Translations under genes and position numbers: made by a program
NCBI GenBank assembly: GCA_907165135.1
Contig: OU015568.1
Span: 930,001 to 994,000, forward strand
Length of the DNA: 64,000 bases
Source of the DNA: Oikopleura dioica
Taxonomy: Eukaryota; Animalia; Chordata
Direction: 5' to 3'
The notes under the pieces: generated by a model
What the model was told of the DNA's origin: nothing
Databases searched by the model: none
Seen by the model: the letters and a program-made list of their open reading frames with translations, nothing else
Part shown: in pieces, positions 1 through 64,000 of the stretch
Position numbering within the stretch: position 1 is the stretch's first letter
How the letters are laid out: each line of letters starts with the position of its first letter

Positions 1-832
1 TGACGTAATCGGCTTCGATGAAATCAGGGTTTTCTTCGATGAAAGTGATAATTTTGTTGATTCCTGAATTTGCTGTTTTCGCCATGAAGAAGAAATCTTT
101 GTTGGCAGCTCTGAGCTCTCTGATCTTTCGCGGGTTGTCGTAGTAAGGACCTTTGCTCTTCCACATGATCCACAGATGGCTGAGGTAGTTTTCCATATCT
201 TTTTCTTGGTCACCTGTTGATCGGAAAGGGGCCTCCATGAATCCTGAAAAGAAAAATAAAACCGTTTTATGCCCTCCTTACTTACCTCTTATTATTTGAG
301 GATGATGGCCAAAAAATCTTATGAGCGTTTTCGTCCCGCATTTTTTCGCGCCGCTGACAAAAATGGTCGGTAGCTGCTGCATAAGTTCGGTCAAGAGAGA
401 ATTCGAATTCAGGTCTTTTTCTTTGAGCATTTGATACTTTTCATTTCTTTTCTCCATGACTTCATTTATGACTTCTTGTTTTTCTGCTTTTCTTTCAACT
501 TTTTCTGTTCTTTGATCGGGCACTTTTTCTTCTGTGGAAAAACTGTAGGTTTTATCAGTACCTTCTTCTTTTTGCTGCCATAATTTTTCGACAACATTGT
601 TGATTATTTCTTGTCCTTCGGTCTTGTCTTCGTTGTCTTCTTCTGTAGCAAATTTACTATAAACTTCATCACTTTGAGCTTCTATCCTCGTGTACCAGCC
701 ATAAAACGCAAATAAGAATATAACAAAAAGGAAAAATAAAAGTCTTCTTAATAACTTCATCACTTTAATTTTCCTCTGTTCAGTTTTCATTTTCACTATT
801 TTTTCGGCGCAATCAATTTCTCGTGACATCAT
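1..832 (-). CDS. Heparan sulfate 3-O-sulfotransferase-like type II membrane sulfotransferase (5' part; runs off window)
   Basis: N-terminal TM segment, then LPTIFVSGAKKCGTKTLIRFFGHHPQI, matching the HS3ST 5'-PSB motif (LPxAIIIGVKKGGTRALLEFL..HP). A 42-bp GT-AG intron at 244-285 is followed by an open exon to position 1. Confidence 0.75.
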
Positions 833-1311
833 TTTATCTTCAATTTATCTTCTTTATCGTCGCAATTATAAGACAAAAACCTTGTTCGCCGTTTTGTCCC
901 GTTTAAAAAAGGGAAATCTATTTATGCAATAATAAAGGGTCGATTCTCGGGCTGCTGCATTAACGCCGAGATTTTGAATGTCTGGATGGCGAGTTTCTTT
1001 TCTTTAGAGAAAGAAGCAGCTCCGCGTTGATTTATGTTCTCTTTTTTTACAAGTTTTGTATTCGAAAATTTATGAGTGCCATAAACGTAAATATCGGTTC
1101 GCTGCCAGCTAACGTGGTGGATCAGAGATGTTTCTTTTTCGCTCCAAAAAGTGAACTTGTGGTTTAAAATATTTATTGTATGATAAAATGGAAGATTAAG
1201 GGCATCTCAACAATAGCATTTTTTAACGACGTTTTATAAAGGAAAATTTTTAATAAGAAATTTACTTTGAAGTATTTTTTTCTTTAAAAGGGTCGATTTT
1301 TATTGAATTTT

Positions 1312-2169
1312 CGGGGAACCCTCATTCTCCCAGAACCGTCATCTGCCCAGACCCTCATTCTCCCAGGACCTTCACCTGCCCAGCCTGGGAGAATGAAGGT
1401 TCTGGGCAGATGAAGGTCTGGGAGAATGAAGCTTTCAATTGCGTGGGCGAATTGCGCTGAGCGTTGAATGACTGAGACAGGCCGCGTAGATTTTCGAGTC
1501 GAAAATATTTTTCAAGGTCAGAAACAACCGTTTTTACTTCGGATTATGACTTCGTCAAAATTTCATAAAATGCTACAAATTTGAAGTTTTTGGCTGTAAA
1601 TCTACGACAACAAATATGGGGAAAATTTATGGGCACTGGTCTTGGTTCTTATTCAAGTGTTGGTTCGTGTTTCGGTCAGTGTCCGATAATTTGAGCTCAA
1701 GCTAAACCTCAAGGAAACAAAGCTTGAGAACTCAAGTTTATAATTTGAATTTTGAGAACTCAAAAATCTCGAAACCCATATTTTTTTCGACAATCAAATT
1801 TTCTATACTAATAAATTGGACCCTTAGGAATCGATCGCCTGAGCAAGTCCAGCAGAATTCCTTCGGAAAACTGCGCCTCGCAGTCTTGAGTCTAGAAGAC
1901 CTGCTCGACAATTCATAATTCTCGTGAATTCATATTGAAAAGAACATTAGAATTATCATTTTATTCAGCTTTATTTTTAATTGACATGATTAAAAATTTT
2001 TTTCAGAATATTTTTGCAGAAAAAAAATGAAAAATCTAAAAAATGAGCTTCATTCTCCCAGAACCTTCATCTGCCCAGAGCCTTCATTCTCCCAGGCTGG
2101 GCAGATGAAGGTCCTGGGAGAATGAGGGTCTGGGCAGATGACGGTTCTGGGAGAATGAGGGTTACCCTG
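1312..2169. mobile_element. Non-autonomous TIR element (MITE) with ~122-bp internally repetitive, self-palindromic TIRs
   Basis: 1312-1433 and 2046-2169 are near-exact reverse complements with termini C(G/A)GGG...CCCTG. Flanked by AATTTT on both sides (1306-1311, 2170-2175), extendable to TGAATTTT. No transposase ORF. Confidence 0.85.
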
Positions 2170-2329
2170 AATTTTCTTTCAAAATTTTTTTGAAAATTTT
2201 TTGAACTAAAGTTCTGTTTTTTTTCTTTGAACTTCATTTATTTAGTTATTACAGTAATAATTAGAAGAGATAGTATCTTTGTACATTGTCTAAGCATATC
2301 GCAGTTGTTCGAGAAGTGAGGTAAAAGTT

Positions 2330-3857
2330 TTTGTCGTCATTTCGAGGTCTTGCTTTTTTATAAAATTATTTTCAGTAGTCTATCTTGATTTGTGTTTCGC
2401 GAAGAAGGATATACTCAGTTTCTTCGTGCTGCCGATGAATTCTAGCGAAAAATCTCTGCTGGAACGGGTTTTGATGGATTTGTTGATGTCGACTGTATAT
2501 CGGCATTTCTAGAGGAATTTTAGATAATAGAAATTGAAGTTGTTTTACCGGTGATTCCAGTGTATAAGTCAGCAAAGAAGCAGCAGACTTTCTTCCGCCA
2601 AAAATTCTTCTCAAACTTGTTCGTTGGCCAATACTGAGCTTCGAAGCTTCGCATGATCCATATCTTTCGAAGAGCACCAAGAATATCTCGAATTCCTTTT
2701 CCGTTAGATTCTCAGTCGCCGAGGACTCAAATCTACAATTTTCATTGCCAAAAATTCGTCAGAAATTATCTTACATAATCGGCCGCTTTGAGATTTCGGG
2801 ACATCTTTCTGTTCTGCTCGTTTCTCGCTTTTTTCTTGAACTAATTGTTTCTTTCATTTTTTCATGAATTTCAGTCGCTTAAATTTTCGTGATAAGGGAT
2901 CAAGAATTTTGGAATACCTAGTGTGGAATAAGCTTTTTTGACATTTTCAGGAAGAGATCTGAAGTTTTTGAAGTTCTCGAATTTTTCACGATGCTGGGAA
3001 AGAAGGCATAAATCGACATTGAAATGCAGTTTGATAATAGCTTCTTGAATATCTAAATCCTTCTTTGAAGACATAGAAGAGAGTAAGGCATATTACCAGG
3101 GTTGTAAGTTATTTCAAACGGCGAAGTCTTATTTTCCACAACCAGCCCGACGATTGAGAAGTCACTTTTGAGCTCCAATTCTTTCGGATTGATGTCGAGC
3201 GGAACTCCAGTAGCTCTCAATCCTGTTTCGCGAAAAGCTGTTTGGACATCGATCAGAAAACCGAAGCGGCAGATCGACTCCTTACACAACAGTTTTGATT
3301 GACCAGTCAAAATTGGGTTTTCTTTTGTGGTACAGTCCGCACTGTAAGCCTAGAAATCATGATAGAGGTTGATGAAGTGTGTGTGTCCTGGGCTGGAGAG
3401 CCCAATTGGCTTACGCTTAGGAGTTGTCTCATCCAATTCCAAATTTGTCTCGACCATTTCGTCCGATGCTCGATTATTCCGCAATAACCATGCCTTGATT
3501 GAGAAGGAGAAATATAGCAATCTGTCGCGTTTGCTCGTGAAGGAGTTATCTAGAATTTCGCAAAATGAACAGTTTTGACGAAAGAGGCAAGAACTGACCA
3601 TTTGAGCAAGTTGCTCTCTCAGCACTTGGAGATGAAAGGCGAGCTCTGGGAAAACGCTTATTTGCGAGCTTTGGATCGGAACTATAACTTTTCTTTGACT
3701 TTTTCGATTTGGCAAAATTGGGCCCACCTGGTATTGACGTGTCCAGATTTTCGTTGTAAACTCGATGGAGGACGATTTCCGCCGCGGACAACATCGCTTG
3801 CTTGAGAATTTCGGGATGGGTTAGGTTTCGAGTGACGCGGTCGAGGAGGTTTTTCAC
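2330..3857 (-). CDS. Multi-exon gene of unknown function (approximate limits)
   Basis: Successive overlapping minus-strand ORF pieces (3546-3857, 3350-3727, 3053-3310, 2871-3074) with coding-like composition. No family motif recognised. Confidence 0.4.
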
Positions 3858-4399
3858 GCGTTTGTACTCTTTTCTTAAAAGATTTTTTAGTTTTTATTAC
3901 ATATTCGATTCAGAAAATGTTTTTGAAGCCCATTTCAAATTTTGCATCGAAAAATAATGGGGTTCAAAGATGGGATGTGCAGGAAATTGCACAATGTGCG
4001 TCAAGCGTGAAAAAGTTTATATAATATAATTTATATTATATTATATAAACGAATAGTTTATATAACGAAAGGAATTTGCCACACTAGGTTTCGTCATTTA
4101 ATTTATTTGACAGAAAGTATAGTCAGTTCGTTAATTATGAATCAAAAGGCTGGTCAAAAGGGAAGTTCAGATTAACCTCAGAGAAAAAAATAGGTCTTTG
4201 CTTGAAAATGAGATTTTTGATTATCATCACCTTTTCCATAACAATTTCAAATGCTTTTGTGAAAAGGTAGAGACTTATTTTTGAATCTTTAAAAAGATTA
4301 AACTGTTAAGGTTCCCGAACTACGCGGATGCCGAAAACCTTCATCGATTTTTCTCTAAGACGAAATCGTAGCAATTGCTACAGAACCTTTCAGTAGAAG

Positions 4400-5957
4400 A
4401 TCATCGATGATTATTTTGAAATAAAGCTTTTCAAAATCATTTCTTCAATAAATTTTCCACGAGCATAAAATCCAGAGAATTCTTGTTTTCATCGAAAATA
4501 CCTTGATGCTTGTTGAATTCCATTTTGCGCATCGCTGCAGCTGTCATCGTTCAAATTCACAGGCAAAAAAGTTGCTGTATTCGAGACGAGCTTTTCTTCC
4601 AGCTCTTCTTCATTCTTTTCCTGGCAGGAACGATGGTAAGTGACCTGATTCAATGGATTCCGAAGGGTGAAATCGATGTCCTGGCAAGTTTTTGGTACGT
4701 TTCGGAACTCGCAATAAGGATCACTAGAATCGTTCTTGAGGGGTTTTAGAGGTCGGCTTACTTTTGGCAGCACTCTGACAAGTCACAGTTCTGAACCTTG
4801 ACAGCAAGAATGCATTGATCTGTGGCGACATAAACGTATGGCATTCTCAGTGTTCCATGCTTGTCGTATCTGAAATGAATCTTCTTGATTGTCCAATCAT
4901 CCGAAGCCCATTTTTCCACCGCGTTTTTCGCCATTTTTTCAATATTATAAGCTTCGACTAATTGCCAAGGATATTCAACCTTTTCAGATGATGGGTACTT
5001 CTCAAACTTTGCCGTTTTCAAAAGAACTCCGCTGTCAGTTCCTTAAAATTGAGGGTTTGAAATCTAATGAAAGTGTGATCTAACCGATGAAGATCAGAGG
5101 AAAGTCGCCAGTCTTTTCCGAATCGACCGTTATTGAGGTAAAACCGCCGTACTCTGAAGAATCTCGAGGGGACATGACAAGTTCTCCCTCTACTGGTTGA
5201 CGAGAAAGGATCTGGAGATCATCTGTTGGGTCATTTTGTGAGCATTGAATGGCTTTAAATTTTCAAAAATAATTCAGACGATGACAATCCCAGTAATGAT
5301 TTTTATTGCTATTTCAACTTATTTAAGCAAAGCAAAAATCAAACTTATCCAAAATCTTCCAGAATTATGGTTTTTGAAAATTTTCCTAAATCTTTCTTCT
5401 CAAATCTGCAAATTGCATTTTTCTGATATTTCTTCGCCCTCGATTGAAAAATTCCAAAGACATGTCGTTCCGTTTCTACTGCATCGACGAAAATCGGAAA
5501 GTCGAAGTCCTCTTCTTTGCAATTCAATTCTCCAAAATGGAATTGATTCAAAATTTCAAAACCCGAGTGTCGGCAAATTGACGCGATCTTCGGATGCGAA
5601 TTCGCGCGAAAGAATGTTTCACGTGACTCGATGTCTTGGAGTCTCGGCACGTCGGAATACAGGAAGTGAATTTGCTCCGAATCGGCGGTTATCAATCGAA
5701 ATCGCGCGTCGATGAAAATATCGCCCCTTGCTCCCTTCGTCGAAAATGCTTCTTTTCCAAAGGCAAAGACTGAAATCGCTGGGTTGGCAGAAGACACTTC
5801 TTTTTGAAGGCCGATGGCAGCTACGCGCATTGTTGAATCGATCCATTTCATGAGAGTTGACGACTTTTTCCGGAATAATAAAAAAATGGGATGATTGGAG
5901 TTGATCAATTAGGTTTTGTTGTTCTGAGTTTTCTAGGATTAAAATGATTGATTTCAC
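4400..5957 (-). CDS. Multi-exon gene of unknown function with a Cys-containing C-terminal part (approximate limits)
   Basis: Chain of minus-strand ORFs 5345-5908, 4758-5021 and 4489-4773 separated by short AT-rich intron-like gaps. No family recognised. Confidence 0.45.
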
Positions 5958-6429
5958 CCGACAAAATGGGGCTAAACGAATACTTTGAAGTGAGTTTTTG
6001 GATTACCAATAAGATTGCTTTATTAGGCCTACCGGCAAATCAAAACCCACAAAACCCAAAATGGGGACCCCAAATTTTTTTGGTCATTTTGACCCCAAAT
6101 TTTCAGGGCTCATTTTAGGTTATTCCGGCTCCTTGAAACTTGATGGGCAAGAATTGGCAGTGGCAAATTCAGTTTCTTTTGAAACCGCTTTTGATAGATC
6201 TTCATCGAAATTCTCCAAGTCGATATTCCAAGTCTCCAATTTCGGCTGCGCAAAGTTCGAATTGCAAATTTGAAAATTGAGACCTTCATTTTCCGAATTC
6301 TTTTTCTAAAAATAGCTGGTGATTTGGCAGATCTGGCAGCAGCGGATTAATAATCATAAATTTGCGAATATATTTTTAGAGCAGGCGCGAGCGAGAAGGC
6401 CATAAACATAATTATCAAAGTCAACAATC

Positions 6430-7281
6430 AAATCATAAAAATTATCTTCTTTCAACTTTGCGGCTTACCTGGGAAATGGACGTTATGTAGTTTGAGCAAT
6501 GCTCGGTCTCGCCAAAGGCGCGTTCGCAGCTGATTTTCGCGCTCACGTGACTTTGGTTCTCGAGGCCGGAGGTGGTGCCATCGGGGAAATAGGCTTTCAC
6601 GTGAGGGCGGAAGGGGATTTCGGCGATCGTGAAGTACTCCCTAAAAAACGGAGTTAGAAGAGGGATACCCTTAAATATTCGACAAGCGATCGTTCGAAAT
6701 TGTCGATAAAACGACGAGCTATGACAAAAATAGACAATGTCTAGCAGACAAGCCCAGAAGGAGCTCTTGATACTGTAAATTAACCAAATGAGATCAGGTT
6801 TTCTAAGAATTAAAAAAAAATCTCCTTTGAAAAGAGATCCGCTAAGCCAATTTTAAACTTGAACAAAAGCCTCTTCTTTTGTGGCCCTTTTATAAATGGG
6901 ATAATATTTCCTTTTGTGGAAGTATTTAGAAAAGTTACTTTTGGTACTCACTCATGGCCGGAAATCAGAAACTCTTTGTCCTTTCCGTCGACAAAGGCCC
7001 ACGAGAAGAACCGCGATTGCGTTGCCCCGCGGCTTGTGCAGAACACGTCTTTTTCGACGATAATTCGACGGTCATCTTAAAATTCATTTGCTTTGGGCCC
7101 TCTTTCATTTGCAATCAAGGACGACATCAGGGCATATACCGCCGTCTACCCCCTTAAAACAAGACCTACCTATAGGTCGCAAATGAACTTCATTTTTCTT
7201 CGCATGACCATAAGTTTTCGATCTTCCAGCTTGACAGTTCTCCAATAGCGTTAAAACAAAAAGCCACAGAATTTTTCGCAT
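6430..7281 (-). CDS. Small secreted protein, unknown function (3' limit approximate)
   Basis: ATG 7281 gives the signal-peptide-like MRKILWLFVLTLLENCQAG. Later exons read GVDGGICPDVVLDCK, DDRRIIVEKDVFCTSRGATQSRFFSWAFVDG and EYFTIAEIPFRPHVKAYFPDG. Confidence 0.5.
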
Positions 7282-9194
7282 ACAGCCGGTTATCATCTCT
7301 TCCGATCTTTTCTTCAAAAATTTTTTTCAACAAAAAATATCAACAATAAAATCTCCTTCAATAAATCAATATAAAGCTAGAAATCATACCTCATAATAAA
7401 TTTTTCTTCAGAAATTCAAAAGCGGAAAACTCAAATCAAATCACAGCGGGAAGTCTCTATCTTCTCAGCGGGATATCTTCTTATATACCTCTAATTGGTA
7501 TCTCTAATTGTTCTTTTGACTTTTATCCTCGAATTCGATCAAATTCGCCTTCTGAAGAAATAAATGTGATTTGAGAAATCTCTCAAAAATATAATTGGCC
7601 TCATAAGGAGCAAAAAACAGCTTGAAATAGCTTAACAATGAGCCCTTTTTAACCTTTTTATCGACACTCTTTTTTGAAAATTTCTCTTTCTTGGTAAGGC
7701 CTTTGTATTTTAGATATATGTACGCGATATCGTGTGAATACAAAATTTGGCGCCACGAGCCCTTTTTTTCTTTTACAAACAAAAGGTGCCTTAATTTTTT
7801 TCTTGAAAAGCGAAAATTTTCAGTTTTCGAAAAATCGAAAGCAAAAATCTTATTTTTAAAAAGCCGTTTTTTGTGATTTCTCTGACCCGGATTTCGAACT
7901 TTCTTTTCCAGCAAAAAAGTCAGTCAAATAAATAAGTGGTCTTCACTTATTATGAAGACATCACTTGAGGCAAAATTCAGAATTAGCGTTTTTTTCTTGA
8001 TCTCATCTCTCTTTCTCAGCTAGAATTTCTATATCACGTGACGGGTTCTTTCAGCGCCGCTCAGACTGGCTTTTCTTATCGCAAAATATTTGGAGTCTGA
8101 CTTTTTGGAACGCCGCCAAATTTGAACATTTTGGTGAAATAGAGGAATTTTAATTGAACTTAAATTTAATTATACCGGCAAAAATCAAAAGAAAAAATAA
8201 AATTTGAAAAAAAAAATGAAAAAAAATTTTTTTTTCAAAAACCTTTTTTTTTGAATTATTTAATATTTTTCTTCGATTTTTTCTTCGAAATTTCTCTGCA
8301 GAAAAAAAATATTTTTGTTTTGTTGAGTATTTGAATATTTTTAATTGAAAGCGTGTTTCTGCTCAACGGGTACCCTGGCGTTTCTTGTCGTAAATTTTCA
8401 CTTTCTTTTCACTCTCTTCTCCCTCAGACAAAATAAAACCGTCAAGTTCAAAACTTCTGCAAAATTCCCACGTTTTTCTCTCTTCCAAGAGACATCATAA
8501 TTTATGATTGTATTTATTACGATGATCAAACTTACTTTTTTTACTAAAAAGATTTTTTGAAAAAAACAATTTGGTGACTTCGGTAAATCAAAAAATCAAA
8601 CTAATGAGCTCACTTCAGCACATCAAGGTGCAAGCTTTTCACCTTGTATAAGAAAAAAGTCATGAGTCATCCCTTTTTCTTGGCCCACGGGATTTATTCA
8701 CTCCCTCAAAGTTTAGCTCAGTTAAGCTTGAACTTTTTACAACTTCATTTAGCCCAATTTTCTTCAACATTTTTTTGAGAATTAATAAGAAAAGGATTTA
8801 TTTTTTGACACCACGGTTAATTCATTGATTGAAAAAAAATAATGTTCAACAACAAGAAAAGCGTAAGTCATAAATCAGCGCTCAGAATATGCCATGAGCG
8901 ACATTTTTAGCAGGCTTAGATCATGTCTTCTGTTTAACTGTTTCTTTTGGTAACAAAAACTTACATTTATTGCCCACCGTAGTAGTTCAAACTTCAAACT
9001 CATCAAGGTCTAAATTTTTGTAGACGAAGTACATTCACAAAGAAAAATAAGTCATGAAAGGGAGCCTGAGAAAAAACAAGAAAACAGCTGCGGATAATGG
9101 TACCTTAGCAAAAAGACCTTTGATGACTAAACGCTTGAATAAGCATGAGAAAACTTAAAATCTGACGAATGTAAGAAAAAATAAGGCAATTTTA

Positions 9195-10951
9195 TTAATT
9201 CACGCAAAAATCCTTCTCAGTTTCATAAAGAACAGGATTATTTGATGTAAAGTTGTTATTTCCGATCACTTCAGTTTGTATAAGCTCGTCTTCTCCGATG
9301 AAAACTCTCTCTATCGGAGAAGTATAATTGACTTTTTCATAACCATTCACAAAATAAATATACTCATTTATCTTGATTGAAGAAACGTAAATATGATGCT
9401 GAATGATTCAAATTAATTTTTGAATTTACAAAAGATTAACCTCTTTGAGAAATCCAAGCAGCTTCCAAGTGTTTTCTTTCAGCAACCAAACGTCTTTTGA
9501 TGCTTTTTGCTCCCGAGTCTCAAGTATTCTTTCTTTTCCACCTGCCATAAGCATATATCCGTTGTCTAATCCAATTAAAGAATGTTTTCCCATTATTCTT
9601 GAAATAAGTTAACGCGAGAAAAATTATCGGAAATACTTTGGGTGGTCTCTTAAATAAACCCATCCACTTTCAGTATAACTTTCAACTTTTCTCATCGCTC
9701 CTGTCTCCGTATCTCCATCAACAGTTGTTGGTCTGCCATTGTAGTAGCCAAGGCCTCCCATCAAATGACCGTGTTTCGGCAGATGTGGTTGTTTAATTGT
9801 ATGATTTGTAGAATCAAAAATCTAGCATCCTCCTTTTCCAGTTCTACTGACTGTTGCATAAGCAAAACACACAAGTGCTGAAAACTATTAAAAACATTTT
9901 TATTATGCATTTTGATAACCTTTTGTTCCATTTTCAATTGAAACAGCTGCTGAAAACGGCCCAGCATATCCATTTTGAAATTTTGCTGCTAGCTCAACAA
10001 AACTGCACCCATCAAGTTTTGAAATCCTTTTATTGTCAACGTGCCCACCAAAAATATACAAAACACCATAAAGTAAAGCATACACGGATTTCCAGGCAAA
10101 ATCATCTGATATTGAATACATAACAGGATTCGCAGTATAAGATCCGTCGCCAGAAATAATAAATGATTCCTCTAAGCTTCTTTGAATAATCAAAAAATGG
10201 TCATTTATCTATAATACTAAATTAATTATGATAAATAATGCAGATAACCGTTGGATGAGTCGGCGGAACTGTTATTGTGCTGGGAGTTGTCGTCACTTCA
10301 TTCTATTTCGGAAAATAAAATCAAAGAAAAATAATTTAAACCTCTACGCAAGGACAATTATCAATTTTGCCCAGCAAGATATTATTGCATTCTTCAAAGC
10401 ATTTTTTATCGGGAGAGCATTGTCGTAGACAATCAGTTTGTTATTCAATTGCAGCTTCTCGGCATGCAATGTAAGATTCGTTCTCAACTTCAGCATTTTC
10501 ACATTCATCATTGCATAAAGGGTGCTCACAAAACTCACACCCGGTTGGACAATTTTCTCCACAAGGACAAGCAGAAGTACAATCTTTCTATTATTCAGTT
10601 GATTAAATGCTATGCTTACCGGCAAAATCTCTGAAGCACTCATTTCGACAAAGAGCAGAATCACACTCAGCAATACACTGCATTGCCTCTAAGCCGCACA
10701 AATCTGAACATTCTTCAAAGATATCAGCATCTCTAGAGAATTATAATAAGAATTTATGATTCAGAAGAAAGTGTGACTAACGCGCAAGTTTCTTCCTTGA
10801 TTGCAAGCTTTTTTGTCGCTTGAAAATCCTTCAGTCTTTTTTGAACCTGTTCATCATTCGGAGGCTTCTCTTTGTGTGGACGAGTATTAATTGTCAAATT
10901 GTCTCCGAGAACTTTTTGAAAAAGAAGTACCGCTATCAGAATCATCATCAA
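9195..10951 (-). CDS. Secreted Cys-rich plus Kelch/beta-propeller repeat protein
   Basis: Signal peptide MMILIAVLLFQKVLG and Cys-rich exons (EECSDLCGLEAMQCIAECDSALCRNECFRDF). Kelch-type blades include ALLYGVLYIFGG and LGYYNGRPTTVDG; the C-terminus is PVLYETEKDFCVN*. Confidence 0.7.
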
Positions 10952-11419
10952 CTAGAAGTAAGTTGAGGTCGAAGAAGAGAAAGAGTTCAAGCCGGTAGGT
11001 AAAGGTTAGATAAAGTTTCTCCTTGCTCAAAACGTAATCTGTAACAATTTGAGGATACTTTTGATATTTGCACGAGCATAATTTCATTTCATCTTTCATT
11101 CGAAAATGATTCTCATCGAATTTTGTGCATAACTTGATATTTTGTCATCAATGCTTCAAAAAAGCACGGTTATCAATTTAATTTTATCATTATTGTTACG
11201 CTGAATAACAGCACCCTTTCACCAAAATTTTTACAAGACAGGGAATGAAAATTGAAATTTTGTGAATCGAGCCTAACAGGAAGTGATTTCAACTCAGGAA
11301 ACTGGCGTAGTTCTATCTCAATATATAATGTATTTTGCAAGATGTTGACAGTGAAAGTCATAATATTAGTGAGGCTTTTTATTTATTTATTCAATTCGAG
11401 AGAATACTCTTTTAGATAT

Positions 11420-13395
11420 TGATCATGATATTTTTACAAGCAAAAGTCGTTTTTGGGCTGATTCCTTCGCTCCTTTCAAGAGAAAAAATTTTAAAACTAA
11501 AGAAAAGAGATTATTTTACGCGAGTGCAAGCAGCCGAATTTATAAACTCATTTTTCATCACTGCCGGTAAGCAATCTTAGACTATCTCCAGCGAACACTT
11601 CTACCTAGTTATTGCTGTTTCATCTTTGTGGACTGTTCTTTATGACAAAAGGCTGATCGAGAATCCGATAAATGGAAGCTCACGCATTTCGACTTTCATC
11701 TTGTCTCTGGCGTTAAGGATTTGGTCAAAAATTATTGCCACTTGAAGATAATTATTTATTATTTTCTAATAAATAAATTTTTTTCGACCACAAAAAGCCT
11801 TTTCGCCTTCGAGGCGTTCATAACTGCCCTTTCTTTGGTAGGATATAATTTTCTCGATGATTATACTGCCAAAAATCTTGTCAAAAAAGACAAATCCTTC
11901 GAATATCTGATCGATGATACAATTCAACCAAATTATAAATTTCTCCCTTCGCTGAAAATTTGTCTTTGCAGGTATTTTTTGCTTGAAAATTTTTGAAATT
12001 CGTTATTTATGTAGAGAGTACGAAGAGAAACCGCAAGAAAAACTGACAATTTTCGGGCATCATCTGTTTGGATTGCTTGGGTATTTATTAGTCTTAACTG
12101 GGACATTCTTTCTTACGTTACAATTTACCGCCTAACGGCTGAGCTTTCAAGCCCGTTTCTGAATCTTATTTTTCTTTCGAGAATTGCATCGTTTTCAACC
12201 TTTGCTTATGATTAGGGGAAATCACTAATAATTTAGCTTTTTTTCTAGCTTAGAAGGGTGAGGTTTTAATACAGATTTAGAAAGCCCAGAAGCTGGGGAT
12301 CATTTTGACTATTGATAGTGGGGGGTCAGCTCCTACCCTGAGGGCATTTAGGCACCTCCGAAGTCCCAAAATCCGGCCAAGTTCGGAAATTTGAATTTTT
12401 GAACGCCTAGACCGCCCTTTTAGAGCCAGCGACTATGCTAGAATTGTAGCCCAGGCTCTGACGGTCATTTTAAGATATAGAAAAGTACTGAGACCCGGGG
12501 GTTCCTGAGGAGCTAGAGGCTCTTGAAGGTGGGGAACACGACAAAAAATGAGTACTTTTTCACAAAAAGTACACCATTTGTCACACAAATGTCTCCCAAA
12601 GACTAATTATCTATGTTTCTTCATTAAAAAATATAAAAGAAATCATTTGGGGTCATCCGAGGTCAGATCGGGTCACTCATGACAGTTTTCTAAATTTTAC
12701 AAAATTTCTGACCTAGTGACCTCAGATGACCCCAAATGATTTTTTAAACATTTTTCAATGAAGAAACATAGATAGAAAGTCTTTGGGTGGCATATGTGTG
12801 ACAAATGGTGTACTTTTTGTGAAAAAGTACTCATTTTTTGTCGTGTTCCCCACCTTCAAGAGCCTCTAGCTCCTCAGGAACCCCCGGGTCTCAGTACTTT
12901 TCTATATCTTAAAATGACCGTCAGAGCCCGCGCTACAATTCTAGCATAGTCGCTGGCTCTAAAAGGGCGGTCTAGGCGTTCAAAAATTAAAATTTCCCAA
13001 CTTGGCCGGATTTTGGGACTTCGGAGGTGCCTAAATGCCCTCAGGGTAGGAACTGACCCCCTACTATCAATAGTCAAAATGATCCCCAGCTTCTGGGCTT
13101 TCCAAAACTGTATTAAATGCCCATCCTACTAAGCCCAAAAAAAAGCTCAATTATTAGTGATTTCCCCTACTTATGATGTTATTAGAGCCAGGTGAGAAAG
13201 AAGCTGATCTTATTTTTAAAATTGTTAAGCTTTCTTGTTGTATTTATTCTCGGCAGAATTCTACCAATAGCTTATTTTTGGATGAATTTTCTTCCTATAT
13301 CTTTTCAGGTTGACTTCGTTAATAGATCATATGATTTTGTATCGAACGTTTTCGTTTATTGGATAAACTTCATCAGGATACTAAACTTAAGATGA
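11420..13395 (+). CDS. TLC (TRAM/LAG1/CLN8) domain membrane protein, TMEM56/TLCD-like (5' limit approximate)
   Basis: Exons read LWTVLYDKRLIENPING, VGYNFLD, HHLFGLLGY, IYRLTAELSSPFLNL and FLVVFILGRILPIAYFW, matching the TLC HH and ELSTPF motifs. A 957-bp MITE sits in one intron. Confidence 0.75.
12213..13169. mobile_element. Non-autonomous hAT-type foldback element (almost entirely palindromic)
   Basis: Termini TAGGGGAAAT...ATTTCCCCTA with 8-bp direct repeat CTTATGAT at 12205-12212 and 13170-13177. Arms of ~460 bp pair across a ~35-bp spacer near 12677-12709. Confidence 0.92.
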
Positions 13396-13827
13396 ACGAA
13401 AAAGAAACAGAGGAAAAAGAATACTTTTATGTTGAGAGAGCAGTGTGAAATTGCTAACTGAGGAAAACAGAAAAACAAAATCAAAATATGGCTGTTTTTA
13501 GTCGAGCGCCAAGGTGGCCCAAAACAGTGCTCGACTAAAATTTAAAAGTTTTGAACTGTTTGAAATCAGATTGTTCATTTAGGGAGGGTCGATGCAGTAA
13601 AATAAGAAATTGTTCAACGCCACCTTTTTGGGCCACCTTGGCGCTCGACTAAAAACAGCCATATTTTGATTTTGTTTTTCTGTTTTCCTCAGTTAGCAAT
13701 TTCACACTGCTCTCTCAACATAAAAGTATTCTTTTTCCTCTGTTTCTTTTTCGTTCATCTTAAGTTTAGTATCCTGATGAAGTTTATCCAATAAACGAAA
13801 ACGTTCGATACAAAATCATATGATCTA
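13323..13827. repeat. 202-bp inverted duplication (arms 13323-13524 and 13626-13827) with 101-bp spacer
   Basis: The arms read as exact reverse complements by eye. No TIR or target-duplication signature; the left arm includes the last TLC exon. Confidence 0.92.
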
Positions 13828-14206
13828 CTTTTCTTCCTGTTATTTTATATGATGAAGATGACGAGATCTGGCTTTTCTGGAAAATCGGGTCTTGTCTTGG
13901 CTGCTTGTTTCTGGATACTTTAAATATTATCTGGGCGAAAGGAATTATCAAAAAGGCTGTTAAAGCAATTAAAGAAAAACGACAGAAATTTGAATAAATC
14001 AACAAAAGTTAAATTTTGATTGCATAACTGGTATTCTACTGTACAATTTCCGCATAAAAATGGGCGTATCAATTTCAGTACCGCCTCAGAAACGCAAGCT
14101 TATCACTAATCCATCGGAAAATATTGACTCCATCTTGGCAAAACAAACAAGCAGCATTCTTTCGACTGAAAAATTTTATGATCCTGTCAGTTACAAATCT
14201 GACAGA

Positions 14207-15892
14207 ATGAGGTTATTTCTGTTTTTAACCACAGTTATTTTTGGCAATGAAATTTGCAAGAAAGAGATTATAAAGGGAGAGCACTGCGAGCAGGATTTTC
14301 GGAGTCTTGGGAAGTTTACCACTGCTTTTCCGTGGAGTTATCAGGCTGATAGTTCCACGAGGTAATTTATTTAGGATAGAAAAATGGTCGAATTTTATTC
14401 TAGAGAGCCTAAAGCACATCGATTTCCCTGTACTGTCGATTCTCCATCAGCACAAGATGTCAAAATGCACATATTCAACCAGCAGCTAAATCAAGTCTCC
14501 AATCACGTAAACTTCTCAATCAACGAAGACATCGTCTATTTAATGCCTTCTGACCATTGGCACCGAAACTCTTCTACGGTCATTCTCGTCCATGGCTGGA
14601 ATGCTCGGGTGATCGAAAAAGACGGACAGCTGAGCAATCAAGGAGAGTTATTTGTGAATGAAATGCTCAAGCAAAGTGGAGATGTAAACATTGTCCTGTT
14701 GGATTGGGTAAGTTCCGTCCTTGGAGAGCAGTCCGGAAGGACGGTTTTCTCAGATAGTAAACACATGAGTTTTTCAGAGCGCAAAGGCCAACGACCTCAA
14801 GTACTGGCTCCCTGCGACGAATACGCAAGTTGTTGGAGCGCTTCTTGGTAAGAAAGATGTTTTTGTTCAATTTTTATTATTTTCAGGCGAGTTTATAAAA
14901 ACCTGATTGATGCTGAAATGAACACTGTTTCCGACTTTCATCTTGCTGGCCACTCTCTTGGTGCTCATATTTGCGGGTACGCGGCGAAATGGCTGAACAC
15001 TAGAATTGCTGGAAAGCTCCCGAGAATTTCTGCTCTTGATCCAGCTGGTCCAATGTTTCAGTATCTTGATGACCCGGCACTTAATGTAAATTTGTTGAAG
15101 TTCTCAAATTTCATATTGAAAATTTTTCAAGGAAATTCGAGTCTGGAAGGAAGATGCGGAAATTGTCGAAGTCTTCCATTCAAATGCTGGAGATCTTGGG
15201 GTGGATGAAATTCTAGAGTTCGTCGAGCAGTGCGAAGATGAAGAAGAGGTGAGTTCATTCTAGAGAATCGGGTTGATTCTAGAGAACCAGTTGAAGGCAC
15301 GATCTTGTCTGTTGGAAAAAGTCTACGAGTCGACACCCACAGGAATTGGAGCGATGGTAAGCTTGGGCACACACGATTACTGGCCAGATGGGGGCAAAGC
15401 AAACCATTCTTATTGTGAACAACTTGCGACTGGAAAGCCAGAGAATCTCATTCAGTATTATGTTGACGTCGTAGGAATGGGTTTTCTCTTTTTCTTTCCG
15501 AAATGATGAATTTGTCGTTTATGATTTAGCAAAAGAACCCATCAAGGATGCTCTCATTCGTTCGCTTGGATGCATTGGATCGCTTCAATCAACAACAAAT
15601 GCTCGTTTGAAGCAACAACGAATCTTCAAAAATTCCTTAGTCGCGACTTCGAATTTGAAATAAACGTTGGTTTTTCCAGCGGTGTTCAGCCAAGAGCAGC
15701 TGATGCAGAATCCGTCAATTATTAGTAAGATTTTTGTCGAGAGTTCAGTTGATGATCGAGTTTTCTAGTTATGAAACACTTCCAGATTGGCCTTTTGGAG
15801 TTATTCCTCTTGACGATGACGATGAAGAAGACAGCAGTATAAAAGCTACAGTATCTGTTCTTGTTTTTATCTGCATTTCGCTTTTATACTAA
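14207..15892 (+). CDS. Pancreatic/lipoprotein lipase family enzyme with signal peptide and hydrophobic C-terminus
   Basis: Motifs VILVHGW, VNIVLLDW, HLAGHSLGAH (nucleophile elbow), RISALDPAGP, AEIVEVFHSN and DYWPDGG. Starts MRLFLFLTTVIFG and ends ...ATVSVLVFICISLLY*. Confidence 0.88.
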
Positions 15893-15903
15893 TTTTTTCA
15901 TCT

Positions 15904-16590
15904 TTATTCTGGAATATAAATTTCAGACAAGCAATAAGCACCACAGGTTAATGGGAAGGGATAGGAGTCAAAGTATCGGCTTTTGTAAACTCTGCCCTTT
16001 CTTGTTGCCTGTCCGATGGAAGCATCAGCCCCGTAGCTGATCAAATAGGTTGTTCGAGTATTGTTTGGACAGTGCCGCTCTTGAAAAGTGCCCATGCAAA
16101 CGGCGACGCAATCTTCAGGTTTACTGACTTCGTAACATGCATTTGCGCACAAATCACACTAGAACTGCTTACAGAATTGCATGTTTAAAGTAATTACATC
16201 AGTGTCGAAAATAGGGCCTACTCCAGCGTTAACTGTAGTTGCATCTTCAAGCGCACATGTGGCCATGAGATTGTACTGAGCATTGTATCCGCTGTTAATC
16301 ATATCGAATCCGGTGGTTCTGTTTGCTTTATCAGAGGCCAAACAGCTGAAATACGGTGATCCAGTTTCAGCAAGTATTCCATCTTTTATTATCTTTTTCA
16401 TTGGTTCAGATTGAGAGCTCTTAAAAAACAATAGAAAATATCATTCTATGACCAGTTCCTGCGCGCATCTATCCATCGACAAGTTGTTTCGTCCGCATTC
16501 TGCAAGCTTTATGTAGATGATCTCGTTGACTTGTTCATCGTTCGGGTAGGCTGAAGCTGTCTGAAGACAGAGAAATGCAAAAAGCTTCAT
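15904..16590 (-). CDS. Small secreted Cys-containing protein, unknown function
   Basis: ATG 16590 gives MKLFAFLCLQTASAYPNDEQVNEIIYIKLAECGRNNLSMDRCAQEL; it continues via ORFs 16159-16431 and 15904-16152. Confidence 0.65.
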
Positions 16591-17150
16591 GTTTCAATTT
16601 TTGAATGATCATGTGTCTTCTCTTTCAAAATTATTTTAGACAGCAGCTGCAAATTTTCTTCTTCTTTTTTAGTCGCATCTGTTAAGCTCTGAAAAAATTC
16701 TCACGAGAAGAGTTTTCTATAGTTTATAAAAAGCTCTCATTTATCGAAAATCCTCAAAGATAAATCCGTAGATATATCCTTTCTTCGCTCGAATTAAATT
16801 CGTTAGCATGATCTGTCGATATTTACTTCAATTGCTCGATTTGAGGAGAATATAAAAAAAAGGAAAAACGGGATGAGAAAGTAAAAAGGCGGCGCTGGGA
16901 GCTGGCGTATTATTTTCGCGTCTCTGAAGAAGAATTCGTTTCTTTCATTTTATTTCGGTCTGAAAAAGAGAAGTAACAGAAGGAGCACGCGCTGACGAAA
17001 CCGCTCATGACGCCTTGCTAAATTGGCCTAGGAGAAGAAAAAATATTGAGAAATTTAATCAAAGAGAAGAAATTTTCAAAACAGGTTTGACGAACTTAAA
17101 AATAAAATAAAAAAGCTTTATCCGTCGCTTCAATTTTTAAAATAAGACAA

Positions 17151-17298
17151 ATGTCAGAAATGTCAGTTTTGTCAACAAATTTTAAAGAAAAATCTGAGAA
17201 ATTTCTCAAAATATTGGATTTGAGCAAGACTTTCATGAATTTTTTTAAATGAAAGATATTTGACAGATTTGTTGACAAAAGTGACATTTGTGACATTC
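17151..17298. repeat. Small hairpin/MITE-like element with 30-bp inverted ends
   Basis: ATGTCAGAAATGTCAGTTTTGTCAACAAAT (17151-17180) versus the reverse complement of 17269-17298: 28/30 match. Confidence 0.65.
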
Positions 17299-18699
17299 GA
17301 TCAATATTCCAAGCAAGAAGATATCGCCCGATAATTTATCGGCGATAAAGCTTTCTTCTTTTCGAGCAAGAAATATTTTTGGAGTCGAAAATCATCATTA
17401 TTAGCTGCTTGGGGAAATGGAATCAACGAGTGACGAAGAAGAAGAATGCCTCATTCAAACGCCGATGAATTCCTTGCATTTTCAAAGGTGACCTCAATTT
17501 CTAATTAACGCGCTTCTTTACCCACTGATTAAAACTTGGCAATGTCCGATTATACTGTTTTCTAACAACAGTCAAAAAGAAGCGTTTTTCCTATAAGAGA
17601 AGCTGAAAAATGCGAAAATATTGAGAAAAATTGGAGAAATTAATCTGAAAAGAAATCCCGTCATTCGGGCCTTATTGACCCAAAAACATCTGCTCTTGAA
17701 ATTCCGCTGATCTCGTCGGATCAAGAGTGTCTAGCAGAAGGTCTAAGAAAACTCGTGACATATCGAAGCGCCGGAAAAATGAAGATTTCTGCGTATTTAC
17801 GAGAGCTATTTAGCTCGTGTTGCGCGACAAAACAGTACAAAAGAAGAAACTCGCTTCAGGGAATTTTTGAAATGATGGGGAAGAAAAACTCTGTCGCCAA
17901 AATCAGGTTTTTGATTTCAATTAATTTGATTTTCAATAATATTGAAAATAGCCCTTTGAGAGGAAGAATGTCTCGAAGGAGCTCAGAAGTTATTATCTCC
18001 GCCAAAAAGGAAACCGTCTATTATTTTAATGCGCATAGGTTAAACGGTAAATTCATACGGGAGAATCTAAAAGATGATCAATGATCATCCAATTCCAATT
18101 TGAAAAACGGTGATAAAAGGGATGGGGAATCGTCAAGGACAAAATGTTGACTCCAGGAATGGATAGAAAATGGAATCAAGAATCCAGATCTTTGACAAAG
18201 AAGAAGGATTTTTGTCCAAAGATTATCAATCAAACCCCGGATTAGGGCCCAAGATTGTCAATTTCTTACCAAAATAGATGCGATCTGATTGGCCAGACGC
18301 AAAAACGATCACGTGATAAGAAAAACGGCCTTCTTTGGCCTCTTTTTCAAAGTTTTATTGGCAGTTTTTGACACTTGTATCGGGTTTATATCAATGTCTA
18401 GTTGACACTCTTGAAGGGGCCCTAAGTGCGGTGGTTAGAATAGTCTTCCTTGATCTCACCTATCTTTCTATCCATTTCTACAGCTGCACTTGGACAGATG
18501 AATCAACACGCCGGCGCAAATTATTCACGAAGCCGTTTTTTGAACACGGTGAATTTGGTGACTGAGCGTAACAATTCAGGCATTACAGGTTTCATTACAG
18601 ATATATTCATTTTACTGTCATTTTTTAATTATTAATTCATCGACGTGCGCGTCTCAAAATCATCTAGTCAGTTTACATGTCCGCCGTACTAAAATGTAT

Positions 18700-20000
18700 A
18701 AAACCAAGGAGAAGATAGGCAGGTCATCACGGAGACGCAAGTCAAGGTCGTTGATTTGACCAAATTGGATGAGGCTGAAAGAAAGGGTGGAAAACAGCTA
18801 ATGAGAATGCTGGCGATAGGAAAGTGCTCAAAACGAAAAACCATAATGTTGAAAAAAAATTTGATAATTTATATTCAAATGATTTGTTACCCATGATTTA
18901 TTTTAAACAACTATAAAAACATCCGGAATGTTATCCGCGGTATTTTCATTTATCAAAGTCGAGATAGAGCATTTCCGCAGGCTGTGAAAATCACAACCTA
19001 AAATTAACCACTGAAGGCCTCAAAACCGACAACCAAAAGTCCAAAACCCTCCTCAATTCCTCCACAACCATCAACTGGGCGGACGTTGTCGGCCTCGAAA
19101 TAAAATTCGCCGTCTACGAAAAATTCGAAAAGACGTACCTCTGCCTCTCGATCTTTGGAGCCGCGCTGGGGATTCTGACAGTGAATTGCTCGCTGGTTCA
19201 GTTTTTGGACTCGGCGAATTTTTTCAGCCGGCTGAACTCGTTCCAGATTGAGACGGAGGAAATGATCACGGCGGGAGAATTGCTGAATGAGACGAAATCC
19301 CTGCTTGATTATATTAAATTAACGACGCCTTTGAATCAACGCACTGCCGAAATTACTCTTAGGCAAATTGGGTCAGACTTATCTCGAAGAATTTTTGATA
19401 TAAAATCGAATTGGGTAATAATATCATTGCTTTCTTTAACGATCTATTTTACTCAAGACAGCTTTAAATTTAAAATGACCCTCAAAAGCCAAATCTCAAA
19501 AACACTCGCTCCTGCTCTTCCAAAAATCGACCCCAGAACTCTTCTCGATCTTTTGGACCCTCTTTTCGATCTGACATTGCCAACACCCATTTTTCTGCAA
19601 TTCCTCGCCCAGAACATCGAAGACCTTCCTCCCAACAAAACGCTTTACAAAAACATCCTCATCGCGGGAATCAAGAAAACTGGCGGGCTCGACGAAGGAA
19701 CGGAATCAAACGAGTTTTTCCGCTGTTTTTTGAAGATGAAGGTCAAGAGCCCAGTTGGCTTGCCCGACATTGAAGAACTCTTTGAAGGTATTTTCAATAA
19801 TAATCAACTAGTCGATAAACTAATTGATTAAATTCAGAGGTGCATGGTCCGGCATACAACTCGCCGCAGAAACGCTCGATATTCAACTTGACAGCGTTTC
19901 TAACCCGGCGAATCGACCTTTCATATGGACTTTACGACTCGGCGCTAATAAGCCAATATTTAGATATGCTTAGACTCGCGGCTAAATACAGGAATTGTTC
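18700..20000 (+). CDS. Multi-exon gene of unknown function (approximate limits)
   Basis: Long ORF 19181-19831 plus upstream open exon segments with coding-like GC content. No family recognised. Confidence 0.5.
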
Positions 20001-20050
20001 AATAAAACGAGCATTTCGATTCATTATGGTTTGGAAATGCGACATGGCAA

Positions 20051-20215
20051 ATGTCTAGTAGACATTTTCATAGACATATTGTCTCTCAGACACTATTAAA
20101 ACTTTTCAAAATGTTCAAACTCAATTAACTGTAATTTTTTTCGGAAATAACAATCAAAATCGTTAAATATTAATAGATTGTCTTAATAGATTGCGAGACT
20201 GTCTACTAGACATCA
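20051..20215. repeat. Short element with 14-bp perfect inverted ends
   Basis: ATGTCTAGTAGACA ... TGTCTACTAGACAT. No clear target duplication. Confidence 0.5.
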
Positions 20216-20232
20216 TGAAATGCTGTTAAATG

Positions 20233-20389
20233 AGGTGGTGTCTGGAACCGACAACTAAAGTTCGAAAATTTTCCGTAGGCGGCTTCTCGGCTGCTGATTG
20301 GCCGGTTCGCCGAATTTAGGCTTCTGATTGGCTGAAAATTTTCACTCATAATTTGTCGACATTTTTTTGTCGTTTCCGGACACCACCCT
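20233..20389. mobile_element. ~160-bp MITE carrying two CCAAT boxes; related copy at ~44200-44337
   Basis: TIR AGGTGGTGTCTGGAACCGACAA / TTGTCGTTTCCGGACACCACCC. Two internal CTGATTGG. The reverse complement of 44200-44337 aligns along its length. Confidence 0.7.
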
Positions 20390-20545
20390 TTTTATAAATG
20401 AGGAAAAACTGTTTTTGCCCTCTATTGAACAGTAATTAAAGTGATTGGCGCGTGACAGTAGCAGGGGTAGTAGGAAAAACCGCTTTTCCGGATCACGTGA
20501 CGAATAATCCAGCTTTCTTTACTTTGCTTGCCGCTCTTGTAGATG

Positions 20546-21733
20546 ATGACAGGGCCGATGTTCTTATGGCTATATGCTCGTCCACTTATTTCGAGGTGAG
20601 ATTTGAACGAATTATAAAACGACTTACTAACGAATTCTAAAAGGTTATCAACAATTCTTCAAAAAAGCTTTTTGTGACGACGGCAATCAAGTTTTTTCTA
20701 TCGAAAGCTGACAACCGATCATTTCTCAGGTACGTTTCTTAAATATTTGATTCTCGACAATTTTTTGAAGAAAATGTCTCCGACGACATCTGGATCTCTT
20801 GACAAATGAGTATTTGGCGAATCGAACTGATGATTTTGCAGCAATGATGCGAAAAATCTTCATAATCGGGTTAAAAAGCGAAGTGCACAAAAATCGTGTT
20901 CATGAAATGCTCCTGCTTTTTCCGAAAAATGACCCGGTCAAGGTACTCTTTTGGAAGTTTTCAGAAGAAAACGAGTTAAGATGGATATTGAAAACTGGCT
21001 GGAGAAGTCGAAAAAGCAAAGTGTCTCGAAACTTGTTCTGCCAAATATGTCAACAGATGCTTGTTTGGACTCGGTGATGCTGAACTTGGATGGATTCAGG
21101 GATGTGAAAGAATTTCAAGCGCCATTTTCTAACTGTAAGTTTTCTCTCAATCCTAGCCGTAGCTGTATTTTCTCAAGTGACAAGTAACTCAACGAGTCAC
21201 CTAATACTACTGCCAAATCTTCAAATTGTGAATCTCGCCCATACAAAAATTTGCGACGAAGGCCTGACCCAACTTTCTGAACTCTGTGATCTCCAAGAAT
21301 TAGATCTCTCGGAAACAAAAGTGACCGACTTTGGCGTCAAGCATCTTTTATCAATGAGCTCGCTGACGAGATTGAGCTTGACGAGCACGAAAGTTAGGAA
21401 CGGACAGAAAAAAAAAACAGAAAAATTAATTAAAATAGGGGATCAAATATTTGTCCAATTATAAGCTCTTCGATGAGAGATAAATTAAAGACAATGCCAA
21501 AGCTGAAATTTCTCCAAGATGATTATACTTATGGATAGAAGCTTCTTTCTTCATAGGTTCTTTTTTCTGTTTATCTTCAATAAAATATTCTGACAAAAAC
21601 AGCTCGCAAGTCTGATTTGATCATATTTTTATTTGAATATTGAATATACAGGGAAGAGATATTTTCAGTCCGTTTATGATTTCGGATCAATTACGATTTC
21701 TCCTTGAAAGTTGTTCGTTGGTGTTCCATCCTT
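20546..21733 (+). CDS. Leucine-rich repeat protein (approximate limits)
   Basis: LRR units LPNLQIVNLAHTKICDEGLTQLSELCDLQELDLSETKVTDFGVKHLLSMSSLTRLSLTSTKV. Confidence 0.75.
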
Positions 21734-21766
21734 AAAATTCGCTTAAGAAAATGAACGATGCATTAT

Positions 21767-23550
21767 TCATACCAGATGAGTTTCTCGTTTTAGGTCCAAA
21801 TTTGGTATTTTTTGTGGTTCCAAGATGCTTTTATTTTCTTTGGGTGGAATTGGTGGGGGCTTGTCGGGATCGGCTTCGTCGATTTCTGGCGCGGGCATGA
21901 GACTTGGGATGAGAGCACTACCAGTTCGCTTTTCAAAAAGTAAATCGTCATTCTTTTGTGAGAGGGAATTAAGGGCGTCGTTGTAGTTTTGAATTTCTGA
22001 AGGTTTTTTGACCTCGGGATCGTGTGGGACGACTTGGTTCATTTCTCGGATCTCGTCATATCTAGATTGGGATGAAGGGGGTTCTAGAGAAGGAAACAAA
22101 CGTAATCGGCGTAGCTGGAGTTGCATTAGTCGCTTCTGGTCGAGATCGTTGAGGCCTTGGGGGAGTTCTAGCGCCGTTGAATTGAGAAACGATTCCAGCA
22201 CTCCAATAAGCTCCTCGATGATCCGAGCTCGGGGCTGATTCTTCCCGCATTGTCGGCAATCTGTGATCTGTTATTGTCGATGCCTAAAAGAAGATAAAGA
22301 AAGAATATATCAGGGAGGACTTACAGTGATAGTTTCTTGGTAGCCATTTTCAGGAAATGTGTTGGACATTTCGTTTTCTGTCTGAAAATGGTCCAGTTGA
22401 TCGGGATATGGAAGGGCGTTGACGGTTTTTTCGGAAGTGCTAGATTTTTGAGATGAGTAAGAGAAAGGGGAGGGCTTTTGTACCTGGCAAAAGGCATGGA
22501 ATTGTCAGGACTTTGGAAGCTCTGGTCGTTGATTTCTTGAGCTTCTGGATCCCACATTGACACTCCTAAAGATTTCTTGAAGAAAAAGAACAAAGAATAA
22601 AAAATCGGCTATCAGTCTAGGAGACATTTTGTCTCGTAGACAAATGTTAAATCTACCCAAGTATGAATATTTTTTAATAAAAAATTCTAGCACCAACAAC
22701 TTTGGAAAATCCAAATTCATTTCAATTAACCTGAGTCGCGTATGAGTTCAAATCGCGCCTTTCCATTTCCATGACGGAAGTGGTGATACGAACCCTGTTT
22801 TTTATCAGGTTCAGTCTTCTCCTTCGCTTGTTTCTTGCTTGTCTTTGGCGGCAGTGCTGGGGGCTTCTCGGGAGTGGGAGATGATTCGGGAGATTTTTGC
22901 TTCTCTGAAGATTTTTCTTTTCCTTCAGCAGCTGGACGAGAACGAGCGCGGACTTTTTTCCCGGACTTTCGGGTTGATCTTCTGCCTCTTCTGTGATGCC
23001 TGTAAGACTCTTCAGAACTAGAACTGTCGGAATCAGGTCGATATCTTCTCGAAGCCCGATTGTCTTCATCAGCACCATCTCGTTCCATTTCCGCCTCATA
23101 CTCCAAGATCTTCCTCGTTATCTGCTCCCTTTTATATTTCCGGTAAAGCCTTAAAAGTAAGTTTAAGCTTTCCAGAAAAGGGATAAGAATAGGATGCGCG
23201 CGGTCAGCACCTTTTCGCGACACATAACGGCGGTTTCACGCTTTTGCTTTTATGTGGCGATGAGTTAAATTCATCTTTTGCCAAAAAATTGGCTTTTTTT
23301 ATTTCGAGGAAGTCGCATTTTTCGACTAAAACGTACCTGTCGCAGTAAACTTGGAGAAGAATGCCGGGAACGATTATGAAGACAAGGAAGATTCCGAATC
23401 CGATGAGGAAATATCCCCAATTCTCCACAAAGAAATATTCGAGATGAATAAAAAGTCGACGAAAGTAATAGTGGAGTGTCGCGGGAATCGGCGCCAGCCC
23501 AGGTGGAGGTGGAGGAACCGTCGGAAAGAGAGTCTCTTCCGGACCCGCAT
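21767..23550 (-). CDS. Single-pass membrane protein with a long Pro/Ser/Lys-rich cytoplasmic region
   Basis: ATG 23550 gives MRVRKRLFPTVPPPPPG; TM segment WGYFLIGFGIFLVFIIVPGILLQVYC. Low-complexity exons 22726-23223 and 21767-22201 contain PPALPPK and PPPIPPK motifs. Confidence 0.6.
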
Positions 23551-24328
23551 AGTATGTCTCTAGATTACACCACGTAAGGGAGAATCCCGAAAAGACGAAA
23601 AATATTGGCTTTCAAATTTTAAGACTTTTGGACGGAGGAAAAGGTGACCGTCAATATTGTTTGGGAGAAGAATTTGGCAAGCTGCCATGTGATACAAAAA
23701 TCTAAGGGCTTTGCCCGCGGCCAATTCAAGATTTTTTATTCAGGGTTTTTAAGTCTGCGTGATGACGGACCCTTAATTTAGAGGTCGAAGTATGTCAACC
23801 TTTTATTTATTTCAAGACGATCTTATTTCAAGATATGGCTTACGTTCTAGCTCAGTTTCATTAATATAATCCTCTTCTTCAAAATCCACATCTTCTAAGA
23901 CAGTCTCTAAGTCCATGATTTCTCTAAAATTCAATTTAGAAATATTCTCAAGACAAAAGTTACATAAGAGACATTTTCGTTTAGCGACTAAGGACGTGGC
24001 TGAGGTTGCGCTTGCAAGAACCTTCTCAGCGCGGTGGTGGTGGAGGAGCGTGCACCAATCAGTGAGTTGGAATACAGTGGCGGGAGGTTCCTTGCATTTT
24101 CAATTTCAGATTTTAGATTTTTATTCCGAAAGAACATTTTAGCGAAAATGAAGGAAATCATCATAATTCTGAATTTCGCGAGTTTTCTGTTCATGAATTC
24201 ATTTTCAAAACCAGCAATCAAAAAACGTCATAAAATAATTAACACTCTTCTTCCTACGCTCTCTCACCCCAAAAACCGTAAAGAAAAAATTTAATTTCTT
24301 GTGTTATTTTTATTTAAAGAAAAAATGA

Positions 24329-25746
24329 ATGGAAAAGAGGATCAAAAACTTCATTCTTATTGAGAATAATTATCGGGACACTCATTATTTCTGTAAGTAA
24401 AACCCGTTCAGATATCCGTTGAAAACAGAAGATGTTAATTTTTCATTTAGCTTATTGGCGCTTATACTTTTCTTTACAAAGAAGCAAACGAATTTATCTC
24501 AAATTCTTTTCCATTCAATTTTCAAAAGGCAATATCTTCTGAAATAAAAGAAGAAGAGGTCTCTTGGAAACTCACACCCGGTCATTTTATCCTTCATTGT
24601 GCAGCTGATGACTGCAAAAAGCACAACTCACTGGACAAAGCAAAAGAACAGTGTTTACAAGATGATTCCTGTTACGGCGTTGTGGGGGATGGGAAATCCT
24701 ACGAACTTAGAATGGGCCCGGAGATCGTGAAAAGCCCGATTAACGAAACCGCATGGGTTTTGAAAATGCAGAGCTGTACCGGAGAAGAGCCCGGTATTTT
24801 TCTCAATCTAACGCTCCTTGAAGAAAATTATTCGATCCTGAAAGGAAGGGCGCGAAAAAGAGCAAATAATCAAAATTGCAATTATCCCGGATTTCCGAAT
24901 GTGAATCGAATCATCAGATTCAATAAAAATCACAAGCCAGTGATAATTCATCAGCCAGAAAAATGCAATTTTGATTCGAAGTTATTGTCGCTTATTTTTG
25001 GAATAAAAACGATGCCAAGAGCGACTTTGGCTCGAGATACTCTGAGAAGAACATGGCTTCAGAAGGATATTTGGAATTGGCTTGGGGTCGAAATCAAGGT
25101 GGTTTTCATCATTGGAAATGACGAGGACCTCAAAGAAGAAGCTGAAAACAACAAGGACATGCTCGTCCTCGACTTTCCGGAAAACCACGACAATCTGCCC
25201 TACAAAGATATCGGCTTCTTGAACTTCGTTAAATCCTCCTGTTCTTCTGTTGAGTACGTCTTCAAGGGCGATGATGATGTCCTTCTTGTCCCTCAAAATC
25301 TCATAACCGAAATTGAGTCTCTGAAAAAATCCGAATTCGAAGCAACTGGATGCCTGAAAAATGCCAACACGAGGCCAATAAGGACGTACAAGAGCAAATA
25401 TTTCGTTCCGACGCAAGTTTATCCCGCAAATGGCTACCCTCCTTATTTTTCCGGCTTTGCCTATCTTACGACAGGATCGTTTTCCGTTAAAATGGCCGAG
25501 GCGATACCCACTGTTCACGTGTTTCCCTTGGACGATGTTTATGTTGGCTCCCTGATTGTGGCTTCAAACCAGACGAGTAAACTGACAAGATCAGACAGCA
25601 TCTGCCGCGGGGTCTGGGCAAGAAGAGCAATTAACAATGACGATTTATGTTCATTGATTAGTTTTACTGTTTCTCACAAAATCACGAATTATCAAAAGAT
25701 GGAACAAACTTTCAATGATCTTATTTCCAATAAACTTGATTGTTGA
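24329..25746 (+). CDS. GT31 beta-1,3-glycosyltransferase (B3GALT/B3GNT-like), paralog A (start codon uncertain)
   Basis: Motifs IKTMPRATLARDTLRRTW, VKVVFIIG, FKGDDDVLL (DxD), YPPYFSGFAYL and LDDVYVG. One intron at ~24393-24450 after the N-terminal anchor exon. Confidence 0.88.
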
Positions 25747-25886
25747 AACTCGCCTTAATATTTTCCATTGTTGTTCAATGTTATTGCCTAACTCAAAGAG
25801 AATCAACAATAAAATTATTGTTAACGACTTATGACGCAATAATAATTAGACTTTTTTATTTTTTCTAAACAACAACAGTTTTCTCA

Positions 25887-27400
25887 ATGGAAAAAGAGCA
25901 TAAAACATGTTTAAAAAGAGAAAAAATCCTTGGCATAATCGTTTTTATAGTAAGAATTTTTTTATCCGCTATCTTTCAAATTTCAGTTTATCATCGCATA
26001 TATTTTGATATATACAGAAGCGTCAGATGATATTTCAAAATCTGTCTTCGCCAATTTCGAGAGCAAAGAAAGCAACCAGAGTGAAATCAAGGAAGAGCCG
26101 CAGTGGAAGATCATTGAACGTCATTTTATTCAAGGCTGCACAAATGATCATTGCAAAAAACACAGCTCACTTGAAGAAGCGAAAGAAAAGTGCCTTCAGA
26201 ATACTTATTGCTCAGGAGTCGTAGGAGTCAAAAACTGGTTTGAACTTCGCGCCGGACCGGGAATAGTAAAAAGCCCGATAAACGAAACATCTTGGCTCCT
26301 GAAAACAACTTCATGTAATGGAGATGAGAATGGTATATTTCTAAATCTGACGCTTCTGGAAGAAAATTATCCGCCATTGAAAGGGCTAAGTAAAAAGAGA
26401 GTAAATACGCAAAACTGTATCTACCCAGGTACCAAATCTCTTTGATGAAGGGCCTTGTGATGTTATTAAGGGTATCCAAATGTAAATAACATGATGCGAT
26501 TCAATCCTCAAATGAAACTGTCCGTCATTCATCAACCTGATATATGCAGTTTTAGTTCATCTTCAGTTTCAACATCTTTGATTTTCGGAATAAAATCAAT
26601 GCCAGGATCGACTTTGGCGAGAGAAACTTTGAGGAAAACATGGTTGCAGAGCGATATTTGGAAATGGCTCGGAATCAAAATCAAGGTGAAGCGAAAAAGA
26701 GAATATTTTGTTTTTCCTTGAACAAATTTATAAAAAAGTTGTTAAGGTTGTGTTTATCGTTGGCAATGATATTGATCTCTATGAGGAAGCTGAAATCAAC
26801 AAGGACCTCCTCGTCCTCGACTTCAAGGAAAGTCTTTATACCCTCCCATTCAAAGACATTGGCTTCCTGAAATTCATTCAATCCTCCTGCTCATCAGTCG
26901 ATTACGTCTTCAAGGGCGACGATGACATTCTTCTCTTACCGCAAAATCTAAAATCAGAACTGGAAGAGCTAATGAGCTCTGACTTTGAAGCAATTGGATG
27001 CCTGCGAAAACCAAACACGCCTCCGATCCGAAAATTAACAAGCAAGTATTTCATTCCAAAGCAAGTCTATCCTGGCACCGCTTATCCGGCTTATTTTTCT
27101 GGCCTTGCTTATCTGACAACTGGGAATTTTTCCTTGAAAATGGCCGATGCTATTTCTTCTGTACCAGTTCTCCCGTACGACGATGTCTACGTCGGGTCCC
27201 TTATTGCTGCATCTAACCAAACCGATAAGTTGACCACTTCGATAAGCATTTGCTGTGGCGTTTGGGCAAGTTCTGCTATCTACAAGAATGATCTGTGTAG
27301 CAAGGTCTAACAGTTGCTCACAAAATCACCAACAACAGAAAAATGGAAGAAACTTACAATCATCTTATTTCAAAAAAGATGAAAAGCGAAATCGATCAAT
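25887..27400 (+). CDS. GT31 beta-1,3-glycosyltransferase, paralog B (apparent frameshift near the 3' end)
   Basis: ATG 25887 gives MEKEHKTCLKREKILGIIVFI and the same motifs as paralog A. Extra introns at 26429-26470 and 26686-26746. An early TAA at 27308-27310 is followed by homologous sequence in another frame. Confidence 0.85.
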
Positions 27401-27913
27401 TGAGGTAAATTTCAAAATTTAGGAAAAATTCCGTATCTTTCAATGATTTTTAGTTGGAATGGAAATAAGAATAAGATATCTTGGGATGAAGCTTGAAAAA
27501 AGAATATAGAAAAATTCATTATCTTTGAAAATTGTCTTTGAATAAATCGTAAAATAAAAAAAGGAAAACTCAAGAAAATTATTTGATCAGCTGCTCGAGT
27601 TGAGCCATATCAGCTGTTCCATGAAGCTCAAAAGCAGCGCCCCCTTCCGGCTACTGGATTAGCACTGGCCCTTAGCTTGTGGCTCGGGCTGACGAGGCGA
27701 TAGGTTGTGAGTTTTTGAGGTGGAAATTTCACAAATTTGCGCCGCAAACGCGTTAACTTGAGAGAATTCGCCGCGTAATTTGGCGCCAACTTTGGAAGAT
27801 ACCTTCCCGCCTCAAGTGTCGATCTGCTTTACAACCGCGGTGACTATATAAAAGAAGGATTCTTCTGTTTCGACTTCGTTAAAAGGACGATTAATTGTTC
27901 GTTTCTTGGGATC

Positions 27914-30428
27914 ATGGAAAGGGAACATGATGATAATTCAAAAGACAATGTTGAATTTGATAAGGTAGAAACTCATCGCAAAATCGAATAAATTTTAATA
28001 CAAAAACGATCGAAATTTTCTTGATTTCCTCAGTTTTTCAATGTTTTTCAATCAAAAAATATCGATAATAATCAAAATTGTAGGAGATTGAGTATTCCAT
28101 TGCGCCAGTAAGCTACAAAGTAGAAAGTATCACGAAAAAAGAGTGGTCAGACCAGGTAATTATCACCTCATCAATTCAACTTATCCCTTGCAATCATCAG
28201 GGCTCTTCCGATTCACCAGGTCAGGATCATCATCCAGGGCCCCACCACCATCAAGAAAATCATCATCAGCAGCGTCAGCAACAGTATGAAGAAGAATATG
28301 CTGAGCACGGAAAAGACACTAGATATGAAGAAGTTCCATCGACTTCTAGCGTTGATGGCGCCTATTCAACTCTGTACTCAACTTCAAGCTCTGATGTTGG
28401 ATTGGTTGCCGTTGAAAGCGGAGTTTATCCAGTCATGGCGGAAGAAAGCAGTTTTGAATCGCATAATCAGCGCGGGAGTTCTAGTGTCTATCAGGTAGAA
28501 AAATGTCCCTACCCTTGTTGTACTCTGCTTTTTTCAGGAAGGATCAGTCGTAACACCCCTTGGAGATTCCTCCGAGCTTCATTCTCCCGTCCACTTCGAT
28601 GTCGAGAACTACCCCCAAGATGTTATGCAACCGGCAATGATGACTCTCGAATCAACTTCTCGTCCGGAGCCAACTCGTGAGCGAAGCAACACCGGCAACC
28701 GAGACGAGAACGTTTCTAAAGCAGAAACCGAAGAACTCAATTCTACACCAACGGCTCATCCAGACATCCGTCTCCAGGAAGTCTTGAAGAACTCGATCGA
28801 ACAGCCAATCAAAAATGGAATTTGTGTACAACTGAATGGGCAGCAGCTATGGAGGACATTCTATGATTTGGGTACTGAAATGATTATTACAAAGGTACTG
28901 CTTTTCTCATAAATGTCTTCTTCTTATAATTTAAAGGTTGGTCGACGAATGTTTCCAGCAATCCGAGTAAAAGTAAAGGGCCTTAAACCAAATAGAAAAT
29001 ACATCATGGCTTTGGACATCGAAGCAGTGGATGACAACAGATATCGCTACGTCTATCACTCCTCGAAGGTAAGAGTCTTTTGACCAAAAAGGCAGAATGG
29101 TAAATTTTTTATCTAAAGTCTGAATTCAAGTGGATGGTGGCCGGCACCGCTGACAATCCAGTCCCGCCGAGGGTTTATATTCATCCTGAGAGTCCGCAGA
29201 CGGGTGATAGCTGGATGAGGTAAGATCGATTCTCCAGACAAAAAAATGAGTCGTTTATAGGCAGAATTCCCTTGTCAGTTTCGATAAGCTGAAATTGACT
29301 AACAACGAAAATGATACACATGGACATATGATTCTTCATTCTATGCATAAATATCAGCCACGAATCCACATCATCGAGGTTGGGTTCAAATAAAAGGAAA
29401 AACCGGTAAACGAGTTCAGATATTGGATGAAAACGTACAACCAAACCTGAATTTCCAACAGCGAATCGACACCGAAGCACCTGGAGTTACAACTTTTGTC
29501 TTTCCAGAAACACAGTTCATCACAGTAACCGCTTATCAAAACCAGCAAATCACGAGGCTGAAGATTGATCGAAACCCATTTGCGAAAGGATTCAGGAATT
29601 CGGGGCGGAATAACAAAGCGCAATATGATCAGAATGCTGCTCCTCTTCCAGGTTCTAGAATTTTCGAAATACAAAGTTTACTTTTCTTAAGGGACTTACG
29701 CACATCATGCAGCGAGTAGACTAGCCTACCAATCGTCATCAACTGGCGGCAAAGCAGCTCAAGACTACACCCAAAGTAAGCTTTCATACCAAACATTTCT
29801 CATATTCTCTTAGGTACAATGACGACTCCAGTAACATGGACTCAATCCGCTGTCCCCCATCAAGCAGTCTACCCCTCTGATCTTTCTTCTCATCGAAAAT
29901 ACACGCATCATCACCCCGCCCATCAATATCCTTCAATTCAGGTACCTCCAAACATACCTCCCCAATCTCCATTTATTTCTAGAGCCTCTCATCAAATATT
30001 CAACTGGCATATGCTGACCCTCGATACCCAGAAACTTATTCTGGCTATACTCTTCCAACTCCCGCAGTTGGCCTCCAGGTCCGAACTCCTTCCTCGAGCC
30101 CCTCTCATATTTATTTTAGGAAGACAAACAACTGGAAGTAACAGTCCTTCACCAAGGTGCTTTTCGATCAAGTGGCTCGAGTCCAGCCATTCATCATCCT
30201 CATTCACATCCTCGACAAAGTGCAAAAGTAAATTTTCAACAAACAAAAAATTATGATGAACCCTTTTTCTAGCGCCATCTAACTCAATTACCATCAGTTT
30301 CGGACCACTACTGCAAGGAACCAAGATACGAGGAGGAATACCCGAGTCAAGACTCGCCGACCATTCAGCCAACAGATCCTTCTTCGCATCTCCACACGCC
30401 CCAGACGCACTTGTATTTCAGCCAGTAG
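27914..30428 (+). CDS. Tbx15/18/22: T-box transcription factor, Tbx15/18/22 subfamily
   Basis: The spliced T-box reads [23 protein letters not shown]...[31 protein letters not shown]...FDKLKLTNN...[11 protein letters not shown]...[41 protein letters not shown] and [16 protein letters not shown] are characteristic of this subfamily. Confidence 0.92.
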
Positions 30429-31092
30429 CGAAATCATTAATTGTGAATATTTATTTAAATCTATTCAATAAATCTAAATGCAATCGAGACAGCGTTCTGG
30501 AACAAATGTTCCAAGTGTCGAGTCAACAGATGATTCCAAAGCTGTTTATTTTGGATCAATTATATATTTCCAGATGAGCATATAAGCAAATCATCTCTCA
30601 ATTCAACGCTAATCTAAAAGAATGAACTTCATTTTTCTCCTTTTCTTTCAGAAATCTTCAGCATTTCTAGGCGATCATAGAACAAGACAGTATGATCATG
30701 TTGAGCACAATGCCAAGCCAACTTTTGACGAAGTAAAATACCAAGAAAAAGAGCGGAAACGAAGGCTATCCAAAATCAAGAAACAGGTTGATGATGAAAC
30801 GCATCAGAATCTTGTCAAATACGTTTTAGACTACATGTAACTTTTTGTTGAAATTTGCGCTTACAAATAAATTGTCACAATCTTCTTTTTTTTTATTTGA
30901 TAAATTCCGAAGGTATTTTGAAAAATTCCATCAGACAAAGTTCTCCTCAAAACTAAATAAGACTGTAATCCGACAAATCTCCTTCTTCTTTGTCTACTTT
31001 CAAGAAAAGAATACAGTTATCTCCCTGTATAACTTTTCAGCATAAACATGAGGAAAATAGATTTTTAAAGAAAAAGAGATTATATTTTCAAA

Positions 31093-31404
31093 ATGAAGGA
31101 GAAAATTGAGGAGGGTGAAAGCTGGATATTTAAGTTTTTGAATATGCCCCTTGTTTCTATTCCAGTCGCTACTGTGCTTGGTTTTGCTATTTTGGTGAGA
31201 GTTCTTATTTTGGAAAAATAATCATTTTTCAAGTTCGTGATTATGATCGTCACTCACCTTCGAATTCAACGAGAACACCGCTCTAGAACCGCGAAATCCG
31301 TCGTGAGAAAAATTCAAACTCGCGTTCAAATTTCCCGACAGGCATCGCGATTTTCTTCCACTAGGAAGCCACTTTATTCTACTGCCAGATTTTCTTATGT
31401 CTAA
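31093..31404 (+). CDS. Small single-pass membrane protein
   Basis: Reads MKEKIEEGESWIFKFLNMPLVSIPVATVLGFAIL|FVIMIVTHLRIQREHRSR..., with one short GT-AG intron and a basic tail. Confidence 0.55.
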
Positions 31405-31587
31405 AAATCAACAACCGGTGCGAAATTAATAAACCGGGAAAAACAAAAAAGTATGTCAGATCTTGAGAAATTACATAAGCGCCGAGCAATATCGCTGGAA
31501 CTTCATGCCCGCGGGCTAGATTCACGATCTTCAAGACAGAAAAATAGACAGTGATGGTCAGAGCTCTTAGAGATTCGTAAGAGAAAC

Positions 31588-33488
31588 ATGAAATTGAATA
31601 TTTTTCTTCCTGCTGTTGCTTTTGCTGGCTGGAAGGGACCTGAAGGTAAAAATTTGAAAAGAAAGGGGGTCGATGATTCTTTTGATAGAGCCAGATGTTG
31701 ATGATGAAGGATTGGGGACTTCGAAAATCGTTGAATCTTGGGCAGAGACAAAATGCGGCGCGTGCAAGGAAACCTTACGGCCGCTGAGAATTATGCTTCA
31801 TATTCTTCAGGAACCAGAAAAGGTATAAATAGGTCTGCATAACGCAAGAAAATTCCGGATACCCTCCTTTCGTCAGGAAGCCGTCGGATTTTCCTGACGA
31901 ATGGAGGATGTTCTAGAAACTCGTTTTTTTGATGATTTTCCCTTGATTTATCTTATTATTATTCTTTCTAAAAAAGGGTTAGGGTTGAGTAAATTCCCAA
32001 CTATATGTTCAAACGACTTATTTTTATCTAAAATTACTCTAAAAAACGAATAAGCCACAAAATTCGTAATTTTGATATTCAATCTCTTGTAGGTTAACAT
32101 GTTCTTGGAGGTTCTAGAAACTTTCATCCTCCATTCGCCAGGAAATTGGCGGATTTTCCTGACATATGGAGGATACAAGAATTTTCCTGACGAAAAGAGG
32201 GTCACCCGAAAATTCGACTTTTTATTCAATGCTTGTATAAAGCTCATTTTAACATATATTGGGCATAAAGTATAAATGACAGGACCGGTCCAAATTTTTC
32301 TGAATATTATATTTTTGGTACTTGAAGAACATATGTTCTTCAACGTATACGTTTATGCATATTTTATAAAGAAAATGAATTTCTCGAAAGATTTCACTAC
32401 AGTAACTTGCTCACGAAATAGATCAAGAGCAAAATATAAATGCAGCTATCTTTATCTCTATTTATGGTTTTTGAGAACTATATCTAGAATCGATTTGAGT
32501 TAATTTTTGAATTCAGGACGGAAATAAATGGGACGAGAAAAAGCGCGGGCCCTGGAAAACATCAGAAACTCGACTGATCCGAATCATGGAAGAACTCTGC
32601 AAACACGGCGGAAAAGCCGACAAAGCATGCGCCGCTCTTCTCGAAGCCAACGAAGAAGCCATCGAAAAATGGTATTACGATGGAAATGATCCAGCAACTT
32701 GGATCGATGAAATTTGCGTCAAAGCCGCCGGCCACTGTTGTCCTCGAGCGGATCAGCAGGGGCCGAATTGCGAGGAATGCCCAAAAGGAAAGAATGGAAA
32801 AGTCTGCTCGGGAAATGGGAGATGCGATGGAGGAGGAGATCGAGAAATAATCGGGCAGTGCAAGTGCAATAGAATCGATGATCAAGCATTCTACGAAGGG
32901 GAGACTTGTTCTGAGTGCCCCAGCGACGATTCTTCTCTCCGAACGTTTTCATATTTCTTGTCAAATGAGGAAAAACTTGACAGTGAAGAACCAATCTGTC
33001 TCAGATGCGATAAGGTTTGTCTTAAAATTCTCCAGTAACAAGGTTCATTCATTTAAATTTTAGGCCTGTAAAGACGGTTGCTCCGCAAAAGGTCCAGAAA
33101 ACTGCAACGAATGCAGAGAAGGCTATGCCTGGCAAATCGTTGCTTCTCCTGGAGGCATGAACATTTCTAGCGACGGAGTTCTTCAGGTATACTTTGTCTA
33201 CATTTTTAATTAATTCAAATGTCCCAAAAGGGTGCGAAGAGAGCCTGCGTTTCTTTGAGCAAACCAAGAACTGTCCTTGAACAAAAAGCTGCTGCAACTG
33301 GAACGCAGAAAATCTTCGACCCGAATATCGACATCAAAGTGGCTCAAGAAATGATCAAGGCGGAATACAAAGCCAAAGAGGTTCGTTTCTTTTTAATCTA
33401 CTGCGATTTTAGCGGTCTTTTAAGGAACGTCGTCGACAAGCAGAAGCAGAGAAACTCAATGTTAATTCCAAAGATGAGCTGTGAATAA
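31588..33488 (+). CDS. CRELD: Cysteine-rich with EGF-like domains protein (DUF3456 plus EGF)
   Basis: Signal peptide, CGAC, then WKTSETRLIRIMEELC, CAALLEANEEAIEKWY, CCP...GPNCEEC and CSGNGRCDGGGDRE..GQCKC...YEGETCSEC, following the CRELD pattern. Confidence 0.88.
31846..32216. mobile_element. Degenerate MITE-like inverted repeat in the CRELD intron
   Basis: 31846-31920 and 32110-32216 are diverged reverse complements built of CCTCC(T/A)TTCGTCAGGAA subunits. Confidence 0.55.
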
Positions 33489-33700
33489 AAAATGCGTAAT
33501 TATCAACAGTTTTTCTCCAAAATAATTTCTTTCTTAACTAAAAAATTCATTGGCAGTTAAAAAATTTTAATAATTTGAAGTAAGAGAATGTAATGTGGCT
33601 AACAAGGAGTCATTTTAAAAAAAAATTATGAGAAGCTTCAGAGGGTCAGCTCCATCTTCAAATTTGAAAGACACGGAAGTCTTAATTCAGTGAAAAAAAT

Positions 33701-36430
33701 TCATTGAATTATTTTGTGATATTTTTCCTGGAACTCAGCCGTCAACGGCACCTGAGTATCAAGATTTGTTGCTAAAATCTCATCAACACCGCAATTTTTG
33801 CCGGACAAATGTAGATAATTCCAAGTTCCTGTTTCGTAAAGCATTTTCGCATTTGTGTACGGATGTCCTGGATTCGTGCAAGCTCCGTTTCCATTTTCTT
33901 TTTATGAATAAAAAAATCACATAAGCTCAAGACAACAAAATTTTATTCTTTCCTATAATGTCGATATACTCACTTAATTTTAATTCGGGCGTAGTTACAA
34001 TCTGCGTTTTAGGAGGTTCTCTATTTATAACAAGCTTGTTTGCTGAGCAATCAATCACTCCTTTTGCACAAGAGGAGAAAATTTTTTTCGCCCTTTTGAT
34101 TTCGTCTTCCATTTTCTGAATTTTTCATTTCATTTCGCTTGGAAATATGAACAAAACCTTCTGTCCAAAAGCTTCTATTTTTCGATGTAAAGATGCATTA
34201 AAATAATTATACATAAGAATGTCGGCTTTATGAAAATCTTCGAATACTGCTTGCCTATTTGAATTTAATAATTCCTTTTTGTAGTGTCTTTCGTTTTTGT
34301 TTTCGAGATAGAGATGCTCGTATTCAGCGCAGAGTAAATGTCTGAGTAGAACAATGCCCTCCCAAAAATATTCCGTGATAAGAACCAGGTCAAATTGACT
34401 GTCCAATCTCGACAGACTCTCTTTTACATATGTGATGTCGTTTATTTTGTCGAAATCCATTCCAAGTTCAAACGACTGAGGGTTACTTTTTGATGGTTAA
34501 AAATATATCAACATTAATGAGACAAAATATTACAAAATAAATTTATCCGATTCCTTACTCGATACGCAAACGGAACCGAAGAATTGTATGCTTTTGGAAG
34601 AATATCGAGAAATTTTTCAATTGGCGGATATGGTCTCTTATTGTTATCTTTCACAAAGTCTGAGAGAAAGGTCTTGAATGGTGCGCCCCAGCATGGATAT
34701 TCACAGCCATTTGAGTTTTGATAAAAATAATTGTACGTTGACCGGAAAGTTGCAAGCGGATCACGAATTGTTGTGAAAATTTTGACTCTTTCTCGGTTTG
34801 AATCGAATATCGACGGCAAATAGTCCATATTCCAACGAAAATGATACGAGATCCCTTTATTTGGAATTATTCTGCAGGAAATTAGATAAAGCCCCTACCT
34901 AGGACAGGATCATGACGTTTGTTTCCTTCCCAACAGCGTTCGTCGAATTGAGCAGGAAAACAACCTCCTTGTGGTCCCATTTGGGGTTTTTCGATCTCAT
35001 TGAAAACCCTATTTATCTTCAACCATTTGTCGATGATGCCTTTGAATGTCGTTGATGCTGTTTTATGCTTTTTCAAAAATATAACGCCATTCTGACGATG
35101 ACATTTACTTTTCCATAAACTAAGATCAGCTGTTAGCGGAATTTTACTGAAAAAATTTTTCTTCGTTTCTCCTGTAACTTCATTCTCGGCTTTTTTTCTT
35201 AGATAATTTTGCTTCTCAAATAGCGGTAAACTGTTTCCTGCCAAGAGATCGTGAATTTCATTGATTAATTGATTTCCTTTTTCTATCATCGCGTTCGTAA
35301 AATATTCAAATGATGGCTGCTTCTTTGGTCGATGAAATTTTTCGGTTTGCTTTAAATTCTTTAAAAATTGATTTTAAAACTATAAAAACATATAAATATA
35401 CTTTTTCAAGACACTTAAGTCTTCGTTCGCGATCCGGGACGATATAATATTTTCGATCCTCGATAAAATCGAGAATTTTTGCCATTTCTTCTGTCGCGTT
35501 GATTTTTAAATTTTCGTAGAAAAAAATATGGACTGGAAGATCTTGCTCTTTCTTTTTAATAATTTGTAAAATGAGAGAACGCCACCGAGTCAACATGCTA
35601 GTTCCTTGTTTTTTCCAATCATTTGCCTTGAAGACGGATTCAGATACAGTCGAAGTATGGCTCTTTCCCTTTCTTCTTTTGAATTCAGCAACAGTTGCAT
35701 CAAATGGATTGCGGATCAAGAATAAGTAACCCTTTGCAGAGGAAAGACTTTTGTCTTCAGTAGTATGAGCCTTTTGAAAAAGAGTAGATCCATAAGTCGG
35801 ATTCGTCAACTCGCCAAGAAAGCCATTCTCGTAGAGTGATCTGTCGTTGTAAATGCTTCCAGTGAAGATTCCAGTTGATTTTTCAAGGAGCATTCGTGTC
35901 CAGCTAAAATTATGAACATAAAGAATTGATAGACAAAGTGCAGGCGAAGGGTGCAAGGATGCCTCAATCATAAAGGGTGAACCACCTGCGCGATCAACTG
36001 TATAAAATTATACATGTTTATTCCTGCAGGAAATAACACAAGATGTTAAATTTAGAATGAATTTTTTCAAAGCCCTAAATGGGCTTTTTGAAGGCCCATA
36101 AGTCTTATGTTATAAATACCTATAAATACCTTATAATAATAATGTTATGGTACTTACGTGTTACCGCTTCCAGGAAATGAAACAAGCGGGAAGATATCAA
36201 ACTCGTTTTCGCTACCAATTCTTGTTGCAAGCTCACACGTGTCTTCATTGACAGCTCGCATTTCACAATCAAGAATCATTTTTTTTCTCGATTAACATTT
36301 GTATATGTGGCTGGACAATATCATTATCTTTCTGCCAATCGACATTGTCGCGAAGAAAGATTAAGACAAAGCACGTGATAAAGGTAACAAAAATAAATTT
36401 AATTATTGCGTTCGTCGACATTTTTTCCAT
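33701..36430 (-). CDS. Fusion: TM anchor, WSCD-type sulfotransferase, galactose-3-O-sulfotransferase
   Basis: WSCD motifs SFPGSGNT|WTRMLLEKSTGIFTGSIY and LIRNPFDATVAEF. GAL3ST motifs VIFLKKHKTASTTF, IRDPLATFRSTYNYF, FDLVLITEYF and YFNASLHRKIEAFG. The junction lies within one ORF (34882-35289). A +1 shift occurs in a T8 run at 36279-36286. Confidence 0.82.
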
Positions 36431-37698
36431 GTTTTTTAAAGTTAACTTCTTTTTGAATATTTTTGAGTCCTTCGTTTCTCTCTCTCTCTTTTAAATTGTG
36501 GGAATAAACAGCCACGATCGTGAACTCATAATTTCATGTAAGGAGCAGCAATTTTATCTTCATATCTTTAACTTGAGTTAGTTTCTATTTATGCATTTTC
36601 TTGAAGAACGGTTAAATTCAAGAAAAAAAAAACAAAACTGATTTCGTTTTCCTAAGAAATTTGTCAGAATTTTTCTTGACATTGTGATTTATCGATGCAT
36701 AAAGTTTGATTTTCGCACTGCCATAGCAACAATAGAGAGATGAGGATTGAAAAAAACTTTTATGATTCGGCTCCTTTGTGGCAAATGCAAATGTTTTTTT
36801 TGTTTACTCATATTCTGCCAAAATGCGACGCTTATCCTGCCCACCTTTTGCCTCTCTTTTGGAAAGCGCAAATAAAACTGTTTGCATAAAACTGCCATTA
36901 AGTTGAAATAAATTAGAAAAAAATATTTTTTGAACACTGTTTTGAGTAACGAATTGAGTAATGGTGACGACGACAAACCGGAATTTAACACGCCGACGAC
37001 AATTGCTATATAAAGGCCATATAATATTGCACATGGACTTTAACGCCATCTATTGACCAATGCCCGAAGCCGATTCTTAACCCAAACCAACACACAGCCC
37101 AAAACCTTAAATCGAACATGAACCTACCATGGAGTTGAGCTCTAAGTGGAGATAGGAGAATCTGAGCGTCTTTGGCCCCGTAAGACGCTCGATCTGTGAG
37201 CGCGCCTAATTTTGGGAGAATCCGCGCCAACCCTTGTCGGCTCTCTCATTGGCTAGACCGGTTTAACTTTCGAGATTCTGTTCTTCCGAATCTCGAGATT
37301 CTTCTAAACCGACGAGCAAGCGTTAAAGAAACTTTCTAGACTTCCCCCGACAGTGATTTGCGCGGGACACGGGGAAAGGGGGCCAGGGGCTATCTCCCCA
37401 AAGAGTAAAACTTCATGGTAGTCTCAATCACAGACCATTGAAAAAAAACAGAAGTGAAAGAAGTAAAAAAATGGGTGTTTAAAAATTTTTGGGTCATATA
37501 TGGCTTATTTGTCGTCGTAAGGTTAATCTTTATTCGTTTTCTTCTTACAAAAAAGATAACGTCATCGACAACCAGAAGCAGATAGAATGAATTTTAATTC
37601 TAGAGATGAGCTTTAAATAGTGATCAAAAAAAGGCACTACAATCTTGAATGAGTATTTTTGTACGAACAGAATAGTGAAAACAAATCGTTATAAGAAA

Positions 37699-40026
37699 TT
37701 ATTCTTCGAGGGTTTTCGTTCTCAAATATCTTTTTTTCTCGAATTTTGGTAATTCGTTATCTTCAAAAAGATCGTAAACTTCATTGATTAATTGATTTCC
37801 TTTTTCAATCATCGCGTTTGAAAAATACTCAAATGATGGCGGCGCCTTTGGACGATGAAATTTCTCAGTTTCTTTTAAACTCTGAAATAAAAGTGACAAT
37901 GATAGATATGGGCTTATGAAAATGTACTTTTTCAAGGCACTGCAATCTTCTTTCTCGATCTGGAACGGCATAATATTTTTGGCTCTCGACGAAATCAAGA
38001 ATTTTCGCCATTTCTCGGGTCGCATTGATTTTTAAGTCTTCGTAGAAAAAGATGTGCATTGGGACCTTATTTTCTTTCTTTTTGCTGATGATTTTTAACA
38101 TAAGATTGTGCCACCAGCCCAAAAATTGTGTCCCCTGTTTAATCCAATCATCTTCTTTGAAAACCGACTCAGAAACACTTGAAGTGTGGCCTTTCCCCTT
38201 TCTTCTTTTGAATTCTGCGATGACTGCATCAAACGGATTGCGGATCAGAAATAAGTATCCTTTTGCGGAGGAAATATTTTTGTCGTCGATGTTGTGAGCT
38301 TTTTGAAAGAGAGTTGTCCCGTCTGTCGGGTCGGTATATTCGCCGAATAATCCGTCTTCGTAAAGTGACTTGTCGTTGTAAATACTTCCGGTATAGATGC
38401 CGGTAGATTTTTCAAGAAGCATTCGGGTCCAACTAAGAAGCTTTTTATTTGTCATTTGCGAGAAAACCTTACGTGTTTCCACTTCCAGCGAATGAAACAA
38501 GCGGGAAAACATCGAATTCGTCTTTCCTCCCAAGTCGTGTTCCGAGGTCACAATTGTCTTCATCTGGCATTTCGAAGTCGAGTATCATTTCTTCGCCAAA
38601 TTTATCCGCGGCTAGTCGTTCAAGGACAACATTCGCGCTCCAAGTCGATGGATTCGAATAAAAGAAGAAATCGGATGTGAACGCCAGCTCTTGAGAAAGA
38701 AGAGAGAGTTGTGTATCAAAATAAGCATCAGTTAGTCGAGATTTGGCAAAGTCTGATATTTCTTGTTCTTCGATAATTTCGGCTTCGGGGTAATATTCGA
38801 CAATATGGGAAGTGAGATTTTTCAAGAAATTATAGTCGGACGGGGGGCTATTTCGGGCTCAATCAGTTGATGATTTTTTATAAAAATAAATAAACATTTA
38901 TTGAAGCCTTTTGCCTGAAAAGTAAAATTGTCTTTCCATTTATTTTCTTCATTCTTTTGACAACCCATTTTACGAAAATGGATGGATCCGCTCGTATATT
39001 CTTAATTTTTGCAACGAGACTCTTCTTGCTTTCCCCAGAATTCAGCTGAATGAAATCGTTTAGATCATATCGCCAATGAAGAGTCGCAAAATGGGTGATA
39101 TTTTTTGAGCTAAGAAATTCTTTCGAAATTTCTTGAATCTTTTTCGATCTTCTAGTGTTTCTGATAATATCGAGGATCATGTCGATAAAGTCGAAATCGT
39201 ACAGTTTGCTCGCTCGAAGACGGTTCTTTGCCAGCTCATTCTGGAGAAAGTATTAACAAGCCTTCTAACACGACGGAAACCTCACCCAATCGATTATGCC
39301 AAATGGTTGTTTGAGCATAACACAGTCAATGTTATCAAATTTCAAAAACTGTTCGGAAATTTCTCGTTGAAAATCTTCTTTTGGCCCGATAAGATCAACC
39401 TTCTCGGTGTCGTTATACGTCGAAAAATCCAAGCCGAAGTAGTTGTAAGTATGCTGGATATATCTGGTGTCTTTCCAGTTTTGATGAGTGTTGAAAATCA
39501 AATCAAAGCGGTTCTCTTTCATGATTGCTTAACTTTTTTTCGTCGAATTATTTCGTAAAAAATTAGCGCAATCCTTTCCCAAACAGCTTTCATGAACATG
39601 AGAAGCGACAGAGATTGACGAGTTTATCAACGGAATATCGAATATTTCTGATGGAGGTAAACGAAATTCGCCCTTTGAAGAAAAGTGCCGGAAAAACGGT
39701 GGGACCCCGATCTTAATAAAATTATAAAACTTGTGCTTTTTCGAGTTTTCGTTCACCTTTCGATCAAGAATCTTTGCAATGATGAGACTTTCCCTAAAGC
39801 CTTGGTACTGATTGTTTGGCCCGTAAATCAAAACAGGAATAAGGATTTTCGTATTTTTCATTTCTCTCGCAAATAATCCGCTCTCTTCATGCTCCAGCAA
39901 AAATTTAATGTGTGGTTGGACAATGTCAGCCTCTTTCCTCTGATTTAAATCGTCTCCAAGGAAGTAGAAAAAGGACCAAGTAATGAATAAAACGAAAAAA
40001 AGTTGGTAAAATATATGAATTTCCAT
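37699..40026 (-). CDS. Fusion: TM anchor, O-fucosyltransferase (POFUT/PF10250-like), WSCD-type sulfotransferase
   Basis: O-FucT-like motifs GPNNQYQGFRESLIIAKILDR..VPPF, LHWRYDLNDF and SQELAFTSDFFFYSNPSTWSANVVLER. ORF 38469-38825 runs from these directly into FPLVSFAGSGNT; ORF 37865-38563 is the WSCD domain. Confidence 0.8.
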
Positions 40027-41720
40027 TTTTACGGCGATCTTTTCTGAAAAGCACGGTTTAGTTACTGGTCAAGAGGTAAATTATTTTTGGATGTGCAATT
40101 AATAATTATCTTTAAAAATCGTTAAACTTCGCAGTTTATAATGTCAGGAATAATTCAAATGTACCGATTCCGGCTTGCTGTAAAATTGATGACTTGTTAC
40201 GATGACTTATTTATAATGATAAATTGTTATTTAATACACGAATCAAATGGAATCTGTTGAAAAATGTCAATTTTCAAAAAGCAAAAGTTCTCTTCTCTTT
40301 CGATTTATATATTTCGTAAAAATCCAGGCCCTCGACTCGATCTCAAGTGTAACATTTGCTCATGAAATGGAAGAAAAGGTATAAAAAAGTCATCATGGGT
40401 AATTTCCTTGATCAACGGGTTTTTTAAGAGCTTTCATCTATTTTTGTAATCTCTAATGAAGATTGACTGCAAAGCGAGCAGGAAAAGTACGAAGGGACTT
40501 AGATGGATTCCGCCACATGATTTATGTGGACCAGTACGGAACACATCATAATTATTCTATCAATTATTATTCAAAAAATTCGAATCAAATTAAGTCAATC
40601 ATAAAATGAATACCTTATTTTTGTTTGATAGAAATTTCAATACACCGACTCTCTAGTTTGATATTCAGAATATCAAATTCTCAAGCTGATATTTTATTTC
40701 GAATCTGAACGTTGCTGAAGCAAAAAAGTTATAAACAAGATGAAGGGCGCCATTTGAAAGTTCTTTACGATTTAACTAAAAACCGGAGCTGGTCACGCGA
40801 TTCTTATCGCACTGAAAACGAGCGAAGTTTGAAATTTGAAAAGAGCTTTTCTGTGAGAAGGATTTTTGATACCAGAGGAGTACCAAAAAAGGGCTAGCTT
40901 GTCAAAACAAGTCAGCTCGTTGCATTTTGCTAAATTTCCGAAGTGACACTCACGTGACATCGCGCCAACTAGGGTTCCAATCGTGATTGACCGCGGTTAA
41001 TCGAAAGAAATCAATTTCTTTTACGATTTTTCAATAATAATTTATGAAAATTTCCTAGCTTTTAGGTATTATAATAATTTTTTGTTTGAAAATTAAGACT
41101 CTCGGTTGCATGCTGCCGAGAAAACTGTTGTTTAAACTATCATCCTATCAACCTCAATTCGAGTCTGAGCCACTTGAAAACACAGCAGCATAAAAGGCAT
41201 GGAATCTGATTTCTACAAAGATCAAGGTACGAGAGTAAGGTCAAGGAAAACAGCTTGCAAGAATCTTTATTCAAGCGATCCTACAGCTCTGAGCCTCAAG
41301 GAGTCATTGTTCAACCACAAGTAGCAGCTTCAGGAATAGTTTTAAATCAAGAAAAAATCTTTTGATTATCCAATCAGGAGCTTGATTGACAAGTCGTTAT
41401 TCTGACCATAACTTGTAGACCTCTTAAAAAGGATTCCAGATGCCGATCACGCAACTCTTAGCGCACTGAAAACGAGCGAACAAATAGTTATTCTACAAAA
41501 AAAAATCACTTGGAATGATTTTTCTAGAGACGACGATTTATTCTCAATAACTTTATTCAAAGATGATGTTTATTTGTGGCCTTGTAAGACAAAAAATCCA
41601 TAGCTATGAGGCGGCATATCGATCTCTTCTTGATTTTTTTCGTAAGCAAAATATTCTTCAAGCGTTGAAATCTGGTCATAATCTGAAAATTTATTTTGAA
41701 GAATGAATTTTATCAAAATA

Positions 41721-43333
41721 TTAACCTTCTGGTAAGCGAGCCAATTTTCCGTTTATATAAACATCTTTTGAATCAAGAGCTGAGGATGAAACTATCAAGC
41801 TTTTTCGACTACAGAAGTGACTATAAATTTCGTCGGATAAAAACTCCTTCTGTTCTTGGTCAGAGAAGTTGATAAGGAGAATCGTGAGAGAATGTCGCTG
41901 CTGCGTTGCGAAACATTTGAAGAATTCATTGGCGCAGGAGATTTCCAGGACTTTTTCTTTCATCAACGATGCGAAAAGAAAACCAGCCCAGAAATCCGGA
42001 TTGACTTTGACTTTCTCCTTTTTATCTGTAATTGGACGACGAACTATTGGTGAAGAGGTTCGGATCGAGATTCTTAGTTAATTAATACTTATCTTTATCG
42101 ATCATATTTTTAAAATTAATTCTCCGTTTCAGCCCATTTTCAGGCAACAAAACACAAAAATAAATTTGTATTATTGTCTTTTTGTCCTTTTCCTGGAAGC
42201 ATCTGCAACAGGCCATAATTTCCTCCAATCAGTGTTTGCCTACAAAAAGCCTTGTGCTTTTTCTCCGCAAAAAGCCCGAGCAAGTCGAGATACCAAAAAG
42301 AAGAAATGAATCTGTTTGTCACTTCGTTTCTCCCGCTATTATACGCTCCTCCAGTTTCGCCCATCCACAGTGGAACATTCTGGTGATTCTTCCAAAGAGA
42401 TCGTTGTTGTTTTAGCTTGTCAAGTCGCGAGGAAAACTTGCCAAAAAACTTCGGGTCCATGATCTTCTCTGCCAGGTTCGGATCTGCCCCGGGACCAAGG
42501 GGATATTGATGCCAGGTGAAAGCGTCTAATTCAGTCGACAAACTCGTCAGATTTGAGAAAAACTCCACGAGCCATTTGAAATCGAGGGCCGTGTCGTACC
42601 CAAGGAGCTTAACTTCCTTCTTTTTGAGAGTCTCATCCATGATTTCACGCAATTTCGTAAAATCTTTTGCGGCCGATTTTGCAGAAATATTGACATTGTG
42701 ACTGTACCGCCCATATATTTCATTTCCCAGTTCAAGGCCAAAAAGTCTTTCGGCCATTTTCGTCTCTTCAAATTCTTCAAGCAAGAGTTTTGCCTTTTTC
42801 GAGTCCCAAGGCTTTGAGAAATCGTCGTATCTTCCCTCAAGCGCGTTAAGGCCAAAAATTAGCTTGAGATTCGCCTTATCTAGAAATTCTCCAAGCTCTC
42901 TTCTTCGGAGTGGTGAGAAGCATTCTTGAGTAAAGCCAGTTCTAGAGCTCGCTTCAGGCTGAAAGGGATAGGGGTCGCAATGGCGGTTTGAAGAGTTGAA
43001 GTCGTAAATAATTGAATCCTGCAATGTTCCTCCTATTCTGAGCAGTCCATAATCGCTTGAAAAGGGTTAAAAATTTTAGAGAATGAGGGTTTCTTACTGG
43101 GTTGAAGCAAGGGTTCTCGCAGCTTGAATCAATCTCGGCTGCTGAAAGTCGAGCTGATTGAGCCCTGTTCCGATCCAGGATGCATTCCCGAAAGAAACCT
43201 TTGTATCTGGCCACCAGTCAAGAGTAAAACAAACAAATGGATGATCGACTCCAATAGTGTTCACTACATTCTCATTGTTGATCTCAATAACTGCGTTTAC
43301 CGAGAAAAAAATAAAAAGTAAGACAGAAATCAT
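41721..43333 (-). CDS. GH79 heparanase-like / beta-glucuronidase (a further short 3' exon near 41560-41690 is possible)
   Basis: Signal peptide, then FTLDWWP, LRIGGTLQDSIIY, FGLNAL, LELGNE (acid/base Glu), WMGETGGAYNSG (nucleophile Glu), SFWYLDLLG, CRQTLIGGNYGLL and NPDFW. Confidence 0.9.
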
Positions 43334-43559
43334 CGCTTTTGAACTTGATTCATCGGCGTTCTAGCGCTTTGTTTTTTATTGCTGTTGTTGTCTCAAGGGC
43401 AAGTTGATTGTCTCTTTTGTTTTTAAAAAAATGTCTTGGATATAAAGTTAAGAAGCCGGGTTTAATCAGACTCTACGTTCATTTGCGTGGGAGATGTGAC
43501 GGATTGATAATTGCATCAATTAATATTTTGAGAGTTTGAGATCTTTATTCGCCGCTTTT

Positions 43560-43720
43560 TAAATTAATTTATTAATTATTGATTATTGTTATAAATAAAT
43601 TAACAAAATAAATTAATTAATAATTAAATGATAATCAATGAATAAATAATTAATAAATTAATTTATTAATAAATAAATAAATTAATTTAATCAATAAAAA
43701 AGTAATTAAATAGTAATTAT
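43560..43720. repeat. A/T-only low-complexity tract
   Basis: About 160 bp almost devoid of G/C (TAAT/AATT iterations). Confidence 0.7.
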
Positions 43721-44199
43721 TAAGTATTATGTTCATAGAATCTCTTGAATCTACTAAAGATGATGATCCTTAAATCGATTGTTGGTTTGATTGTGCCGGG
43801 CGGCTTGATAAATGCTAAACACGGGTCGAAGGGGAGAGAGAGAGGGTAATGTGTATTAATGGTTTTCTTAAGAAAATGCATTTGTCGAACAACGAAAAGC
43901 GGCGCATAATATTGATCCACTCCCTCTTTGCTGCAACTCTTTGTCTCAGTCGCGTTTTTTTTTCTCCGGCTTTTATAAAAACATATTTCGCAGCTCTCGT
44001 CGCGCTTATCTTTCGAGAAACAAGAAGCAGGAAAGAAAACAAGGAGGAATTCAACAATTATTTTCCATATAAAAAGGTAGATTTTGGACTTCAAAAAATT
44101 CTGTTAAGAAAGCGATATTTTAAATAGGCTCGTTAAAATTGTTTAAAAAAATAATTTTGTGATAGACAAGGTTAAATAACATGACGACACCCTTAATTA

Positions 44200-44337
44200 A
44201 GAAAAAAATTTCGACAAATTTTGCGTCGAGATTTTCAACCAATGAGAAATCTGGGGTCGGAACACCAGCCAATAAGCAGCTGAGGAGCCGCCCACGCAAA
44301 ATTTGTCGAAATTTTTGTCGGTTCCTGACGCCACCCT
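44200..44337 (-). mobile_element. Second copy of the CCAAT-bearing MITE (one end truncated)
   Basis: Homologous to 20233-20389. Contains a perfect 21-bp internal inverted repeat AAATTTCGACAAATTTTGCGT and two CCAAT boxes. Confidence 0.65.
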
Positions 44338-44804
44338 TATTGAAATTGGTGCTTTTTAATACAGTTCAATAATGTGAAAGGTACTCTGTTTTTCTCCGTT
44401 GCTTAAAAATGACATCAGCGAAGCAATTTTCGTCCGGTGGCATTTTCGGTCCAGCCAAGTCCTCGCGAGAATGGCGTCGACATGACAGGGTCAATTAAGA
44501 ATTAATCATGATTATTGACTGTTTTCCGCTTGTTTAGTAGACGTTGCATCACATTCCCTTCCACTGGCCAGGCCAAAGCTGATTTATTTAAATTTTCAGA
44601 AAAGATCGAAAAAAGAGAGAAAAAAGAACATGAAAAATATAAATGAGAAAGTGATGTAAAAAGAAAGCAAATCAAAGCGGCAAATGGAGGAGCAAGATCT
44701 CCGCATGCGACCGCTGCTCAAGAACAGTTATCAGAAGAAGAAAAGGCCCAGGTAAAGGATTATTTAAACATCAAGAATCTTATCTATGTAAACAACAGAT
44801 AAAT

Positions 44805-45057
44805 TAAGCCAGGCTTAGCTGAGCTTAGCTAAAGACAATTTTTAAAGTCTATGCTACGCTTCGCTTAGCAAAATTTTTGCGAAACAAAACGAGCAGAAAT
44901 AAAGCTGAGCTCAGAATTGCTTTGGCTAAGTTCTGCTGAGCTTATATATTTCCCTTTATGCAAAGCTTAGCTAAGCAATAATTGCTAAATAATCTTAGCT
45001 AAGCAAAAGCCGACTTTCATTTTGGGAAAAAATTTGAGCTTGGCTTAGCCTAGCTTA
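44805..45057. mobile_element. Degenerate MITE-like element rich in GCTTAGC/GCTAAGC motifs
   Basis: 21-bp inverted ends with 17/21 match and many internal CTTAGC repeats. Confidence 0.45.
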
Positions 45058-45189
45058 GTCCTTATGAAACTCGCTAAGCCGTAATAAGTCATTCTTTTAG
45101 ATTAAAAAGTCTAAGTCTTGATGAGGTTCAAAGTCAAGTTCTGCTTCTCAATTAACTTAATAGCCAATTAAATACAGAATATTTAGGAG

Positions 45190-46510
45190 TGTACCTTCTC
45201 GATTGAGGCAAAACGTAGCAGTCAATTACTGCGAAGAAAATGACCACAAATTTAAAGAAAGTAGTTCAAGGCGCGGGATGAATAATTTATAAAGTCAAAA
45301 TTGAAGACTCAATCTGTTTTGTTTATTCCGTCTAAAGTCATACTGAAATCAAAACGGACCAATCCGACTTTATATCGAAGAAACCGCCAGATTTGTCGAA
45401 GTTGGAAATAACGTCGTTTATCGAAAGCGCAAATGGGAAACAACAACGACTTGACCCGAGCGATCAAAATTGTATTTATAAGAAATTAACAAGAAACGGT
45501 GTTATTTACTTAATTATCAATAAGACACTCTTATTATCTTTTGTATATTGAATAATAAGGGTGTCAAAATGTTGAATTCAAAAATCAAAAAGACATTGCA
45601 TCTTTGATAACACAGAAAAAGATCTCTCGACCTAAGCCAAGTCCGGAATAGTGCCAATAGCAGTTGTAACTCCGGAAAACCGCCTCGACCGACGATGCTT
45701 TCCGGCTCATCTAGCAATTTTAAACTTGAGCACAACGAGGACTCTTTTTCACGCGAACTCTTCGAAATGATGCGTCAGTCCCTAAGGGTATTCTCCCGTT
45801 TTTAGCGAAGTATTCACTTTTTAGATGAGTGAATCCGTGCACCGAGAAGTTGTGAAGCTACGCCAAGAATTAAACACATTAGGATTTGGTCTATCAGAAG
45901 CTTTTTCGTTCTACTACCTTAAAGAGTTTAATAAGATCCGAGAAGATGATAGATAGAAAAAATCGCCACATTCGTTTTCGCGTTGGCAGCTGCGTCAACA
46001 CATTAATCCCTTGGGAGATTCATGGCGAAACAGAATAATTAAGATTATCTCTCAATCACTCTTAAAGAGGCCTTTATCTACAACTGTTAAAGTAAAGTTT
46101 TTCGACCAAATAAACAGACACTGCCTTCAATGAATTCAAAACGATGACGAACAACCGCGTGGAGCAAATCTCCACCTCGCTCAAGGAAATCGCACGGACG
46201 AAAGTGGGGACGATGATTTGCTTCCGATGCCATGGCTATGTACTCGAGCACATTCAACTTCAATGTGGTCATATCTATTGCCTTCACTGATTTGGGATTC
46301 ACAATCTTTTTTGTATTTTTTGAAAGTGCCCCTCCAAGACCGCGGCTTGTAAATCCCTCTGCTCAGTATCAATATCTCTTTCATTCCGGACGTGAAAATT
46401 CAAGAACGAACTGCCGAGGCGCTACGCGAAGTGGCAACAAAACGCAAGTGCCCAAATTGCGGCGACCGAAAAGTCGACGTCTCCATCATCAAAAAGAAAT
46501 ATAGAGTTTA
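45190..46510 (+). pseudogene. Degenerate RING-finger gene
   Basis: Reads CFRCHGYVLEHIQLQCGHIYCLH*, with TGA at 46288-46290 where the sixth ligand Cys is expected, then KCPSKTAAC. Further stops occur upstream. Confidence 0.45.
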
Positions 46511-47189
46511 ACAATTTTGTGCAGAAACCTCCTATTCTTCCTCTCAGCTATTCTTCCGAAAATATTGACAATTGTCATTGCTCGAGTTGACGATTATCGA
46601 GACTTTAGCTTTTGAACTTTTTTGTATAGATTTGTATTTGATGAAATACAAAAGAACGACCATTCTATAGTGGATCTCAATGTGCAATACGCGCTGCGCA
46701 CGGAGTTCATAGTAACTCCTGCGCAAACAAACTCCTCCGCCCGGACAGACTTCCCTGCGCACGGACAGACTTCTCTGCGCGCGGACGAAACTATCTACGC
46801 CCGTAACAAAGAACGCTTGCTCCCTACGTAAAGCCCTTTCTCCCTGTGCACAAACTTCTTTACGCACGTAAATATGCATTCTGCCTACGGAACTCTCTTT
46901 CTTCTCACGCAACTGTCATACTTCCGTACGGACAAAGCTCTGTCCGTACGCACAGAAATAGTATATAAGTCGCTCTGCTTCGCAACTCGATACTCACTTG
47001 AAAATCAGCTCACAATGTAAAATTGCTCACTTTTTACAAAACAACGCTCACTATTTTTATCCTGCTCGCGATATCAATAAACTACATTTTCATACTCAAC
47101 TTATGTACATTGAGAAACACGTACATATTTTGGTGACTGAATAAAACGGAACGCCTCCCAACAGATACAGTCAGAGAAAGAGATCAGAG

Positions 47190-47837
47190 ATGGAACAAAC
47201 CAATGAACGTTCAAAATCCATTGGACAGGTGAAGATGAAAACCCCGAAATTTGATGCTCGACTTCCAATTGAAAACTTTGTTTCCAATTTGGAATTGTTT
47301 GGTGAATGCTCAAAGATTTGTGATGAAGACCTGATCAGTGTTGCTCTATCCCAATTCCTGATTGAAGAAAATGGACTGGCTATCCTTGAAGCCATTTCTG
47401 AGGAAGAAAAACGAGACTGGAATAGATTCAAGACTAAGCTCTCTCAGGTTCTTGGTAAGGACAATGAGTACTACAAATACCTGTATACGTCCTTTTCGCG
47501 AGGTCAAGAGACACAGCAAATGGCAGTTACAAAACTTCAAGCCTATTTCAAAAAAGGATACGGAAAATTGAGACTTGATGCTGGAGATGAGTCAATTATC
47601 TGTGATCGATTCATTGAATGCCAAGAACCAAGACTCTCTGAACTGCTCCGACGAGAGAAGTCCCTGCTCAACCTTCGAAATATTGCTCAACGTGCTACGG
47701 AACTAGAGAGAAGTTTCAACAAGAGAGAAAATATTTTCACCGCTCAATCCTCTGAAAGCGCTCAACAATCTGAAATGGCACGAATCTGCTCCGAACTTAA
47801 AGAAATGATCAATTTCTTTAATGAAGAAGACGAATGA
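47190..47837 (+). CDS. gag: Retrotransposon Gag/capsid-like protein (215 aa)
   Basis: Intact ORF directly after the PBS. KTPKFDARLPIENFVSNLE...DWNRFKTKLSQVLG resembles gypsy Gag (P.F.G....F+..E ... W..FK..L). Confidence 0.75.
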   Translation: MEQTNERSKSIGQVKMKTPKFDARLPIENFVSNLELFGECSKICDEDLISVALSQFLIEENGLAILEAISEEEKRDWNRFKTKLSQVLGKDNEYYKYLYTSFSRGQETQQMAVTKLQAYFKKGYGKLRLDAGDESIICDRFIECQEPRLSELLRREKSLLNLRNIAQRATELERSFNKRENIFTAQSSESAQQSEMARICSELKEMINFFNEEDE

Positions 47838-48712
47838 CCACCAAAATTCATCTTCGCGTGCGAATCGACTTATTTCGGACCGGCCTGGACAAACTGTGTT
47901 AAGATTATGCTCAACGGACAAATTTTTCCGCCTCCTCAAAAGTGACGAGAAAGAACATTTCGCTCAGATGTTTAAGATCTTCGTCAACTATCGATGATTT
48001 GACTCGCTCAAAGGTCATTTGGAATTATCTTCTTAATGATTGAAGTCAATATTAAGTATCACGGCGTCATATCAGTAAGATCCGCCCGCTCAAAAAAAAA
48101 CTGATAAGAAAAATGAGAACTTCCGCAGCAACTATGCTCTAACCTGCTGCATCTTGAAAATGAAGAAGCTCAAAAGCATTGATCTGTTCCGACCGATGAA
48201 ATATTCAGCTGATGCTCACAATCCCTGCTCTGAGGATTAACTTCCTATTGTCAGTTAAGCCAATTGATCGATGAAAGAGGAAGAACTTAAACTTGAAGAA
48301 GCCGTCTTCGCTGTAGACGACTTTGGTAACATGAGATGCTCTACTCATAAAATGCTCAAGAGTCGAATATTATGACGTATAAAAGCCCTGCTCAAAGGAT
48401 TAATCCGTGCTCAAACAAATGCTCACAACTTTAGCGATATGATGCACACTTGAAGAAGAGTCAAGCTCCGTTCCATCGCCATGAAAGTTCAATGCAGGCC
48501 GCTGTGGATTTTCGCTCGCATAACATTGATAATGTTCAAGTTAATGGCGCCCTCGACTTGGACCTCTTGTCTTAACCTTGCGCCGGACTTCCCCAGATGT
48601 TGGCAATGTGTGCAGTTGCCAAATCACACAATATTCGAAATGGATCTACAATAGCATCATCCCAGCTCAATGGCACGATGCAAAACCTTTTTAAAAAAGG
48701 GGGAAGAGAAGA

Positions 48713-49005
48713 GTGAAACTGCTCGATCACTCAGGAATTTCAATTTTTATGCTCACGAAATTGAACAACTACGGAAAAAGTGAAACTGCTCGACCACTAG
48801 AGATTTTCAAATTTTCGCTCACAAAATTCAAAAATGATGGACAAAAAATGAAGTGAAACTGCTCGGTCACTATAAATTTGCGATTTCCATGCTCATGAAA
48901 TGGAATAATTATGAAGATACCACGTGATAACTGCTCGCTCACAATGGAGAATACGGTATCTCAACACAGGAAAAATGAAAATAGAAGTGATAACTGCTCG
49001 CTCAC
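48713..49005 (+). repeat. Five-unit spaced repeat GTGA(A/TA)ACTGCTCG.TCAC inside the LTR element
   Basis: Units start at 48713, 48780, 48853, 48924 and 48987 (period 63-73 bp). Confidence 0.85.
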
Positions 49006-49758
49006 TTGGAAGTTGTTTGTGGCACTGCTCACGAGATGATTGAAGAAGCAAAAGTGCAAGAGATACAGGAACCAAATACTAGAAGTAAGAAGATGACAAG
49101 CAGCAACGATCACACAAATGAGAAATCGTTTTACTTTGGAAGAAACCTGGATAAACAAGGCTCTTTTTTTAAAAAGGGGGAAGAATATATAGTGGATCTC
49201 AATGTGCAATACGCGCTGCGCACGGAGTTCATAGTAACTCCTGCGCAAACAAACTCCTCCGCCCGGACAGACTTCCCTGCGCACGGACAGACTTCTCTGC
49301 GCGCGGACGAAACTATCTACGCCCGTAACAAAGAACGCTTGCTCCCTACGTAAAGCCCTTTCTCCCTGTGCACAAACTTCTTTACGCACGTAAATATGCA
49401 TTCTGCCTACGGAACTCTCTTTCTTCTCACGCAACTGTCATACTTCCGTACGGACAAAGCTCTGTCCGTACGCACAGAAATAGTATATAAGTCGCTCTGC
49501 TTCGCAACTCGATACTCACTTGAAAATCAGCTCACAATGTAAAATTGCTCACTTTTTACAAAACAACGCTCACTATTTTTATCCTGCTCGCGATATCAAT
49601 AAACTACATTTTCATACTCAACTTATGTACATTGAGAAACACGTACAATTCAATAAATTACATTTGAATTAAGTTGACACATTTAAATGCATTAGAATTT
49701 ATTTGACACAGATATAGTTTCTTGTTCAAAACTCATACTTTATTCAAGAAAAAGGAAT

Positions 49759-51263
49759 TTAAATCATGTATTGCTCGAACCAGCTTTCGGGAAGAAAATT
49801 TCCAGCGTATCCAAGAACGCCCTGCCCGTAATCGACCCCTTCAACTCGATGCACTTGAAAAGTCGGCTCATTCAAGCTTTGCTTCCAGAGAAAATGCATT
49901 CGCTTTTCTCCTGTATGCCCGTGATCTTTCAGCGATTTTCCGGCGCCAGTTGTCCAGAGATACTAAAGAGTAGTATTTTCCAAACAAAAAGGGCTTACCT
50001 CGAGCTTATCATTGATTGAATCCTTTTCCGTAGCGTTTACTACTCGCAGAAAACTCATCATGATATGTGGACCATATGTTCGATGGGGATTATTTTTCAT
50101 CGAAGTAGCTTCGTATCCGCCCGCAGATGAGCCTGCTCCGCAGCCGAAGACCTTTCCGTGCACATTCACTGGATCAGCCTTTTCCTCAATTAAATCATTT
50201 GACCTCCTTTGACTCTACCTGTTGGAACCCGTTTTCGACAAGTGACCACATTTTCTGATCCGGATCAGTATCAATCGACTTCCAGTATGCCAGTTCAGCC
50301 AAATACCATTGATTCAACTCATGTTGCCAGAAAGCCTTATTTGCCGCGGTATTTCGAAATCCCTTATTTGCGAGCCAGGCGAAAAGCGGAGTGAATGTAC
50401 TGTAAGGACCCCACGGACCGGAAATGATATTAACGCCGTTTTGGGTGTATCGCTGGGGTCGCTTGTGAATAGCGATTCCAGCCGGATCAGAGGTTCCATC
50501 AACTGAGCTGTGGAACATCTCGTGGACAGCTGTGGCTGTATTGGAGACTTCAAGGTCTTCATCAAACATTGCGGAGTAGCCAAGAAGAGCGTATTCGCTG
50601 AAATAGACGTTCTTTTTGAACAAATATTAATGTTAACCTTAAAGGAGCGTTTCCAGCGCTCAGAGTATCGTCCCCATCTGCGATCATTGAGAGCCACCCG
50701 TTAATGTCAACTGTCTTTGTAAACGCAGGAACTTCCCAAATCTTCTGCGCCTCGGTTTTCACCTCTCCACCAAAGTAATTTCCTGCGAACATTATTCCAT
50801 TGAGTCCGAGAGCCGTGTCAATGGTGGACCACTCGCCGGACTTTCCGAAATCCCTAGCAGTCCAGTGAGAGAAGAAGCCAGTGCAGGGATCGCGTGGCCA
50901 CTTTTTGTAAGATTTGATGGTTTGGAGGGAGCGCTTGAAGCCTTCTTCGAAGGTTCGGAGACCGAGTTCGACTTCGATGGCGTTGATTTGCAAACCCCAG
51001 CCTAATTGGTCAATATAACACCATAAATTGCAGAACTAACCGGTTGAAGCTGAAGAGTACCAATTCGCGTACCAGGGAGCATTTGCATAATTTCCGCATC
51101 TATGTCCACTATCAGACCAGACATTATCGCAATAAAGCCCGGTCGCTGGATCCCTAAATGCATCCCACATTTTCACATGATTCTCGAAGATCTCTCTTTT
51201 TAACCCTTCAAAGGGGTACAAATGTCCATTGGACACAGCCACAAGAGCAGACAATGCTTTCAT
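49759..51263 (-). CDS. Secreted (alpha/alpha)6-type glycoside hydrolase, probably GH144/GH162 clan (endo-beta-1,2-glucanase-like)
   Basis: Signal peptide MKALSALVAVSNG, then WDAFRDPATGLYCD, SASTG|LGL, GFFSHW, EWSTIDTALGLNGIMFAGNYF, FGCGAG..AGGYEA...NNP and VEGVDYG. Canonical short introns. Family call is from remembered motifs only. Confidence 0.6.
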
Positions 51264-52922
51264 TTTTACAATTTTCTTTTGAAAATAATTCACAGGATGA
51301 TAAATTTTCGAAATGATTAAAATCACCGGTCATGTTTTCAACTCAAATCCCTTCGTTCAACTCAAAAATATCACCATCAACATCAATTTTTCGCCAATAA
51401 AAATTTCTGCTCATGCAATAAAAATGTCGATAAAAATGCTTTCAAACCAATTTTTTATTGACCAAATTAATTTTTTATTCTCGACCGTGAGAACAATTGT
51501 CGATTGTTGATTGAAATAATCATTTCTCCTTTCACAGAAAACAAAAAAAAAGCTGTCTGTTTGTCTCAGCAGGAAGCCTTTCTTTCAAAACATCCTCGAA
51601 TATAAGAAAAAAACGGAGAGAAAAAGTTGGTAAAGGAATAAGTTTCACCAGAATTTAATCGGAAAATGAAGGTTCAACTCAGTTTTGGAATCCCCAATCT
51701 ACATCTGTTCATGTTAAATACAGATCTGTGTCAGTAAGAGTGTCTAAACGGATCACTTTGGCGAGCAGTAGCCTTTGTAAATAATCGATCAGTGGAAAAG
51801 GGTCTCTACTCTTGCGCGTTGAACCTTCAGATTCTAATTTATTCACATATTCCAATTTTAATGCTAATTTAAGCAGATAGTCTCTGTTAAGAAGGCCGCT
51901 AAACGAGTAGAAGAAAAAGAAGACATAGAAGTTTATTGATCCTGGAAGAGACGAATTTATATGAATGCGACGGAGAGCTTCAGAAACCGGGTTCAAAATA
52001 TATAAACCAGAATTTCAAAAAAGAAAATTTTTTAAAAACTCGAGCAAAGACTTCTGTCAGTGGAGCTGGAAAGAGACTGGAGAAAGTTTGTCGAAGTTAC
52101 ATTTGTCTTTGGAGGTATTTATTACGGGCCATTTATTGGGTTAGCACTAGAACTTTTCAATATTCGATTTTCGAGACACCATAAAATTCCACTTTTTTAT
52201 AAGAATTTGTAAATTAAAGCTCGAAATCCGACGAGCTTAAATCAGATAAATTGCAACTAAATTTTTTAGTCGCCCACGTTTTTTTTGGGGATATTTTACT
52301 TTAATAACTTTACTTTCTATTCAAATAATGTAGCCCTTTTATTCCTGATTCTGCGCTCATTCTACACAGGTTGCAATCAACACGATGTCAGAAGGTTCAG
52401 AAAAAAGTCGCAGATGATTACGCGCCCCTTCAAAGTCAGTTTGGTAAAGAGAAAAGCATCATTATAATTTATCAAATAATATAATGACGTTATTCTCACT
52501 TATCTATTGTCAATAAAAGATAATAAGTCGGGCTTCTATTAAGCGGTCGAGGGGAGGATCACGTCGAGTGAAAGGAGCCAACGATTCTCAAAGCCAAATT
52601 CTTCAACCAATTGAGTGTATTTGATTAATTGCCATCTTTTTCTGAATTCTGTATTTGTAGCTTTGAATAAATTTTGCTATCTTTAGCTTTCATTTCTTCA
52701 TTTCTTGATTTTGCTGAAAATGATAATTTTCAGCTCAAGTCAGTCATATTCTCGTAACTGACGACTTGACCTAGTCTCGGAGCAAATTGGATTTCTCGCG
52801 AAACAAACACCGGTTTCCGCGGACAGGCAGCTTGCTCAAGCCCTTATAAGCTCGCGCAACTTGGGATTCCTCAACAATTCTTTTTGGATACACAAAAAGA
52901 AAAAAAACAAAAAAATAAAAAA

Positions 52923-53700
52923 ATGAAACTTGCCTATTTTTTCAGCGCTCTTACCTTTGCCCAGGAAGTTTTCGAAGAAACAACCACCTCTGTTGAAGGT
53001 AAAAAATATCTCAAATATTTAGTTCCCAAATTTTAAAAACCCAAATTAAGGAATTGATGAGCGAGGACGAAAGAAAAACAACAAGAACAATAAAAACAAC
53101 TATCCTTCCTACACTACCACCGCTGCTCCCTACGTGGACCCCTACGCCAACCAAGACCCTAACTACGCTGGAGACAACTATCAAGCGCCAGCAAACAACG
53201 ACAACGCCGGCGGAAACTACGACAACTCCTACCAGGATCCAGTCACTCAAGTTCCAACATGGGTCAATCCAAACGAGCAGCCTCAAGTTGCTCCCTGGGT
53301 CAACCCCAACGAAGCTCCCCAGGTCGCCCCTTGGGTCAACTCTAACGAAGCTCCTCAAGTTCCACCATACGTTAACCAGAACGACTACCAAGTGCCATCT
53401 TGGGTTAATCCCAACGAAGCTGCCCAAGTCGCTCCTTGGGTCAACCCAAATGAAGCACCACAGGTTCCTCCCTACGTTAACCAGAACGACTACCAGGTTC
53501 CCTCCTGGGTAAACCCCAACGAAGCCCCACAAGTCGCTCCATGGGTCAACCCGAACGAGGCTCCTCAAGTTGCTCCTTGGGTCAACCCGAATGAGCAGCC
53601 ACAAGTTCCACCATACGTCGCGCCCAACAACAACTACAACAGCAATTACAATAACAACAATAGCAACAACTATGGAAACAACTACAGAAGACGAAGATAA
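52923..53700 (+). CDS. Secreted repetitive Pro/Asn/Gln-rich protein (PQVAPWVNPNE repeats)
   Basis: Signal peptide MKLAYFFSALTFA and intron 52999-53050. About a dozen PQV(A/P)P(W/Y)VN(P/Q)N(E/D) units with synonymous codon variation; ends NYRRRR*. Confidence 0.85.
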
Positions 53701-53731
53701 ATACAGTACATTCTCTATCAATACAGTTGAT

Positions 53732-54174
53732 CTGGGGTCGGCAACCGGACAGGACAACAGGACATCTGTGTCCTGTCATGTCCGGTTTTATGTCCTGTTA
53801 CCGGACAGGACAGGACAGGACACCGGTTTTTGGTGTCCTGTTCCGTGTCCGGTCCACAATTCAGCCTCTAAATAACCTATTTTTTCCACTACAATGTGTA
53901 TCGAAACAAAATTTGTTCTTCGTAACTTCACGAAAAATATATTATATTCGAATTTGTCAGTTTTCTGTACTTATTGATCTCTATCAATTTACTTTTAATA
54001 CATATATCTAGTATTCTTCTTAAAAACCACGTATTTTGATTAAATTTTTTGTAAAAAAGAGTCACCGGACGCGACCGGACATAACCGGACAGGACAGGAC
54101 ATCGCCCTGTCAAATGTCCTGCCGGACAGGACAGGACAGGACACGGCTATTTGGTGTCCGGTTGCCGACCCCAG
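53732..54174. mobile_element. Non-autonomous hAT MITE (Charlie-like TIR)
   Basis: TIR CTGGGGTCGGCAACCGGACA with 8-bp duplication CAGTTGAT (53724-53731, 54175-54182). Subterminal GGACA pentamer arrays. Confidence 0.93.
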
Positions 54175-54320
54175 CAGTTGATTCATCAAATTTTTAGTGT
54201 ATCTTCCTATTGTCTATTATTTACAGTCAGAGCTCTGTAGTACAGTTGGCGCAAAAGCAGTTTAAATTCTTGAGGTCGAACGGATAAATAGCTATTTACA
54301 GTAGTTGCTTCTTTTTCTTC

Positions 54321-55540
54321 TTACTGGCAGGTGAACTTCTTTCCATTCTTGAGACAGGCTAACCCGTCGGCACATGGAGGTCTTCTGTATTTCGCTCGTT
54401 CTGGTTTCGGACTGCATGGCTAAAAGAAAAAAGTGTGATTTCAGGCGGCCAGGCTTAGCGGAATCAACAAGGAGTATCAAAGAGGAGCTGGAAAAACTTT
54501 CGCGCAGATTCTTGTCTTTGATCTTTTCAATTTTGGTTTTCAAAGAGAAAAACCATAAATTTTCTTTTCTAGCGACAAATATAAAATTAAGAAAAAAATA
54601 TTAATTGGAAAATAAAATAAAATGCAGAAAAAATACTCGATTTTAGAATTAATATCAAAAATTCTTAAGCAATTAATCAGTCTTTCTCTATTTTAGGTCG
54701 CTGAGGTGACGAAAGGAAAAAATGTTATAATGAAATAATTATTTATTTGAGCAACGGTGCTTAGCCCTTTGAAGATCAAAGGCGGCCGCGAGCGATTTTC
54801 CCCTTTGATCTGCGCGGCCCTTGAAGCGAAAAGCGCTATCGACTCAAAACCAACGAGCGTTCAAGTCTTATCTCGCTTTTTTATTCTAACGCAGCTTACA
54901 GTACACTGGCGGACGATCTGACTTATCGCTGTCTTCAAGACATTTTCAGCTCTTTTGAACAACTTTCAATCAAAAAACTCGTTTAAAAATATTCCCGAGA
55001 TCTCAAGTTTTCCAGAAAATTTCCTCTTGAATCTTTTGATCATAGTCAGCAGTGAAACAAGTTCATACCTTATCTTTTGCCAGAGGCGTGTGGCAGAAAC
55101 CATGGCTGTGTTTTGAGTGGCGCGCGCAGATTTCGCGATGCTTACAGCTTTTCTGGGTTAGACATCGGAGCCTCCGACGTCTTGACCGCGTTCGTCTTGA
55201 TTTCGGCGAACTCTAGAATTTTTTCTTATGAAAATTTGATTGAAATAAAAGAGGATGAAACATTACCCTAACCTAGGCACTTTGACTTGGGGTGCCTTGA
55301 GAGGTCCTTTCAGCCACCCTGGTTTTTAACCCTAACCCTAGCTCTTACCTTTTTTCTTCGTTTGGAGCAAACGCCATTTCTACACTCATTCTTCGCATTG
55401 CCCCCCTCTCCTTGACAGCATTCAATATCTTCAGTACACTTTTGTTTCTTCTTCAAGCATTTGTGGCACTTTCCAAAGGGATGACCGTTCTCCAGTCTGA
55501 AACAGAATCGCCGACTCGGGCAATCATCGTGTATCGTACA
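54321..55540 (-). CDS. Dkk: Dickkopf-family Wnt modulator (first exon(s) upstream of 55540 not resolved)
   Basis: Exon 55349-55540 gives Cys-1 CTIHDDCPSRRFC...CHKCLKKKQKCTEDIECC...CRNGVC. Exons 55069-55212 and 54321-54419 give Cys-2 CLTQKSCKHREICARH...FCHTPLAKDK|PC...CADGLAC...FTCQ*. Both introns are phase-0 GT-AG. Confidence 0.82.
54766..54810. promoter_or_regulatory. Cluster of three TCF/LEF consensus sites in the Dkk intron
   Basis: CCTTTGAA at 54766, AGATCAAAGG at 54773 and CCTTTGATC at 54802, with adjacent GC-rich GCGGCCGCG. Confidence 0.55.
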
Positions 55541-57132
55541 CTAAAAACCAAACATGAAGGACAAGAAATCATGAAAGAAAAGCGATAGACGATCAGAGAT
55601 CAAAAAAGGTCCTTTGCTGCAAATTTACGAACTTATGGGAAGCATGAGTCGAGTGAACAAGGTCGATTCAAGCCGTTTGATCTGCCCCGCGGCGACGATT
55701 TTAGGGAAGAGCCGCCTTCCGACCGGAGGCCAAATAAAATTAGAATCCGCGAGAAAGAATAAACACTACTGTACTTAAATGGCAGTCATGAACCAATTTC
55801 TCCTTTTTCTGTTAAAGAAGATGACATCATGTGTCAATTTTAAGGTGTTCAAGAATGGGGTTTGATTTAGGAAATTAACGCCGCTTAGATCTTTAGCGCT
55901 GCTAAGACTAAACACTTCGCAAGACCCCTTTGATCTTTCCAGATCATTCCTTTCGACGCTTTTTTGTCTTTTTCTTACTGTAAAGACAACTGAAAACATA
56001 CAGTGTTGTCTGTTTTATCTCAGCTTGACCGCCCAGATCTCTGTTGGCGGTTTTGCGGTGGCGGCGTGACAATATAAAAAGTAAAAGATCGAGCTGTTAA
56101 TTTATCACTGGTGCTTTGATTTTCGAAAATGTTTTCCGATTCGTGTTTTAATTTGATAAGTCAGTTCCGGGAGAAAAGCAGTTAAATTCTTCAACGGAGA
56201 AAAAAATGTGACACCAATTTATGGCCCCTAGCCCTACGTCACTACACACGAAAATGGATTATCAAGGGTTAAGGGGGTCAATCCAATTTTGAGAGAAAAA
56301 AACCAAAGATACAGTTATTCTTGTGAGAAGCGAAAACAACGAAGACGCGAAAATTTACGGTCGCCTGTGGGTTGGCATGTTGATCAATGTGTCACGTGAT
56401 CAAAGAAGCGATCAAATGCGAAGCGAAAGCCAACTGGCAGCTTTATCTTCCCCCCATGTTTGTTTTCATTTCTTCACAACTTTCATCAGAAGAATACATT
56501 TTTTCTACCCCCTACCTCTTGATTCTGATGGAGTCCCAGGGAGTCGAGCTTTTTGAGAATTTTTCGTCGGTGTTTCTTTCTGCTTTCTTTTTCTAGAGCG
56601 CGAGGAGTGACTGTAGCTTCAGGAATTCGCTCGATTAAGGATTGAGCGGACACTTCTGTGCCTAAATTTTCAATTTTTTTTTAGATTTATTTTTCTTAAA
56701 AGAATTTTACCTGCGATAGTAAAAAGAAAAAGAATAATCCACTTCATTCGATCTTCATAAAATTCTTTCTTCTTCGTCGCTTTTTGATTTTTTTTTCTCT
56801 TATTAGTTGAATAATTTCTTGATTTAAATTTTGATAGTAATAAGTAGGCTCAGGTAGATTTTTGCAAGCCGTGAGAATAGCGCGTAGCGTCTCTCCAGAG
56901 CGCCCTCGGGCGCGTTTTTTTCTAGCGCGGTCATGAAAGAAGATCAAAACTTTTGTCAGGAAAGTTCTTTTTTTTCCCGGATTTTAAATTGGGATAAAAT
57001 TTGGTTCAGCATGCTCTTTTTTTTTTCTTCTTGAAAATCTTCTTGAAAATTTCAAAAAAAAAAATGATTTGGAAAATTTTCAAAAAAAAAATATCTGAAA
57101 AAGTTTAAAATAAACGTCAACTCGTTCCAGAC

Positions 57133-58634
57133 CAGGGCTGGTAAATTCGCGTCCTAAAATCTGTCGAAAATTTTTAGTGCACTAAAATTAGTGCGCGAAT
57201 TTATTTTGCCGAGACTTTAGTGACTTTCGCGTCACTTTCGCGTGTGTCTCGAAAAGTGTCGAAAATAAGGGCTGCTGATTGGCGCGCCAATGAGCGCGGG
57301 CTCTTTAATTCTGAAGAATACGTAAGTTTAAGAATTTCAAAGTTTGAAATTCAAACTTCGTTAATATTTGAATTTCAAAGAGTTTCAATAAAGTGGATTG
57401 GGTAATCGAGGGCGTGAATTTTAATATAGTCAAAAATGACTTTATCAATCCATTTGTTAATTTTCTTTATAAATATAAAGTAACAAATATAGCTTATATT
57501 ATATAGGGAAAAATAGAATTCATTTTTTGTTTGCAACTCTTTCTGTGCTGGATTTGAATGATAAGCTTAGACTCTTAGCCTAAGATTAGCTTTCTAAGGG
57601 AGGTCTTCTCCCTAATTTTTTTATTGAAGCTTGTTCTTCCTGCATTTTCCCTTTCTTGTCAATCTTCTTCTTGTCGTCGTTCGACTAATCTTCGGTGTCC
57701 TCAAAAGCCATTTTGGTAATGCATTACCAAATTCGGCAAAAAAGTGTCGTTTTTTTCATTCAAAGAGCGAGTGTGCGCTCCGCGCCTGTAAAATAGAAAA
57801 CTTGTGGGGTGTTTTATTCATTAACTTGGCGAAAAAATATATATAAATTGATAATCGACAACCGAAAATTGGTAATGGGTTACCAAAAATTTTGGTAATG
57901 AGTCCGACCGTTCCCCGAAAGTAGAACGTATCAGTCAAGGCTGCTCTAGCTTCAGAGTCTGTTGAGGACAGCGATGAGAAGTCGTCGGACGATGACAAGA
58001 AGAAGAAAGGCAAAAAATGAAGAAAAGCAGGAAGATCCAGCTGCGGATGGCCCTGCGATAAAAAATTAGGGAGAAGACCTCCCTAGCAAAGCTTATCTTA
58101 GCTCATCATTAAAATATTCGACAAAAAGAATTTTCAACAAAAGTTGACTTTTATTCCTTTCAACTTCTTTGTTACTAAATTAGGACACTGGAAATATATT
58201 TTTTTTTCGCAAAACTCAAAAGTACTTGTTTCAAAGAACTAATACGCTCAGGTGAAAGAGGATGATCGATAACCTTAGCTGACTTAATTTGGTGGGGGGC
58301 TGAAAACGATTTTTTAAAAATTAAATTGTGTCATATTTATGATGCATTGATTTTTAAATATCTAGCAGTTTCAGTTTGAAGAAATTCTTCCCTGGCAAAA
58401 ATCGTCTTCCATGAAACATCCGGGAAGAGCCCATTGGATGATGAAAAAGAGCCTCTTTTTTCGCGTCTTTAGTGCTGATCAGCTCTCGAAAAGTCACTAA
58501 TTTCCCCAAGAGGAAAAATTAGTGTCATTTTAGTGCACTAAAGGCGCGAAAGACGCGAAAATGTCTCTAAAAAAATTAGTGCACTAATTTTTTTTTTCTT
58601 CGAGAGAAAATAGTGCGCTCATTTACCAGCCCTG
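57133..58634. mobile_element. Non-autonomous hAT element, 1502 bp
   Basis: TIR CAGGGCTGGTAAAT / ATTTACCAGCCCTG with 8-bp duplication TTCCAGAC (57125-57132, 58635-58642). Subterminal TTAGTGCACTAA repeats; no transposase. Confidence 0.92.
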
Positions 58635-59819
58635 TTCCAGACTCCCATCGTCTTTTCTTTCAAGGATCAATTTCGCATGGATTTCCTTAATCTTTGCCGC
58701 GGCGGTTTTCACGTCATGAAAGTTTCAAATTCAACAATTACAGTGTTTCCGATAAGAAAAGACATCATTCTGACGACAAAAATTTTACGTGGATGAACCT
58801 GTCAGTCGGCTGTAATTAAATTTTTAGTCAGGAGTCTACTACGAGTGTCCTAAAGCATGTGACTTTGATAAGAAAACATCATGTGAGGCAAAAGTTTAAG
58901 CCAATTTAGCCAGACGGAGATCCTTATTTTTAAGGCCGTAGATTACATCTCCGCTTTTAGATTTTCACTTATCCAGACTTTCATCCGTATAGATTTTCAG
59001 TATAAGAATTTCGTTCGTATGAGAAAAAAAGTAAACTTAGAGGCACGCACGAATGCTGCTGAAAGAAACTGAGAACTTTGATTTTTGCCGCCTTCCTCTT
59101 TCGCACTTCCTTGATTTCAGCTCTCATCTCCCACACAGAAGAAAGACGGTTTATTTCTTCAATAACTAAATTTCATTAATCAGGTCTATCTTGAAAATGA
59201 TACTTAAGGTAGCCTAAAGGTAGCTAAGGCTGCGTTTTTTTTTACTCAATCTGATCTTAGGATTTAAATTAATACAAATACCTCGATCACTGTCAGTAAT
59301 GAAAATGTATATCTGAGCCCAAGACTGTCATAGTTATGGTGTTTTTACATAAAGTTCAGATAAATCTAGAGAATTATCAAAAAATATTGTCTGCAAATGA
59401 TGGAGCTGACAATGCTCATTCAGTCATCCTTGACTTGGTGAATGTGTCGCCTTTTAATGTTCTTACTTAGTGGATTCAAATTAAAAAGATCGTTTTCCTT
59501 CATATGTTAAGCTTTCTGGCCCAAGAATGCACAAGGCAACAATTGCATCAAGTTAGACCCTTTTTCCCGCATTTCTCCCCCATTTAATAAGATACTTTTA
59601 TCATCTAATGCGAGTTAGTCAATGTGCCAGTCATTTCATTTCTTGTGACGCAACGGTCGTCGGAACTCGCGCCCAGCAAATCTGATCTGAAATCATTGAT
59701 AGCCCGCCTTCGGTTTCCATCACGCGACTTCATCCCCGAACTATAAAGTTCGCCCTTCTTCGCTGTTCCCACGCAAATTAAAAGTAAAAGCTTAAAGTAA
59801 AACAAAAAATATTTAAAAA

Positions 59820-60023
59820 ATGAACTTTTCAATCATCCTTTTCGTTCTCCTTCAAATCGCCTCGGCAGCCCCTAGCGGCTCAAGAATCAGCTGGATGGAG
59901 CATCGAAATTCGCAAAGAGACATGGCTTTGGCCGAAAGAGTCTCGAGAAAATTCATGAGCAAGAGAAGAAATTCATTCAGAATGCGCGGAAATGCAATGA
60001 GAGGATTCTTCGTTGATTTCTAA
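59820..60023 (+). CDS. 67-aa secreted basic peptide precursor
   Basis: Signal peptide MNFSIILFVLLQIASA and an Arg/Met-rich mature part with RK and KRR sites. AATAAA lies ~85 bp downstream. Confidence 0.65.
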   Translation: MNFSIILFVLLQIASAAPSGSRISWMEHRNSQRDMALAERVSRKFMSKRRNSFRMRGNAMRGFFVDF

Positions 60024-60428
60024 AATAGCAAAATTGAAAAAGGATTTTTCGATGATTTGGTTTTCTGCAAAATCTTTGTAAACTCACTTCTCTGTAACTA
60101 TTTAAATAAAAGTAAATATTTAAAAAATGGTTTTCTCTTCAATTTTGTCTTCGTTGATTTCAGTCTGCAGAAAGTTCATTTTTTCTAGAAGAAAAACAGC
60201 TTTAGGAAAAACATTGGCATTTGAAATCAGTTTAAAAGTGAGCGAACTAATAAAAATGTCGACAAATAACCAGAGGAAGGGATTTTATATGTCATTATTT
60301 TGTCGAAAATTGTTCATGAAAGAACTTTTTCGGCTTTTCGGCCCGAAAATTAAGTTGCGAAACCCGCAAAAAAAAAACAAAAATCGAAAGGATTTTTTTG
60401 AAAAATCCAATGAAGACGACATCGCACG

Positions 60429-60986
60429 ATGAATATGACCATCACCGAGGATCTCTTGGACGATTACAAAGACACCATCCACCCTGCTCTTTTTACAGAA
60501 GAGGGGATGACCGTCGAGCTGAAGAAAGAAAAAGAACGAGAACTCAATAAGATTATCGAGTTTTGGTGGACTTTTGGAATCAATATTGCTGTACTTGTGT
60601 AAGTTTTATCGACGAAAAGAGGGAAATAATGCGTTTTCTTGAAGATTAATCGTCGTGATGATCGTTGTTTTCAACTATCGGGAATTCGAAGATGTTGGTG
60701 AGCAAATACCTTATGCTGAGCACGATACGATCTATCTCAAGGGATCGGTCATTTACCGTCATTTTGGCAAAAAAAACAAGTTTTAAAACACTTTTTGACC
60801 GAGAAAAAGTGCGAAATGGGCCTGAACAAAAGCTACATGACCGAGCTTATGAACAGCACCGCCGACATTCCAGCATCATCACAGGGCGAATACAGTCAGC
60901 ACCTTCTCCTGGAAAGCTCGGTTATCGACCAACTCATCCGAAACTTGACCTGCGAGTATTTGCCTGATCACAAAGTCATGACTTGA
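60429..60986 (+). CDS. Small single-pass membrane protein
   Basis: Reads MNMTITEDLLDDYKDTIHP...FWWTFGINIAVLV|LIVVMIVVFNYREFED..., with short introns. Confidence 0.55.
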
Positions 60987-61812
60987 AAAAATAAAGAGTC
61001 CTCTTCCTATTGCTAGGAAAGAGTTTTACTGAGAGCAATAAATTTATGATTGTTGCCATAGAAAAATGCACTGGAAAAATGATTGTAAATTTTAAAGTGA
61101 GCGTCAATATGAGTAAAGCAGATCGCAGTGAAACCAAAGCAAACATAAAAATACACGACAGGTTAGGAAAACGATGATAAGACGGATGTGATCTTTTGTT
61201 ATATTGAATATTTTGCTACTGTTCCGAATATGGAAGGGAAAATTTTAAATTAAAGAAATGAAGGAATGTATAATATACGGTGAAAATAATCTGAAAGATG
61301 AAAATGGAGGGCTTCGACTGAATAGGTCAGAATTCGTATAAAAATGTCACGTGATCAAAATTAGGTAAAAATAAAACTTTATGCACTTTGACCCTTTCTT
61401 TCGGAAAATTTATTTTTTTCATTGTTTTATTAATTCTCCTCAAATTGACACAAGAAATCATGGATGAGAAATTCTCATCATACCCTTTTTACAGTCATCA
61501 TTTCCTAATGATTTTATACGATTCTGACTCACGATCTTGACGTTCTTCAGGATTCATAATCTTCCTCACGGAAAATTGCAAGGGTAACATTCGCAAATGA
61601 TGAGAACGCATGACGCAGTCATCAAAGCAGCCGCGTTTTTATTTAATTTCCACTCGGTCATATTGCCGTTGCCAGCAGTGAGGCATTTATATTCCTCAAC
61701 AAATATCAATTTCGAATCAGCATTAAAAAGCTCGGCCCGGAAGGCAGCGCCATTCAAAAACATTTCGAATTTTTGAGAGCACGACGAGAAGCGCAAAAAG
61801 AAAGAATAAAAA

Positions 61813-62682
61813 ATGAAGCTCGATCCTAATTCAATCATCAGCTGTAAGTAGAAAGGATTTTTAATGAATTAGCATTCACAACAAAAATTTGGGAATAAAT
61901 AATGAATTTTTAGCAAACGACGTTGTCCCATCTAACAATGTCTTTCCCGAACATTGTGGCGACACAGTCGAAGTCAATCAAGCAACTGCATTGCATGGAA
62001 TGCTGATTGCAGCGTACATCATGCTCATTGTTCCCGTAAGTACTAGAAATTGTGAAAAACTTCTGTTCTGACTCCAAGTTGTTGATTCGAGCTATCGACC
62101 ACGGCTCTCAAAAATAACTAATTTCTTTTTAGTTCTTCCCTCTCGTCGGTGCATTTTTGCGAAGAAAAGAAAGCAACCACGTTTGGGGCTCAAACTTGCC
62201 TGGTATTTGCTCACTCGTTGCTGGTGCGCTCTACCTTGCCTGGTATTACACAGGTAAAGAAAGAAATAACCAACCAAAAATTTAACTTTAATTACTCAGA
62301 AATCAAACCGAACGAACTTGATGAGATTGAAAAATTCAACAAAATCTTCAAAGCTTTCAATGCTCTCTCGCTTACTGTCACCCTTTTCGGAGCCTTAGCA
62401 CTGATTCATCTTTGCTTCGCTTTCCTTGGAAATATCCTCTGCTCGAAATTCGGCTCTGGTGACAGACTTGTCGGACTTTTCACCTTCATTTTCATGACAA
62501 TTGGTGAGATGAAATTTTCAAATTTAATCTTATTATTTTTCTAAGTTTTGGCTGTTTTGATCGCCGCTCCCGCTGCTGCTACTGCTCTCGGCTGGAAGTA
62601 TGCCTTTGGTGCTTGCGACCACTGGCTTACCGGACTCACCCTTCTTAACAAACCAGAAATCGACTGGTCGAATCTTGATTAA
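61813..62682 (+). CDS. Multi-pass membrane protein, unknown family
   Basis: Five short exons with GT-AG introns and 4-5 hydrophobic segments; ends KPEIDWSNLD*. Confidence 0.6.
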
Positions 62683-63193
62683 GACGCTCGACGAAAAGAT
62701 ACCAAAAGAATGACATGAGAAATCATCGACGAAATTATTCCCTTTTTTGCTGTTTCATATCTTTCCCTAAATATGAGTCTTTTTACAAACAATAAATCTA
62801 TTGATGCTGATTCGATATTGTTTTTTTCATGAAGATGATCTTTTACTCTTTTTAGGTATTAGCAATTGCAGATTTTTCAAGGAAAAGGCAGAGATTTCTA
62901 TGAAGATGAAAGTGCTGACTTGGATTGAGGCGGTTACGAACTCTTTGAAGGAGGATATGATACGGAGTTGACGTAATAAAATCCAGAAGTTCTTAGCGCA
63001 GATTAAAGTAATAGTCCGCCCATTTCTAAGTTTACTCTTCAATTACTAAAAGAGCCTATTGACATTAAAAATTTTTCGAGAAGAAAAAAGGAATGAGTTC
63101 AATTTTGCACAGCCAATCAGATACAGTCAGCGTCCAACTGTATCAGTTCGCTCGATTTTTGAAAAAGAGAAAGAGAGAAAAAACGTAGTAAAA

Positions 63194-64000
63194 ATGAGCT
63201 CATCATCAGACTCGGAGCGTATCAAGTTGAACCCAATAAACTCGGAAGATCAAAAAGAGAAAGAAAAGAAAACAATGGCCTGGAGTAATTTTCTATTGTT
63301 GGTGACGTTTCCCCTCGAAGGGTTGATTTTCTTCGGGACAATTATGGGTACGTCTATCTTTCTTTAAATATCCTAAACAGACCTGTCCCCCTTAATTTTT
63401 CCTTTCAGGGTGGCCAAATATGGTCGAAGTCCTAAAACAACTCCATGTTTACGAAGATCTCTGCGATTTGAACTCAAACGAGACTGAAATAACCAACTCC
63501 ATCGTCAACTGCAATCAACGAGATGTCATTTTCAGCACTGCCGGGACCATCGGCGGCTTTTCTATGAATGTAATGACTCTTGTCTTCGGCCTTATCGTCG
63601 ACAAGAAAGGGCTTTTTCTGAGCAGGAGCTTGATAACTATCACGGTAACTGTTGGGCTCCTTTGCTTGATGTTCACGCCTGATGCAAACTGGCTCATGTT
63701 TCCGGGGATTTTCCTTCAGTCGGCGGGAGGATATGCTTTTGTCTTGACAAATGCAACGATGTCAACTCTTTTCCCGAAATTTGCAGCGATTGTTTTAGTT
63801 CTTGGACAGTGCTTGTTCCAGATTGCGAGCTCGTACTTCAGGAATGGCTGAGAAAATAAGCTGAGAGCAAGAAAGCCTTCGGAAACGAGGAGCTTTTTTG
63901 AGCCCAAGAAAAGAGTTTTGTCAATTATCTTCGATTCCGGAGTTCCATACAAATGGATCATCGGCGCAAATATTCTGTTGACGATTCCTGTTTGGATCAG
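63194..64000 (+). CDS. SLC43 (LAT3/LAT4-like) MFS transporter, 5' part (runs off window)
   Basis: PLEGLIFFGTIM|GWPNMVEVLKQLHVYEDLC matches the SLC43 N-terminal LE.L.F.....GW..L...LK....Y..LC. FGLIVDKKGLFLSR is MFS motif A-like. Confidence 0.8.

What the first reader, a model, noticed from the sequence alone, without database searches (positions are those of the whole stretch)
33701..36430. Tandem double sulfotransferase: WSCD-type domain followed by a Gal-3-O-sulfotransferase
ORF 34882-35289 begins with the WSCD C-terminal helix MIEKGNQLINE. In the neighbouring paralog the equivalent segment stops at RTKTLEE*; here it continues into CHRQNGVIFLKKHKTAST of a GAL3ST domain. Two different PAPS-dependent enzymes on one chain could sulfate two positions of one glycan (inference).
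Basis: partly seen in the sequence, partly recalled or inferred. Interest (0 to 1): 0.75.

Follow-up and report, generated by a model that had tools for sequence, protein, structure and literature searches.

The report
Two different sulfotransferases fused in one gene
In the planktonic tunicate Oikopleura dioica, one short-intron gene reads without a stop from a WSCD-type sulfotransferase into a galactose-3-O-sulfotransferase-type enzyme; other gene copies and other larvaceans keep the same fusion, so it looks like a real, undescribed two-enzyme Golgi protein, though its expression was not shown.

Summary
On the minus strand, 36430-33701 is one eight-exon gene with GT-AG introns of 42-254 nt. 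Exon 35358-34899 carries the last WSCD helix, about seven linker residues and the GAL3ST PAPS loop in one open frame.

The genome is Oikopleura dioica OKI2018_I69 or a very near relative. Two more paralogs keep the same junction in frame. One of them (L004) is a single intronless 672-codon ORF: anchor, WSCD, GAL3ST. Three metagenome contigs, read as other larvaceans, are fused too. In a search of 1.84 billion protein representatives, only that larvacean group joined the two families among the 150 best hits.

An AlphaFold model of the intronless paralog shows two separate sulfotransferase folds. dN/dS on this copy's branch is about 0.04-0.26, with dS saturated.

Caveats:
- No RNA read lay on the locus, which is no test.
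- The membrane-anchor exon is one base out of frame with the rest, at an A8 run in a Nanopore-based assembly. This is either an assembly error or a recent lesion.

That the protein sulfates two positions of one glycan remains inference. Earlier notes of this scan described the related fucosyltransferase-like/WSCD fusions next door and at 5.12 Mb. The WSCD-GAL3ST form is new here.

The parts
36281..36430 (-). Exon A: start codon and a hydrophobic N-terminal stretch (MEKMSTNAIIKFIFVTFITCFVLIFL...DIVQPHIQMLIEKK), read as the signal anchor. It is homologous to the first 50 residues of the neighbour gene.
   Evidence: 38% identity to residues 1-50 of the neighbour's first exon. As assembled, this frame runs into TGA at 36269-36271. 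No transmembrane predictor was run; the anchor is read from the sequence.
36279..36286 (-). A8 run at the join of exon A and exon B. It puts the anchor exon one base out of frame with ATG 36279 and all downstream exons. With A7 the reading would be ...LIEKKMILDCEM...
   Evidence: read directly. The assembly is Nanopore-based and polished with Pilon (PMC8008620). No GT-AG intron of plausible length restores the frame (hand check).
36158..36279 (-). Exon B: stem plus the WSCD 5'-PSB PAPS loop (..EFDIFPLVSFPGSGNT, completed by W from exon C). The donor is AC|GTAAGT.
   Evidence: 63-65% identity to the neighbour's stem exon.
35402..35903 (-). Exon C: core of the WSCD-type sulfotransferase, including QKAH and the 3'-PB motif LIRNPFDATVAEF (about 35681-35719).
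   Evidence: Pfam PF00685, 31.9 bits. It is 76% identical to the neighbour gene. Branch dN/dS is about 0.09.
34899..35358 (-). Exon D, the junction exon. It holds the WSCD C-terminal helix (35179-35358), a linker of about 7 residues, VTGETKK (35158-35178), and the GAL3ST N-terminus with the 5'-PSB motif FLKKHKTASTT (35047-35079). There is no stop and no in-frame ATG between the domains.
   Evidence: (residues 2-60 match WSCD-only paralogs, residues 68-153 match GAL3ST-only paralogs, and residues 6-153 and 7-153 match the two other fused paralogs).
35191..35197 (-). A7 run just where homology to the neighbour ends. A miscount here would end the WSCD part (A8 gives YLRKKSRE*) and leave the GAL3ST part without a start codon.
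   Evidence: Against a miscount: three other linker sequences without this run are also open or restored in frame.
34559..34854 (-). Exon E: GAL3ST part with the 3'-PB motif TTIRDPLATFRS (34739-34774). The D/E splice reproduces DPV(L/I)GI(S/T)YHFRWN, which is contiguous in paralog L002.
   Evidence: 73% identity to L013.
34158..34475 (-). Exon F: GAL3ST core (SFELGMDFD...EYFWEGIVLLRHLLC...).
   Evidence: Pfam PF06990, 55.6 bits, profile positions 211-317. It is 75-76% identical to L013 and L019.
33974..34115 (-). Exon G: C-terminal extension shared with the stand-alone O. dioica GAL3ST protein P0005.
33701..33897 (-). Exon H: conserved cysteine-containing tail (..GACTNPGHPYTNAKMLYETGTWNY..) and the TGA stop at 33701-33703.
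   Evidence: 70-76% identity to L013 and L019.

Best explanation
This is a real protein-coding gene of Oikopleura dioica. Its product is a single type II (N-terminally anchored) Golgi-type chain carrying two complete, different PAPS-dependent carbohydrate sulfotransferase domains. The first is a WSCD-type domain (Sulfotransfer_1 superfamily). The second is a GAL3ST-type domain, joined to the first by about 7 residues inside one exon.

The GAL3ST part has no start codon and no membrane anchor of its own, so it can only be made and delivered to the Golgi lumen as part of the fused chain. This architecture is a larvacean family trait. Anchor-WSCD-GAL3ST occurs three times in this genome and in three metagenome contigs that I read as other larvaceans.

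This copy derives from a longer ancestor of the neighbour's type. An internal deletion removed the module that earlier notes call O-fucosyltransferase-like.

Inferred, not shown: both domains are active, and tethering lets them sulfate two sites of the same glycan in one pass, probably on secreted house or matrix glycoconjugates.
For: - Eight exons have canonical GT-AG introns, compatible phases and no internal stop.
- The junction exon matches WSCD-only paralogs over residues 2-60 and GAL3ST-only paralogs over residues 68-153. It matches two further paralogs across both parts.
- L004 is one uninterrupted 672-codon ORF with PF00685 (32.1 bits) and PF06990 (93.5 bits), both above their cut-offs.
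- Contigs L011, L012 and L029, about 60-67% identical to L004, keep the fusion. L012 shows the N-terminal hydrophobic stretch and the PSB exon. In L029 a 40-nt GT-AG intron inside the linker restores the frame.
- These fused genes form one clade in the WSCD tree (ultrafast bootstrap/SH-aLRT 100/99) and in two of the three GAL3ST exon trees (100/99, 99/98). The exon F tree is unresolved.
- The AlphaFold model of L004 has mean pLDDT 79.9. Residues 48-284 match NDST1, 3-OST, Teg12 and SULT folds (Z 11-13). Residues 308-621 match heparan sulfate 2-OST and 6-OST folds (Z 14.5-16).
- All consensus PAPS-motif positions are present in this copy.
- Branch dN/dS for this copy is about 0.09 (WSCD core), 0.26 (junction helix) and 0.04-0.08 (GAL3ST exons).
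- Stand-alone O. dioica GAL3ST proteins (P0004, P0005, P0210, P0211) have their own N-terminal hydrophobic stretch, which this GAL3ST part lacks.
Against: - No transcript evidence. Four RNA runs labelled with the species gave 0-2 reads over 5.9 kb. The tool calls this no test, and O. dioica lineages are very divergent.
- The anchor exon is one base out of frame at an A8 run. If that is real, the product starts at M36279 without an anchor and the copy may be a fresh pseudogene.
- dS is saturated (above 1), so the dN/dS values are rough and average over a long history.
- A7 and A8 homopolymers sit at both critical joins of a Nanopore-based assembly.
- No public annotated protein for this gene could be retrieved to compare models.
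- Activity and acceptor of both domains are untested.
Confidence: 0.7

Rival explanations
1. This copy is a recently disabled duplicate, a young pseudogene. The deletion that removed the middle module left the anchor exon out of frame, so no Golgi-targeted protein is made here. The fused architecture would still be real in the paralogs.
For: There is a one-base frame clash at the A8 run 36279-36286, and no intron rescues it. No RNA reads were laid. The sister paralog L002/L013 also carries a one-base clash, at an A6 run. This is either decay in the family or the same kind of assembly error.
Against: About 678 codons downstream, in seven exons, have no stop. All splice sites are canonical, all PAPS motifs are intact and branch dN/dS is about 0.04-0.26. 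[quoted passage not shown]
Confidence: 0.2
2. These are two separate genes, a WSCD gene followed by a GAL3ST gene, perhaps in an operon with trans-splicing at the TTTTTTCAG inside the exon. They would read as one because of a miscounted A7 run at 35191-35197.
For: With A8 the WSCD frame would end YLRKKSRE*, close to where the neighbour ends (YLRTKTLEE*). A splice-acceptor-like TTTTTTCAG lies 5 nt before KIPLTADL. That O. dioica has operons and trans-splicing is my own recollection; I checked no paper for it here.
Against: After the junction, the first in-frame ATG lies downstream of the GAL3ST 5'-PSB loop. The GAL3ST part also has no hydrophobic anchor, unlike the stand-alone paralogs. The frame stays open across quite different linker sequences in L002, L004, L011 and L012, and is restored by an intron in L029. 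The stand-alone gene L019 has no intron at that position, so the CAG is not an inherited acceptor.
Confidence: 0.07
3. It is a gene-model or chance artefact: unrelated ORFs that merely look continuous.
For: The exon model was built by hand. The Pfam hit on the junction exon is below the cut-off (17.3 bits).
Against: Exon-wise matches to paralogs reach E 1e-37 to 1e-61 across the junction. The splice junctions reproduce sequence that is contiguous in intronless paralogs.
Confidence: 0.03

Closest known systems
Vertebrate WSCD1/WSCD2 (sialate:O-sulfotransferases 1 and 2; PMC9304399)
   Same: The N-terminal catalytic domain is their sequence relative: 28-40% identity over the sulfotransferase part and E 1e-22 to 1e-31 with the paralog L004. 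It has the same 5'-PSB (PGSGNTW) and 3'-PB (RNPxDA) motifs and the same type II layout, with the catalytic part after an N-terminal anchor.
   Different: It has no WSC domains; PF01822 was not found on any exon. A second sulfotransferase is attached at the C-terminus. The genome gave no hit to the CMP-sialate synthetase family, so sialic acid may not be the acceptor here.
GAL3ST family (Pfam PF06990; GAL3ST1/cerebroside sulfotransferase and GAL3ST2-4)
   Same: The C-terminal half matches PF06990. It keeps the family's KHKxxS and RDPxxxFxS motifs. It is 57-73% identical, exon by exon, to the stand-alone O. dioica GAL3ST-type protein P0005 (CAG5112934.1).
   Different: It lacks its own start codon and membrane anchor and is fed from the WSCD reading frame. 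Galactose-3-O specificity is only the family name and was not tested.
NDST1-4 (heparan sulfate N-deacetylase/N-sulfotransferase)
   Same: It is also a single type II Golgi chain that carries two catalytic domains acting in succession on one glycan. The WSCD-type domain of L004 superposes on the NDST1 sulfotransferase domain (Z 13.3, 214 residues).
   Different: NDST pairs a deacetylase with one sulfotransferase. Here both domains are sulfotransferases of different families.
O. dioica paralogs that join an O-fucosyltransferase-like module to a WSCD domain
   Same: They have the same WSCD module, the same anchor exon and the same gene family. The neighbour gene at 37699-40026 is 76% identical in the WSCD core.
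   Different: Those genes stop after the WSCD helix. This gene has lost the middle module and carries GAL3ST instead. Paralog L013 appears to carry all three modules.
Homo-tandem sulfotransferases in metagenomic proteins (P0084, P0118, P0128, P0175: two or three PF06990 stretches; P0136: two PF00685 stretches)
   Same: They have more than one sulfotransferase domain on one predicted chain.
   Different: Those repeat one family. Among the 150 best hits, only the larvacean group joins the WSCD and GAL3ST types.

Membership tests
WSCD-type sulfotransferase (WSCD1/2 clade, Sulfotransfer_1 superfamily) | Sequence membership: significant similarity to WSCD1/2 catalytic domains and a Pfam Sulfotransfer_1 hit | tested here: met
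   PF00685 scores 31.9 bits (cut-off 22) on exon C. The paralog L004 hits WSCD2/sialate:O-sulfotransferase 2 proteins at E 1e-22 to 1e-31.
WSCD-type sulfotransferase (WSCD1/2 clade, Sulfotransfer_1 superfamily) | 5'-PSB and 3'-PB PAPS-binding motifs (PMC9304399) | tested here: met
   SFPGSGNT|W spans exons B/C and LIRNPFDATVAEF lies in exon C. They match the family consensus PGSGNTW ... RNPxxA.
WSCD-type sulfotransferase (WSCD1/2 clade, Sulfotransfer_1 superfamily) | WSC (PF01822) domains upstream of the catalytic domain | tested here: not met
   No PF01822 hit on any exon, nor on L004. Vertebrate and ascidian relatives carry it. So this is a member of the catalytic clade but not of the WSC-domain architecture.
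WSCD-type sulfotransferase (WSCD1/2 clade, Sulfotransfer_1 superfamily) | Sialate 8-O-sulfotransferase activity | not testable with these tools
   Indirect only: no PF02348 (CMP-sialate synthetase family) hit in the genome, with a working control. There was also no GT29 hit, but that control was silent.
WSCD-type sulfotransferase (WSCD1/2 clade, Sulfotransfer_1 superfamily) | Type II membrane topology (N-terminal anchor) | tested here: inconclusive
   A hydrophobic anchor exon is present (36281-36430) but one base out of frame at the A8 run. It is in frame in L004 and L012.
GAL3ST family (PF06990) | Pfam Gal-3-O_sulfotr hit above the gathering score | tested here: met
   Exon F scores 55.6 bits (cut-off 27). 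The junction exon scores 17.3 bits, which is below the cut-off. L004 scores 93.5 bits over profile positions 61-348.
GAL3ST family (PF06990) | Conserved PAPS motifs (KHKxxS ... RDPxxxFxS) | tested here: met
   FLKKHKTASTT lies in exon D and TTIRDPLATFRS in exon E, against the alignment consensus.
GAL3ST family (PF06990) | Own N-terminal signal anchor (stand-alone type II protein) | tested here: not met
   There is no ATG and no hydrophobic stretch between the WSCD helix and the PSB loop. The stand-alone proteins P0004, P0005, P0210 and P0211 have one.
GAL3ST family (PF06990) | Galactose 3-O-sulfation activity | not testable with these tools
Single-chain WSCD-GAL3ST fusion (larvacean group defined here) | Both domains in one reading frame, in the order anchor-WSCD-GAL3ST | tested here: met
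   Window exon D, L004, L002, L011 and L012, and L029 through a 40-nt intron.
Single-chain WSCD-GAL3ST fusion (larvacean group defined here) | One mRNA spanning both domains | tested here: inconclusive
   Read laying on four RNA runs laid 0-2 reads, which is no test.

The most novel reading that the evidence does not exclude
Larvaceans have evolved a modular family of single-chain, multi-enzyme Golgi proteins. An anchor exon is followed by interchangeable modules: a fucosyltransferase-like module, a WSCD sulfotransferase and a GAL3ST sulfotransferase. In one paralog, L013, all three are present. These chains would act as small assembly lines making multiply sulfated glycans for the secreted house. 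The WSCD module would have been re-targeted from sialic acid to another sugar, because the genome seems to lack CMP-sialate synthesis.
Probability: 0.3. Interest if true: 0.7.

Novelty: new variant of a known kind. Interest (0 to 1): 0.55.

Why it matters
Golgi sulfotransferases are almost always separate type II proteins, and how cells coordinate several sulfations on one glycan is an open practical question. A natural chain that tethers two different carbohydrate sulfotransferases, and in a sister gene perhaps a glycosyltransferase-like module as well, would be a ready-made case of enzyme coupling. It is conserved among larvaceans and under purifying selection. It also points to sulfated glycans as a component of the larvacean house or matrix. 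A 2026 single-cell preprint (10.64898/2026.03.31.715263) reports strong expression of wscd1-like and heparan sulfotransferase genes in giant oikoplastic cells. Finally, it gives a compact construct for making doubly sulfated glycans in vitro. If this copy proves to be a pseudogene, the intronless paralog L004 carries the same interest.

Tried and rejected
- RNA evidence. The look-up of sequencing runs listed no run that holds the stretch. Read laying on three oligo-dT runs and one single-cell run gave 0-2 reads over 33500-39450. This is no test and is not evidence of silence.
- Independent contigs to check the homopolymers. Exact look-ups of the 135-aa and 221-aa ORF products found nothing. 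The exact L004 product is not in the protein collection.
- Public annotation of this gene. Two word searches returned only stand-alone O. dioica GAL3ST proteins and the metagenome fusions.
- An intron that would put the anchor exon in frame. I found none of plausible length by hand.
- The idea that TTTTTTCAG before KIPLTADL is an inherited acceptor. Rejected, because the stand-alone gene L019 has that stretch inside one exon.
- Single or multiple origin of the fusion. The exon-wise trees are too poorly resolved, so the question is left open.
- PDB sequence search found no relative at E 0.01 or better. Alignment A3 (106 rows) misaligned the GAL3ST-only rows, so the smaller A2 was used for folding.
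- Pfam on single exons did not recognise the neighbour's so-called O-fucosyltransferase-like exons. I use that name only as the earlier notes' reading.
- A literature search for double, tandem or bifunctional sulfotransferases found nothing relevant.
- The joined (spliced) protein of this gene was never built, searched or folded. Exons were handled one by one, by reference, and the intronless paralog L004 stood in for the whole chain.
Full report
**What is there**

The window has about 38% G+C and many short ORFs joined by GT-AG introns of about 42-44 nt, so it is eukaryotic. The assembly has 64.28 Mb in 19 contigs. Protein P0005 (CAG5112934.1, Oidioi.mRNA.OKI2018_I69.chr2.g7097) matches one of its loci at 99-100% over three of its four matched stretches; the fourth runs through introns. 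The genome is therefore Oikopleura dioica OKI2018_I69 or something very near it. The window lies on the 17.09-Mb scaffold.

On the minus strand I read this gene model:
- exon A, 36430-36281: ATG and a hydrophobic anchor
- exon B, 36279-36158
- exon C, 35903-35402
- exon D, 35358-34899
- exon E, 34854-34559
- exon F, 34475-34158
- exon G, 34115-33974
- exon H, 33897-33701: ends in TGA

The introns are 254, 43, 44, 83, 42 and 76 nt long, and all are GT-AG. The exon phases fit: the split codons are AC|C, G|GG and A|AA. Each exon translates without a stop. From ATG 36279 to the stop this is 678 codons.

I did not build, search or fold the joined protein. Every search used single exons by reference.

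**The observation**

Exon D reads NLKQTEKFHRPKKQPSFEYFTNAMIEKGNQLINE...YLRKKAENE-VTGETKK-NFFSKIPLTADLSLWKSKCHRQNGVIFLKKHKTASTT.... Its residues 2-60 match paralogs that hold only the WSCD part. One of these is the neighbour gene, which ends ...YLRTKTLEE*. Residues 68-153 match paralogs that hold only the GAL3ST part. The unmatched linker is therefore about seven residues.

Pfam gives these hits:
- Sulfotransfer_1 on exon C, 31.9 bits
- Gal-3-O_sulfotr on exon F, 55.6 bits
- Gal-3-O_sulfotr on exon D, 17.3 bits, which is weak and below the cut-off

The only refinement is that the ORF's ATG is internal to a longer exon.

**Is the fusion real?**

The strongest evidence comes from relatives.
- Two other loci in the same genome match exon D across the junction. 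L004 is one uninterrupted 672-codon ORF with a hydrophobic N-terminal stretch, the PGSGNTW loop, the WSCD core, a linker and the whole GAL3ST domain. Both Pfam families score above their cut-offs on it.
- L002/L013 has a 338-codon ORF running from MIEKGNQYINE into GAL3ST.
- Three metagenome contigs, L011, L012 and L029, are about 60-67% identical to L004 and about 80-85% identical to each other. I read them as other larvaceans, but their source organism is not recorded. All three carry the same fusion. L012 shows the N-terminal hydrophobic stretch and the PSB exon followed by one short intron. In L029 the two halves are in different frames, but a 40-nt GT...CAG intron in the linker restores the frame exactly. 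That makes sense only if both halves lie on one mRNA.
- L004 and these contigs form one clade in the WSCD tree and in two of the three GAL3ST exon trees, with support 99-100. The exon F tree is unresolved. The two halves therefore seem to have been inherited together.
- The linkers differ in sequence and length, yet stay open or are restored by splicing.
- The GAL3ST half of the window gene has no ATG before its PAPS loop and no anchor. The stand-alone O. dioica GAL3ST proteins have their own N-terminal hydrophobic stretch.

Together this argues against two separate genes and against a miscounted A7 run at 35191-35197 as the source of the fusion.

**Fold and motifs**

An AlphaFold model of L004 has mean pLDDT 79.9 and shows two separate domains:
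- Residues 48-284 superpose on the NDST1 sulfotransferase domain, 3-OSTs, Teg12/StaL and cytosolic SULTs (Z 11-13).
- Residues 308-621 superpose on heparan sulfate 2-OST and 6-OST (Z 14.5-16).

No PDB chain is a sequence relative. The window gene keeps the expected motifs of both halves, against the alignment consensuses:
- WSCD half: SFPGSGNTW, QKAH and RNPFDATVAE
- GAL3ST half: FLKKHKTASTT, GGCFPA, YHFRWN and TIRDPLATFRS

**Selection**

Pairwise and three-point Nei-Gojobori estimates give these branch dN/dS values for this copy:
- about 0.09 for the WSCD core
- about 0.26 for the junction helix
- about 0.04-0.08 for GAL3ST exons D2, E and F

dS is saturated (about 1-2 or more), so these are rough values. 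They do show an old duplicate that has been kept under constraint in both halves.

**History**

Exon A is homologous to residues 1-50 of the neighbour's first exon. Exon B is homologous to the end of the neighbour's stem exon. This gene therefore looks like a neighbour-type gene that lost its middle module. Earlier notes call that module O-fucosyltransferase-like, but Pfam does not recognise it exon by exon.

Compared with the neighbour, this gene has about 1.7 kb, the GAL3ST part, where the neighbour has 91 nt. Homology resumes in the 3' flank. Paralog L013 has neighbour-type exons, then WSCD, then GAL3ST in a row on one strand. That suggests a three-module ancestor and differential loss. The trees cannot decide between one fusion event and several.

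**Caveats for this copy**

- The anchor exon and ATG 36279 are one base out of frame at an A8 run (36279-36286). I found no intron that mends this.
- L002 has a similar one-base clash at an A6 run.
- The assembly is Canu/Racon Nanopore, polished with Pilon. Its authors note that homopolymers were hard to resolve (PMC8008620). Real indels also favour such runs, so I cannot tell an assembly error from a lesion.
- RNA evidence is lacking. No run held the stretch, and four RNA runs of the species label gave 0-2 reads over 5.9 kb. This is no test.

**Distribution and novelty**

A phmmer search of 1.84 billion representatives with L004 found 3432 relatives. Among the best 150, only P0002, which belongs to the larvacean group, spans both domains. 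The long multi-stretch hits that I checked are homo-tandems, either GAL3ST-GAL3ST or Sulfotransfer_1-Sulfotransfer_1. A true hetero-fusion should rank high because the scores of its two domains add, but only 150 rows are visible. Literature searches found no double or bifunctional carbohydrate sulfotransferase of this kind.

WSCD1/2 are Golgi type II sialate 8-O-sulfotransferases with 5'-PSB and 3'-PB motifs (PMC9304399). A 2026 preprint reports wscd1-like and heparan sulfotransferase transcripts enriched in giant oikoplastic cells of O. dioica (10.64898/2026.03.31.715263). The genome gave no hit to the CMP-sialate synthetase family, with a working control. It also gave no GT29 hit, but that control was silent. 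So the WSCD half may act on something other than sialic acid. This is suggestive only.

**Verdict**

The finding is a real and apparently undescribed domain architecture: a WSCD-type sulfotransferase fused to a GAL3ST-type sulfotransferase, specific so far to larvaceans. This locus is one of three copies in the genome. Whether this copy is expressed with its anchor, and what the two domains sulfate, remain open. Earlier notes of this scan had described the sister architecture (fucosyltransferase-like plus WSCD) on neighbouring and distant DNA of the same genome. The WSCD-GAL3ST form, its orthologs and the apparent three-module paralog are added here.

Noticed in passing
L013 (G000:C1:336000-343500, + strand): 1642-2898, 2959-3261, 4178-5245, 5282-6633: This paralog appears to carry three modules in one gene: neighbour-type anchor and 'fucosyltransferase-like' exons, then WSCD, then GAL3ST. 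It has a one-base frame clash at an A6 run just before MIEKGNQ (L002:1517-1522).
   Followed up: partly
window 34476-34558 (minus strand intron between exons E and F): The intron begins GTAAGG and ends AGTAACCCTCAG. Its two ends encode V..SNPQ of the motif RVSNPQSFELG, which is coding in the intronless paralogs L002 and L004. This looks like an intron gained by insertion into coding sequence, with loss of five residues. The stand-alone gene L019/P0005 shows the same R|SFELG join.
   Followed up: partly
L029:2336-2375 and the equivalent stretch of L011/L012: In one metagenome ortholog a 40-nt GT..AG intron sits in the inter-domain linker. In the two others the similar stretch also starts with GT and ends with CAG but stays open when read through (its length was not counted), so it may be an optional or retained intron.
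   Followed up: no
whole genome G000: There is no hit to the CMP-sialate synthetase family PF02348 (the control rang in 11 of 14 genomes) and none to sialyltransferase GT29 (that control was silent). About 20 WSCD-type loci and at least 35 GAL3ST-type loci are present. This looks like a large expansion of both sulfotransferase families without an evident sialic-acid pathway.
   Followed up: partly
window 33426-33487 and 37558-37619: The 3' end of the convergent plus-strand gene (ORF ending at 33488) is duplicated, at 82% identity, downstream of the neighbour gene. The old tandem duplication therefore took a piece of that gene along.
   Followed up: no
window 32586-33488 (+ strand): ORFs here are rich in cysteine (..CPKGKNGKVCSGNGRCDGGG..), like an EGF/laminin-type secreted protein. 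The gene is convergent with the fusion gene.
   Followed up: no
proteins P0084, P0118, P0128, P0175, P0136 (public metagenome/genome proteins): These are predicted chains with two or three copies of the same sulfotransferase family, PF06990 or PF00685. Their origin and reality were not examined.
   Followed up: no

Follow-up and report, generated by a model that had tools for sequence, protein, structure and literature searches.

Described enzymes closest to the locus

The vertebrate proteins WSCD1 and WSCD2 are the sialate:O-sulfotransferases 1 and 2 (PMC9304399). In Oikopleura dioica, two neighboring genes within a window of 64,000 nucleotides (the whole stretch analyzed; contig OU015568.1, positions 930,001 to 994,000) share with them the type II membrane topology and the sulfotransferase subfamily, with its PGSGNT P-loop and RNPxDAxxAE motif, and the best named matches of the Oikopleura WSCD-type family were sialate:O-sulfotransferase-like proteins. 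Unlike in WSCD1 and WSCD2, however, the Oikopleura WSCD-type domain is fused to an N-terminal fucosyltransferase-like (FucT-like) domain and/or a C-terminal GAL3ST domain. Moreover, the WSC domain (PF01822) matched no exon of gene 1 or gene 2 in Pfam searches, and in the absence of N-terminal WSC domains the genes are thus regarded as "WSCD-type domain" relatives and not as WSCD orthologs. Judged from their sequences, both carry a WSCD-type sulfotransferase domain, with sialate O-sulfation as a putative activity.

The flanking modules also have known counterparts. The C-terminal domain of gene 1 resembles GAL3ST1-4 in exceeding the PF06990 cut-off and in its KTASTTF and RDP..FRS motifs, but, unlike them, it lacks a separate anchor and follows another sulfotransferase. 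The N-terminal domain of gene 2 resembles POFUT1 and POFUT2 (GT65/GT68) and FUT8 (GT23) in the predicted fold of its C-terminal half (that of paralog L031), an HxRxxD-like HWRYD motif, and S(T/S)WS..ER; in contrast to these enzymes, its similarity falls under the Pfam threshold, and it is membrane-anchored and fused to sulfotransferases. POFUT1 and POFUT2 are soluble enzymes of the endoplasmic reticulum. Bifunctional Golgi glycan enzymes include NDST (N-deacetylase/N-sulfotransferase) and LARGE1 (two glycosyltransferase domains); as in these, consecutive catalytic domains lie in one anchored polypeptide, which in NDST and LARGE1 act on the same glycan. The literature searched yielded no protein joining a glycosyltransferase-like domain to a single sulfotransferase or to two from different families.

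Architecture of the two fusion genes

A sequence-only reading of this DNA had proposed that the neighbors share an anchor/stem and a segment before the WSCD core. All of the peptides quoted for this were found, with both genes on the minus strand (Table 1): DIVQPHIQMLIEKK and MILDCEM..SFPGSGNT in gene 1, and DIVQPHIKFLLEHEE and MILDFEM..SFAGSGNT in gene 2. By blastn, positions 36284-36153 of gene 1 aligned with 38593-38468 of gene 2 (76%), and 35907-35188 aligned with 38436-37711 (75%); the WSCD-type domains were 73% identical. The PAPS-binding motifs SF(P/A)GSGNTW (5'-PSB P-loop) and LIRNPFDA(T/V)(V/I)AEFKRR (3'-PB) were present in both translations. In addition, the WSCD-type domain was recognized by PF00685 (Pfam cut-off, 22 bits) in gene 1 (31.1 bits) and gene 2 (33.7 bits), and BLASTP gave 32% identity both to a sialate:O-sulfotransferase 2-like protein for gene 1 (E 3e-25) and to a WSC-domain protein of the tunicate Clavelina for gene 2 (E 4e-27).

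Table 1. Positions of the features in the window
Feature	Positions	Strand	Description
Gene 1	33701..36430	minus	740 aa with the A7 correction, seven exons; anchor + WSCD-type sulfotransferase + GAL3ST
Gene 1 exons	36430-36158, 35903-35402, 35358-34899, 34854-34554, 34485-34158, 34115-33953, 33897-33701	minus	Stop included
A8 homopolymer in the assembly	36279..36286	minus	Shifts the frame between the gene 1 anchor/stem and MILDCEM
Putative FucT C-terminal tail remnant, gene 1	36240..36278	minus	MILDCEMRAVNED, immediately after the stem; from alignment
WSCD-type sulfotransferase domain, gene 1	35200..36239	minus	SFPGSGNT, LIRNPFDATVAEF, ..FHRPKKQPSFEYF..MIEKGNQ..FEKQNYL
Linker (35199-35143) and GAL3ST domain, gene 1	33704..35199	minus	FLKKHKTASTTF, TIRDPLATFRS
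High-copy repeat, intergenic spacer	37045..37441		Polymorphic insertion
62-nt copy of the end of a neighboring gene	37558..37619		80 nt past the gene 2 stop
Gene 2	37699..40026	minus	674 aa, seven exons, stop-free frame; anchor + POFUT-like fucosyltransferase-like domain + WSCD-type sulfotransferase
Gene 2 exons	40026-39757, 39711-39574, 39513-39286, 39240-38915, 38847-38473, 38432-37928, 37881-37699	minus	Stop included
Signal-anchor and stem, gene 2	39892..40026	minus	Hydrophobic YQLFFVLFITWSFFYFL; last part of stem DIVQPHIKFLLE; from translation
POFUT-like (GT-B fucosyltransferase-like) domain, gene 2	38553..39891	minus	YGPNNQ..GFRE, LHWRYD, STWSANVVLER, tail MILDFEMPDEDN
WSCD-type sulfotransferase domain, gene 2	37702..38552	minus	P-loop SFAGSGNT, LIRNPFDAVIAEF; ends ...KRYLRTKTLEE and stop

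The common segments are directly adjacent in gene 1, as that reading had it, but as assembled their frames differ, owing to the A8 run. One base was absent at 36279 in all of the DNA contig depth of two studies (X1, 165.6/165.6; X4, 151.8/151.8), so that the A7 read there restores the frame, with ...IEKK followed by MILDCEM, over 740 aa. Thus, the true run length is most likely A7; the O. dioica assembly OKI2018_I69 is Nanopore-based (PMC8008620). The exon borders of gene 1 were guided by an intron-poor open reading frame (ORF) of a paralog (L031, 6152-7168). The model includes two putative GA-AG introns (34553-34486 and 33952-33898); among all introns, the final one is the least certain. The GAL3ST domain scored 52.5 bits against PF06990 on exon 34125-34460 (cut-off, 27), while gene 2 gave no exon match to PF06990 and no GAL3ST remnant was detected 3' of its stop, which agrees with the assignment of this domain to gene 1 only.

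In gene 2, the introns measure 40 to 67 nt (four GT-AG, one GA-AG at 39573-39514, and one GC-AG at 38914-38848), their borders having been inferred via the uninterrupted ORFs of paralogs L031 and L033. The interval between the common segments spans ∼1.3 kb (∼39891-38589) and five exons and encodes the POFUT-like domain, as expected from the claim that an O-FucT domain lies between them. Since each domain junction sits in one exon (e.g., the gene 1 WSCD/GAL3ST junction in 35358-34899, and the gene 2 anchor/stem and the start of its FucT-like domain in one common exon), the fusions cannot be dissolved by re-modeling.

The O-FucT label of gene 2 comes from its paralog L031, because the latter has both a sub-threshold PF10250 (O-FucT) score and a fold match. 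On gene 2 itself, PF10250 gave no match in exon-wise Pfam searches, whereas the piece L031:3457-4260 reached 23.5 bits (E 5e-5; profile positions 158-325), under the 31.5 cut-off, and PF10250 matched 3 of the 15 aligned pieces. The best Foldseek matches of an AlphaFold model of this piece (pLDDT 73.5, core >90) were POFUT2, POFUT1, and FUT8 (E 6.6e-5 and up, prob 1.0), with a TM of ∼0.4 for a model that is half a domain. Gene 2 was 42 to 47% identical to the same piece, and its FucT-like domain was 66 to 73% identical to that of a paralog at C4. The domain is thus modeled as GT-B fucosyltransferase-like and POFUT-like, with donor, acceptor, and fucosyl transfer as predictions only.

The "segment before the WSCD core" is indeed common to both genes but proved to be composite, consisting of a FucT tail (MILDxEM) and then the N terminus of the WSCD-type domain. 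Behind the last FucT helix, the pattern (N/M)(I/L)(L/x)DFx(I/M)..E(D/E)(N/D) recurs in gene 2, L033, L031, L035, the FucT-like gene L040 (in which a WSCD domain was not detected), and the metagenomic relatives P0030 and P0031; ILDxEM is absent from WSCD-only paralogs. The WSCD-type domain begins at ..(D/E)NC..RLG..EF, which is also found in the WSCD-only paralogs. Judging from this distribution, the FucT module ends C-terminally in a tail made up of MILDxEM and an acidic stretch.

Paralogs, domain trees, and selection

Partner domains were tabulated and a three-domain version was sought, as the earlier reading had suggested, and this genome proved to contain one FucT-WSCD-GAL3ST gene at C1:337,596-342,641 (locus L031, C1:335001-345000). 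Its ORFs cover the anchor and FucT N terminus (2596-3087), the C-terminal half of FucT with the WSCD P-loop (3457-4263), and the WSCD C terminus with GAL3ST (6152-7168; PF06990, 100.4 bits on 6152-7165), and both domain junctions lie within single exons. In the assembly, its frame is shifted by 1 nt at an A6 run (6117-6122); the gene is apparently live. FucT-WSCD fusions occur at three loci (gene 2, C4:3.03M, and C1:5.12M), WSCD-GAL3ST at two (gene 1 and an intronless 672-aa ORF at C1:13.49M), WSCD alone at several, and FucT-like sequence without detected adjacent WSCD or GAL3ST at at least three. All stops of the WSCD-only and FucT-WSCD paralogs fall within a few residues of the gene 2 stop position, and the PF06990 family is much expanded in this genome (109 exon matches).

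In the WSCD tree, gene 1, gene 2, and the C4 FucT-WSCD paralog formed one clade (100/99), which was joined by L031 and another FucT-WSCD gene, L035 (88/89), and then by one WSCD-only gene (98/92). The two WSCD cores thus share a clade with C4, within which each of the three pairings (gene 1 with gene 2, gene 2 with C4, and gene 1 with C4) was accepted by the AU test; pS was 0.64 for genes 1 and 2, slightly under the 0.71 between gene 2 and C4. A WSCD clade of gene 1 and L031 was rejected (p-AU 1e-6), which means that GAL3ST is common to both sides of the deepest split in the five-gene clade. Moreover, the FucT tree recovered gene 2 with C4 (100/99) and L031 with L035 (85/85), although the two fused clades were not resolved as sisters (61); because it mirrors the WSCD tree, FucT and WSCD were inherited together.

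The GAL3ST domains of gene 1 and L031 were 75.2% identical over 274 aa with zero indels, and their linkers are homologous (..FEKQNYL, 16 to 19 aa, and IPL.ADL.LW..C), so that both have the same WSCD-GAL3ST junction. The more distant WSCD-GAL3ST gene at C1:13.49M was 50% identical to gene 1 in GAL3ST versus 40% in WSCD, compared with 75% versus 57% between gene 1 and L031. The gene 1 and L031 GAL3ST domains thus appear somewhat closer than scaling by WSCD distance predicts, which may leave room for later exchange.

The omega values were 0.11 for WSCD (genes 1 and 2), 0.04 to 0.13 for FucT and WSCD (gene 2 and C4), and 0.075 for GAL3ST (gene 1 and L031), with dS saturated in these comparisons, and 19 of the 25 listed population variants in gene 2 were synonymous in the model frame. 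These patterns show that all domains are under purifying selection and that both copies have been retained.

Origin of the pair

Genes 1 and 2 are probably ancient tandem duplicates of a three-domain fusion that have undergone complementary losses of their end domains. The ancestor would have been one type II (Golgi-type) membrane protein with three lumenal domains in the order POFUT-like FucT-like, WSCD-type sulfotransferase, and GAL3ST. Gene 1 would have lost the catalytic part of FucT by an in-frame internal deletion of ∼1.3 kb, leaving the last ∼7 to 13 residues between stem and WSCD domain, while gene 2 would have lost all sequence past the WSCD domain, with its stop now placed five residues inside the former linker. 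The anchor and the WSCD domain would have been preserved in both copies, so that a FucT-plus-sulfotransferase enzyme and a double sulfotransferase would have replaced one triple enzyme at the locus. The three-domain ancestor with reciprocal losses, one of two origins offered by the sequence-only reading, gains support from the extant C1 gene, the WSCD clade, the congruent trees, the common junction with its 75% GAL3ST match, and the FucT tail retained in gene 1, on grounds of parsimony and not of dated orthologs.

For gene fission through duplication followed by complementary degeneration, the standard example is reportedly Drosophila monkey-king (Wang et al. 2004). The Oikopleura pair would resemble it in that a multi-domain gene was duplicated and each copy came to lack a different part; unlike in monkey-king, the fission would be only partial, since the anchor and WSCD domain are still found in both, and the unsplit three-domain form persists as a separate paralog. 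The direction of change would be loss rather than gain. A loss-only scenario requires two to three independent GAL3ST losses inside the five-gene clade, whose own support is no higher than 88/89, and, given the similar stop positions in the WSCD-only and FucT-WSCD paralogs, an ancestral stop with a later gain of GAL3ST would give the same pattern. The Golgi location, the substrates, any house-building role, and the "glycan assembly line" function suggested earlier are likewise presumed properties of these proteins.

The other proposed origin, cassette shuffling, seems rather unlikely for the differences within the pair. It would start from a two-domain ancestor, either anchor-WSCD-GAL3ST (as in the intronless C1:13.49M gene) or FucT-WSCD, with ectopic recombination or gene conversion then bringing in the modules that differ; for instance, GAL3ST could have been copied to gene 1 from the C1:0.34M gene, 620 kb off on its own chromosome, or FucT inserted in the gene 2 lineage. 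The wider family does fit such a process, showing every module combination (all three domains, FucT-WSCD, WSCD-GAL3ST, and each domain alone) as well as the metagenomic P0031, in which a FucT of the same clade is fused to a beta4GalT N-terminal domain (PF13733, E 1.4e-17). The relative nearness of the gene 1 and L031 GAL3ST domains compared with their WSCD cores points the same way, as does a GAL3ST gene at C5:10.99M, with no WSCD part detected, which is as close to gene 1 GAL3ST (67 to 74%) as L031 is. In addition, a 62-nt copy flanking gene 2 is unusually well kept, a hint that the 3' end of this gene was later rearranged or converted. However, the pairs of gene 2 with C4 and of L031 with L035 agree between the FucT and WSCD trees, the FucT domains of gene 2 and L031 are only 27 to 49% identical, which argues against recent transfer, and synonymous sites are saturated throughout, so that no recent conversion tract is visible in the coding sequence; the FucT tail still present in gene 1 and the homologous junction and linker of gene 1 and L031 also speak for the duplication with complementary losses.

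A reading of either or both genes as decaying pseudogenes or model artefacts with leftover architectures is highly improbable, since the assembly frameshift in gene 1, the in-frame stop in the gene 2 FucT region unless its GA-AG intron is spliced out, the 4 non-canonical introns among the 12 inferred for the two genes (versus ∼11% genome-wide; PMC8008620), and the two bulk RNA runs without usable reads (6 to 11 partial reads only, 90 to 95% identity) are set against frameshift-free DNA contigs of two studies, fully open models, non-canonical introns located exactly where paralogs read as continuous coding sequence, an omega of ∼0.1 with mostly synonymous listed variants, and PAPS-binding and FucT motifs that are intact on direct reading.

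Two features were also observed in the flanking sequence. The 62-nt copy past gene 2 derives from the last-exon end of a convergent neighbor gene (33426-33487, plus strand, reading ...NSKDEL and stop), to which it is 82% identical (E 4e-12), and it is too well kept to be a neutral relic of the age of the gene pair (pS 0.64). The spacer repeat had a depth of 3,600 to 7,700 versus ∼165 elsewhere, and contigs of both DNA studies contained the joint 37044->37442.

Domain content and gene models of the pair

The core shared by the two genes matched PF00685 in exon-wise Pfam searches and was 32% identical (E values of 1e-25 to 1e-27) to the catalytic domain of WSC-domain/sialate:O-sulfotransferase proteins; WSCD1 and WSCD2 are the sialate O-sulfotransferases of vertebrates (PMC9304399), and no WSC domains are present in gene 1 or gene 2. 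The C-terminal domain of gene 1 was identified as GAL3ST (PF06990, 52.5 bits). As the sequence-only reading had stated, gene 1 alone of the pair carries this domain, and no GAL3ST remnant was found downstream of gene 2. The gene 2 segment FHRPK..MIEKGNQ.., considered as such a remnant, was ruled out, because WSCD-only paralogs carry the same segment and it is thus the C-terminus of the WSCD-type domain.

The sequence-only reading had also placed an O-FucT domain between the stem and the WSCD core of gene 2. An inserted domain of ∼1.3 kb does lie there, but its O-FucT label comes through L031, the three-domain FucT-WSCD-GAL3ST paralog, and falls below the Pfam threshold. Exon-by-exon Pfam searches of the gene 2 region gave no match, and the L031 homolog, mostly contained in one open reading frame (ORF), matched PF10250 (O-FucT) below threshold (E value of 5e-5) in the correct C-terminal half. 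The predicted model of this ORF (pLDDT 73.5, core > 90) had POFUT2, POFUT1, and FUT8 as its best solved-structure matches. On this match and this model the gene 2 domain was named POFUT-like, a prediction from fold and sequence. Searching PDB sequences with a FucT alignment profile gave no useful match, and phmmer with a single FucT sequence retrieved POFUT2 weakly (E value of 0.19). On direct reading, the PAPS-binding motifs were intact in both types of sulfotransferase, as were the FucT motifs YGPNNQ, HWRYD, and STWS..ER.

Every peptide quoted in the sequence-only reading was recovered on the minus strand. From its start, gene 2 encodes a hydrophobic anchor, the stem DIVQPHIKFLLEHEE, and the ∼1.3-kb region of five exons; a single exon spans ...STWSANVVLERLAADKFGEE, MILDFEMPDEDNC, and the sulfotransferase P-loop SFAGSGNT, and the seven-exon model is open over 674 amino acids. 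Gene 1 starts with an anchor resembling that of gene 2 and the stem DIVQPHIQMLIEKK, followed directly by MILDCEM...SFPGSGNT. The reported adjacency of stem and MILDCEM was correct in position, but the frames of the two segments differ as assembled, across an A8 run. One base of this run was absent in every DNA contig of two independent studies (depth 165.6/165.6 and 151.8/151.8), and with A7 the exon reads ...IEKK and MILDCEM in one frame, giving an open seven-exon model of 740 amino acids. Domain searches were run exon by exon, and the joined spliced models served for frame checks, pairwise identities, and dN/dS. Non-canonical ends (GA-AG or GC-AG) occurred in 4 of the 12 inferred introns, each at a place where some paralog has continuous coding sequence. 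The Okinawa assembly of O. dioica, OKI2018_I69 (64.3 Mbp, 19 scaffolds, longest 17.1 Mb), was built from Nanopore reads and polished with Illumina data, with a median intron of 49 bp and 11% non-canonical introns (PMC8008620). The case of gene 1 illustrates that a 1-nt homopolymer error in a Nanopore-based assembly can make an intact gene look frameshifted.

In L031, the reading frame is apparently broken by 1 nt at an A6 run, between ..FHRPKK and EPSFEYF.., a break that resembles in kind the verified A8/A7 assembly error of gene 1. Two bulk RNA runs yielded only a handful of partial reads (90-95% identity), none of them usable; those on gene 2 (37988-38218 and 39828) continue into unrelated sequence, with a joint from 38012 to 38196 lacking intron-like ends, and probably originate from a diverged lineage or a paralog.

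Family architectures and direction of change

The genome was searched with each module, and all modules were then mapped on 20 loci. Tabulated by partner domain, the family comprises three-domain, FucT-WSCD, WSCD-GAL3ST, and WSCD-only loci, loci with a FucT-like domain and no detected partner, and GAL3ST loci in this genome (see table). The three-domain version predicted by the sequence-only reading was found in L031, with each junction within a single ORF, one holding the C-terminal half of FucT and the WSCD P-loop and the other the WSCD C-terminus and GAL3ST. In P0001, a relative from an independent Logan assembly, WSCD and GAL3ST likewise share one ORF; a metagenome scan with a single protein for junction-bearing relatives found none.

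Coordinates of the two genes, their relatives, and associated features (window positions unless a chromosome, C, or locus is named)
Feature	Coordinates	Strand	Remarks
Gene 1	36430-33701	minus	WSCD-GAL3ST
Gene 1 A8 run	36279-36286		A7 in DNA contigs
Gene 2	40026-37699	minus	FucT-WSCD
Gene 2 exon, STWSANVVLERLAADKFGEE to P-loop	38847-38473	minus	
Stretch probably lost from gene 1	about 39891-38589		gene 2 coordinates
L031	C1:337.6-342.6 kb		FucT-WSCD-GAL3ST
L031 ORF, FucT to WSCD	3457-4263 of L031		
L031 ORF, WSCD to GAL3ST	6152-7168 of L031		
L031 A6 frame break	6117-6122 of L031 (G000:C1:341117-341122)		
L033	C4:3.029-3.031 Mb		FucT-WSCD
L035	C1:5.120-5.125 Mb		FucT-WSCD
L032	C1:13.485-13.487 Mb		WSCD-GAL3ST, intronless ORF of 672 aa
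L034, L036, L037, and more distant loci			anchor-WSCD only
L039, L040, L041			FucT-like, neither WSCD nor GAL3ST detected adjoining
GAL3ST genes	many loci		109 exon-level matches to PF06990
C5 GAL3ST gene	G000:C5:10993278-10994468	minus	
Best own-genome match of P0031 GalT part	C2:7584703-7585050		
CRELD-like neighbor	32586-33488	plus	convergent
Final 62 nt of CRELD-like last exon	33426-33487		
62-nt copy	37558-37619		80 nt past gene 2 stop
Spacer repeat	37045-37441		between gene 1 and gene 2

Genome-wide, WSCD-type sulfotransferase domains were detected at at least 20 loci, and the GAL3ST family is strongly expanded. In P0031, a JGI metagenome contig of 1021 nt, a FucT-like module 56-58% identical to that of L031 shares its ORF with a beta-1,4-galactosyltransferase N-terminal domain that follows it (PF13733, E value of 1.4e-17); outside this genome, the FucT-like module is thus fused to at least one further partner.

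In the WSCD tree (260 columns, LG+G4), gene 1, gene 2, and the chromosome-4 paralog L033 formed a clade (support 100/99), which joined L031 and L035 in a five-gene clade (88/89), with the WSCD-only L034 branching next outward (98/92). As to whether the two WSCD cores are sister paralogs, a condition named in the sequence-only reading, they share the clade with L033, and within this trio the orders (gene 1, gene 2), (gene 2, L033), and (gene 1, L033) all passed the AU test, which rejected a clade of gene 1 with L031 (p about 1e-6). WSCD identities were 73% for gene 1 and gene 2, 72% for gene 2 and L033, 68% for gene 1 and L033, and 67% for L031 and L035, with 56-61% between groups. The pairs of the FucT tree, (gene 2, L033) with 100/99 and (L031, L035) with 85/85, mirror the WSCD tree, a congruence that concerns these two pairs. 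GAL3ST was compared by pairwise and search-table identities: the domains of gene 1 and L031 were 75.2% identical over 274 amino acids without indels, each was 50% identical to that of L032, and the linkers after ...FEKQNYL are homologous in gene 1 and L031. Within the five-gene clade, GAL3ST thus occurs on either side of the deepest split, with its junction shared, and four of the five genes carry FucT.

A three-domain ancestor with reciprocal losses, as raised in the sequence-only reading, gains support from the existence of L031, the shared WSCD-GAL3ST junction, the mirrored trees, and a FucT tail in gene 1. In alignment A1, the motif (N/M)(I/L)xDFx(I/M)..E(D/E)(N/D) follows the final helix of the FucT module; the fused genes have it, as do L040 (FucT-like, no WSCD detected) and the metagenomic relatives P0030 and P0031, and ILDxEM is absent from WSCD-only paralogs. 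MILDCEM of gene 1, with six of seven positions matching gene 2 and L033, follows the stem directly; the FucT tail is thus kept and the module body gone, which argues for loss of the body by an internal in-frame deletion. Short GA-rich stretches lie in gene 2 at both edges of the segment that gene 1 would have lost, which is compatible with, but no proof of, a deletion between GA-rich micro-repeats; no FucT remnants were found in the 5' exon and intron of gene 1.

For GAL3ST, an exchange or gain is an unlikely alternative to loss: the GAL3ST domains of gene 1 and L031 are somewhat closer than their WSCD distance predicts, and a GAL3ST gene on C5 with no WSCD part detected is as close to that of gene 1 as L031's is, but parsimony and the common WSCD-GAL3ST junction favor loss. 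In all genes without GAL3ST, the stop lies no more than a few residues past ..Y(L/F)(K/R).., a common position compatible with independent truncations in a linker that is dispensable and also with an ancestral stop later read through. The C5 gene, 67-74% identical to the GAL3ST of gene 1 and without detected adjoining WSCD or FucT exons, might represent either another product of fission or the donor type.

Synonymous sites were near saturation (pS of 0.64 for gene 1 and gene 2, and 0.68-0.75 for gene 2 and L033 and for gene 1 and L031), with low omega values of 0.11 for WSCD of gene 1 and gene 2, 0.04-0.13 across the pieces of FucT and WSCD in gene 2 and L033, and 0.075 for GAL3ST of gene 1 and L031. 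Moreover, 19 of the 25 variants listed between the assembly and other contigs in gene 2 were synonymous in the model frame, FucT exons included. Gene 1 and gene 2 are old and maintained, neither recent nor decaying.

Putative role in glycan synthesis

The proteins are probably type II Golgi enzymes, each with lumenal catalytic domains that would act in turn on one glycan: the gene 2 product would attach a fucose-like sugar and next sulfate, that of gene 1 would transfer two different sulfates, and that of L031 would perform all three steps. A more specific proposal, that these are larvacean-specific modular Golgi "assembly-line" enzymes building sulfated fucose-/galactose-containing glycans of the house or of oikosins, with domain gain and loss among paralogs setting the sugar added and the positions sulfated, is put forward as a long shot. 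If true, sulfated fucan- or galactan-type polymers would gain some of their first candidate enzymes from animals, and these enzymes would offer a natural one-, two-, and three-enzyme series for comparison. The physical coupling of a FucT-like domain and sulfotransferases suggests substrate channelling in sulfated-glycan synthesis.

The literature searched contained no account of a glycosyltransferase-like domain linked with one or two sulfotransferases from different families. The single domains of gene 1 and gene 2 belong to known families, tandem-domain Golgi enzymes such as NDST and LARGE1 are known, and gene fission by duplication-degeneration is a known concept; new here are the three-domain gene, the family-wide architecture table, and the evidence for complementary loss in a tandem pair. 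One small genome holds the unsplit three-domain gene, two adjoining complementary two-domain derivatives, and single-domain relatives, under purifying selection, a clean natural example of multi-enzyme proteins taken apart after duplication. In a 2026 single-cell preprint, particular fields of house-secreting cells were reported to have WSCD1-like and other sulfation genes among their most highly expressed genes (10.64898/2026.03.31.715263), which fits a house-glycan role at the level of sulfation genes rather than of gene 1 and gene 2 individually; studies of house chemistry could therefore reasonably address this family.

Sequences flanking the pair

The convergent neighbor of gene 1 is a cysteine-rich, EGF-like (CRELD-like) gene, the last exon of which ends in ...AEAEKLNVNSKDEL before the stop (...NSKDEL), an ER-retention signal. 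The final 62 nt of this exon are copied with 82% identity downstream of gene 2, a sequence match that shows that the 3' flank of gene 2 once matched that of gene 1; no flank homology was found with L033. A neutral relic at the synonymous divergence of the pair would be unrecognizable, and the copy is therefore younger or under constraint. If younger, it perhaps arose in a subsequent rearrangement, which may have eliminated GAL3ST. Its standing as proof that gene 2 underwent a deletion was lowered, because it is too conserved for its supposed age. The copy had no Rfam match or fold signal as an RNA element and does not recur in many copies across the genome. Between gene 1 and gene 2, the spacer contains a high-copy repeat (contig depth of 3,600-7,700 versus about 165 elsewhere), which is a polymorphic insertion, the empty site (joint from 37044 to 37442, with CATTG between) occurring in contigs of both DNA studies.
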